From Octopus vulgaris (Eukaryota): a DNA stretch of 64,000 nucleotides. The notes under the pieces are model-generated. The model did not search any database. It was not told the DNA's origin and was given only the letters and a program-made list of their open reading frames with translations. The stretch is from assembly GCA_951406725.2 (NCBI GenBank), contig OX597816.1:73594001-73658000 (forward strand), read 5' to 3'. Below, piece after piece: positions 1 to 64,000 of this stretch (position 1 is the stretch's first letter; each line of letters starts with the position of its first letter). The translations under genes were made by a program, and so were the position numbers.

Positions 1-154
1 TGAAGTTTTGATAACACTAAAGAAATTATTCTTCTTATATTTAGGGTACTTGGAGCGCTTGTGAATGTAACCGGGTGTGTCATACGGAATACAGTTACAA
101 GAATATAAAAAATATTAAGGTTCTTTTCAAAGCGACGGTTAAAAGGGAACGTTA

Positions 155-173
155 TGTATATATATATATGTAC

Positions 174-218
<45 letters not shown>

Positions 219-300
219 AGAGCACATTGACAGATAAATAGATGGATATATGAATGGATAGATAGATAGATGGACACAGGGAGAGAGAAAGAGTGATGGT

Positions 301-333
<33 letters not shown>

Positions 334-407
334 TGGTTGGTAGGTAGGTAGGTAGGTAGATAGGTAGGTAGGTAGGTAGGTAGGTAGAGAGATAATTGAA
401 TGGATAA

Positions 408-462
<55 letters not shown>
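155..462. repeat. Compound microsatellite (TA/TG/GA/GATA/GGTA); representative of dozens of such tracts across the window
   Basis: Directly visible tandem di- and tetranucleotide runs; they explain the low-complexity [12 protein letters not shown] ORFs. Confidence 0.97.
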
Positions 463-463
<1 letters not shown>

Positions 464-1006
464 GCATACCGTTATCCAAACAGACGGATTGACAGACATA
501 CAGACATATGTTCATAAGAATGATTAGTGTTTCAATGTATGCAGTCAGCTTTTTAATTTATAATGCTACACGCTTAATTAAGAAGTGATTTCTATTAACA
601 TCACCATCACACCACCCATCATCATCATCATCATCATCATCACCATATCATCATCATCATCGTCGTCGTCGTCGTCGTCACCACTGTAATCAGCAGCTGC
701 AGGTTTAATGTTTTAATTTTGTTAACAATAATAGAAGATACGAAAAAATAATAAAAAAAGAGAAAATACCATAAAAATCAACAAAATATTATTGACGGCT
801 TTTTAATTAAGGATTGGTTTTTAGCCTAATTAATCTACATCCGATTGCTCATATTAGTGTGTATCGATAACCAAACAGCGTGAGTAAGGCTATTGTTGTA
901 CAATGTAAGGTTTAACAATTACTCGGCATGCAAAGATATAGAAACGACAAACACACACGCATGCGTGTATACAGGCAGACACACACACATACACACATCC
1001 ATATGC

Positions 1007-1039
<33 letters not shown>

Positions 1040-1165
1040 TGTATGTATATATGCTCACACAGAAAAAAAAAAACAGAAAAAAACGGTATCTAACAACGCT
1101 TTGTAAAATGTATTACAACTGTATATGTATGTACGTATGTATGTACGTATGTATGTATGTATATA

Positions 1166-1248
<83 letters not shown>

Positions 1249-1499
1249 AAAGAGCAAGAGAGAGAGAGATGCATATATGTGTATATTTTTTAAAATTTAG
1301 ATACATATATATATGTCTAGATATATGTGTGTACAGACGTATGTGTATCACAGTCATATGAATAGAGATATATGATTAACAATACATATATCTGTGTGTG
1401 TATATATATGTACATATATATATGTATATGAATATACATATGTATGTATATATATATATGTATATGAATATACATATGTATGTATATATATATATATGT

Positions 1500-1585
<86 letters not shown>

Positions 1586-1727
1586 TACATACACGGGCAT
1601 GACATAGATGAGAATAGTAATACATGAAAAACAGTGTGATTGATTCTCTTAATTACATTGAACATTGTGTTCATAAGTTTTATAATTATATATATGTATA
1701 AATATGTGTGTATGTGTGTGTGTGTCC

Positions 1728-1770
<43 letters not shown>

Positions 1771-1777
<7 letters not shown>

Positions 1778-1967
1778 TGGAGGGAAACCACTATGTGGAC
1801 ACCCTTATGCTAGAAATAAATCCGCTATTTCTAGCATAAGTGTGTCCACATAGTGGTTTCCCTCTAATATGTATATAATACAATTTTACTGAACCTTCAT
1901 TTTTTTTTTGCTAGACCACTGGTGTGAAATCGATGTTAATTAAAATTAATATCTAATTTCCACCCTC

Positions 1968-1970
<3 letters not shown>
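1771..1970. mobile_element. Short foldback element in (TA)n, Penelope-like terminal remnant
   Basis: 48-bp inverted arms 1771-1818 / 1826-1873 (2 mismatches, 7-nt loop); flanked by (TA)n on both sides; right part resembles the reverse complement of 26860-26920. Confidence 0.6.
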
Positions 1971-2020
<50 letters not shown>

Positions 2021-2144
2021 CGGGGGGTAGATGTGTATGTATACATCTATATATTTCTATATATATACCAATTTATATACCTATTTGTATGTGTGTGCGT
2101 GTGTGTATGCGTGTGTGAGCGTGTGTGTGTATGTTTATTTGTTT

Positions 2145-2287
2145 ATTTTCTCTTATTCCTTTCTGTTGAAGAACGTAGGTTCGAATCTTAAAAGACGTTT
2201 TACACTTTCCCGAGCGTCAAAAAAGTACGCCTGCATGTTGTTCATACACCTGTCTTTGTAATTCGTTTTCCTGTAAATTTCAACTAT
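2145..2287 (+). mobile_element. Dispersed Penelope-like short repeat with degenerate minimal hammerhead motif
   Basis: ctttCTGTTGAa-gaac-gtag-gttc-GAATct-taaaag; same family as 6563-6680 and 37070-37160(-). Confidence 0.55.
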
Positions 2288-2310
2288 GTATGTGTGTGTG
2301 CATCTGTGTG

Positions 2311-2369
<59 letters not shown>

Positions 2370-2370
<1 letters not shown>

Positions 2371-3545
2371 AACTTAGATCACTTGGAAGTGGTTCGGCCA
2401 AAGATCAGCCCAAGCCATATCTAACTTAATTGTACCATCTGATAGGACATGTTAACTCATTTTTAAGTTAACCTTTGTTGTACCATGGCCCATCCGAGTA
2501 GAGAGTTGTTGTTGACTGAGATGTATCCAGGTACAGGGAGCTTGTTTGGTATCCCTTGAAGAAATGTGTCCAGATTTCGTTTGAAATTGATGGGATCTTT
2601 TTCTTCTTTGATTTGTTTTGGAGCACTCTTAAATAGAGTAGGGAAAAGGAAATTGTGCTGCAGTGAATTTATGTTTTTATGTTCCTGTATAGTGTCGGGG
2701 ACGTATGTCAAGTGGCCTCAGCCTTGGATAAATTTTGAACATAATGTTCAAGTTGTTTAGGCAATGCCGTTGGAATATTGTCCATATTAGTTTAAAATTT
2801 GGGACACAAGGCTAACAAGATCGAGGGAGAGAGTAAGTCGATTACTTCAACTCTAGTGCACAACTGACACTTATTTTATCGACCACGAATGCATGAAAGG
2901 TAAAGTCCTCCTCAGCAGAATTTTAACTCAGAAAGTAAAGACGGACGAAATACCGCTAGGCATTTTGCCCGATGAGTTAATGATTCTGCCAGTTCACCCA
3001 CCGCATATTCTCCCTATTGTACAAATGAGATAGCGTTCACGGCGGAGGTGGAAAGAATATTTGAATTCAATGTTTTAGGGCAGTCACAATAATTGAGATC
3101 AGTAATGCTCTTAATTGTTTTGTATTGAATGTTCTCTGGGGTGACTCAATTCTCGTAATGTTTTGTTTGGTGTAGGGGGAGACCACACGGGGCAGTAGTA
3201 TTCTAAGTATGACCGTATAGAGGAGGAGAAGACGGAAATAAGGACATCTTGCTGTCAGGATCAGAAAGTTCTGATAATTCAAGAGCTAATCCTGCGAGCC
3301 ATGTCGACTTTATTGTTAATGTGGACACTCCAACTGAGATTGCTATCAACAATCTCTCCCAAGTCCCTGATATTACTGAATATTGTAAGTACTTCCCCGA
3401 AGGAAGAGGATGTGGTTGTTTGAGGCAGTCTTTGTTCCAAAATGCATCAATTCAAATTTTTCCTCATTTAACCGCAATTTGATTTCGTTTGCCCGTTGGC
3501 TCACAGCATATAGATCAGATTGGGGTTCGGTTTAGTCTTCTCCAT
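2370..3545 (-). mobile_element. Decayed 3' fragment of a CR1-group LINE ORF2 plus 3'UTR, interrupted by a SINE
   Basis: Minus-strand peptides NIRDLGEIVDSNLSWSVHI, LEYYCPVWSP, RRERYLIC, FKRNLDTFLQGIPN..NSLLGW align by eye with the C-terminal third of the 40910-43627 ORF; many stops and frameshifts. Confidence 0.88.
2789..3004 (-). mobile_element. SINE (family B here: ggcgagctggcagaa head, gtcgactttgcctttcatcc core) nested in the LINE
   Basis: Homology to other copies in the window; 14-bp TSD atattgtccatatt (2775-2788) / atattctccctatt (3005-3018). Confidence 0.85.
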
Positions 3546-3549
3546 TATA

Positions 3550-3767
3550 AAATACTTTCATGAGAATAAAAAATGTACCTTCACCGGCCATACACATGCA
3601 AGACAAGACCATGACAATTTCCTGTTAACAGGTACAGCATATAGCAAAAACAAGCAAAAAAAAAGAGGAAGACCTCAAACCAGATTTAGCGAAAACATAA
3701 AAAGAAGATAGTGGCTGACGTTTTGCAGAACTGTGAAGACTGGTACAGGATAGACATGGCTGGAGGG
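3550..3767 (+). mobile_element. RTE-clade LINE C-terminal fragment
   Basis: FTGHTHAR...LLTGTAY...KRGRPQTRFSENIK then shifted LVQDRHGWR, the RTE GH..RGRP..W.D..AQDR..WR tail. Confidence 0.7.
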
Positions 3768-4074
3768 TATTTCGTCTAGCTTTACGTTCTAAGTTCAAAT
3801 TCCGCCGAGGTCGACCTTGCCTTTTATCTTTTCCCCCTTTCCATGGCGTATATATATTCCCCACCTGGACGGGACGCCGATCTGTTGCAGGATTATTCAT
3901 TTTTGCCAGCCAAGTGGACTGGAGCAACGTTAAATGATGTGTTTGCTAAAAAAAATAAACACAATAACCCTACACTTGAGTGGTGCTATTAAGTTCGACA
4001 TGACCTGGGTCAATACTGGCCGTAACCAATCAAAGTATATATATATAGTTAATCCAAACATGAAAGCACAAAAA

Positions 4075-4230
4075 AACACAACAACGTGAGGACGTGGAAC
4101 AAATATAGTATTATTGGACACTCAGGAAAGAAGGAAAGAAGGAGGGTTTAACGTTTCGAGCGGAGCTCTTCGTCGGAAACATAGGAGAAGGAAAGATCCA
4201 GAGAAGGGAAGACAGAGGAAAAAAAATCTT
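4075..4230 (-). mobile_element. Penelope-like short repeat containing a minimal hammerhead variant
   Basis: Minus strand gttt-CCGACGA-a-gagc-tcc-gctc-GAAA-cg-TT-aaac; related copy at 12020-12160(-). Confidence 0.6.
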
Positions 4231-4364
4231 GAAGGATTTTGTCCAAAGATTTCTTGAACTTTATGGGGCTTGTTTCTGCTTTAATGTTCTGCTGTTTTCG
4301 AAATGCTTTCTTCAGTAGGGATTGAACACAGACTTTCGAGTGATCTTATCTCTTTCAACCGTAT

Positions 4365-4522
4365 AGGCGTGCTTGTGTGGTAAGAAGCTTGCTTCCCAAC
4401 CACACGGTTCCAGTTCAATCCTACTGCGTAGCAACTTGGGCAAGTGTCTTTTGATATAGTCTTGGGTCGACCAAAGCTTTGTAAGTGGATTTGGCAAAGG
4501 AAACTGAAAGAAGCCCGTCCTG
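4365..4522 (+). mobile_element. SINE family A (tRNA-like head, internal microsatellite), 5' half
   Basis: gtgtggtaagaagcttgcttcccaaccac..ggaaactgaaagaagcccgt shared with more than 10 copies in the window. Confidence 0.9.
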
Positions 4523-4964
4523 TATATATATATATATATATTATATAAGTATGTATCTGTGTACACACCGACACATATTCACAAACAGCTATATGATCAT
4601 GTTGCCCGCGTTAATATGAGTAGGAAGTTATATATAGAGTATTCATAAGCGAACATTATGCATGTAGGTGTGTGTGCGCTAGTGTGAGCGTGTATATGTA
4701 CTGTGTGTGTGTGTATCCGTGTGTGCGTAAGCACTCTGCTAAAGGCTGTATATAGCCAAAGGGAAGCAAATTACATCAGTCAGATGAAGGCGAGCAAACT
4801 GGAACATTCTTTGTAAATGTCACAAATAATCTACTAAAAAGTATTGGGTGAACCTTGAGTTTAAAGTTAAGTTGTTTTTATATATACATATATATATGTC
4901 TCTGTGTGTGCATTTATATATGTATATATGCGCATATGTATGTATGCATATATATACATATATA

Positions 4965-5055
<91 letters not shown>

Positions 5056-5273
5056 GTATGTATACATATACATATATATATATGTATAAATACATATATA
5101 TATATATATATGTGTTTATATATGTATATATATGCATACATACATATGCGCATATATACATATATATATACATATATATATATATGTGTGTGTATATGTA
5201 TGTATACATATATAATGCATGCATACGTATGTATACATGTATATATATATATGTATATTTATATATATGTATA

Positions 5274-5311
<38 letters not shown>

Positions 5312-6279
5312 TATATATTTGTATGAACGTATTTAGGTACGTATGCAAATGCATGTAAGCGTGTTTATATATAGCTGGTTCGTTCTGAATTTATCTAATG
5401 AAATTGTTGCCAAAAAGGTAATTAAAACATAATTAATTGTGTATGATCATTATTATTATTTGTGTAATGGTGATGGTTTTTGTTGTTGTTGGTGGTGGTG
5501 GTGTTGGTGATGGTGATGGTGGTGGTAATGGTGGTGTTCGTGGTGGTGGTGGTGGTGGTGGTGGTCGTCGTCGTCGTCGTGGCGGTGAAACGAATCATTG
5601 ATGGAAAAGGGCTGGGTACGATCTGTCTCCCACCCGCCCCTATATCACTTCGTCCACATTCTGAGTCCTTTGCGACGGTGAGAGGGAGGCGGTGACAACA
5701 ATGCTCTTTCTTTATGGGTTTTATTTATACATATATATGTTTTTTTTTGTAATCAAGCATTCAATACATCTTGAATACCTTTTCCGGAAATGACGTGTTT
5801 TCATCACCCTAACACGACATCTTTAATTACTCCATCACACGAAACATCATCACCACCACCGCCAACATCATCATCAACATCGTCGTCGTCGTCGTCATCA
5901 ACTCTCTCTCTTTTTCTCTCTTAATCTCTCTCTCTCTCTCTGTCTTTCATACTCTCACTCTGTCTCCCTTTCCCCCGCTCTCTCTGTTTCTCCCTCTCAC
6001 TGTCAACCTCATCAGCATACGCATTATCAAAACATCATCATCATCGCCGTCATGAGTAACCTCATGACCATGAACATCATAATCAGTACTAATGTCGTCA
6101 TTATCATCAGCATCATCATCTTCATTAAGAAGAAGATAAAGGAGGAGGAGGAGGAGGAGGAGGAGGAGAAGAAGAAGAAGAAGAAGAAGAAGAAGAAGAA
6201 GAAGAAGAAGAGAATAAGAAGGACAAGAACAACAACAACAACAGCTACAACAACACCTTCAATGAAAACAGCAATAATA

Positions 6280-6467
6280 ATGGTTTCACATTTTGGCACA
6301 GTTTAGGGGATGGGGATCGAATCGATTACTCCACCTCAGTACGTGACTAGAATTTTTATTTTATTAACACCGTGAAAATGGAAAGCAAAGTTAACAACGG
6401 CGGAAATTGAACTCGGAACGTAAAGAACCGGATGAAATATGCCGCTAAGCATTTTGTCCGATGATCT
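6280..6467 (-). mobile_element. SINE family B, degenerate
   Basis: cggcggaaattgaactcggaacgtaaag..gccgctaagcattttgtccg matches family B reverse complement. Confidence 0.8.
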
Positions 6468-6562
6468 GAAAGGAATTTGAACACTGAGAGGAAAAATCCA
6501 GAACAAATACCGTAAGATTTACCCGCCGACCACTTGACCATGAGAAAGTTATACTGGCTACA

Positions 6563-6680
6563 TGAGCGTAGGCTCGAAACGTCAAAGACTCTTCCAGTCC
6601 TCCCCAAGCGTTAAAATAACGCACCTGATTGTTTTTCCTTCCCCTGTCTTCGTCTTTTGTTTTTTGTAAATTTGAACTAC
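6563..6680 (+). mobile_element. Penelope-like short repeat, 3' half of hammerhead motif
   Basis: gagc-gtag-gctc-GAAA-cGTC-aaag; downstream sequence matches 2190-2287. Confidence 0.55.
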
Positions 6681-6941
6681 ATGGTTCCTAGTTGTAGTTT
6701 TCTATCAGCCTGTGACGTCGTTGGTGTTGAGTGGACAATAAGGAGAAAGGGTATGATAAATTGAATACAGTAGCTATTATTTGCCCGGTTATATGCCGAT
6801 GTTATGCTCCACGGAAGAATAGACAGAAAAGTCCCCAGGTGGATTTGTACTCAGGTTATGAATATATCTAACTGTATACTTAAAACAACTTTTTTTTTAC
6901 CACTTCACCGCCATTTTAATAGCAATATTGAATTGAAGGCC

Positions 6942-7056
6942 AAGGCGACGAGCTGGCAGAAACGTTAGCATGCAGGGCGAAATGCTTAGCGGTATTTCAT
7001 TTGTCTTTACGTCCTGAGTTCAAGTTCCGAAGATGTCGACTTTACCTTTCTACCTG
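6942..7056 (+). mobile_element. SINE family B, 5' part
   Basis: aaggcgacgagctggcagaaacgttagc..ctgagttcaagttccg (A/B-box-like head). Confidence 0.85.
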
Positions 7057-7176
7057 TCGACGTTTAAGTTTGAATGCAAATAGTTATTTACTCAGACATC
7101 TAAACGCAATACTCCCGGAGACAGCCAAGCCAGCACTCAGTACTCAAACGTATGCTTCTAAACAAACACGTCCGCG

Positions 7177-7254
<78 letters not shown>

Positions 7255-7549
7255 CATATACATATATACACATATATATATACATATATATTGTATATAT
7301 ATATATGCCATATATGTATGTATTATGTATGCATGTATATATGAGTATATACTTGTACAAATATAAACATACACTCACAAAGGCACATCTATGCATATAA
7401 TCTATGGATACACATCCGTGTACACACATAGATATTTCGCAATGTACATGTGGTCACACGTATAAACATATACGTGAAAACATATACAAGCATACGCATT
7501 ATGCATTCGCTTGCTATCATATAAAGATGTATATACAGAATTATAGGTG

Positions 7550-7608
<59 letters not shown>

Positions 7609-7756
7609 TTATATTTATATTCATATTTATATATGCGTAGATATGGATCTAACGAGGGATATCGACGTACTGCTCTCTCCGAATACATATAAATGATATG
7701 CCTTGTAAAAGGTTAATGAATATACATTAATATATATGTATGTGTGTATATATACA

Positions 7757-7840
<84 letters not shown>

Positions 7841-8558
7841 TATACACGTATTTACATATTTACATATGTGGATATGTATATATATTTATTATACGCGTAT
7901 AGATATATGTGTACATGAACGTATGAAGGAATGCATGTGTGCGCACACAGACATGTAGATACATAGACACGTGTATGCATTTTTGCATATGCGCGGTCAT
8001 GTAATACATACATACAAGCATATTTGTGTGTGTGTGTGTGTGTGTGCATGCGCGTGTGTGTGTGCATGCGTACGTGTGTAAATGTATACTATGTGACTCA
8101 GTGCGCTTATACACAAGAATTTATATTAATATAAAATAAACACCTATGAATATATCGGAACTTATGTATTTATATACACAAATAGATTGTCATATATATG
8201 TATGTATATATGTGCGTGTACGTGCGCGCGCGCGTGTGTGTATGTACGTATATATATATATATATATATATTGGTAAAAACGGTAAGATAATAAAAGAAA
8301 GAAAGAGACCTCAATATTATGTATATAGAGGAAATATATATATAACAGCTAGATATATATATATATACATATGTACATAGATATATATGTATATACATAT
8401 ATGCAGATATATATATATGCATACAAACATCCATACATATACATACATACTCACTTACATACATACATATGTATATGTATATATACAAAGATACATACAA
8501 ACATGGGTTTGTGTGCTTGTGTGTAAATATACATATATGTATTGAGCAACGTATTTGG

Positions 8559-8630
<72 letters not shown>

Positions 8631-9762
8631 TATATACATATATATACATACATACATATATATATACATATATGTATGTATATATATATATATGCACGCA
8701 CATACATACACACACACATAATTTCGTATACATAATCATACTTAATGAATTCACTATGTAGTCTTAGATACATTTATCCATATATGCATGTTTGAATGCA
8801 CGAGTTACATAAACGTGCTGTCTGGTTTGCGTGTTTTTCTGCTGTTATTTGTTCGTATGTCCACATACACCCATACATATATTCATTCTTTCGTACATAT
8901 ATTTATACATTACAATTGTGTGTATACGTGTATGTGTGTGTGTATGTGTGTGTATTTATGTTTGCATGCTGATACATATAAGCGTCTTTGCGCATGTGTA
9001 TTTTCTGTCGATATAATAGTGTGCATAAGCGAGCTCAAGTTTTGCAATATTCAAAGCGTAAACTATTTAATCGAGTATCGACAATACATTTCGAGTAAAG
9101 ACATAGTTATATAGATTGATAGAAAGGAAAGAAAGAGAAAAATGAAAGAAAGAAAGAAAGGAAAAAAGAAAGTGAAGTAGAGAAAGTGTTTGTATATGTG
9201 TATGCGAACGAGAAAGAGAAAGAGAAGGAGAACGAAAGAGAGTGTGAGATCTATTTTTCCTCTTTCCCGTTGCAGACGCCATCAATCTCTGAAGAGTCGT
9301 TTCTCATTAATACACACTTAATAGCATTTCACAAAGCAGCCTTTACAGGCAGAAATAACATTCTATTGACAACCATCAAAGCCAAATATTCATGATGGGT
9401 GTGCGTACGAAGCAAGTAGATTGGCTATCTTCAGCCCAATTGCTTCACCAAGACTCATTGAATTTTCCAATCCGAACTGTTCGCTCGAAGAAATAGCTTC
9501 TCGTGAGCCTCTTTGCTGTGACGCAAAACAATGGAATATTTTCCCCGAGTGTTTGCATTTTATTCGACCGTAGGGAATGTTGCTTGGCGAGACATTGATG
9601 GTAGTCTCGCGTGATACGCCGTGATTGGCCGAAGCAATGGCGATGAAAGAGAACTATTTGAGGCCATATTAAGCTGAATTTTCTCTCTTTTTCGTACGGA
9701 AAAGGATGGAATTTATTGAAGTTTACAAAGCTTTTGTGAATCAGTATTTTCTGTTTCAGATT

Positions 9763-10560
<798 letters not shown>

Positions 10561-10676
10561 GATGGTGGTGTTGACGATGATGGCAGTGATGACGATGATG
10601 GTCTGGAAACAAAATAAAACAAATACACACATGCACATTAAGGAAAAGAAACAAAATTAATAATATATATGCGTTT

Positions 10677-10727
<51 letters not shown>

Positions 10728-10789
10728 CATACATACATATAAATATATATGTATGTATGTTTGTATGTATGTATGCATGTATGTGTATG

Positions 10790-10873
<84 letters not shown>

Positions 10874-11392
10874 CATATATTTCACCTAGAAAAACTGTGG
10901 AAAGAAAGTAACTAACGACGGTAAAGTTAATCATATGAAAGCGTCTAATGCTGCCAATAAGACGAACATAGCTTTAGAATCAAAATACTTTTAGTGTTCT
11001 ATAATATGAAAGTTTGCCATATTATCTCAAAAACTAGGCAGGATATGCTAAAATATAATTTCCATTTCTTCAGTTTTTTTATGGGTAACTTTTCTATCAA
11101 TATGTTAGTTTGTTTACTTGATATTTTTGTATATTATTATTGTTGTTGTTGTTGCTGCTGCTGCTGTTGTTATCATTACAATTTATATGGGGAAGGTAAC
11201 TCACTTAGTTTGGTAGAAGTCGAATTAGCTATGGAGCCTCGAACATGAAACTCAAGTTGTCGCCGGATAACGTTTTGATCCAGTACATAAAGCATAATAT
11301 TTAGATATATTGAGTGCCTTCTGTTGTTAATCCTGTCGACAAGTCAGGAGTATTTTATGTGTGTGTTTAGTTACCATAGTAATATATAATGA

Positions 11393-11554
<162 letters not shown>

Positions 11555-11732
11555 ATGTTCTTGTAGTAATAAAAATATAGGCGACGGTATGTAATGTATA
11601 CCAAAAGGAAAACTATAACCATCATTTAATATGACTGACGGTGTTAGAAACACTTATATTGCTAGAAATAAAAGCTAAACGTTCTAATGCTGCTACCAAA
11701 GTACATAATTGTATACATACATATATATACAC

Positions 11733-11863
<131 letters not shown>

Positions 11864-11864
11864 C

Positions 11865-11911
<47 letters not shown>

Positions 11912-11942
11912 TATATACATATATGTATGTATATATATGTGC

Positions 11943-11978
<36 letters not shown>

Positions 11979-12019
11979 AATTAATCCCCCCCCCCCCAAA
12001 AAAAAACGAAGAAAAAACA

Positions 12020-12160
12020 ACAAGAAAAAGACAAGGCGAGGACGTGGTACATGCAAAGTATTAGCAAGCGTTCAGGGAAAGAAAGAAAGGTAGCTTTACG
12101 TTTCGAACAAACCTGTTCTTCAGAAAAAGGAGACAGAGGAAAGTCCAAAAGAAAAGGAAG
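12020..12160 (-). mobile_element. Penelope-like short repeat, degenerate hammerhead
   Basis: Minus strand tttCTGAAGAacaggtttgttcGAAAcgTAaag; homologous to 4075-4230. Confidence 0.5.
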
Positions 12161-12162
12161 AT

Positions 12163-12217
<55 letters not shown>

Positions 12218-12381
12218 CATATATATATATATATATGTATATATATACGTGTACATACATACATACATACATACATACATACATACATACATAAATACAT
12301 ACATACATACATAGATACATACATACATACATACATACATACATACATACATACATACATACATACGTATGTACATACATT

Positions 12382-12534
12382 GGCGCAAGAGTGGCAGTGT
12401 GGTAAGAAGCTTGCTTCCCAACCACATAATTCCGGGTTTAATCCGGAGTAAGTGTCTTCTGCTATAAACTCGGGCTGAATAAGGCTTTGTGACTAGATTT
12501 GGTAGGCGGAAACTGAAAGAAGCCCGTTATACAA

Positions 12535-12592
<58 letters not shown>

Positions 12593-12790
12593 TTGTGTGT
12601 CTGTGTTTGTTCCCCAGCCATCGCTTGATAACTGATGTTGGTGTGTTTACGTACCCCTAACTTAGCGATTCGGAAAAAGAGACCGAGAAACTTACAAAGA
12701 ATAAGTCTCGGAGTCCATTTGTTCGACTAAAAGTGGTGCTCCAGGATGGCCACAGTCAAATGACTGAAACAAGGAAAGCAATAAAAGAAT
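12382..12790 (+). mobile_element. SINE family A, full length
   Basis: Head ggcgcaagagtggcagtgtggtaagaagc, internal (TA)n(TG)n, tail gtggtgctccaggatggccacagtcaaatgactgaaacaag. Confidence 0.92.
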
Positions 12791-12814
12791 ACATACATAT
12801 ACACATACATACAT

Positions 12815-13042
12815 ACGATGAGCTTCTTTCAGTTTCCGTCTACCAAATCCACTCAAAAGACTTTAGTCGGACCAGAGCTATAGTAGAAGACACTTGCCCA
12901 AAGTGCCAAGCAATAGGACTGAACCCGGAACCATGCGGTTGGGAAGCTAATTTCTTACCTCTCATCTGTACTATTGAGATATATTTGTGCCGGTGCTCCA
13001 GCATGGCCGTAGTCAAATGACCGAAACAAGTAAAAGAATAGA
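12815..13042. mobile_element. SINE family A fragments (5' half on -, 3' tail on +)
   Basis: 12815-12960 is the reverse complement of the head; 12990-13042 is the tail cggtgctccagcatggccgtagtcaaatgaccgaaacaagtaaaag. Confidence 0.85.
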
Positions 13043-13466
13043 ATATCAGTTGCAATCACAATCCCAGTCGTGCACTTGAATACAGAGGACGCTAGTACAG
13101 TTACAATGGTATCATCCATACTTCTTTGCAAATAGATGAACTTGAATCTGACATCCCTTCAATTTGGTAACTTAGACCCTTCCAACGGAGCAAAACAGAT
13201 TTGCCAGTATACTAAACTTTTTCCGCTTCGATGGTGACTGCACGTTTGCACAAAACCTTAGATCTCATTGTCGGAAAAATAATGGTTGTGCTTACATCAA
13301 CATTTTTATGTATATATATATATATATTGTTCCATGGATATTCAATGTAAAACTTGCAGAATAATCAAATCAATTTATGCGTTTGTACGCACATATGTTT
13401 GTACACAAGCCCATGCAAACATGCATGCATATCTATACACACACATACACACAGATATAAATACTT

Positions 13467-13511
<45 letters not shown>

Positions 13512-13527
13512 TATGTATATATATACC

Positions 13528-13591
<64 letters not shown>

Positions 13592-13608
13592 TGTATGTAT
13601 ATATATAC

Positions 13609-13707
<99 letters not shown>

Positions 13708-13994
13708 CGTGTTTGTGTGTAATATTTGAATTGAAGTTAGTTCCTTGCTGTGAAAGCACAATAAACGGACTAGCTTGTATAGCATGCTTTGTGTTTGAAA
13801 GCAGTCGTTTAGAGTCAAATATATAAGCTTATCATTCTATGTGTTTTCACAGCTTAAAACAAATAATAGCTCCAATTAATATAATTTAATATACTGTGTA
13901 TTTTAAATTCTATTTATCTCTCACTGGATGGGGTAATTTTTGTTGATCCCACCAATACCAGAACAGTACATTATATATATATCCATTTTGCAAG

Positions 13995-15504
13995 TATATA
14001 TATAAAACTGAGAATGTGTGTGTGTCTGTCTGACTGTTTCCTAAAACTTGAGACCTACACAACCAATTTCATTCAAATTTTACACATGCTTTACTTAGGG
14101 TCCGGCGAGCCAAGAGCGAGCCCATAACAATATCATATTTTCTCCACTATTTCAGTATTACCTGTTAAAAGTGAAACAAAAACATTTCTCTATTTTATGT
14201 CATATACTTTCACTTTAACAATAAAAATTAGAGATAATAATAACAATTGAATTATATATAGTAAGTAATAATAAAAATCAAACTAAAGTATAATATAATA
14301 ATTAAATCGTAACATAACAAAAGTAAAAATAGCAATTGGTATAAAATTGCATCAATTACTTGAAATTGAATAAGTGGTTTCCCATGAATGGGAATAAATT
14401 AAAAATAAAATTAGTGTGCAGAAATGGAATAGTCCAGATGGAGCTGTGCACATACCCTTTACCACGGCTTTTACATTAGATTATCTGCTAATTAGCATTA
14501 AGAATCTATATGAAGTTTGGCTGTATGTAATGTCTGTTTTCTCGAACAGCCGCTTCTACTGAGTACTGCTGTTGGTTTATTTCTTATACATAAAGGACTA
14601 TAGCTTCAACTGCGTACTGCTTTTTGATTCACCGTAAGGTTTGTTGTTATTATTATTACTGTTTAACTATTGTTATCACGTATGTTGGTTCCTCGTAAGG
14701 GAAGCGTTGTTGTGTTGCATTTGTTAAATAATTGTAAACCGTAACCCCCCCCTTTGGGAGAAGGAGCTTTGGTTATTGTTTAAAAATTGAATTGTGTCCC
14801 TGTTTGGGGAAATTGACAATATTTTCACCGGTTATACGGAAGCATTTTTGTTAAAATGGCCTTCGATAGAAGAAAGTTCAAAAAGGAATTTCGCTGCAGC
14901 CGTCGGCGGGCGCGAACTCATTAAAATTAAAATGGAAGAAATACAGACCTCTTTCGGATTGATCACCGAAATTAAAGAAAAGACTATTGTCTATAAAGTA
15001 TACAATGTAGAGAAAAAAAGATTTGAACACCTGGAGGAAAGCACCATTGAAAATTGTCTTGGTGCGACTATAACAGATATCAAGTATCTAACCAGAGGCA
15101 GTAAATTCGCCACAATAGAAGCCAGCTTCGAGTCAACGGAGCGTGCAAAGGAGTACTCGACTCGAACCTTGCAAAGTGGAAATATTTTATTTTTACCTTT
15201 ATATCTGGGACGTAGGACATCCCGGATAAAAATTTAAAATGTTCCCCCAGAAGTAGAGGTAGGCTAGATTGTAGCCACACTTCTATACAAGAGGGAGGAC
15301 AAGATACAATTGATCGAAATTGCTAGAGACGGGCCTACAATTCCAGTCTGTTATATATTTTGAGTATCGTTATCATTAGCGATATCAAGATATAACTTTG
15401 TATTTTGTATTTTATGTGTAGATGTATATATATATAGATGTACATGTAATATGTACACATCTACATGCACTAGCACTATGACCCAGCAATGCTGGGTCAA
15501 AATG

Positions 15505-15507
<3 letters not shown>
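13995..15507 (+). mobile_element. Non-autonomous Helitron-type element carrying a LINE ORF1 fragment
   Basis: Starts tatatataaaactgagaatgtgtg; ends with hairpin gacccagc-aat-gctgggtc then atgcta(g); homologous in inverse orientation to 27426-29161. Confidence 0.8.
14794..15330 (+). pseudogene. Captured Tx1/L1-like ORF1 (gag-like, RRM-type) N-terminal fragment
   Basis: NFAAAVGG..KFATIEASF..FLPLYLGRRTSRIKI*NVPPEV pattern resembles Tx1/L1 ORF1; stops present; second copy at ~27620-28141(-). Confidence 0.65.
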
Positions 15508-15569
<62 letters not shown>

Positions 15570-15801
15570 ACTCAGTGGTTAAGGTGTTGCACTCACGATT
15601 GCCTGATCGTAGTTTCATTCCCAGACCTGGTGCTACGTTGTATTATTTCAGCAAAGCAATTAATTTCACGTTGTTCTGTGACCATTTCGTCGTCTGACAT
15701 GTGGCACTCTGTTGCACTAGCACATGTAATTTTGATTTGATGGAGGGAGTGAGCTTATGTCTACACAAACATTTTATTACTATAAACTAATACCATGTAA
15801 G

Positions 15802-15853
<52 letters not shown>

Positions 15854-15870
15854 ATATATATATGTGTGTG

Positions 15871-16170
15871 TGGAGGCGCAATGGCCCAGTGGCTAGGGCA
15901 GCGGACTCGCGGTCATAGGATCACGATTTCGATTCCTAGACTAGGCATTGTGAGTGTTTAATGAGCTAAAACACCTAAAAGCTCCACAAGGCTCCGGCAG
16001 GGGGTGTTGGTGATCCCTGCTGTACTCTTTCGCCGCAACTTTCTCTCACTCCTTCCTCTGTTAGCCAGCGGGGTGGCATCATTTAAAGGCTAAAACAATG
16101 CGAAACGCATTGTGACCAGCGATGTGTAGCAACATCTGATAGCCTGGTCGGTCACGGTGATCACGGTGAT
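15871..16170 (+). mobile_element. SINE family C (tRNA-derived head), full length
   Basis: tggaggcgcaatggcccagtggctagggcagcggactcgcgg A-box, ttcgattcc B-box; tail ggtcacggtgatcacggtgat; homologous to 63675-63893(-). Confidence 0.9.
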
Positions 16171-16186
16171 ATATATAGATATATAC

Positions 16187-16225
<39 letters not shown>

Positions 16226-17119
16226 TGATATATGTATATACATATATATATATAGATATACATATATATATATACATTTTTATATATATATATTCATATA
16301 TATATATATATATATAGATATACATATATATTTATTTATATATATATACATATATATGTATATATATGCATACATACATACATAAATGCATACATACATA
16401 CATATGTATATATGTATATGTGTATGTATGTATATATATATATATAATATATGTGTGTGTGTGTGTATGAAAAGTTTGAATTATATTTTATCCTTTATAT
16501 GGAGGGTTCCAAAAGGCGATTTCTAACAAAGATTCTTCATATTTTGCTGTTAGCTTACTGGTGTAAGCTTTTTGCGAATATGAAAATATTACATGTATAT
16601 TGTGTGTGATGAGGTATCCCATAAAACCTCAACAAATATGTTAAAAATGGAGATGTTAAAATTTGAAAGAATTTTAATACATGCATACGATCGTTTCAAA
16701 CAGCGATATTAAAATGCAAATACACGGTAGAATAATTAAAATTAATTTGATTAAATTTTTAAAATTGCATATCACTGTTCTCCTCAGTGCTAGAAGAATT
16801 CAACAAAAAATTATTATGTGCATCGGAAGAAAGTATTATCTGCTATTTAGCACCACTCCGGATTACGGTTATGAACCTTGGGCAGATTTACAGATGATTT
16901 AATAGGTATAAATCAGGAAGATTCCATGACTTCAGACATTTTATCTACAAACCATCGCACCAAGGATCCGAACCTCGGGCAATTTTCACCGAATATTGTC
17001 GATACAACTAACCCATATTTCAATGGATCACGAAATTTTACACATCGTATTGCGTGCACATATCTCTTTTGTTTACATATACACGCATATACAGATGTCT
17101 TTGCGTGTATGTAAATAAG

Positions 17120-17225
<106 letters not shown>

Positions 17226-17716
17226 TGCAGTCTTCACATTAATACGCAGGTACTCATAACATCTACAGGTAATAAATATCTCTTTTTGTTGGGGAGCTTT
17301 TTTTCCCCCCAGAAGCTTGGCAAGAGAAATAACCAGATAGCGTGGTCTCTGCTACAATTATGTTTATAATTATATCTATATCTACATATCTCAAGACTTT
17401 ATTCCCATCAGATTCACATGCAAAAACATATTTGTTAAAATGTGTCTTATTTACGCCTTATTGTGCGCCTCAGCCATTAGTGGAGCAAATACACAGCCAT
17501 TTAGAGTTCCATTAAAATCATAAACAGATGACGAAATGTAATAAAACCTTCTCCATTAACAACTAGATATCATATATTTTGGTTGTGCTTTTTGGTCTTC
17601 TGTATTTGTTAAGTGCTTATACACAATACACACACCATATATGTATCTGTAAGTATATATGTGTGTGTGCCTAAGTGTGTGTGTGTATAAATAGACAGAT
17701 AGATAGATAGATAGAA

Positions 17717-17754
<38 letters not shown>

Positions 17755-17779
17755 GTGCGTGTATTTATATATATTTGTT

Positions 17780-17830
<51 letters not shown>

Positions 17831-17842
17831 AATATATAAATG

Positions 17843-17879
<37 letters not shown>

Positions 17880-18216
17880 TATGTATGTATGCATATGAGT
17901 GTGTGTGTGTGTATTTGTGTGTGTGTAGTGTAGTCGTACTAGTTAAGGACAAAATATTTAGTACCCTATACACGCTATATACATGTATGCATATATACAA
18001 AACATTACACACATATGAACATATATTTGTGTGTGTGTGCGCGCGCGTGTGTGTATGAAATACATATGAAAAAATTATATATCAAGTGTCTACATCGTAA
18101 CATATATATATTATATAAATAAAATAATTAAATATACATAGATATAAATACATTGATATATATACATATATATAAACACGCACATACATACTCACACACA
18201 CACACAAATATATGTG

Positions 18217-18274
<58 letters not shown>

Positions 18275-18693
18275 GTATGTATGTATGTATATAAATACAC
18301 ACATATATGCATGCGTATATATATGCATATATACATATATTTCCATGTGGATATGTTATACAGTCTATCGCTGTCTGCTAATATGAAATAAGTAGGTTTT
18401 TATTTAAAAAACAAAATAAGAAAAAGAAAGAAAGAAAAATAGCCTTATATATAAAACAATCAGACACACTGATAAATAAATAAATATTGATTTTAAATTG
18501 AAACACCATTATTTTTTTTATGACCACTTTATCCTGGACAATGCAGTCGAACAAGGGGCAGAAAAAAATCATTTTCTAAATGATTACGAGATTTATGTAC
18601 ATACATACATATATAGAGAGATAGATGGATAGATATTTAGATAGATACATACATATATACACATATGCGTTCGTATATATGTACTTACACACA

Positions 18694-18768
<75 letters not shown>

Positions 18769-18957
18769 ATATATGTATATATGTATATACATATATATAT
18801 ATATGTACACACACACACACACAAATATATGTATATATATATATATATATATTTATTTTAACAAATACACGCATGCACACCCCGGGCACTTACACAACAC
18901 ACGCCTTGTCAGACATGTTCATAAAAACACAAAATTATGTTTATATGTTTATATGTA

Positions 18958-19021
<64 letters not shown>

Positions 19022-19087
19022 TATATATATATTTGTATGTATATATATATATAATGTATTTACATACATATATATGTGTTTGTGTAA

Positions 19088-19183
<96 letters not shown>

Positions 19184-19462
19184 ATTTACAAATATATCGG
19201 AGAAGTAATTGTCATGGCCTCTACTTGCCAATTCCAAATAAATGCACATTTTGAATTCTGTAATGGTTCATATCTGCCCTTATATATGCGAATAAAAAAT
19301 TAAAATGACAATGAATAAAGAGTTTCTTGTAAATGTTATTATTCGAAGCTAAGGTTTCTCTCCGTCACCTCAGCTCTGAACATATGAGATAACAGTAGTA
19401 CACTTATCAAGTTCTTTTCTCTCCAATTTTACTTGCAAACACACACAACACACACATATATT

Positions 19463-19539
<77 letters not shown>

Positions 19540-20273
19540 ACATATGCATAAATACATATATATATATATATATATATGTAAGTATACAAATGCATATATA
19601 TATGTGCGAAATGCATACATATATATACACAAATATACATGCATGTGTATGTGTGTATGAAGTTAAAAGTGATGGTCTATCATAGAGCACAGAGTGGCCA
19701 TCGGTTTCGCACATGTAAAGCACATAGCAGTATAGGTGACTAGTCAGATTCAAATGGCTGAAGCCTCATTACTTCTTTAAAAGGGAAGGAAGAAATATCT
19801 AACGGTCAGTTGGTTTTGTAAACAAAAATTAACTGATGCGGGCAGGACGGTGTTATCCCCCTTAACATCGGCTCTGGCCGTGGTGATATTCGAAGGAGCT
19901 GCAGCGGGACTATTTAACGAATGGCGAATTCCAAGCCAGTTGTAGGAAACGTTTTAGATGCGTGCATTGACTGAATACTTCTTTTCTGGAGCTTGAAAAG
20001 TTCCTGGTATCGAGCGAGTTTTTTTAAGAATTATTGCGTTTCTGCCAAGACAAGTTATGAGCCTTCAGTCATATGAGTTTGACGAGTCGCCTATATTGCT
20101 AAGGTGCTTTATAGGCGCTAAACTAATGATCACTCTATATCCAGCCATAATTTTAACTTCCTAAAAATATATTATTACTCTAAAGTTTTAAAATGGGCCT
20201 CTTTTCCTGATATATGAACTACTGATGATATATGCATGTATATGTTTATATATACATGCATATATATACATGC

Positions 20274-20331
<58 letters not shown>

Positions 20332-20358
20332 GTTTGTACGTAAAACTGGACGGAAAAG

Positions 20359-20394
<36 letters not shown>

Positions 20395-20789
20395 TGTATG
20401 TATGTATGTATGTATGAATATATATATATATGTGTGTGTGTGTAAGTGTGTGTGTGTGTGTGTACATATCTATATATATATGTGTATATGCATATACATA
20501 CACGCATACTCACATAGACAAAGAGACAGACAGACGGTCGAACGGACAGATAGACGGACGGACGGACGGACGGACAGACAGACGGACGGACGGACGGACG
20601 AACGGACGGACGGACGGACGGACGGACGGACGGACAGACAGACGGACGGACGGACGGACGAACGGACAGAGAGACAGACAGATACTTCCCTACATACATA
20701 CAAAATCTTCTATAAGGATACAGATGGCAATGGCAGGCCAGAATTTAAACTTGTGTTGCCAAAAACTAGACATATAACGCTTCCACCAT

Positions 20790-21120
20790 TGTAACTTTCT
20801 AGTAGTGTTTTATGCTTTACCTTTGATTGTGTAAGCACCCTCTTCTGCTAAGGGAAAATCTAAGACGATCACCACCAGTCTCTTTACCGGCTGTTCTTTT
20901 GAGTCATGCACGAACTTTGAGTCCTAACGTAAGTTAGAGAATGGTGAATCATTGAGGCAATTTTTCATATCTTTAGCCTCTTGTAGCAGTATTTTTCATA
21001 AGACTCAAATTTTCAAGATTTTCTCAATCAAACCTACTGCATGAGATATACATTTCCTCCTCTAATAAAATATTTTGATGGTCATACACCAAAGAGACAT
21101 AAGGTGATTGCAAATATTTT
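20790..21120 (-). pseudogene. Possible very old DNA transposase fragment (Sola2-like)
   Basis: Minus frame ..NLR*DSKFVHDSKEQPVKRLVVIV.. recalls the LHWDGK..D..VDRL.V.V motif; weak, by eye only. Confidence 0.25.
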
Positions 21121-21139
21121 CTGGTAGCTGGGAGAACCC

Positions 21140-21530
21140 TCAGCCAACAGGACGGAATGTTTAGCGGCATTTCTGCCGACTCTTTATATTCTGAATTCAA
21201 ATTCAACCGAGGTCTACTCGGCCTTTCATCTTGTTGGATCGATAAAGCAAACCATTATTTGAACACTGGGGTCGATTTAATCGACTAACCTTCTCCCTTA
21301 AAATTTCTGCCTTGTGCCAAAATTTGAAACCGTTACTTTCTACAAGTTGGCAGAATCGTTACGGTGACGGGCATCATTTCTTTCAGCTCGTCGAGTTCAA
21401 GTTCCGCTGAGGTCGACTTTGCTTTTCATCTTTCAAGAGTCGATGAAATAAGTATCAGTTGTGTGCTGGGGTCGATGTACTCGGCTTTTTCCTTCCCTCA
21501 GAATTGTTTGTCAAATATTACAAAGAATTA
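21140..21530 (+). mobile_element. Two tandem degenerate family B SINEs
   Basis: Two occurrences of ttcaa(a/g)ttc..gaggtc(t/g)act..ctttcatc..ctggggtcgat. Confidence 0.8.
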
Positions 21531-21689
21531 TTTTTTTACCTTTTTTGTAATACTGGTTCCTTATATAACTGAGCTAAACTAACGTTTTCACAACTACTTG
21601 AGAACAAAGGAATTTTGTTCACATTAACTCGTCAAAACACCATTTTTACTATATTTATTTCCCCTTGCAGGGTTGTGAGGGTAGAATCC

Positions 21690-22950
21690 TTGGGCACCCT
21701 CTCCATGGTGTCTATCAGAAACAACAGTCATTACACTCTCCTGCTGGATTCCCTTGCCTGTTGGCTCCGCTTGAAGAATCCGTCTTGAAGAATCCGTCTT
21801 GCGATTCATTTCTGCAACATTCGAATCACATTTCACAGGGCGAAGAAGTAGTTGTTGAACCTGGAGAGACTGTCCGATCTCCGAGCTACTCACCCTGTCG
21901 TATAACGTTGCTACAGAGATCTTTCGGTGGAATCCTATTTTCGGTCGCTTGTATACTCGAGCGTACTCTTTCGGTCATTACCAAACATTCACGACCACAA
22001 GTGAGAATAGGCATGGAAACCCAATTGAAGAAAGCGAGTTTCACTTTTTTTTACCAACTTCTCTTCTGAGGATCGATTGCTGGCGCTGGGACACTACGTT
22101 GCCTTCACACACAATTCTAGCATCCAATCCAACATCGTCCTGCTTCCCATCACTAGGTAATAAGGCCTGGAAATATTCTTTTCTAATCTAGGAACATGGC
22201 CCGAAATTTTTGGAGAGGGGTCTAGACGATTAGATCGACCCCCAGCACGCAACTGGTACTTAATTTATCGACCCCGAAAGGATGAAAGTCAAAGCTAATC
22301 CTGGCTGAATTTGAACTCAGAACGTAAAGACATACGAAATACCTATTTCTTTACTACCCATAAGGGGCTAAACACAGAGGGGACAAATAAGGACAGACAA
22401 ACTGATTAAGTCGTTTGCATCGACACATACGCCACAGAAACCGGGAAATCAGGCCTATGAGCCTGGCTAGACTTGAAAAGGGCGTATAAATAAAAATAAA
22501 ATATTACTTGCAAGGCTCTGTTGTGTCTATTTATCCTTTCATAGAGCTGTTTATCTTTTTGAAGCCTGGGGAGACGTCTACGCTGATCCATATATTTTTT
22601 TCCTTTACTATCCACAAGGAGCTAAACACAGAGGGAACAAACAAGGACAGACAAACGGATTAAGTCGATTACATCGACCCCAGTGCGTAACTGGTACTTA
22701 ATTTATCGACCCCGAAAAGATGAAAGGCAAAGTCGACCTAGGCGGAATTTGAACTCAGAACGTAACGGCAGACGAAATACGGTTACGCATTTCGCCCGGC
22801 GTGGTAACGTTTCTGCCAGCTCGCCGCCTTACGGCCTAGAAATATTCAAACTTCTCTACTTGCGCCTGTGAAATTCCACTAACATAAGGTCACACTTGCT
22901 GTCTGTGCTTTTTATATGCTGGTTCAATTTCTATAGACTTTCCCGCCATG
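21690..22950 (-). mobile_element. RTE-clade LINE fragment split by a SINE block
   Basis: Minus peptides QVEKFEYF | SDGKQD..DARI..PILTCGRECLVMTERVRSSIQATE..SSEIGQSLQVQQLLL..RRILQAEPTG. Confidence 0.85.
22179..22832 (-). mobile_element. Composite/dimeric family B SINE with internal insert
   Basis: 15-bp TSD ggcctggaaatattc (22164-22178) / ggcctagaaatattc (22833-22847); core repeated twice; unrelated insert at ~22425-22600. Confidence 0.88.
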
Positions 22951-23476
22951 TGTATATAAACGTGTGTGTGTGTTAATCGGGAATATAGTGAAAGCCTAGA
23001 GGTAACATACTTTAGTGGAATTTACATCAGAAATACTATTTTCTACAAAATAAATAGAATCTTCCACATTAGAAAGATAAATTAAAATTCAAAAGTTTCT
23101 GCTGTACTTCATCATTTCCTGTCTTTTTCGTCTTCCTTACTTTGGTGCCGACTCACATGGAACTTGTTCAGTACGGAATAAATTCCAACATATTAATCAT
23201 ATTAATGTTTTCTTCGAACGACATCAAACCCACGTCGACATAGCATTCAATATCATACTAGCTGCTGAAATATTACAGTCGTTAAAAGATGAAAAATATA
23301 TGTATGAATGTATGCACGTTGTAAAGCTTCTATCAGGATGAACTGGTCATGTATCTGCCTCTGTATACGAAGAGGCTTTTGGCAAATAATATTCTATGGA
23401 ATATTATACGTTGTCCGTACATATTTATCAAAAAGAAGAGCAAATTTAGGCCGATACCTCTGGGTACCAGCATCCT

Positions 23477-23690
23477 TTTCTACTCTAGACACAAGGCCCG
23501 AAATTTTAGAGGAGGGCGCCAGTCGATTATATCGACCCCAGCACGCAACTGGTACTTAATTTATCGACCCCGAAAGGATGAAAGGCAAAGTCAACCTCGG
23601 CAGAATTTGAACTCAGAGTGTAAAGACAGATGAAATACCGCTAAGCATTTTGCCGGCGTGCTAACGTTTCTGCCAGTTCGCTACCTTCTG
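23477..23690 (-). mobile_element. SINE family B, full monomer
   Basis: 16-bp TSD tgggtaccagcatcct (23461-23476) / tgggtaccagtatcct (23691-23706). Confidence 0.92.
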
Positions 23691-23911
23691 TGGGTACCAG
23701 TATCCTGAATACCTATGTTGTCAGGACGGGAAAAGGCTGGAATAAGTGTCTCTTTCAATGTTCTAACAAATTTTCATCGTCCATCATCTTGGATTTTCAT
23801 CAAGCCTGAATAGATGATAGTAAATTTGCCCTCGGCGCAATTCGAACTCGTATTGTAGAGATGAAAACAAACGCTCTGAAATATTTTAATTAGCTCTGTA
23901 ACGAATCTGCA

Positions 23912-23991
<80 letters not shown>

Positions 23992-24105
23992 TGTGCGTGT
24001 GTGTGTGTATGTGTGTGTGTGTGTGTGTGTGTGCGTGCATGCGCGCGTGTACATATATATGTGTACAATTAAATATATACACATACATACAAAAATATAC
24101 ATATA

Positions 24106-25785
24106 CTAGCAGAGATACCCGGCGTTGCTCGTGTTACAAACAATTGAAGAATTAGACTTTTCTGTTATATTTTCTGTGATGAACTGGAATATCTATGTTT
24201 CGAATTTCATCAATATTGCAGATGAGGGTTATTTCCCTCTTTACACACCCAAACAAAATTGTAATCGTGCGACATATATCCCATACTACTGATTTTTATG
24301 CCCATATTCCAAAATTCCAGTCTTATTGAACCTGTTAAAAATATTTTGCTCCAGAAAAAGGAAGATCATCGTGCTCTAAAATGTGAGAGTTAAGGCCCCC
24401 AGTTGGGGGTGGGCATCTTAATGTCAACCAGAGAAGTTGAATTGTTGAGAATCTTTTTAACTTGGGTTTTATATCTATTGTTTGAATTTCTTTGAAATAG
24501 GAAATATATGTTCACTGGATTTGTAAAAGAGAGCAAAGCTACAGGAAACCAGAAAACGAATGATCACAATAAGCAGTCAGTTACCTTACCCTAGTCGTTA
24601 CCACTGCCAGTGTAGGATTCCTTACCATCCAGGTGACAGGCACAGCCGTAAGATGCATTACGAATCTATAGCAATTGGAAGGGCGTGACCCAACTGAAAT
24701 AAACATTAACAACTGTGTGACGTGAGGGCTAAGGAGAAATGAAAGTTGGAGTTTGCAAATGACAACAATACTGATACATAACTGGACAGAATAAATATAC
24801 AATCTATAAATGTCTTTGAATAATCAGTCACTCATCTGGGAAGGCCTTAAAATCAATGTTACCATGTGGAGACTATGTGTGACCCAGTGATAATAAAAAG
24901 ACTGAAAGGAGATCTGCAATCAAATAACTTTACTCAACACTTTGCAACTGAATCAGTGGAGGCAAAGATGCCCTTCATTTACTTGACAATTTATGCAGCA
25001 CATTACAGAAATCACAATCTAAGTGTATGTCAAAGCAAACTCTTACACTGTTGTACCATTGAACTACAAATAATGCTCATCTTCTATGCTCGGATGCCCC
25101 CTCAGCTTCAAAGAGTACAATTATTCGTCTTTGCTTCGATAAAATGACAAAATTGTGGGTGTTAAGTCCCTATGAAGGGGTCTTTCTAACTTGTAAGAAG
25201 ATGAAATTTTATAAATATTACTTCATTTGTATCTAATATTTATGGTTAAAATTTCGTCAACAGCAAAAATATATGAATTGTCATGGGGGTTGTGACCCTT
25301 ATGCATAGAATATAATTTCCAAATTTCGTAAAGATCCATTCGGTACTTTTGACTTAGTTTTGGATCATAAAAGAAATTACTAAAATTTAGGAGTTAAGGT
25401 CCCCATTAGGGTGTCTTAGAATCCTCATGTGAAGTGGAAACTTTGAGAATACTTCTTGATGTCTGGCAATTACCCATGGTTGAAATTTCAACAATATCGA
25501 AAATTTATTAATTTTCATGGGGGGTTCTGCCCCCTTTAAGCCATCAGAAATTCAAATCAAACATATTGCATTATACCCGCCCTTATGCATTGAAGCTAAA
25601 TTTCAAATATCATAAGGATCCATTCAGAAATTTTGGTCCATGAAATTGTATGAAACACACAGCATTACCCTTCTCCCTGGGCTTCGATTTTATGTTCCAA
25701 ATTTCATTATGATCGGTGCAGCAGTTTTCGAATGTATAAGTGATACACGAACACATAAAGACATTGTCTTTGATATAATAAATAT
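24106..25785 (-). mobile_element. Second Helitron-type non-autonomous element
   Basis: Minus-strand 3' end cgagcaacgccgggtatctctgCTAG|t at 24106; 5' region with accgatcataatgaaatttggaaca motif; internal degenerate aaatttc repeats. Confidence 0.65.
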
Positions 25786-25807
25786 GAATGTACACATATA
25801 CATACAA

Positions 25808-25880
<73 letters not shown>

Positions 25881-25902
25881 TGTGCGTGAGTGTGTGTGTG
25901 TG

Positions 25903-25948
<46 letters not shown>

Positions 25949-25984
25949 GACACACACACAAAGATAAATTGATAGATACAACTG

Positions 25985-26211
25985 AGTGGGCAAACAAAAA
26001 TATGAGACACAGCGTAGTGCTTTTTTATGTTGATAAGCCTGGTACTTATTCTATTAGTTTTTTCTTGTGAAACCAGGATGTAAATAAATGAACAGCAGTT
26101 GTGAAGCAGTGATGAGGGTGAAACACAGAAACAAAGTCACACACATACATTTAAATATATACATACACATATATATCGGATTGATTTCTTTAAGTTTCTG
26201 TCTGCGAAATC

Positions 26212-26264
<53 letters not shown>

Positions 26265-26610
26265 ACAGACACACACAAATATAAATTGTGTGGGCAAACA
26301 AAAATATGAGATGCTGCCTAGTGGGTTTTTATTTATTTTGATAAGCCTGGTACTTATTGTATCAGTTTCTACTTGTGAAACCAGTAAGTTATGGGGATGT
26401 AAATAAACGAACACCAGTTATGAGGCAGTGATGAGTGAGAAACACAAAGACACACACACAGACTTACATATATACATACATATATATACGATTGATTTAT
26501 TTCAGTTTCTGTCTACAAAATCCACTGACAAGGCTTTGGTTGGTCTGAGGCTATAGCAGAAGACACATGCCAAGTCACCACACAGCCACACCTGCACCTG
26601 TGTGTGTGTA
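25985..26610 (-). repeat. Diverged ~300-bp tandem duplication built on a family A SINE
   Basis: gtgggcaaacaaaaatatgaga..tgataagcctggtacttatt occurs at ~25986 and ~26290. Confidence 0.75.
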
Positions 26611-27015
26611 TGTGTGTATGGGTGTATATATGTATGCATGTATATACGTGAATATATATGTGTACATATTACATGTACATCTATATATCTATATATACAC
26701 ATATACATGTATACATATACATCTATATGTATAGAAATAAATGTATACATATACAGCTATACACACACACACACACATACATACATAGGTGAAGGTGTGG
26801 CTGTGTGGTAATAAACTTCGTCCCAAAACACATGGTCCTGGGTTTAAATTTAAATTTAAAATATAAGGGTGAGAAATTGATTAATTTGATTAATATGAAT
26901 TGAAAACCAGTGGTTTAGCATATAAGACCATAGCGGATCTTCTTCTAGCAAAATGGATGTTCACTATTAATGGCTCATCCCTCTTATATAATAGTTTGAC
27001 TTTAATAGCTTCAGT

Positions 27016-27425
27016 ATTAAAGTGAAAGTATCTGACATTACAATAGAGAGATGTTTTTGTTTCACTTTTAACACGTAATACTGAAATAGTGGAGAATATA
27101 TGATATTGTTGTGGGCTCGCCTTAGGCAAGGCGTTAGAAGATTTTTGCCCATGACACTACATGGACCCTAAGTAAGGCATGTGTAAAATTTGAATGAAAT
27201 TCGTTGTGTAGTTCTAAAGTTTTAGGGAATCATAGTGGGGAAGATATGATATTGCTGAGGGCTCGCCCTAGGCAAGAAGTTAAAAAATGTTTTGCCCATG
27301 AAACTCCCTGCACTCTAAGTAAGGCATGTGTAAAATTTGAATGAAATTGGTTATGTAGTTCTCAAGTTTTAGGGATTCACACAGACAGACAGACAGACAC
27401 ATATTCTCAGTTTTATATATATCAA
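27016..27425 (-). mobile_element. 5' part of a third Helitron copy, head-to-tail with 27426-29161
   Basis: Minus strand ..atgCTAG|ttgatatatataaaactgagaat..; contains two ~145-bp subrepeats. Confidence 0.78.
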
Positions 27426-29095
27426 CTAGCATTATGACCCGTCGTTGCCGGGTCAAAGTGCTAGTGCATGTATATATGTGTATATATATATGTGTACATA
27501 TTACATGTACATCTATATATATACATCTACACATAAAATATAAAATACAAAGTTATATCTTGATATCGCTAGTGATAACAATACTCAAAATATATAACAG
27601 ACTGGAATTGTAGGCCCGTCTCTTGTAAGTTCGATCAATTGTATCTTGTTCTCCCTCTTGTATAGAAGTGTGGCTACAATCCAGCCTACCTCTACGTCTG
27701 GGGGGGTCATTTTAAATTTTTATCCGGGACGTCTTACGTCCCAGATATAAAGGTAAAAATAAAATATTTCCACTTTGCAAGGTTCGAGTCGAGTACTCCC
27801 TTGCACGCTCCGTTGAGTCGAACCTTGCTTCTATTGTGGCGAATTTACCGCCTCTGGTTAGATACTTAATATTTTTCATAGTCGCACCAAGACACTTTTC
27901 GATGGTGCTTTCCTCCAGGTGTTCAAATCTTTTTTTTTTCTACATTATATACTTTATAGAAAATAGTCTTTTCTTTAATTTTATTTTTTATTTCGTTCGG
28001 TGGTGTTATCCTAGATTCACCGTCTTTGTCGGTGATCAATCCGAAATAGGTTTGTATTTCTTCCATTTTAATTTTAATGAGTTCGCGCCCGCCGACGGCT
28101 GCAGCGAAATTCATTTTGGGACTTTCTTCTATCGAAGCCATTTCAACAAAAGTGCTTCCGTGTAAACGGTGAAAATATTGTCAATTTCCCCAAACAGGGA
28201 CACAATTCAATTTTTAAACACTAACCAAAGGGGGAGGGTTACGGTTTACAATTATTTAACAAATGTAACACAACAACGTTTCCCTTTCGAGGAACCAACA
28301 AACGTGATAACAATAGTTAAACAGTAATAATAATAAAAACAAACCTTACGGTGAATCAAAAAGCAGTACGCAGTAAAAGCGGCTGTTCGAGAAAACAAAC
28401 ATTATATACAGCCAAACTTCATATAGATACTTAATGCTAGATAATTAGCAGATAATCTAATGTAAAAGCCGTGATAAAGGGTATGTGCACAGCTCCATCT
28501 GGACTATTCCATTTCTGCACATTAATTTTATTTTTAATTTATTCCCATTCATGTGAAACCCCTTATTCAAGTTCAAGTCATTGATGCAATTTTATACCAA
28601 TTGCTATTTTTACTTTTGATATGCTACGATTTAATTATTATATTATACTTTAGTTTGATTTTAATTATTACTTACTACATACAATTCAATTGTTATAATT
28701 ATCTCTAATTTTTATTATTAAAGTGAATGTATCTGACATAAAATAGAGAAATGTTTTTGTTTCACTTTTAACACGTAATACTGAAATAGTGGAGAAGATA
28801 TGATATTGCTATGGGCTTGCCCTAGGCAAGAAGTTGAACATTTTTTGCCCATGAAACTACATGGACCCTAAGTAAGGCAGGTGTAAAATTTGAATGAAAT
28901 TGGTTGTGTAGTTCTCAAGTTTTTCGTAATCGTAGTGGAGAAGATATGATATTGCTGTGGGTTCGCCCTAGGCAAAAAGTTAAAAAATAGTTTTTGCCGA
29001 TGACACTCCCCGGAACCTAAGTAAAGCATGTGTAAAATTTGAATGAAATTTGTTGTGTAGTTCTCAAGTTTTAGAGAAACAGACAGAGAGACAGA

Positions 29096-29142
<47 letters not shown>

Positions 29143-29161
29143 TCTCAGTTTTATATATAGA
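27426..29161 (-). mobile_element. Non-autonomous Helitron-type element with Tx1/L1 ORF1 cargo, full length
   Basis: 5' TCtatatataaaactgag; 3' gacccggcaacgacgggtc hairpin plus CTAG; two ~145-bp 5' subrepeats; homologous to 13995-15507. Confidence 0.85.
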
Positions 29162-29191
29162 GGGATAAACAAATATGCATAAATATATATA

Positions 29192-30306
29192 CACAGCTGA
29201 ACAAAATAATGGAAACACCATAAAATTTCAAACAAATTTATTTTAATATCGGGTAGGACCGCCTTTGGCAGTAATTACAGCTAGAATTCTACGAGATATG
29301 GACTCCTACAAAATTTGAATTGCTTCCAAAGGAATTTTTGTCCATTCTTCAGCTAAATCAGTCTCCAGTTCTTGTAGTGATGATGGTGGAGGTTATCAAC
29401 TCCCGACTTGTTTTTCTAAAATGCACCATAAATATTCAATAATATTGAGATCTGGGGACTGTGGTGGCCAGATAAGATGTTCGACTTCACTAGAATGTTC
29501 CTCGTGCCATTCAGTAACAACTTCAGCTGTGTGAATTGGTGCATCATCATCCTGAAAGATTGCGTTTCCCTCCAGTAACAGTTCTGCAACCATAGGATGT
29601 ATTTGATTAGATAAACTGCTTAAATAGTCTTGACTATTAATTCTGCCATGAGGGGAAACCATTGAGCCGGCGGATTTCCAAGATATAGCCCCCCCAACCA
29701 CCACCACCAGAACCTCCTCCATGTTTAACAGTTGGAAGACGGCAGTCTGGGTCAAATGCTTCTTTTGGCTGTCTCTACACGTATACTCGGCAGGTAGTCG
29801 GAAATAAGGCAAAGAATGACTCGTCCGAGAAAATAACATTCTTCCACTGCTCTAGGAACCAATTCTGTAGGTTTTTACTCAACTCTAAATGCTTTGCAAC
29901 ATTTGTTTTTGAAAGTAGCGGGTTTTTTATTGCAGCGAAACCCCCCCCCCCCCGTGAAATCTGGCTTTGTGCAGCTCCTGGCAAACAGTTCTTATGGATT
30001 CTCGAGGTGGTCTTTAAGCTCTGCAGTAATTTCGGGAACTCTATTTTGTTATCCTTTCTAACAATTCGTGTAAGAGTCCAACAATTTGACCTCCTTGAAA
30101 GTCCGATAGATCTGTTATTTTAATGAATTCTAATTACCTTTTTCCGATGATATCTGAAAAGAAAAAGCAATTTTAGCAAAACATATTAAGCAACAATATT
30201 AATAAATCAAAAACATAAAAATAAATAAGCTTTTGATGGTTTTATAGATATTTCAAAATTATGATACTATGATGCTAGGTGTTTTCATTATTTTGTCCAA
30301 CCCCTG
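29192..30306 (-). mobile_element. Tc1-family DNA transposon, decayed, both TIRs present
   Basis: TIRs (..acaaaataatg(g/a)aaacacc), TA flanks; WKNVIFSDES, FQDDDAPIH, WPPQSPDLNIIE (DD34E). Confidence 0.93.
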
Positions 30307-30324
30307 TAGATATAAATATATGTA

Positions 30325-31846
30325 TGTTTGTATATCAAAAAGTTCCCAGATTAGCTCTGAAGTGCACCAACAAATGGCAACAGACTGTTGCACGTGCACT
30401 GAGAGCTTTGAGTGACCTTCATAAGGTAGTGTGTCGAAGGATATCACTGTGCTTGCTTCGCAAGTTGTGAAATTTGTATTTTTGTGATCATGTGTATGCT
30501 GTAGTCTGCGATTTTGTCATGGACAGGAAGTTGAAACAAAGAGCCAACGTGAAATTTTGCGTTAAACTTGGGAAGTCTGATACAGAGACATTGAGCATGC
30601 GTCGGCAAGCTTACAGCGACAAGGCAATGTTTTGAGTGACATTGGCGCTTCAAAAGCGGAAGAACGCCCTTGGAAGAGGATGAACGATTTGGAAAGACCT
30701 GTCACGAGCTTCACTTCCAGAAATGTGAAGAAAATTCATCCTCTTGCGCATGAGGAACGTAAGAGGAAAATAATTGATATTGGTGATATTGTTGTTCTGT
30801 CGCATGGGCGCGTGCAGGCAATCCTAAAGTCTGAATTGAGCATGCGGCTTGTCTCTGCCTAGTTTGTCCCCTGCCTGCTGACCACTGAGCAGAAACAACA
30901 TCGCGTCGAAGTCTGTCAAGATCTCGGTCCTCAGTCATCCTTCATGTCGAGGACCATCACGGTGAGGAAGCAGTAGTCGTCACAATGGAAGTCTGCTACG
31001 GAGGCATTGAGCATGCTTCGGCAAGGCACGACAGAGCCACAGCTGAATCAAGAGCATGCTCATCTTTTTTTCCGAGATCTGTGGTATTGTACATCGAGAA
31101 TTGGTTCCCCAGGGTCAGACAGGTAATCAAGTGTGCTACTGCAACTTTTTGAAGCGTTTGAGTGAGGACATTCAGCGAAAGCGATTGGATGTATGAAGCA
31201 TAAAGAATTGAATTCTTTACGACGACAATGCCTTTTGTCACCGAGCTCTCCTCACTCGTGATTTTCGCCAGATTTAGCACCTACGGACTTCCATCTCTTC
31301 CTCAAGATGAACATTCAGATCACAGGTTACCGTTTTAACATAATTGTCGAGATCCACAGTGATTTGTAGGTCCTCGACATGCTTACGGAAAATGACTTCC
31401 AGACCGGATTCCAAAATTGGCAGAAACGCTGTGACTAGTGTATTGCTGCACAAGGTGACTATTCCGAGGGAGATGGTACTAAAACTTAGGTAAATAACTT
31501 ATTTTTTTGATAGTATGTTGTCAACTTAATGTGACAGTCCCAGGAGAGGGAAGAATGCTATTGTTATTTAGCCCTAGGTAACACCGTTTGGTGTTTCCTG
31601 AGTCATCATATTTTCAAAGGAGAGAGGAAATATGTCAAGTCCAACAGGAAACGGTGCTTCCTAGGGCTAAATAACAGTAGCATTCTTCCCTTTGATGGGA
31701 CTATCGCTAAGTTGGCAACATCGCTAAGTTGGCAACAAAGAATTCAATTCTTTATCATGCTGCTACTGTATAAATCTTTCTGAGAGATTTAGAAATGTAT
31801 TATTTCTATTTTCAAGTTATTTTTTATTAAACATAACTAGACCAGG

Positions 31847-31850
<4 letters not shown>
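30325..31850 (+). mobile_element. mariner-family transposon, decayed, with nested insertion
   Basis: MDRKLKQRANVKFCVKLGKS HTH start at ~30518; FVPCLLT, HDDNA-like and APTDFHLF remnants; right end resumes at 31814. Confidence 0.88.
31509..31813. mobile_element. Short foldback insertion inside the mariner 3' end
   Basis: Inverted arms ~31516-31588 / 31651-31719; 17-bp tandem duplication tcgctaagttggcaaca; TSD-like aa(c/g)ttatttttt at 31496 and 31814. Confidence 0.7.
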
Positions 31851-31927
<77 letters not shown>

Positions 31928-32228
31928 TATACATATATATATATACATATATACTTACATACATACAAACATACACACATGCGTGTATGTGTCTGTGTAA
32001 CTTATTCAGTATGTTTATAAACAGGGCTGATTTTGGTGTTTCTCTGTAAATTGAAAAGATTATGAAATATAATTGATTTTTCGAATCTTATTAGAATCTC
32101 ACCGGCGGCGTCTGCATCAATTTGGCCAATCCCAGAGAAGCTGTCTGTTTATATACTCCACAATTACAGTAACTACAGAAAACTAGAGCTACTATAAACA
32201 TACATACATACATACATACGTACATACA

Positions 32229-32306
<78 letters not shown>

Positions 32307-32489
32307 CACACACGCACATACACACAAAAAGAGAGAGATAACTGAGAAAGACCTTTGGAGTTTTTGCTGTTTTTTGTTATTTATATTTGATATGTGTGTA
32401 TATGTGTGTTTTGACACATACATACACACAGACACACACACATATATATATATATATATGCATATACATATACATACATATATATATAC

Positions 32490-32530
<41 letters not shown>

Positions 32531-32553
32531 TATACATATATACATATATGTAC

Positions 32554-32585
<32 letters not shown>

Positions 32586-32587
32586 AT

Positions 32588-32644
<57 letters not shown>

Positions 32645-33661
32645 CATACACACACATATATATATATATATTGGATGGGCTTCTGGACAGTTTCCCTGTT
32701 ATCAAATTTCACTCAATGATCTTCAATTTTTGCTACTCATAACTGTAATTGCTATTTTATTGTACTTAAACTATTGTTATTGTACTCGTTAATGTCCTCG
32801 TAAATACAACGACAATGAAACTGTGTTGAATTGAATTAAATTCAACTGGAATTCATTGAATTAAAACAAATATGTTTGCACTAAAGCAAAAGAATACGAA
32901 ACATCCGCCAACGTGAGTGAGTGAGTGCAGTTTTTGACTTTTTAATAATAACCTCTGTTAATATTCTTTCTGAATTGAAAGAGAAAAATACGATACAAAT
33001 AAATTGAATTCAGTCTTTCATAGAATGAATAGGAAAAATCTGTTACAGAAATTAATGTTGAATAGTTGAGAGTTTTACTCCTTTTTCATATTTGATAAAA
33101 TTGACAGAAAGGGAAGTTATCGAGAAAAGAAAACTTTAAAAACAAACACACAACACAACACGAAAAAAAAAAATTTAATCTGCCTCCCAAATTTTATAAT
33201 ACTATTGATTAACGGGGAAGAAATCTAAGATGTTATTTTGTGTTCATTAATTCTGAAAAAATCATTTAGCAGTAGAATGCTAAACCTGCTTTTAACGGAT
33301 AAGAAATAGGCTTAATACCAACCAAGAGTTTTGGCTAAGATAAGGAAATCTGCAGAAAAAGATGAAACGTCACACTGAAAATAAATACATATATATATAA
33401 TCCCATCGATAGTGTTGTTGTTTTTATTGTTCTTCTTGCTGTTACTGTTTATGAACAAGGATGTAGGTTGAGTGGTGTTGTTTTCCTCCTTCTTATCCTA
33501 TTATGGCCATTGCGATTCTTAATTTTGCCGATCGTGTTTCATTATATAATATTGGTATATTTAGTTACGCCCCGTTGACGACCGTGCTCGAATCATACCG
33601 AGGTTCACTTCGCTATGTTTCGTACGTGGTTGGTAAAATAAATATTAGTAGTATACTGTTA

Positions 33662-33986
33662 TGGCTCAGTGGTTAGAGCGTCGAGCTTACGATCGTGAGG
33701 TTGTGAGCTCGAATCCCGGACCGGGCTGCGTGTTGTGTTCTTGAGCAAGGCACTTTATTTCACGTTGCTCCAGTTCACTCAGCTGTAGAAATGAGTTGCG
33801 ACGTCACTGGTGCCAAGCTGTATCGACCTTTGTCTTTCCCTTGGATAACACTGGTGGCGTGGAGAGGGGAGGCTGGTATGCATGGGCGACTGCTGGTCTT
33901 CCATAAACAACCTTGCCCAGACTTGTGTCTAGGAGGGTAACTTTCTAGGTGCAATCCCATGGTCATTCATGACCGAAGGGGGTCTT
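33662..33986 (+). mobile_element. Young SINE family D (tRNA head, CORE/Meta-like central domain)
   Basis: tggctcagtggttagagcg A-box, gctcgaatccc B-box, ttgagcaaggcactt core; TSD tactgtta 33654-33661 / 33987-33994. Confidence 0.92.
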
Positions 33987-34376
33987 TACTGTTAGTAACT
34001 CAATATATTTGACTATAGTTCTTCTTCCTTGCTCCTAAAGCGACATAATGGAAGAGTCTTTAGAGCAGTGGATAGAACTCTCTATAGGATTCGTTCCGGT
34101 TTTCTTAGTTCGAATCCTGCTATAGGCGACACAGATTTTTCTTTCATGTGTGTCTGTGTGTGTGTGGAAATATCAATCCTTTTGTCTTTGTTTACCGTAA
34201 CAAAAATAACGGTGTGTTCGTTTATGGTCCGCATCTTAACGGAGGACAAAACCAGACCGCTGGAATGAGTACCGAACATAGAATTATGTACTCTTGTTGA
34301 TATAATAGATTTAAACCCATTAAAATGATGCCCCAGCATAGATGCAATCCAGTGATTAAAAGAGGTGAAAGTAAAG

Positions 34377-34836
34377 ACAGAGACAGGTAGATAGAAAGAG
34401 GGACAGGTAGACAGACAGAGGGACAGGTAGACAGACAGAGAGACAGGTAGACAGACAGAGGGACAGGTAGACAGACAGAGAGACAGGTAGACAGACAAAG
34501 AGACAGGTAGATAAACAGAGGGACAGGTAGACAGACAGAGGGACAGGTAGACAGACAGAGGGACAAGTAGACAGACAGAGGGACAGGTAGACAGACAGAG
34601 AGACAGGTAGACAGATAGAGAGACAGGTAGACAGACAAAGAGACAGGTAGATAAACAGAGGGACAGGTAGACAGACAGAGGGACAAGTAGACAGACAGAG
34701 AGACAGGTAGACAGACAGAGGGACAGGTAGACAGACAGAGAGACAGGTAGACAGACAGAGGGACAGATAGACAGACAGAGAGACAGGTAGACAGATAGAA
34801 AGGCAGGTAGACAGATAGGGAGACAGGTAGACAGAC
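34377..34836. repeat. 20-bp minisatellite (ggacaggtagacagacagag), ~23 units
   Basis: Directly visible; variant units recur 140 bp apart (34481 vs 34621). Confidence 0.95.
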
Positions 34837-35087
34837 ATGGATAACTCTCTTCAGTTTCGTCAATGTGGATTCGACAGTGTGATGAACGGAATCCCCTACT
34901 CATGGAACTAGCATATAGGTGCCTAAGCATTCCAAGGACAAGCGGTACCCTTAAAATAATTCTCAGGTAGAATCAGCGTGGTACAGTGTTACACTGCTGG
35001 ACCTTTGCATTTCAGGTAAAATCCATCTGACAATCTTCAAAACAGTTTTTATTTACCAAATTTTACTCACAATTTATGGGTCAACAC

Positions 35088-35640
<553 letters not shown>

Positions 35641-36327
35641 AAGATGTATGTAGTTACATATACACCCAATTGACGAATCAGCTTCCACTAAGTGCTATCT
35701 TGCGGTGTAATATAAATAAATAAATCTAAAGGTGCAATGCTACCCCACTTTTTATTTCGTTTTTGATTTGTTTCTGTGGCCATTGTCTTTATTGTTCTCT
35801 CTTTGTGGTATCACCGTGAGAGCACTTTATTTTTTTACAGTTATTATTTACACTGTTTTTTCTGTTTTCTTTCTTTCTTTCTTTTTAGTAATTCCTTACC
35901 ATCGAAAAGAAGATAAGGAGAATGATTTCTATGGCTGTCTTAAGTGATAGGAAAATTAAAAAAAAAAAAAGAAAGGAAGGAAAAACAGAAAACTACTGGT
36001 GCCAGGTGGGTGCATTGAAACAGGAAAGGCGGATCATTAATTTACCCTTATTGGCTTTTGTTTCACTTGATCGGAGCTGTTGGCCCCGGTGTGGTGAGAA
36101 AAATCATTGTCGTCAAAAAGCCACTGTGAGAAAAAAAAAACAGAAATTTATAAAAGCTTATAGCAATCAGCCATTCATAAATATGGCTGACTATAAAAAT
36201 CAAACAATTAGCAAATTTACTTTCAGAAGGGTATATGTATGTGTGTGTGTGTGCGTGTATTTATTTGTGTGTGTGTGCGTGTATTTATTTGTGTGTGTGT
36301 GCGTGTATTTATTTGTGTCTATGAGTG

Positions 36328-36378
<51 letters not shown>

Positions 36379-36425
36379 ATATAGGCATTCATGCATATAT
36401 AGATAAGTATACAAATGTTTGTGAG

Positions 36426-36464
<39 letters not shown>

Positions 36465-36696
36465 ACACGTACGTACATACATATATGTGTGTATGCATAT
36501 ATGGAGATATATATACATACATAAATATATGCGTGCATATGTCTGCATATGAGTAGAGCGGTGAATGCACAATATCTCGCCTTAACTACTTGTCTATCTC
36601 TCTCTATATATATATATGTATGTATATGTACATGTATATAAATATATATATATATATATATGTATATGTATATGTATATAAATATATATATATACA

Positions 36697-36787
<91 letters not shown>

Positions 36788-37191
36788 ATATTTATCACAG
36801 GCATCAGAGTGAATCTAGGGCTGAGAGTTACATATGTTCACACTTATCGAACTAGTTTGATAAGTGCCAACGCACGAAACGGTCAGTCCTTGAATCACTC
36901 TGTTACTTCTGCTAAATATAAATAAAAAATATACATATACTCGTGTTTGGAGTTCTATTTTTTTCCAGTTTGCTTTTCGCATCCCCAAACCTATGTGTGA
37001 GTGTGTGTATGTGTGCGTGTGTGTATCATATATATACACCACACACATATACATTTTTATATGGGCCAATGAACAACAAGCATAGTTTTCAGTTTAACAC
37101 ACAGGGGAAATGGAAATGTTTAATGTTTCGAGTCTACGCTCTTCTACACAAGGGTGAGAGTATATGCATATATATATATATACACACACAC

Positions 37192-37245
<54 letters not shown>

Positions 37246-37248
37246 ATT

Positions 37249-37365
<117 letters not shown>

Positions 37366-37503
37366 CTTTATTAGCCACACACGGCTGAACACAGAGGGGA
37401 CAAATTACAAAGTAGAGCTTTTCTTTTGGGGGGAGAAAAAAAAGAAAAGAAAAACAAAAAAGAAAAAAGTGGGTAGGTTTTCGGTCAAGCGTAAAGTTTA
37501 TAA

Positions 37504-37890
37504 CGTTGCTATTATGTTAAAACGTCCTATGTCCAAATTTGGCCAAATGCATTTTTTACAATATTTAATTTTGCTTCCAGTTGCCGATTCTTTTGGTCAA
37601 GCTATTCTATCTCCCCAATTGCTTCAAATGAAAATTGTCAAATGAAAAGTGTAGTACAACGGTTTAGCATTTTTCAAAAGTGTAGTAAGTCCCACATATG
37701 ACAGTTTTGCAAAAATATTTCTGAGTAAAAATATGATACATGCATGGAGATATAATTACTGCACCCAACAAAGTATTATTGTTAATTTGAAACTGTTGCT
37801 AATCTAAAGAGAAATGGAATGGTGAAACGATTTTCTCGTTTTCTGAAAAAGCAACCTTTTGACTTACGACACTTTTGCATAATAGCAACG
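37504..37890. mobile_element. MITE, ~390 bp
   Basis: TIRs cgttgctattatgttaaaacgtcctatgtccaaa / reverse complement cgttgctattatgcaaaagtgtcgtaagtcaaaa; TA-rich flanks; no ORF. Confidence 0.8.
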
Positions 37891-37927
37891 ATATATATTC
37901 ATATTGTACACTGTATATAGCAATATG

Positions 37928-38247
37928 TGAAGGCCTATGGCTTAGTGGTTAGGGTAATCGGTTCACGATCGTAAGATCGTACGTTTCGGCAGCGCGTTAT
38001 GTCCTTGAGGAAGACACTATATTTCACGTTGCTCCAGTTCACTCAGCTGGAAAAAGAGCTGCATCTGTAATTCAAAGGGCCAGCCTTGTCATATCTCGTG
38101 TCACGCGGAATCTTCCAGAGAACTACGTTAAAGATACGCGCGTCTGTGGGGTGCTCAGCCACTTGCGCGTTAATTTCCGGAGCAGGCTGTTCTGTTGATT
38201 GGATCAACTGGAACCAACATCATCGTCGTAACCGACGGAGTGCCATT
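37928..38247 (+). mobile_element. SINE, family D head with different 3' tail
   Basis: tggcttagtggttaggg head, tttcacgttgctccagttcactcagctg core, tail cgtcgtaaccgacggagtgcca; TSD tagcaata 37918-37925 / 38248-38255. Confidence 0.88.
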
Positions 38248-38261
38248 TAGCAATACACTTT

Positions 38262-38445
38262 AACTCTTTTACTTGTTTCAGTCATTTCACTGCGGCCATG
38301 CTGGAGCACCGCCTTTAGCCGAGCAAATCGACCCCAGGACTTATTCTTTGTAAACCTGGTACTTATTCTATCGGTCTCTTAGTGCCGAACCGCTAAGTTA
38401 CGGAGACGTAACACACCGGGGAGAAACACAGACACACAAACATAT

Positions 38446-38505
<60 letters not shown>

Positions 38506-38665
38506 GACGGGCTTCTTTCAGTCTCCGTCCACCAAATCCACTCACAAGTCTTTGGTCAGCCCAAGGCTATAGTAGAAGACACTTGCCCAAGGTACCACGC
38601 AGTGGGACTGAACCCGGAACCATGTGGTTGATAAGCTAGCTACTTACTACACACCTACTCCTGCG

Positions 38666-38668
<3 letters not shown>
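38262..38668 (-). mobile_element. SINE family A, full length
   Basis: Minus strand aggcgcaggagtagg.. to ..ggcggtgctccagcatggccgcagtgaaatgactgaaacaagtaaaagagt. Confidence 0.93.
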
Positions 38669-38717
<49 letters not shown>

Positions 38718-38927
38718 CGTGTGTCAAATAGATATTTGTATTCATCATTATAAATATTAAGCTTCCATTTATACAGACAAGCATATATAAGTGTGAGAAT
38801 TTCATTATTCATGTATGCGTACATTTCTGTATAAATGTGAAATATATACGCCGTTCTTCATATGACTATATGCAAATATATGCAGACTGCTTTAGGTCTA
38901 CTTGTAAATATGTGCGTATGCACACAT

Positions 38928-38958
<31 letters not shown>

Positions 38959-39089
38959 AATATACGTATGTGTGTGTATGTGTGTTTATATATAAGAGTA
39001 GGTGTGTGTTCTGGAAGATTAAACAGAAATTATCAGTAATGAAAGCGGTACTTGTATTGCTCATTCTTATATTTACATATTACAAACAC

Positions 39090-39127
<38 letters not shown>

Positions 39128-39367
39128 GCACGCACACACACGCACACACACACACACACACACACGCACACACACAAATATCTATGTACTTATATACATT
39201 TATATATGCATGTAATGTATATGCAAATACTTATTAACTCGTGTGAGTGTGTGTGTTTGTCATATATATATATATATATATATATTATACGTTTGTGTGA
39301 ATGTATGTATATGTATATGTATATATATATGCATACATTTATATGTACATGCATTTATTTCTCTCTC

Positions 39368-39452
<85 letters not shown>

Positions 39453-39480
39453 GTATATATATATACATACATATACATAC

Positions 39481-39539
<59 letters not shown>

Positions 39540-40159
39540 GACAATTCTCCTGCAATCTGGAAGTATCCTTCCAGAAACCATTACTCTCTCTATATCGATA
39601 TTCAGAAATGCCTTAATCAATACCAGTCGTTAATATTTCCGCTCCATAGGACAATGGCTACTTGTCTGGCTATTGTTCTACTCTTGGACACCTTCTACTG
39701 TACTGGTACCAGCTACGATTGTTGCTGCACCTATGGAAGCCATTGTGGTCACTGGGCTGCAATACTTAGCTTTACGAACACAACGAATCAACCCGATTCT
39801 CTTTCTCTTTTTATTTGACTGCCCCTCCTCTTAATGTCTTTTTTTTTATTTCTGTTTGGTTTCCTTTCACAAACACACACATATACACACAAACACACAT
39901 GTACATATATATAATATAGTTATTTATATTTACATATACCTGTCCGTGTGTGTGTGTGTGTGTGTGCTTCTGTGCGTGTGCATCTGTGTGTGTGTGTGCT
40001 TCTGCTTGTGTGCTTCTGTTTGTGTGTCCGATCAAGTCTAACAGGCCGAAGCTTCGAACTCACTGTCAGCCCTCTTCTTATAAACGTTCAAAAACCAGTT
40101 TAATGTTAAATTGTTTTATATATAATTTGACGTAAAGACAAACATGTGTCTCTATGTAC

Positions 40160-40450
<291 letters not shown>

Positions 40451-40454
40451 ATCA

Positions 40455-40864
40455 ATAACACAGCAACGAGAATTTGCATGATAATGGACGTAGCGTGTCC
40501 CGGTGACAACTGGATCAGTGAGATTGAAGAAAAAGCGAACAACTTTGACGAATTGAAGTGGAAAAATACGAAGTTTGTGAGCAATGAAGAGAGTAGACGT
40601 GAAACCGGTAGTAAATGGCGCACTCTGAAGTATCAGCACTCAACAACGAACAAGGCTCAAAGACATTGGTACAAATATTAAGATAGAACACCTACAAAAA
40701 TCAGCATTGCTCAGAACTGCAACAGTTCTCCGTAGGGTCTTGAAGCTTGATCAGTAAACAAGTGTCACCTTAGTCTACTGGCTGCGGGCAGCTGACACTT
40801 TCCATCATACGCAGCAAAATAAGCTGAGAGTTTTCATCAAATAATAATAATAATAATAATAATA
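40455..40864 (+). mobile_element. 3' end of an R4/Dong-type LINE (restriction-like endonuclease domain, 3'UTR, TAA tail)
   Basis: CMIMDVACPGDN..EEK..ELKW / VDVKPVVNGAL*SI..HLQKSALLRTATVLRRVLEA*; ends in (TAA)n. Confidence 0.85.
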
Positions 40865-40879
40865 AATCAATTATTCATA

Positions 40880-43702
40880 CACATACAAGATGTCACACCC
40901 ATAGTACTGTTGACACACTCAAACTCAGTCTGTGACACACTGATAGTACACATGAAACAACCGAAAATAGTAATATGTGTCACATATCGGCCACCAGACA
41001 CCCCTAGTCATGAAGGAGTGTTTGAAGATAGCCTCAGAAGAATAGAAGAAGTCCTGGACAAACTGGACCAGGGTAACACCATTCTACTGCTGGGAGATTT
41101 TAACCTTCCGAAAGTCAAATGGCCAGATGGCCATCTCCTCCCTGGAATGACATCACTTGAACAGAGACAGACAGAGTCCTTGTTGGCTCTCACACGCAAG
41201 TTTTTCATGGAGCAAGCAGTGCTTTGGCCAACAAGAGGTGAGAATGTCTTGGACCTCTGTTTCACAAGCAACCCGATGCTCATCCACAACATAATGGTAA
41301 CACCAACAATTCTCTCAGATCACAACTTAGTAGAGGTAATGATATATGGTATGAGAGAGTTAGTTGAGACGCAGCCATTAGAAAATACCACAGGCCTATC
41401 CAGTCTAAACTTCCATAAGGCAAACTGGAAGAAGATCAACGAAGAGATCCGAAAACATGACTGGAGTGACTTCATCACCACACAAGACACCAACACACAT
41501 TTCCAACATTTCATGACAACAATACAGAACATATGCCATAAGTTTGTCCCGGAGAAAAAAGCCAGCGGGCATAGGAACGTTATTCCCAGAGACAGGAAAA
41601 TACTTATGAGGCGAAGAGCTAAGCTCTCGAAGCAACTGAATGCACGGCAGAGAAACAATGAGGGACTCCACCTGAAACTTTTTGAAACGGAAACTGCACT
41701 CAAACTTTCCTATGAGAAGGAGAGGGCAGAGAGAGAAGCCAGGGCCATAGAGAATATTAAAACAAACCCTAAAGCCTTCTTTAAATTTGCGAAAGAAACC
41801 ACCTCGGTACACTGCAAGATTGGCCCACTCTTTGATAAAAAGGGCTCTCTAACTGAGGACCCCCAAGGGATAAGTGAAATACTAAAGGAACAGTATAAAA
41901 GTGTGTTCACATCCCCTCTGGGGCACATGCAAATCACAAACCCAGAAGTTTTCTTTGATGCCACAACACTCCAAAACCAAACAACAACCATCGACCACAT
42001 AGACATAACAGAGAGGGATGTAATATCTGCCATAGAAGAAATGAGAATAAACTCAGCTGCTGGACCAGATGGATTCCCAGCAGTCCTCCTAAAAACATGC
42101 AGGCATGCCCTAGCGGGACCACTGAAGAAGCTCTTCAGTGGTTCCTTGGCTAACGGTAAACTGCCCAGGGCGCTAAAAGAAGGCACCATATGCCCTATCC
42201 ACAAAGGAGGGAGTAGAGCAGAGGCCAAAAACTACAGGCCAGTCTCCCTGACGTCACACATAAGTAAGGTCATGGAACGAATCATCAGAAAAAAACTGAT
42301 CACGTTCCTCGAAGAAACTAACCGTCTCACTGACACACAGCATGGCTTTCGCCCAGGAAGAAGCTGCCTTACGCAGCTGTTACAACACTACGACTGGGTA
42401 CTGAAACAACTACTGGATCGCTCACAGGTGGATGTGGTATATCTCGACTTTGCGAAGGCCTTTGACAAAGTCGACCACGGAGTGATATGTCACAAATTAC
42501 TCAGACTCGGCATAACAGGAAAAGTAGGTGAGTGGATACATGACTTCCTGAAGGACAGAAGCCAGATGGTTGCAGCCAATGGAGCCCTCTCGGGAAAGAC
42601 ATCAATAGCAAGCGGGGTGCCACAGGGCACAGTCTTGAGACCCTTGCTGTTTTTGGTGGCGCTCTCTGACATGCCCTTGGTAGCACAAACAACATCCCTC
42701 ACTAGCTATGCTGATGACACAAAGGTAGCACAGGCAATCAAAAACCCAGCTGATGCTGACCTTTTACAACAAGATCTGGATGCCATATACAAATGGGCTG
42801 AAGACAACAACATGCAATTTAATGCTGGTAAATTTCAAGCCTTACAATATCAAGCTGTAAACACATATACATTACAACACAACTATACTGGTCCAGGAGG
42901 GATCGAAATCCCAGTATCGAAATCAATACGGGACCTGGGGATAGACATGAGTGACGATGCATCTTTTTCTTCACACATCGCGAAGGTGGCGACAATGTGC
43001 AGACGACTCACTGGCTGGATCCTGAGGACATTCCGGACAAGAGACTGCGAGACCATGTTGACACTATGGAGGACATTTGTCCTAAGCCGCCTGGACTACT
43101 GCTCCCAACTGTGGTCACCGCATAGTGTCAAACTAACCACAGAGCTTGAGACAATCCAAAGACATTTCACCAAGAGGATTTCCACCATGAAAGAAAAGAA
43201 CTATTGGGAGAGGCTTAGGGAACTCAATTTGTACTCCTTGGAACGAAGACGAGAGAGATATGCAGTGATATACATATGGAAAATCCTGGAGGGACTAGCA
43301 CCAAATTTTGGAATTGAGAGCTGTTCCAATCCCCGTACAGGACGTCACTGTGTGGTGCCAAAGGTCCCGTCTTCCACATCCAGGGTAAGGAGCAGATACT
43401 GTAATAGCCTGGGGTTCAGGGGCCCTCAGCTGTTCAACAAACTGCCAAGAAAACTAAGAGATCTACATGATGCGGATGTGGACATTTTCAAAAAACATAT
43501 AGACAAGCTGCTTTCCGGGATCCCAGATGAACCCACTGCAAGGTACGAAGGTAACCTAAGGGCAGCGGCTACAAACTCTCTCTTAGATCAGTGGCCAGCC
43601 ACGGCAAACTGGACTTGGAGAGGGTAGCAACAAGGGCGGTGCCCCAGCATGGCCTCAGCCGGATGACTGAAACAAGTAAAAGAGTAAAAGAGTAAAAGAG
43701 TA
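40880..43702 (+). mobile_element. 5'-truncated CR1-group LINE, young
   Basis: Uninterrupted ORF2 frame, very short 3'UTR, (GTAAAAGA)n terminal repeats. Confidence 0.96.
40910..43627 (+). CDS. LINE ORF2: partial APE endonuclease plus reverse transcriptase (no native start, 5'-truncated)
   Basis: YRPP, LLGDFN, LDL, SDH (APE); GPDG, NYRPVSLTS, QHGFRPGRSC, YLDFAKAFDKVDH, GVPQG, YADDTK (RT). Confidence 0.95.
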   Translation: MTHSNSVCDTLIVHMKQPKIVICVTYRPPDTPSHEGVFEDSLRRIEEVLDKLDQGNTILLLGDFNLPKVKWPDGHLLPGMTSLEQRQTESLLALTRKFFMEQAVLWPTRGENVLDLCFTSNPMLIHNIMVTPTILSDHNLVEVMIYGMRELVETQPLENTTGLSSLNFHKANWKKINEEIRKHDWSDFITTQDTNTHFQHFMTTIQNICHKFVPEKKASGHRNVIPRDRKILMRRRAKLSKQLNARQRNNEGLHLKLFETETALKLSYEKERAEREARAIENIKTNPKAFFKFAKETTSVHCKIGPLFDKKGSLTEDPQGISEILKEQYKSVFTSPLGHMQITNPEVFFDATTLQNQTTTIDHIDITERDVISAIEEMRINSAAGPDGFPAVLLKTCRHALAGPLKKLFSGSLANGKLPRALKEGTICPIHKGGSRAEAKNYRPVSLTSHISKVMERIIRKKLITFLEETNRLTDTQHGFRPGRSCLTQLLQHYDWVLKQLLDRSQVDVVYLDFAKAFDKVDHGVICHKLLRLGITGKVGEWIHDFLKDRSQMVAANGALSGKTSIASGVPQGTVLRPLLFLVALSDMPLVAQTTSLTSYADDTKVAQAIKNPADADLLQQDLDAIYKWAEDNNMQFNAGKFQALQYQAVNTYTLQHNYTGPGGIEIPVSKSIRDLGIDMSDDASFSSHIAKVATMCRRLTGWILRTFRTRDCETMLTLWRTFVLSRLDYCSQLWSPHSVKLTTELETIQRHFTKRISTMKEKNYWERLRELNLYSLERRRERYAVIYIWKILEGLAPNFGIESCSNPRTGRHCVVPKVPSSTSRVRSRYCNSLGFRGPQLFNKLPRKLRDLHDADVDIFKKHIDKLLSGIPDEPTARYEGNLRAAATNSLLDQWPATANWTWRG

Positions 43703-43904
43703 TACACACACACATATAACTTATTAAACAAAGTTCAATAAATTCAATCATATTTTAGGTAAATGGAGGAGATTAGATGTTAATGTGGATGATATTTTTT
43801 TATTTATGTAGCTATACGATCGTTTCATACAAAAAGCCAATAAATTCATTTTAAAAGTCTGAGCTGTCGAAAAGTACTCGTCAGTAGCGGAACATAAGAA
43901 AAAT

Positions 43905-44080
43905 GCTAAAAGGACGTTAAGATTATCTAAGTAAGGTGTTCTTACTCATTTTTGTAATGTGTTATTATTCTTTGGAATCATGTCTATTTAAAACACGACA
44001 TTTAAATAGACATGAATAATAACTCATTGCAAAAATGAGTAAGAACACAATACCTATGTAATGCTAACGTCTTTTTTAGC
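43905..44080. repeat. Diverged inverted repeat (centre of a palindromic MITE-like element)
   Basis: gttcttactcatttttgtaatg (~43938) vs cattgcaaaaatgagtaagaac (~44025); ctaaaaggacgtta vs taacgtcttttttag. Confidence 0.6.
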
Positions 44081-44889
44081 TTTACGCGAACTACCGAGCG
44101 GATGCTGCTGTATAAGGCAGCGATCCAACCGCGAAAGATGGGACCGAAACCAGCCGCTTTAAGGACAACCTCCAAGTAGTGATGGTCTACCCTATCGAAA
44201 GCTTTTGATTGATCCAAATTTATCAGAGCCCCACCCATGCCAGGATTCTTAACTGCCCTGTCTATGATTTAGCGCATCAGATGGAGGTTGTCATGAATAC
44301 ACCTACCCGGCACGGCGCATGTTTGCGCCTTGTCGACTAGTTTCTCGATGACAAGCGCCAACCACTCGGCTAACACCTTGGCCAAAATTTTCAAATCTGC
44401 GTTGAGTAGAGTGATGGGCCTGAAGTTATCTATGACGTTCCCTTTGTTTGGATCTTTCTTTAGCAGTGCCACCGATTCTCGCTTTACAAAGACGGAGATG
44501 CTCCCGTTTTGCTGCCAGTTGCAGTAGACAGCTGCCAAGACACCTCCAAACAAGTCTGGCATATGACAATAAAGTTCGTAGGGCAGACCATCCAAGCCTG
44601 GTGACTTGTCTCTCGCGCACCCTACTATCGCATCCCGTACGTCCGCGGTTGTGATGGGTTTTTCACAACACTCCGCCTCTCTTGCTGAGAGTTGTGACAG
44701 GCCATGCAGGTAGGCACTAAAGTCCTCTCTACGTTCTGATCCACCAGTTGTCCCGAACAGTCGGGCAAAGTGTTGTTGAAAGGCCTCACACATCCTTTCA
44801 AGCTCGAGTAATTCGCGCCCCTGTTCATCTGTAAGTGACCTGATGGTGACTCTGTTGCTTCGTTGCGCCTCCACCATTCAGGCCTCTCG

Positions 44890-44890
<1 letters not shown>
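44080..44890 (-). mobile_element. Tx1/L1-clade LINE ORF2 internal fragment (RT N-terminal half)
   Basis: KSPGLDGLPYE, NFRPITLLNADLKILAKVLA, LINLDQSKAFDRVDH; one in-frame stop at 44269. Confidence 0.93.
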
Positions 44891-44945
<55 letters not shown>

Positions 44946-44995
44946 CATACATACATACATACATACATACATACATACATACATACATACATACA

Positions 44996-45026
<31 letters not shown>

Positions 45027-46941
45027 GAATATTCCAACGTTCACAAATGCTGTGTGAGAATGCCTTAAATGGCTTTACAGTCTCCGATATCGTGAGTTCT
45101 CCGCCGATTTCCATGACGTCCATGTACTGAAATCGTTGAGTATTATGCTATATGTTTCAATTATAAGAATGATGACGGACTTTTAATTTGTCGTAATCTA
45201 TTTTATTCTATGTCTGCGATTGTTACTAGATTCTCTGCTTTTTTATTTCGCTTCAACACAGCAATATAATTATTTGGTATTGGAATTGCTCTTCGTGTGT
45301 TATGTGTGTGTGTATGTATGTGTGTGCGAGCGCTCATAGCACAGGGAATATCAGAGCTTATGCATACATATTACCACAATACATCCATGTTAATTACCTA
45401 TTCTCTTTGTGTATATGGTACTACATTTTCCAATGTGTCCTTCCATGATTTAATTCAACAGGCTGCTATCTGAGAGAAATTTAGCTGCTATATCTTACAA
45501 TTCATGCGCCTGCACAAAGATTTTCCCTCGTTAGCTCGAAGTAAGCTTTGTTCTTGTTAAGCATTACAGATCAGTCACATTCGAACGAAGCTATGGTGAA
45601 AAGTGTTCCAGGCATGAAAATTCCGTATTTCATACATCGAGAAACTATAATATCATTTAATATAGCCTTTAAGGTTTGGCTGCTCTTTTCAGCAGGTTGA
45701 GAGACTATAAGCCAGCTGCTTAAACAAAAACAAATTGTCTGCAGAGAAACGCTGTTCCTTCCTCTTTTATCCTTCCTCTTCCTGCTTCCTTCCTTTTCCT
45801 CTTTCTATCTTCCTATTCTTCCTTCTTCCTCTATCTTCTCTTGCCTCTATTTTACGCACTCAATTTCATATTTTCAACGTAGGTGGTTAGAATAACAGGC
45901 CAGTCAGTTTATTACTTTAGTAATTCGGTCGATTTTAGTTTGGTTTTTTTTTTTTTTTACTTTTTCTTATTTAATTCGGGAATCATAGCAGAGGAGGCTT
46001 TTAGCTCACGTATACACATATTTGATGCATAACCATCATCACAATATGATTAAATTATTATTGCTAAAATTTAAGATGATGTCAGACATATGTGTTATTT
46101 GGTAGTCAATTGGTAGAGTGATGGACTAAATAAATGATGGTAATTAGTAAATCGAGGGAAGTAACCAAGTTCATCCGGGTCCTCAGCAATGTCCTGAGAC
46201 CGATTCGCCACATTTTAATCATCACCCTCTCCATCATTTCATCATCAACATTATCGTCTTCATCATCATTACTATAGTTATGCCAATCACTCACCCAATC
46301 ACCTACACCGCAACCACTACCACCTCCATCATCATCACCACCACCACAACCTCCACTACCCCCACCGTCCCCATCATCATCATCACTATCAACGTCAATA
46401 TCATCATTCTCATCATTACTACCATCATCACCATCAACACCTTCACCATTATCTACATCACTATCCCGATCGCCATCATCATCATCATCATTACTACTGC
46501 CATCGCCACCATCTTAATCTTCTAATCACCACAATCAAAAACCACAACCGCCACCACCACCACCACCACCTCCACCTCTACCATCACAACCACCATCATA
46601 ACCATCCCACCACCACCACCACCACCACCACAACCACCACCTCTACCATCACAACCACCATCATAATCACCCCACCACCACCGCCATGCCCGCCATTACC
46701 AAAGCTATTGTTTATTGTGTTCTTCGCCGCCATTTCCTTAAGTTAGCGGAAATCTTGTTCGCTTTAATAGACTGAGAAATTGATTTCCAATCAGCAGATA
46801 TATTAAAATCAATTTATTCTATTTAATCTCGGCTGTTAGTTCATATAAAAGATTCTCATTTATATCTTGGTAGTTTTATTGATTTATTTACATATTTATT
46901 TTATTACTTGTCTATTTACTCTTTAATAATTTTCGATTTGC

Positions 46942-46993
<52 letters not shown>

Positions 46994-47358
46994 CATCATT
47001 ATTATTATTAGTAGTAGTAGTATCATTATTATTATTGTTGTTGTTGTTGTTATCATTATTGTTATTATTGTTTTTATTATTAACAGTATTGTTGTTGTTA
47101 TTATTATTGTTGTTGTTGTTTTTTATTATTATTGTTTTAGTTGTTATTTGTACGTTTGTTCGGATCGTTCTTATCAGTTCATTTCATGATCAGAACACCC
47201 AGCTCCGCCCAAAGCGATTATTTGATTGGGTGAATAAAGATAGCAGTCAAATCTCTCTACTCCACTCTATGTCTCTGTCTAGTTCTTTCCCTCTCTTTCT
47301 CTCTCTTTCTCTTTCACTGTATATGTGTGTGTGTGTGCGTGTGTAAGCACTCGCAAAT

Positions 47359-47414
<56 letters not shown>

Positions 47415-47515
47415 CATATGTATGTATGTATGTATGTATAGATAGATACATATATATATAGAGAGAGAGAGGGGTAGGAGAGAGAGATATAAACAGAAAT
47501 TAATTCATGCATTCA

Positions 47516-47600
<85 letters not shown>

Positions 47601-48084
47601 CAGATAAACAGACAAACAGACAGTCAGAAAGAGAGATACGTTTGTTAGATAGACAGACATCAAAACTCATCTGAAGCCAACGATATGGATTGGTTTTAAA
47701 TATGCTTATGTGTGAGAAATGCATGTAGACTTAAGTATCCACAGTAATGATGCAGTCTCAGAAATTTACACATACATACACACATGCACATGCATACGCA
47801 CACATACATGCACACACACACACTCACACATACAGACATATGGAGATCGGTCGGTCGGTAGATAGGTAGGTAGGTTTTATAATTTTTTTAATTTGAATTC
47901 GTCCATATGGCAGAAGCTGGTTTCTAAGGGGAAAAAAAGAACAAAGCTGAATTGCCGGAGCTTGGATATAGAAAACGATGAGTTAAATGTTGGACCTTAG
48001 AAAAGTCTTGCATATTTTTACTGTTCCGCTTGCAGGCCGTATTTGCAAAGTGTCTTTTTGAGATTAACACTTGGTCATTCACTA

Positions 48085-48205
48085 TTATAAGAAGTTTACT
48101 TCCCCAACACATGGTCCTGGGTTCAGTTCCACTGCATTGCACTTTGGGCCGATCCAAGCCTTGTAAGTAAATCTGATAGACGGAAACTGAAAGAAACCTG
48201 TCATG
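48085..48205 (+). mobile_element. SINE family A 5' fragment
   Basis: taagaagtttacttccccaacacatggtcctgggttcagttcc..gacggaaactgaaagaaacc. Confidence 0.8.
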
Positions 48206-48472
48206 TGTGTGTGTATATATATATATATATAATCTGTATATATATACACTAACACACGCACACACACACACGTGCACACACACACACACACGCAAGCACA
48301 CGCACACACGCTCGCACACACACACACACACACACACACATATGTACGTATGTACGTATGTACGTATGTAACCCTTGAAGGGTTTTAATCGAACAAATCG
48401 ACTTGCAGTGCATATTTTTTAAAGTCTGATACTGTACTTAATCTGTCGGCTCCTCTTTGACGATCCGCTAAT

Positions 48473-48520
<48 letters not shown>

Positions 48521-48779
48521 TTACTGCCGCTGATGCTGTCTAAATCTTAACCACTTCCGTCTACGCCAGCCAACATCCCTCATCTCAAAATTGTATTATT
48601 ATTGCAATATAATTCTATTCCTATTACAACTACAGTCAATGGTATTAGTGTTAATAATACAAGCAGTAGTAGGTGGTGGTAGGTGTGGTGATGCTAGGGG
48701 GGTGATAATGTTATTACTGTTGTTGTTGTTATTGTTGTTGTTCACAGTTCGTTCCAATTGAATTCATTGTTGTATTATC

Positions 48780-49360
48780 AGATTACCAGATTACAAGATC
48801 ACCGGAGTACAAGTTCGCTAGAGTACCAGATCGGCAGAGTACCAGATCACCAGTGTACCATACAACCAGACTACCATACCACCAGCCTACCATACCACCA
48901 GGCTACCATACCACCAGAGTGCTAGATAACCAGATTACTAGATCACCAGAGTGCCAGTTCACTAGAGTACCAGATCGCCAGAGTACCAGATCACCAGTGT
49001 ACCATACAACCAGACTACCATACCACCAGCCTACCATACCACCAGCCTACCATACCACCAGCCTACCATACCACCAGGCTACCATACCACCAGAGTGCTA
49101 GATAACCAGATTACTAGATCACCAGAGTGCCAGTTCACTAGAGTACAAGATCGCCAACGTACCAGATCACCAGTGTACCATACAACCAGACTACCATACC
49201 ACCAGCCTACCATACCACCAGGCTACCATACCACCAGAGTGCTAGATAACCAGATTACTAGATCACCAGAGTGCCAGTTCACTAGAGTACCAGATCGCCA
49301 GAGTACCAGATCACCAAAGTACCAGCAGAGTACTAGATCACTAGAGTACCAGGTTATCAA
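48780..49360. repeat. Higher-order minisatellite: 8-bp accagNNN monomers, 144-bp HOR
   Basis: accagatcacca marker recurs at 48841, 48985, 49161, 49305 (spacings 144, 176, 144). Confidence 0.93.
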
Positions 49361-49697
49361 ATCACTAAGCCATCAGTGTATCCCGTCGCGGTAGGCGTCG
49401 CCACCAAACACATAATCATCCTATTGTAATCGCATAACATAGATACGCATCAATAACACGCTTCATTGACGATAACGACAACGACGACGACAACATCAAC
49501 AACAACAATGATAATTTGCCTTATCATTCCGTGCCAACTCTACCGTGACGTGGGGCTAGTCAGAGTCAATTACATCTCGCTCACACATAACACAGTCAGT
49601 GAACCGTGCCTTTCCTGCAATCTTCTTTTTACTTTCTCCATTCACCCAGGCTGCTGTTATCTGAGAACAATACAGACATTGAAAACGCATTCGCTCA

Positions 49698-49754
<57 letters not shown>

Positions 49755-50122
49755 ATACACGTACGCGTATCTATATATGCAGACCATTTTAATTCATACT
49801 CGTTTAATTGAAATATGCATATATATATAGTATATATATATATATATATATACAGGAATACACAAACTAGCACGTGCGCATGGCGCGCAGACGGACGTGC
49901 AAGGACGCATAAAAACATGCATTTGCACAAAAGAGTTCATGAAACGAGACGAGCTACGATAAAGCAAAAAATAAAATTCCTCTAACCCAAAGACAGGTAT
50001 GGGGTTTCAATTCTTAATTGGAACGATTTCATTTCTTTGATACTCTTGACAAAGACCAAGCTAAATGCTGACAATGTGTTCACTTACGCATCCCCATCCG
50101 CGTACACAAACACGTAAACACA

Positions 50123-50290
50123 TACCTATTTCTTTACTGCCCACAAGGGGCTACACACAGAGGGGACAAACAAGGACAGACAAACGAATTACGTCGATTG
50201 TATCAACCCCAGTGCGTTACTGGTACTTATTTAATCGACCCTGAAAGGATGAAAGTCAAAGTCGACCTCGACGGAATTTGAACTCAGAAC
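50123..50290 (-). mobile_element. SINE family B fragment
   Basis: Matches 22340-22410 and 22620-22760. Confidence 0.88.
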
Positions 50291-50482
50291 AAAGGTCTTT
50301 TACACCCCGTTGTCGAGTGGCCGTTGACTCTAATATATTCATCCGTTCCTTAAGAGGTTTTCTTTATCGTCCTGTAGTGTCCAATGAAAACCATCCTCCT
50401 TACCAAGCAGGGTTGATAAGATTGCCGGGTTAGTGACAGGTTGTTCTAAGTACATGTTACCAACCAGTATCGTTAATGGGGA

Positions 50483-50526
<44 letters not shown>

Positions 50527-50859
50527 CTCTTTTCACTCCCGTATAACAAACCACAGTTCTCTTTCTGCGGTGCTATTTTTGTAACACACATGGTAATTTT
50601 AGAGGGAAAATACGAATTCATTCGTCTATATGGATTTGGTAGTGTTGACTATCTTCTACTATCTCCGATGGCACGGGATCGGGATGCAAGAGGTAGGTAA
50701 ATAGCATTTGCAAATCTATAACTTAATGGAATGTTGTACCGAAGACGGGAATGAATTCTTTATAATTCTAACCCAGAAACGCGTCCACAACTAACCGTTA
50801 TTTTTCCTTCTTTTTGCATATGTGAGTTACAAGTAAATGTTATATGTGGAGCTATATTT

Positions 50860-51761
50860 GTAGAAAATAGGAATTTGCAACCGAACATGTGTTGTGGTCT
50901 CAAGAAAAATGGCAAACTGTACATTTCAGTGATGTATCTAAGTTTATGTTATTTGGCTCAGATAGGAAAATGTACGTTCGTTGAAAAGTAGGTGAAAAAT
51001 TGTCGCCTAAATGCCTTAAGACTAGTGTTAAATTCGGTGGAGGAAGTGTCATGGTTTGGGGGATGATATCTGGAGATGGTGTGGGCTCTTTGATGCGATT
51101 ACACGGAAAGGTAAATGCAGGAGTTTATAAACAACTTGTAAAAGATCATGTCTTGCCTGTGCTGAGAAATTCAACTAAGCGACCACCCATATTCATGCTG
51201 GACAATGCCCCATGTCACAAGGCTAAGGTGGTCATGAACTTCCTCAAGGCTGAAAAGGTTATTATTATGGATTGGCCTGCTCAAAGCCCAGATCTCAATC
51301 CTATTGAAAATGTGTGGAATATTCTAGGAGAACGTTCGAAAGCCAGAAATCCTAAAACAACCGAGCAATTATGGAATGCCCTCCAGGAAAAATGGAATAA
51401 GATCACCTAGCAAGAAATTGAAAATTTAATTTCCTCATGCAGTCGAAGATGTCAAAGTGTGATTGAAGCTAAAGGGCTTCACACTAAATATTAAATAATT
51501 CCAGTATTCTCTGTCATTTTTGATTATTTTGTTATATTTTCAACCGTTCTGATCATTTTGGCCGGCATAGGTTTTGCAGTAAATCACTAAATCATCCATA
51601 ACTTTTGTATTATACTCTCAAATTACACTAAAATCTCAGACAATAACAATTAATATTGTATTTATTGTCTGTGAAAATTATAGAACATAAAACAACTCTG
51701 ATAAAAAAGTATACCAACTTTTCTAACGAAAACAATGCCGTTCTGAACATTTTGGCCGCAA

Positions 51762-51764
<3 letters not shown>
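50860..51764 (+). mobile_element. Tc1-family transposon, 5'-truncated, IR/DR-type right end
   Basis: VHFSDVSKF, KFGGGSVMVWG, FMLDNAPCH, WPAQSPDLNPIENVW (DD34E); direct repeats ccgttctga(t/a)cattttggccg at 51544 and 51738; ends CTG-TA. Confidence 0.93.
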
Positions 51765-51819
<55 letters not shown>

Positions 51820-51855
51820 GAAAGAATGGAGTCGAACGAAGATGTTAACAAAATT

Positions 51856-51943
51856 CCTTTACTCTCGACATACGTTTCGAAGACAACATGGTTTCATTCC
51901 AAAGGAATAAAGGGTGCATTATGCAATCTTCTCATCAGGAAAG
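51856..51943 (-). ncRNA. Second hammerhead ribozyme copy on the opposite strand
   Basis: Minus strand ctttc-CTGATGA-gaaga..tcttc-GAAA-cgtatg-TC-gagag; stem I shortened by an 8-nt deletion. Confidence 0.75.
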
Positions 51944-52160
51944 CCTCTCTCGACAACAAGACAAACAAAAATTTCGATGACTGCCTACATGGTAAACAAA
52001 TAGGTTGTTCCTACCTATTATTCCTTTAACCCTTCTCTTCCTACTATCTATCTTTGACGTCAATTCTTCTAACGGTTTTTTTAAAAACACTCATTATCGT
52101 TTTGTTTACCATGTAGGCAGTCATCGAAATTTTTGTTTGTCTTGTTGTCGAGAGAGGCTC

Positions 52161-52253
52161 CCTTTCTTTCCTGATGAGAAGATTGCATAATGCACCCTTT
52201 ATTCCTTTAGAATGAAACCATGTTGTCTTCGAAACATATGTCGAGAGTAAAGG
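52161..52253 (+). ncRNA. Type I hammerhead ribozyme (predicted cleavage after GUC at 52242)
   Basis: Stem I cctttctttc / gagag-t-aaagg; CTGATGA 52171-52177; stem II gaagattgcat / atgttgtcttc; GAAA 52231-52234; palindromic catatg stem III; TC. Confidence 0.85.
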
Positions 52254-52637
52254 AATTTTGTTAACATCTTCGTTCGACTCCATTCTTTCATTTATTCATA
52301 TACAACACACAAATTTCTGCACGTGAACCCGGAGTTTCTACCCTTGGACAAGTCGCTTCAACCTTGTTTCTGACGTGAATTTGCTACCCAGGTTTCGGTT
52401 CAACGAATTTTCCATGCTGACGATAAACATAGGATAATTCATTCACCTATTTAAATATTCTTGAACCGAAACCTGGGTAGCAAATTCACGTCAGAAACAA
52501 GGTTGAGGCGACTTGTCCAAGGGTAGAAACTCCGGGTTCACGTGCAGAAATTTGTGTGTTGTATATGAATAAATGAAAGAATGGAGTCGAACGAAGATGT
52601 TAACAAAATTCCTTTACTCTCGACATATGTTTCGAAG

Positions 52638-52725
<88 letters not shown>

Positions 52726-52827
52726 TGTGTATGTATGTATGTATGTATGTATGTATGTATGTATGTATGTGTATGTATGTATACATATATATATATACAT
52801 ACATACATACATACATACATACATACA

Positions 52828-52861
<34 letters not shown>

Positions 52862-53436
52862 CATACATACAGGCTACCCTGTAATTCTAGATTATCACAG
52901 AGTTTCGCTTTTCAGTTGGACCTATTTCATTCGATTGATGTTCTTCTTCACAGATCACCGAAATATATCAAAATATTCTATCTGTTTCTCCGAACTTAAT
53001 TGTCTTTGAGCTTAGTAAAGATTCAATAGAATGCCAGAATCAACTACCTGATGTGTTCAGTCACGTTCTTTCACGTCTTTAACTTGAATACAAAATGTCG
53101 CTGAAATTGGCTTCAAATTTAAACCACCCGTGTTCGATAAAAGGCCACTCAAAGCGTGTTTTCTTCTGTTTAATTTAGAAATTATCAATGTTTCATGACT
53201 TTTCTACATTAATCATGAAAATTGAAACGTGTTGAGAGATGGCGACAATTTACTCAAATCTCGAAAACATAGCAAAGGAATTTAGAAGAATAAATAAGAA
53301 TAAATAATGACAGTGTTCTACAACTCAACTGTCCAGGATTCAATTCTAGCATCTCTCAGTTTCTCGAACTTCAGTTTCAGGCTGTTTTCCCGGTCACACA
53401 CTTATCAGCAAGGGTTTCTCTAAATAGCTTCAGATA

Positions 53437-54726
53437 CGAGGGACGTTCAATAAGTAATGCCTCTGACCCACTTGCAATTGTTTGATCTAGCTGAAACTTT
53501 GCATGTGCAATCATTTATATCTCTATAGAGTAAGTGGCAAATTACAGCTCTGAATTAATTGTGGTTTCTGATTTACAGGTGTTTGAACAGAGTCACGTGT
53601 GAAATGGAGCCTGTTGAGTGTCGAGCGGTGATACGGTTTTTGTATTTGAAAGGACGCACACCACGGGAGACTTTTGATGAAATGAAAGTAACTTATGGTG
53701 ATGATGCCCCATCATATGACCTTGTAAAACGCTGGCATCGTGAATTCAAACATGGTCGGAACTCTGTGGAAACAGCTCCTAGATCTGGTCACCCCTTCTG
53801 CCATTGATGAGGCATCTGTCCGTCAAGTTGAGGCTGCCATTTTGGAAGATCGACGCATAATTATTCGCCAAATAGCCCATGAGGTCAAGATTAGTACCGG
53901 GTCTGTGGAAACTATCATTCATGACCATTTGCATATGCAAAAGGTGTCTGCCAGATGGATTCCCAGGTTGCTCACGCCTTTCCAGAAGAAAGAACGCGTC
54001 GAGTGCTCGAGGGTGAATTTGGAGATGTGCCAAGAAGATGAGTCAGAATTTTTCAAAAGACTGATTACTCAGGATGAAACCTGGGTCCATCACGATGATC
54101 CAGAGACCAAAGCCCAGTCAATGCAGTGGAAGCACCGTGACTCACCCCCTCCAAAGAAGGCAAAGGTGCAGCCCTCCGCTGGCAAGGTCATGCTCACAGT
54201 CTTCTGGGACCAGGACGGAGTAGTGATCACAGATTTCCTGGCAAAGGGTACCACAATTGCAGGAGCTTATTATGCTTCACTTTTGAGGAAATTAAAAGAA
54301 GTTATCAAAATCAAGAGGCGGGGCAAGATCAGCAAAGGCATCCTCCTCCTGCAGGACAACGCCCCGGTCCAGAACTCGCTTGTCGCCAGATCAGAAGCAC
54401 AGGCGTATGGCTATGAACTCCTCCCCCATCCCCCTACTTTCCTGACCTTGCACCCTCTGATTTTCACCTCTTCCCAGTCATGAAGTTGTTTTTGAAAGGA
54501 AAGCGTTTCCCAGATGATGCAGCCTTGATTTCTGAAGTCACGTTCAGGTTGGAGGACCAAGCTGGGGGCTTCTACAAAAACGGTATCCAGAGCTGCATCA
54601 AACAATGGGAGAAATGCGTAACTCTGGGTGGTTCCTATGTAGAAAAAGACTAATAACTGTGCCAAGTTTCGTTGCTCTATTACTATGGGAAGTGGGGCAG
54701 GGGCATTACTTATTGAACGCCCCTCG
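53437..54726 (+). mobile_element. Full-length mariner (DD34D) transposon, 1290 bp, transposase with two frameshifts
   Basis: TA TSD; TIR cgaggg(a/g)cgttcaataagtaatgcc; MEPVECRAVIRF start at 53604, WIPRLL, ITQDETWV, LLQDNAP, PDLAPSDFHLF; shifts near 53790 and 54435; stop ~54653. Confidence 0.97.
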
Positions 54727-54779
54727 TATGTTTTAATCTTAGCAAAAAATATGATTTTATATGCTTAAAATGTTTGACG

Positions 54780-55109
54780 TATCTGTTACGGCTTCTTCAC
54801 GGTAGTTCAAATGTCGCCGAGATCAACTTTGTCTTTCACCCCCGCCCCCTCGGGGTTAATAAAATACGATATCAGACATTTAAGAAGGTCGACGGTATCG
54901 ACTACGCCCTCGTTTCAAAATTGCTAGCTTTGTGCCAAAATTTAAAACCATTATCATTATTATTATTTTTATTATTGTTGTTGTTGTTGTTGTTGTTGTT
55001 TTGTAGGGCCTACTTTGCCTTTCATCTTTTTGGGGTCGATAGAATACTAGTTCAGCACAGGCGCCGATTCAATCGACTAATCCCTCCCCCAAAAAATTCA
55101 GACACAATC

Positions 55110-55110
<1 letters not shown>
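54780..55110 (+). mobile_element. Degenerate family B SINE fragments
   Basis: gttcaaatgtcgccgagatcaactttgtctttca; ctttgcctttcatctttttggggtcgata. Confidence 0.7.
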
Positions 55111-55172
<62 letters not shown>

Positions 55173-55206
55173 CATTATTATCATTATCATCATTATTATC
55201 ATTATT

Positions 55207-55258
<52 letters not shown>

Positions 55259-55276
55259 ATATTATTATTATTGATG

Positions 55277-55307
<31 letters not shown>

Positions 55308-55899
55308 TGTTGTTGTTGTTGTTGTTGTTGCTGTTGTAATACAAGGGTAATAATCGTTTCTTCACTTTTTCTTGAGAGAACAGGGGTCTTTAAAAAAAAA
55401 AGACGAAATAAAAACACAAAGAAATAAAAAGTAGGGGTTATTTCATTGTGTGATACTAAAAACTATAAATACATCGTAATAACGATGATTAAAAAGATGA
55501 AGAATTTGATTAGAAGCTGCAGCCGTAATCAGGGGACATTCACCAGTTAGAACATCCGTTCGCCTTATCAATAACAGGAAGGACGTTAGCAATAGGGTCT
55601 CTACTAACATCATCACTACCATCGCTACATTAACGCCACCAGTGATAATTAGGGCAACAACATAAACGTTTACATCCCCCACCACCACCATCACCAAAAA
55701 CAACAGTAGCAGCAACAACAACAACAGCCACAGCGTTTACAATGATGCCACTTCTAACGCCAGCATCACCGGTTCTCGCCGAGCCATAGAATCCGGCGAA
55801 TGTATATATTATGGAGAATATACATGCTTGATTGTATGGTGTATACGAGTGTATACGAGTGAATTCTTCCCCTGGACGTGATGCCGGTCCGTCACAGGG

Positions 55900-56445
<546 letters not shown>

Positions 56446-56454
56446 CAGTTTTGT

Positions 56455-56820
56455 CTGCTGACTGAACTACAGCAACGTTTAATGAAGTGTTTTGCTCAAG
56501 GACACAACGCATCGCCCAGTCCTGAAATCGAAACCACAATCTTACGATCATGAATCTAACACCCTAAACACTAAGCCACACGCCCTCACGCATCACCACT
56601 TAGAATAATAATGGTTTCAAATTTAGGCGCAAGGCCAGCAATTTTGGGGGCGGGGGTAAGTCGATAACATCGACCCCAGTGCATAACTGGTACTTGTTTT
56701 ATCGATCCCGAAAGGATGAAAGGTAAAGCCGACCCCAGCGGCACTTGAACTCAGAAAGTAAAGACGGACGAAATACCGCTAAACATTTTGTCCGCTGTGA
56801 TAACGATTCCGCCAGCCTTT
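56455..56820 (-). mobile_element. Adjacent SINEs: family D head (56455-56590) and family B monomer (56610-56820)
   Basis: Homology to 33662-33790 and 23477-23690. Confidence 0.85.
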
Positions 56821-56933
56821 ATCCATCACTAACAATAACAATAACATGAACATTTACATCATCACAACTAAAAACAACGGCAACAGTAACAAGGCTACCA
56901 CCACTACTACAAGGAACAACAACAACAACAACA

Positions 56934-57008
<75 letters not shown>

Positions 57009-57173
57009 ACTACTACTATTACTACCACTTGTACCACTACCACTACTTCTACTACTACTATTGCTATTACTTCTACTACTACTCCTACTACTGCTATTAC
57101 TACTACTTCTACTACTACTACTACTACTACTATTACTATTACTACTACGTCTACTACTACTACTATTACTATA

Positions 57174-57205
<32 letters not shown>

Positions 57206-57911
57206 AGCTATAGCACCGCCACCAGGAACAACAAGAGCAACAGCAACAAGTGCGGCACAATCACCACTCCTCATTACCGCCAACAACGAGTCAGTGTTGG
57301 ATTCTTTAAATGGTTGCTCAACCTGCTAGAAATAGGAGACAAATCTTCCTCATATCACACTCTACCAACGGATCCATTGTTTATTAGAGTTTTCCGCACA
57401 TGCGTAAAAGACGGGATAGTCATGGCTGAACCGCTTCTGATCCTAGATCTGCTTGATTAGAGCTGATCTGGAGCTATATAACAACAGCAATAATAAACAC
57501 TGTCAACAATGACAAAGAGACAATGAGAGAGAGCTTCTACGTGGTCTCTCGAGTTGCTAGAAATAGCAACCAAATTATATCCTTCTGAAATTACACCGTT
57601 TTAAGATAATGAGGAGGACATATTGGATAATGACAAATATAATCTGCAGTCTTAGGTGGATAATGACTGAGTGATTGGTTAGTTTTGGGTAATGGACCTG
57701 GTACTGAGTCAGAATTGACCTGGGACTACAAAACAACAAAAATAACAAGTGTGATAGCGACGATGACGGCGATGACGACAGCGGTAAATAAAACAACAAT
57801 AGCAATGAAAACAACGGGACAAAAAATACTATGACAACACAACAAAATGATGGCAACTACAACACCACCAACAACAACAACTATAACAAGGGTAGCAACA
57901 ACAGCGATCAC

Positions 57912-58292
57912 AGGAAGCGCAATGGCCCAGTGGTTAGGGCAGCGGACTTGCTGTCGGAGTATCGCGGTTTCGATTCCCAGATCGGGCGTTGTGTGTGTTT
58001 ATTGAGCGAAAACACCTAAAGTTCCACGATGCTCCGGCAGCGGGGGGGGGGCACCCCTGTTGTACTCTTTCGCTCCAACTTTCTCTCACTCTTTCTTCCT
58101 CTTTCTTGTCCCCGACTTCCTACGCAACCGCTGAGCCTGGACGCGAATTCATCCATCCGTCGATGCTCTCGGTGTCGGGGGTTGACCTGCTTTCTCTTCT
58201 GCGGGTCTTACGAATAGCAAAGGACCACGTTTCGGACTTCCCCCACTACAGGACGAAGACCGCTTCGCTCAACAAACAAACAAACAAACAAA
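57912..58292 (+). mobile_element. SINE, family C head with alternative 3' half ending in (AAAC)n
   Basis: gcgcaatggcccagtggttagggcagcggac head as at 15871; diverges after ctttctctcactc. Confidence 0.88.
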
Positions 58293-58429
58293 CAGCAACG
58301 ACAACACAACAACAATTATAAGAACGATGAGGACGACGTCAACAACAACAGCAAGAACTACGACAACATCAGTAATAAAGATAGCATCAATAAATGCAAC
58401 AACAACGGTAACAATAACAATGGCATCCA

Positions 58430-58865
58430 CAACTGCCACAACGATGACAACGTCAACGATGACAGCATCAACAGCCACGACGACGACGATGACGGCATCA
58501 ACAGCCACGATGACAGCATCAACAGCCACGACGACGACGATGACAGGATCAACAGCCACGACGACGACGATGACAGCATCAACAGCCACGACGACGACGA
58601 TGACAGCGTCAACAGCCACGACGACGACGATGACAGCATCAACACCGGCGACGACGACGATGACAGCATCAACAGCCACGACGACGATGACAGCATCAAC
58701 AGCCACGACGACGACGATGACAGCATCAACAGCCACGACGACGACGATGACAGCGTCAACAGCCACGACGACGACGATGACAGCATCAACAGCCACGGCG
58801 ACGACGATGACAGCGTCAACAGCCACGACGACGACGATGACAGCGTCAGCAACAGCAACAACAAC
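58430..58865. repeat. ~30-bp minisatellite (acagcatcaacagccacgacgacgacgatg)
   Basis: Directly visible, ~13 units, derived from trinucleotide repeats. Confidence 0.93.
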
Positions 58866-59405
58866 ATCGACTGGAAAATCAATCTACAGAAGGTAGCATG
58901 TAATAAATAGCCAATAAGGATATCAAGCGACGCCATATTGTTATCTGCGTAGTGACAGGGAACATTATAAACGGAAGTTTTACAACTAATCTAATTGACT
59001 TCCTTTCTTTATCTTAAATATGGAGGAGACGCCGCTGTTCAAAGATGAAAGACCAACTCGTCAGATTTAAGGATTTATAATAACCACCGTATAAATCTTG
59101 GCCGTAAATGCCTTCAATGAAATATCTATTGTATGGCGTTTGTGTTATTACTGTCTTTCTGTCTTCTCTCTTTCTCTTTCTTTCTCTTCCTCTCTATTTC
59201 TCTCCTTCTCTCTTTCCGTTCCGTCTCTGTCTCTGTCTCTCTCTCTTAATCTATATATCTATATATATCTATCTATCATACTATTATTTAGCTATCTATC
59301 TATACTTAACTATATCCCTATCTTTTTCGCTTTTCTCTCTCTGGGAGTGTGTATGCACGTGTGAGCCTGCGTGTGTGTGTGTGTGAATAAATATGTGTTT
59401 GTGAG

Positions 59406-59437
<32 letters not shown>

Positions 59438-59661
59438 CATGTGTATGTGAATATGTGGGGGAAGTGCACGTGTTTTTGTCATATTGTCTGCTGTATATGT
59501 ACCTGCAACAGTGCATGTATGTGTGTGTGTGTGTGTGTGTGATTGAGTGTTCATATACGTATATATAAACAGATAAGTGTATGTGTGTGTTTGTGTGTGC
59601 ATGTGTGTATATATATATTTATATATATACAGAGACATACATATATGTATGGACTCATATA

Positions 59662-59727
<66 letters not shown>

Positions 59728-60387
59728 GAGATACAACTCACACACATACACACACATTCGCACATATTCATGTGTGTATGTATCTATTTATTTATATAAG
59801 CATATATATATCATATATTGAGCATCTACACATTCATTGTGTACATATATCAGTTCTTGCGTGTCTCTGTGTCTATGTATGAATGTACGTGTCTGTATTT
59901 GCGAATGTGCGAATCGTAAATGCATACGGAATTAATATCTAATATATAATTAAACAGGATTAAAGCACTGAAAAATATAAACGGAATCGGGATACTCTGA
60001 GCTAGCAAATTAAAAGAAATCGCAGTATTTATTCATTTAGTGGGTATTGTTGACATCATTCAATCGCAATGTCTTCTTTCAGTATCTGGTGGCAGCGGAG
60101 GCGAGAGTGTTGTTAATCAACGTGCACCAGCTACAAGAAAAAGAGGCGGCACTAATGGAATTTTTATTTGCCGAAACATAACAGAAGCGAATCCAATGAT
60201 CTAGTATTCTCAGACATGATAAGATTGGGTGGAATTCATTCAATCGATTTGATCATTTGGCTAACAATTCCGGAGAGATATTTTATATGGTTGCGAAATC
60301 TGCTTGAAATAGCAACCAAATCACTTTCAGATCAGATCCTACCGTGTTTAACAAGACATTTTAGACAATGTGGTTCTAACAGGGGAT

Positions 60388-60547
60388 AGGCGTGGCTGTG
60401 TAGCAAGAAGATTGTTTCCCTACTACATGATCCGGGGTTCAGTCCCACAGTGTGACACCCTTAGCAAAGCTTTTCTACTATTGCCTTGGACCAACCAAAG
60501 CCTTGTGTGTGGATTTGCTAGACAGAAACTGAAAGAAACCTGTCGTA

Positions 60548-60583
<36 letters not shown>

Positions 60584-60630
60584 TGTATGTATGTATGTAT
60601 GTATGTATGTATGTATGTATGTATGTATAT

Positions 60631-60671
<41 letters not shown>

Positions 60672-61100
60672 GAAATCCTCCATCCGATTGCGCCCAAATT
60701 TGATATGTAGATACCGACGGTATCAGGGCGTGTATAAGTCTTGAAAAAATTACAAAATCGATTCCAGGAGAGAATGCAATCGATAAAGCCGTGGGGACGT
60801 GCATTTGTACACGCAAGTACATCAGCTGTTGCTATCGATACGACGCGTACGCGAGAAAAATGCACGTGCAGTTTGCGCAAAAACAGCCGGCTGGCTTGAA
60901 ATAATGCCACAAAATGGGACGGTCGGACAAGTTGTTTTGAGAAAATACGGTTTAAATGTTTGACATCTCAGCATCGACCATTGGACGTGGGGCGTTTTGC
61001 TCGTGTATATATATGTATGTATTTATGTGAGTTTGTTTGTTGTGTCTATTTTTGTCCCCCACCATCGCTTGACAACAAATGTTGATGTGTTTACGTCCTC
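60388..61100 (+). mobile_element. SINE family A split by a CpG-rich ~335-bp insert (60668-61003)
   Basis: 5' half 60388-60545, 3' half from ~61040 (tttgtcccccaccatcgcttgacaac). Confidence 0.8.
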
Positions 61101-61294
61101 AAATATTTCAACAGAGCACATATATAAAGATGTGTGTGTGAACACATCTTTATTTTTTTCTGATTCTTGGCTTAACATTAATATATAGATAGCATGTTTA
61201 TCTTTTCAGTATTCCATAAGTAAATGCCCTGAACAGTCTTTATAGAAACCACCTAATCATTAATATATATATATATATACATATATACATATAT

Positions 61295-61460
61295 ACGACG
61301 GGCTTCTTTCAGTTTCCGTCAAACAAATCCACTCACAAAGCTTTGATCGGCCCGAGGCTATAGTAGAAAACACTTGCTCAAGATGCCACGCAAGGGACTG
61401 AACCCGGAACCATGCGGTTAGGAAGCAAGTTTCTTACCACACTGCCACTCATGCGCTTAT
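61295..61460 (-). mobile_element. SINE family A 5' half
   Basis: cgacgggcttctttcagtttccgtc..cttaccacactgccactcatgcgc. Confidence 0.9.
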
Positions 61461-61461
61461 T

Positions 61462-61690
61462 AATAGAGGTCACAAAAATGACAGAGAGTACCGCTTTTGC
61501 TAAAGATAACAGTTAAACTAACTCAAATAGCACAAAATCACTGTCTTAATGACTGACGAGTTAGTTTAACTCTTATCTTTAGCAAAAGCGGTGCTAGTTA
61601 GTACCCTCTCTCACTTTTATAACCTGTACTAAGTTTGCCTTTAGGTGCTAATTGCTAATAAGCCACCTTTTTTTTAATTTGGTATATATA
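61462..61690. mobile_element. Short foldback element
   Basis: accgcttttgctaaagataacagttaaactaactc (~61490-61524) inverted at ~61558-61591; outer diverged arms. Confidence 0.65.
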
Positions 61691-61774
61691 GATAGATAGA
61701 TCTCAACATACATATATATACATACGTGTGTATGTGTGTGCATAAATCTATATAACTGTATCGAACGAAGTAGC

Positions 61775-62034
61775 GGATGTTCTTATACATCGCTGGTCAC
61801 AATGCGCATTGTTTTAGCTTTCGAATGACACCACCACGATGGCTAGACGAGTAGGCCAACATTCTCCCTGGTAGGAAGGCTATTCTGTCACAGGATTACC
61901 AATTTACAGCTGAAAATGACGTGTTTGCTCAAGAACACAATGAGCAGCCAGGTCCGGGAATCGAACCCATGATCTAGCGATTGTGAGTGCATCACCCTAA
62001 CCACTAGGCCACGCACCTTCACATCAATATGTAT

Positions 62035-62089
<55 letters not shown>

Positions 62090-62249
62090 CGCAGGGGTCG
62101 CTGTATGATAAGAAGCTTGCTTCCCAACCACATGGTTCCGAGTTCAGACCCACTGCGTGACACCTTCGGTAAGTATCTTCTACTATAACTCCGGGCTGAC
62201 CTAAGCCTGTGAGTGAATTTGGTAAACGGAAACTGAAAGAAGCCCGTTG

Positions 62250-62293
<44 letters not shown>

Positions 62294-62500
62294 AGTGTGT
62301 GTCTTTGTGCATGTGCTTGCCCCCACCATTGCTTGACAAACGTTGTTGGTTCTTTACGAACCCATGACCAAGCAGTTCTTCAAAAGAAAACGATTTAAGT
62401 ACCAGACATTAGAAATAAACACTGAGGTCAATTTGCTCGATTAAACTCGACTAAATTAGATTGGACGCAATCTAATGACTGAAACAAGTAAAAGATAAAA
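61775..62500. mobile_element. SINE with D head and C-type tail (61775-62020, -) and family A SINE (62088-62500, +)
   Basis: catcgctggtcacaatgcg tail shared with 16105-16125; head aaggtgcgtggcctagtggttaggg; A-family tail taatgactgaaacaagtaaaaga. Confidence 0.82.
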
Positions 62501-63297
62501 TATTACAATATAGGCGCAGGAGTAGCTATGTGGTAAGTGACTTGCTCACCTGGCAAGAATATATATATATATATATATATCTGTCGTAGAATTCAGACTC
62601 AATAAGAATGAACTTCCCTGGGTGGGCACTAAGTATGGTTAACACCTTAAAGTAGGTTCAATTTCAAATTTAAAAGCAGAGAAATATCTGGCAAAAACAT
62701 AAACATAAAGATAAAAAATATATTTAATTGGATTATGGTTAAGTTTTTCATTAACCACGAAGCTCGGCTTTAGCTGTTCAGATAAGCATCCGTTGTTATT
62801 GTTGTTTTGCTAACTCCCGTCCATTGTGATTTTTAAGTAGAAGTTTTAAGGAGAATGAGGTTTACTCCTTATTATTCTCTCTTCAACACACGACTTCCCT
62901 TTCTTTTAAACTTTCTCTCGTTTAATCCGTTTTTACAGCACTTTTTCTGTTTGTTTTTCTTTGTTGCAAACCCTATATTTCTTTATTTGTTTTTGGCTTC
63001 CTCCTTCTTCTTTTCCGCCCAATTTCTTTCTTTCACTTTCTCTCTCTCCTCCCTCTCTCAACCCCTCCTCTCTATATATATATGTGTGTGTTTCCGTGTC
63101 TCTCTAGTTCTCTTTTTCTCTTCATTTTTTTCCCTTCCTCTCCCACTTTTTCATACTTTAGAACGTATAAGTACGAATGTACGACAGCATTGATATACGT
63201 TCGAAGATATACAAACTTGCATACATACATACATACATACATACATACATACATACATACATACATACATACATACATACATACATACATGCATGCA

Positions 63298-63331
<34 letters not shown>

Positions 63332-63492
63332 CATACATACATACATACATACATACATACATACATACATACATACATTACACGAGCTTCTGGAATGAAG
63401 TCTTCGTATCGTGTTTTGTAAGCGCTTTAGTTGTTCAATTTTCCAATAAGATAATCTATGTGTTTGTGTGTATGTATGTGTGTATATGTATG

Positions 63493-63552
<60 letters not shown>

Positions 63553-63642
63553 CGCAAGAGTGGCTATATGGTAAGTAGCTTGCTTACCAACCACATGGTT
63601 CCGGGTCCCCAAATTGATAGACGGAAACGGAAAGGAGCCTTT

Positions 63643-63674
<32 letters not shown>

Positions 63675-63893
63675 CAACGTGATCAACGTGACTGACCAGG
63701 CCAACAGAAGAAAGAGTGGGAGTAAGTTGTGGCGAAAGAGTACAACAGGGATCGCCACCACCCCCTGCTGGAGCCTCGGGGAGCTTTAGGTGTTTTAGCT
63801 CAATAAATACTCACAACGCCCGGTCTGGAAATCGAAGCCGAGATCCTACGACCGCGAGTCCGCTGCCCTAACCACTGGGCCATTGCACCTCCA
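63675..63893 (-). mobile_element. SINE family C (internally deleted)
   Basis: Minus strand tggaggtgcaatggcccagtggttagggcagcggactcgcgg; tail ggtcagtcacgttgatcacgttgat. Confidence 0.9.
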
Positions 63894-63911
63894 CCATATG
63901 TATATATATAC

Positions 63912-64000
63912 GACTCGCGGTCGTAGGATCTCGGCTTCGATTTCCAGACCGGGCGTTGTGAGTATTTATTGAGCTAAAACACCTAAAGCTCCCCGAGGCT
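63912..64000 (+). repeat. Perfect inverted copy of 63772-63860 running off the window
   Basis: 89-bp exact reverse complement including copy-specific variants. Confidence 0.9.

Follow-up and report, generated by a model that had tools for sequence, protein, structure and literature searches.

A hammerhead-bearing end of a likely Penelope-like element with two inverted arms in a TA repeat of Octopus vulgaris

Introduction

Penelope-like elements (PLEs) account for 6.83% of one octopus assembly, with 190 families, according to the supplement of PMC13282606. Their insertions are described as 5′-truncated and as favouring microsatellites; a second truncated copy often precedes them at the 5′ side in inverted orientation (PMC8557442, PMC8969392). 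For the canonical EN+ elements (Penelope/Poseidon, Neptune, and Nematis), a pLTR, an adjacent inverted 5′-truncated copy, and an optional tail are reported (PMC8557442, PMC3846280, PMC8969392). Palindromes at the inverted junctions were read in PMC3846280 as self-priming, and tail-to-tail joints are presented there as expected from self-priming of the 3′ end and as rarer than head-to-head ones. In the account of PMC11167929, PLE protein in purified form cut AT-rich targets on both strands, extended the two strands, and started at internal sites, and the PLE hammerhead cleaves only with protein and is dispensable for insertion in vitro. Minimal hammerheads found on opposite strands 100–700 bp apart were read as truncated PLEs in PMC4209133, and a dimer model was put forward for metazoan PLE hammerheads (PMC4209133, PMC6765202). 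In a squid genome, 235 Rfam hammerhead matches were reported (PMC6962438).

The locus of Octopus vulgaris described here resembles the canonical PLEs in its 5′ truncation, the head-to-head inverted copy with a small palindrome where the copies meet, the presence of two discrete 3′ ends, a likely AT-rich or microsatellite target, and a hammerhead near the 3′ end. It differs from them in an extra tail-to-tail arm, in the distance between the 3′ ends (156 nt; 30–40 nt in PLEs), and in that no ORF was seen. With the type I PLE hammerheads with minimal or palindromic stem III, as presented by Cervera and De la Pena 2014 (PMC4209133), it shares the intact core, the G10.1-C11.1 pair, a long stem II, a 2-bp stem III with a palindromic loop, the dimer fold, and the occurrence of opposite-strand pairs a few hundred bases apart. 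Unlike those presented there, it has a longer stem I (10 bp) and a stem II that spans 11 positions and carries a 31-nt loop with its own hairpin, and its A9 is followed by stem II without an extra base. Metazoan non-LTR retrozymes, as outlined in PMC7229834 and 10.64898/2026.07.22.740005, are likewise non-coding units of a few hundred bases with low GC and a type I hammerhead; in contrast to them, the locus has inverted pieces instead of a head-to-tail tandem, its family extends beyond the unit, and it is known here from contigs. Naiad PLEs, reported in Octopus spp. and favouring (TA)n, share the likely target and the inverted truncated copies, but are described as lacking canonical hammerheads, whereas the family studied here has one (PMC8557442).

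Results

Layout of the Locus

The window, i.e., the whole 64,000-nucleotide stretch of contig OX597816.1 that was analyzed, is microsatellite-rich and has a GC content of 36%. The locus occupies positions 51765–52869. Along the plus strand, it consists of (TA)n, an inverted arm (51815–52000), a forward copy (52005–52460), a second inverted arm (52461–52644), and again (TA)n. With the sequence divided into blocks a (52001–52100), b (52101–52219), c (52220–52294), d (52295–52403), and e (52404–52460), the order is (TA)n c′ b′ a b c d e d′ c′ (TA)n. The left (TA)n (51765–51814, no strand) is the likely insertion target, and a Tc1-like transposase remnant (PF13358, 50985–51764, plus strand) ends directly against it. 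The right (TA)n passes into (TATG)n/(CATA)n; these sequence repeats cover 52645–52869 (no strand). On this other side of the element lies a mariner remnant (PF01359, 53600–54480, plus strand), the closest listed relatives of which are 83–91% identical.

The left arm lies on the minus strand and is an inverted copy of 52101–52294, with its 3′ end at the TA repeat and a 5′ truncation at 52101. Over its 186 nt, it differs from the reverse complement of that segment by two substitutions and one 8-nt deletion, and it ends at the equivalent of 52294, 8 nt short of the listed family end at 52302. The right arm, also on the minus strand, is an inverted copy of 52220–52403 placed tail-to-tail with the central copy (1 mismatch in 184 positions). 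The outer ends of both arms abut (TA)n and are joined to it through 2–3 matching bases. A target-site duplication is unreadable within (TA)n, which flanks the locus on both sides and also the family ends. The alignment confirmed the repeat coordinates given in the initial annotation and the inverted arms flanking a forward copy. The family sequence starts at 52005, not at the first position of the 460-nt unit proposed there (52001–52460), and 52001–52004 (plus strand) is a 4-nt filler outside the family sequence, complementary to bases just inside the central copy. The central copy (plus strand) is a 5′-truncated family end and finishes at the family 3′ end, which in other copies passes at 52458 into (TA)n. 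The repeat analysis and self-comparison of the locus revealed no tandem (head-to-tail) unit, and self-comparison of the window revealed no further family copies; a 25-nt match of 88% at 21600–21624 (E 0.013) was set aside as chance or decay.

Hammerhead Motifs

The central copy contains a type I hammerhead with palindromic stem III (52161–52253, plus strand). Its cores are CUGAUGA (52171–52177) and GAAA (52231–52234), followed in type I order by the GUC cleavage triplet (52240–52242), and the cut is predicted after 52242. Stem I is 10 bp long and includes a bulged U and a G-U pair; stem II spans 11 positions, of which one is a U-U mismatch, and is capped by a loop of 31 nt; stem III has 2 bp around a palindrome. 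The hammerhead of the left arm (51861–51944, minus strand; core 51938–51932, GAAA 51878–51875, predicted cut after 51867) had been annotated as a second full copy. This description did not hold: stem I is only 6 bp long because of the 8-nt deletion of the left arm, and one change converts the perfect palindrome into a palindrome with two G-U pairs. The third, half hammerhead (52611–52644) exists as annotated, but its orientation is that of the minus strand; it comprises GAAA, stem III, the cut site, and the 3′ arm of stem I, without CUGAUGA.

The chance expectation was determined with a custom descriptor. A relaxed hammerhead was found in 1 of 5000 dinucleotide shuffles of the unit and a strict one (stem I at least 5, stem II at least 6) in none of 5000. 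Shuffled windows gave 0.03 relaxed matches per 64 kb (30 shuffles), compared with three in the real window, namely the hammerhead of the central copy, that of the left arm, and an unrelated one at 43884–43815. The search with the Rfam covariance models, proposed in the initial annotation as a check, identified no family in the window at the gathering score; up to E 10 it yielded 31 matches, all of a hairpin or TA-repeat kind, with no hammerhead model among them. The long stem II and its loop may account for this miss. An alternative type III hammerhead using an upstream GUC (52147–52149) was rejected, as it has a 3-bp stem III and an energy of −13.9 kcal/mol against −30.4 kcal/mol for the minimum fold; the variation of its C among family copies, given below, also disfavours it.

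Predicted Folding

All results in this section are equilibrium predictions. In the monomer, stem III forms with a probability of 0.01. Two copies of 52161–52253 cofolded without constraint give an active double hammerhead at −42.2 kcal/mol, which is a gain of 7.4 kcal/mol over two monomers. In this fold, stem III is formed between the two molecules with 8 bp, and the cores stay unpaired. The minus-strand copy of the left arm is predicted to cofold likewise into an active dimer with a stem I of 6 bp. The dimer-type hammerhead assumed by the initial annotation is thus borne out by the cofold prediction.

When 11 nt of upstream family sequence were added, the predicted probability of stems I and II fell to 0.00, because the purine-rich segment 52134–52157 is predicted to pair with the catalytic core and with the 5′ strands of both stem I and stem II. 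The resulting putative inhibitory hairpin (52134–52187, plus strand) has a minimum free energy of −30.4 kcal/mol, compared with −16.7 kcal/mol for the type I monomer. With the upstream tract included, the predicted minimum-energy fold of the dimer is no longer the active one. The listed family variants within 52134–52187, all of them transitions, look pair-compatible by eye. The 8-nt deletion of the left arm removes part of this hairpin. In a read-through RNA of the whole locus, the predicted probabilities of the hammerhead stems are 0.00 on both strands, and the ribozymes are buried in long double strands; masking of the ribozyme by dsRNA, suggested earlier, is in agreement with this prediction. 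The model calculations suggest that the family hammerhead would cleave only as a dimer, through the 8-bp palindromic stem III, and that it would need help in escaping the upstream hairpin. The hammerheads at the locus are most likely inert in read-through RNA of either direction, as judged from the same calculations.

The Repeat Family in Public Sequencing Runs

The unit was wholly or partly present in 20 of the 24 listed runs, which carry four organism labels. Four runs (X1, X3, X12, and X8; three organism labels) were aligned to 51960–52500 at 82% likeness in an error-prone setting, which gave 2999, 1750, 375, and 931 aligned contigs, respectively. In X1, 720 of the 2999 contigs were at least 99% identical to the locus, 939 were 95–99%, 949 were 90–95%, and 391 were below 90% identical. 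The summed depth in X1 was 83,000–504,000 over 52017–52415, compared with 23–48 for single junction contigs; summed depth is not copy number, and "thousands of copies" should be taken loosely, in the sense of very many.

Family sequence continues upstream of 52005 in all four runs (10, 10, 2, and 11 contigs at 52010), with about 24 nt of it visible, and matches the window from 52005 onward. It follows that the central copy is the 5′-truncated end of something longer and that 52001–52004 is filler. A self-contained 460-nt non-autonomous unit, as put forward in the initial annotation, is contradicted by this continuation and by inversions that differ from copy to copy. Among the 24 loose ends listed of 422, ends running into (TA)n were found behind 52458 (26 contigs in X3 and 13 in X8) and behind 52302 (10 contigs in X8); the two family 3′ ends seen in this set lie 156 nt apart. 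The family copies are hence 5′-truncated, with fixed 3′ ends at 52302 and 52458 and varied 5′ joints. Joints readable as head-to-head in other copies were 51999>52103, 51997>52083, 51993>52108, and 51993>52406, with one contig each; the joint 51993>52108 carries a 13-nt palindromic filler. Three further joints, readable as changes of strand only, were also represented by one contig each. All family joints are single contigs with a short side of 22–43 letters. Among the joints listed, none leads from the 3′ end back to the 5′ start, and there is one back-jump (52316>52256) with 27 other letters. The junctions 52000/52001 and 52460/52461 of the locus itself were unbridged among the 32 pieces listed of 6099.

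The depth was 3–6 fold higher over 52226–52301, from the cut-site region to the 52302 end, in X3, X12, and X8, and a loose end before 52165 joins a different upstream sequence to the same hammerhead. The elevated depth and the alternative upstream sequence point either to one or more sister families or to a large number of very short copies. No listed run is on record as RNA. X12, taken as RNA by guess, showed no depth for the rare alleles of the locus at 52209, 52323, and 52351, which is neutral as evidence; its contigs carry no strand, end, or level information. A>G differences were observed at five places in X12 and at 4–5 in the other runs, and no editing signal, as would bear on the ADAR substrate suggested in the initial annotation, is readable from them. 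Scans of metagenome and viral contigs with the family pattern gave no matches. A looser core pattern gave one metagenome and three prokaryote matches, which lacked stem III, the cut site, and flanking likeness and were rejected as chance.

Variation in the Hammerhead across Family Copies

The stems were examined with 40 listed of 61 variant places, unphased and without a tree, and an event inherited by many copies was counted once. All six listed variants in stems I and II keep pairing, including one that converts the U-U mismatch to G-U; the chance of six out of six is 1e-4 over all single changes and 0.027 if all are transitions. With respect to the stem covariation among genomic copies that the initial annotation had named as a test, the listed variants are compatible with conserved pairing. 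Variable positions number 0 of 14 in the core and 7 of 31 in loop II (Fisher p 0.08, 40 listed of 61 variants). The C at the cut site lies in a CpG and is absent from the listed variants, whereas the C of the look-alike upstream GUC is changed in 24–42% of the depth. The 21 unlisted variant rows could weaken the conservation of stems, core, and cut site.

Three further observations were made by eye. The single listed variant of stem III retains the dimer pairing through a G-U pair. The loose-end consensus of a diverged subfamily repairs the stem II mismatch as U-A. Together with the listed variants at 52190, 52218, and 52219, which are unphased, this consensus would lengthen stem II by two pairs.

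Shared Alleles, Junctions, and Age

At all six places in blocks c and d where the X1 majority differs, the right arm carries the allele of the central copy. Two of these six alleles make up 0.3–0.4% of the X1 depth, and two more make up 0.9% and 2.1% and are commoner in other runs. The shared rare alleles indicate that the right arm and its neighbour go back to the same template, whereas a family member picked at random would not be expected to carry them. The central copy has a rare allele at 52209, where the left arm agrees with the family.

The head-to-head junction shows a 4-nt hairpin filler and a 3-nt microhomology. The filler 52001–52004 closes a 5-bp hairpin with 52012–52016, which is no better than in shuffled sequences (z −1.1). 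At the tail-to-tail junction, there is an imperfect match of 7–8 nt between the 3′ end at 52460 and 52405–52411, such as a fold-back would require, although structure prediction gives a different minimum-energy fold for this end. We consider that the head-to-head and the tail-to-tail joints probably arose in a single event by self-priming.

Over 370 positions, three differences separate the arms from the central copy. At the octopus rate of 0.0036 changes per site per million years given in PMC13282606, this corresponds to about 1 million years (0.2–3.3), on the assumption that the rate applies to this host and that the arms were not homogenised. Of the youth claimed in the initial annotation, the recent insertion is upheld by this value; the family is neither young nor uniform, as 391 of the 2999 X1 contigs are below 90% identity.

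Coding Content and Family Membership

The 61-residue open frame at 52005–52187 had no relative among 20 candidates in longer proteins. Compared with 1.84 billion representative proteins, it again had none; this search covers the truncated part, not the upstream element. The upstream loose-end consensuses differ from the frame by two silent and two conservative changes (by eye; too weak to serve as evidence), and it is disrupted by insertions that family members carry at 52082. Three traits of PLEs are present, namely a type I hammerhead with minimal or palindromic stem III, 5′-truncated copies with fixed 3′ ends, and an adjacent inverted 5′-truncated head-to-head copy, the last of these at the locus and at four joints in other copies. 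The retrozyme trait of a head-to-tail tandem with hammerheads is absent at the locus. The family likely belongs to the PLEs, which is not proven. The earlier claim of a ribozyme-bearing retroelement of Penelope-like kind is supported by the hammerhead type, the (TA)n 3′ ends, and the head-to-head joints. In the literature searched, we found no description of the hammerhead of this family; repeat libraries (Dfam, Repbase, and curated octopus libraries) lay outside the scope of the search, and the family may well be catalogued already.

Other Features of the Window

A second, unrelated minimal type I hammerhead is located at 43805–44076 on the minus strand, with the core at 43884–43878, a palindromic stem III, and a predicted cut after 43815. 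It sits just downstream of a head-to-head inverted junction with arms at 43908–43970 and 44014–44076 (84%), and an inner perfect hairpin of 15 bp lies at 43978–44015. Cofold prediction gave no active dimer fold for it unaided. It is probably another truncated PLE-type end, and an older one. At 40823–43627 (plus strand), there is an uninterrupted frame of 934 residues with endonuclease (PF14529) and reverse transcriptase (PF00078) domains, possibly a recent LINE copy. A GC-richer stretch at 21671–22190 follows a splice-acceptor-like site and contains a 14-nt tandem (21766–21801); it may be an exon or a processed copy, and the two plus-strand frames scanned had no Pfam match. Related two-copy tandems of 147–149 nt at 27086–27379 and 28787–29072 flank about 1.4 kb.

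Discussion

We interpret the locus as three pieces, alternating in orientation, of the 3′ end with the hammerhead of a family that is very abundant and likely of PLE type, probably placed into (TA)n in one insertion and predicted to be inert; we give this reading a probability of roughly 0.8. A GIY-YIG endonuclease would have nicked the TA repeat, and a reverse transcriptase would have copied the element end from its 3′ side and stopped early. At the head-to-head junction, priming may have taken place on both strands of the target, or the cDNA may have folded back. For the tail-to-tail junction, the newly made 3′ end (52460) would have folded back on 52405–52411 and been extended by 184 nt, with itself or the same template being copied. 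The left arm and the central copy would be the standard PLE insertion unit, and the right arm an added fold-back. Several observations count against this interpretation. The visible family sequence does not reach a reverse transcriptase or GIY-YIG frame, and the 3′ ends are 156 nt apart, compared with the tail of 30–40 nt published for PLEs in PMC8557442. The left arm ends 8 nt short of 52302, and the hammerhead has no Rfam match; its stem II with the 31-nt loop exceeds the 7–8 bp stems of the minimal PLE hammerheads in PMC4209133. The family joints come from single contigs with short sides of 22–43 letters at 82% likeness. Finally, the fold-back at 52460 is not the minimum-energy fold and uses an imperfect microhomology of 7–8 nt.

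Two other readings share parts of this scheme. The arms alone would be explained differently if a plain insertion had come first and host repair had added them later, by snap-back synthesis and microhomology joining at breaks in the TA repeat. The 2–3 matching bases at the outer (TA)n joins and the hairpin and microhomology at the inner junctions would fit such a course, and the shared rare alleles are compatible with copying in place. The head-to-head joints, however, recur in other family copies and in the second, unrelated hammerhead element of the window, they are a trait of PLE insertion in the accounts of PMC8557442 and PMC3846280, and separate repair events at both ends are less economical; we regard later addition by host repair as less likely than formation by the enzyme of the element. 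A different source element is the subject of the reading on which the initial annotation had settled, in which the master is a short non-autonomous PLE derivative or a non-LTR retrozyme mobilised in trans and the locus is a scrambled monomer, with the same insertion mechanism as in our preferred one. Such a source would agree with the lack of a coding link for the frame 52005–52187, with the derivation of retrozymes from PLE ends stated in 10.64898/2026.07.22.740005, and with the 3–6 fold depth peak at 52226–52301 (X3, X12, and X8), which would reflect abundant short copies or related families. It is unlikely in view of the continuation of the family upstream of 52005 in four of four runs, the lack of a tandem at the locus, and the lack of a joint from the 3′ end to the 5′ start among the joints listed; PMC7229834 defines retrozymes by tandem repeats and ascribes to them mostly canonical type I hammerheads.

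The piece order can also be read as one turn of a closed self-complementary (dumbbell) circle, copied by rolling circle, with the 75-nt segment 52220–52294 repeated at both ends. This geometry is not independent evidence, since any double fold-back with overlapping arms yields the same order. The residual depth of the rare allele at 52351 (about 320 in X1 and about 350 in X3) leaves room for a few sister copies; the other copies, however, have other junctions, and the two of the locus are unbridged among the pieces listed. A rolling-circle origin is accordingly very unlikely, and equally improbable is its more specific form, in which a PLE reverse transcriptase self-primed at both ends made the dumbbell, the hammerheads on both strands were held shut by the double strands of the circle and by the upstream hairpin, and the circle spread as its own small subfamily. 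If true, it would be a rod-like, viroid-shaped retro-replicon in an animal genome. The same unbridged junctions at 52000/52001 and 52460/52461, together with the trouble that inverted PLE structures cause assemblers as reported in PMC8557442, speak for arms that arose as a fold-back artefact of the assembly or the library. In a chimera, the arms would repeat the central sequence, but they differ from it by three substitutions and an 8-nt deletion, with the family allele at 52209 in the left arm; similar junctions were also found in independent runs. We consider an artefact highly improbable.

The preferred reading makes the locus most likely one of very many dead PLE-type ends, in which the ribozyme and the inversion are both of kinds already published. 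The head-to-head and tail-to-tail joints in one insertion, tied together by rare alleles, are the trace expected from self-priming of the 3′ end, the arrangement presented as the rarer one in PMC3846280. With its many copies, the family is a source of natural covariation in the long stem II, and it has a predicted off-switch upstream; both may provide a handle on the slowness of PLE hammerheads without protein described in PMC11167929.
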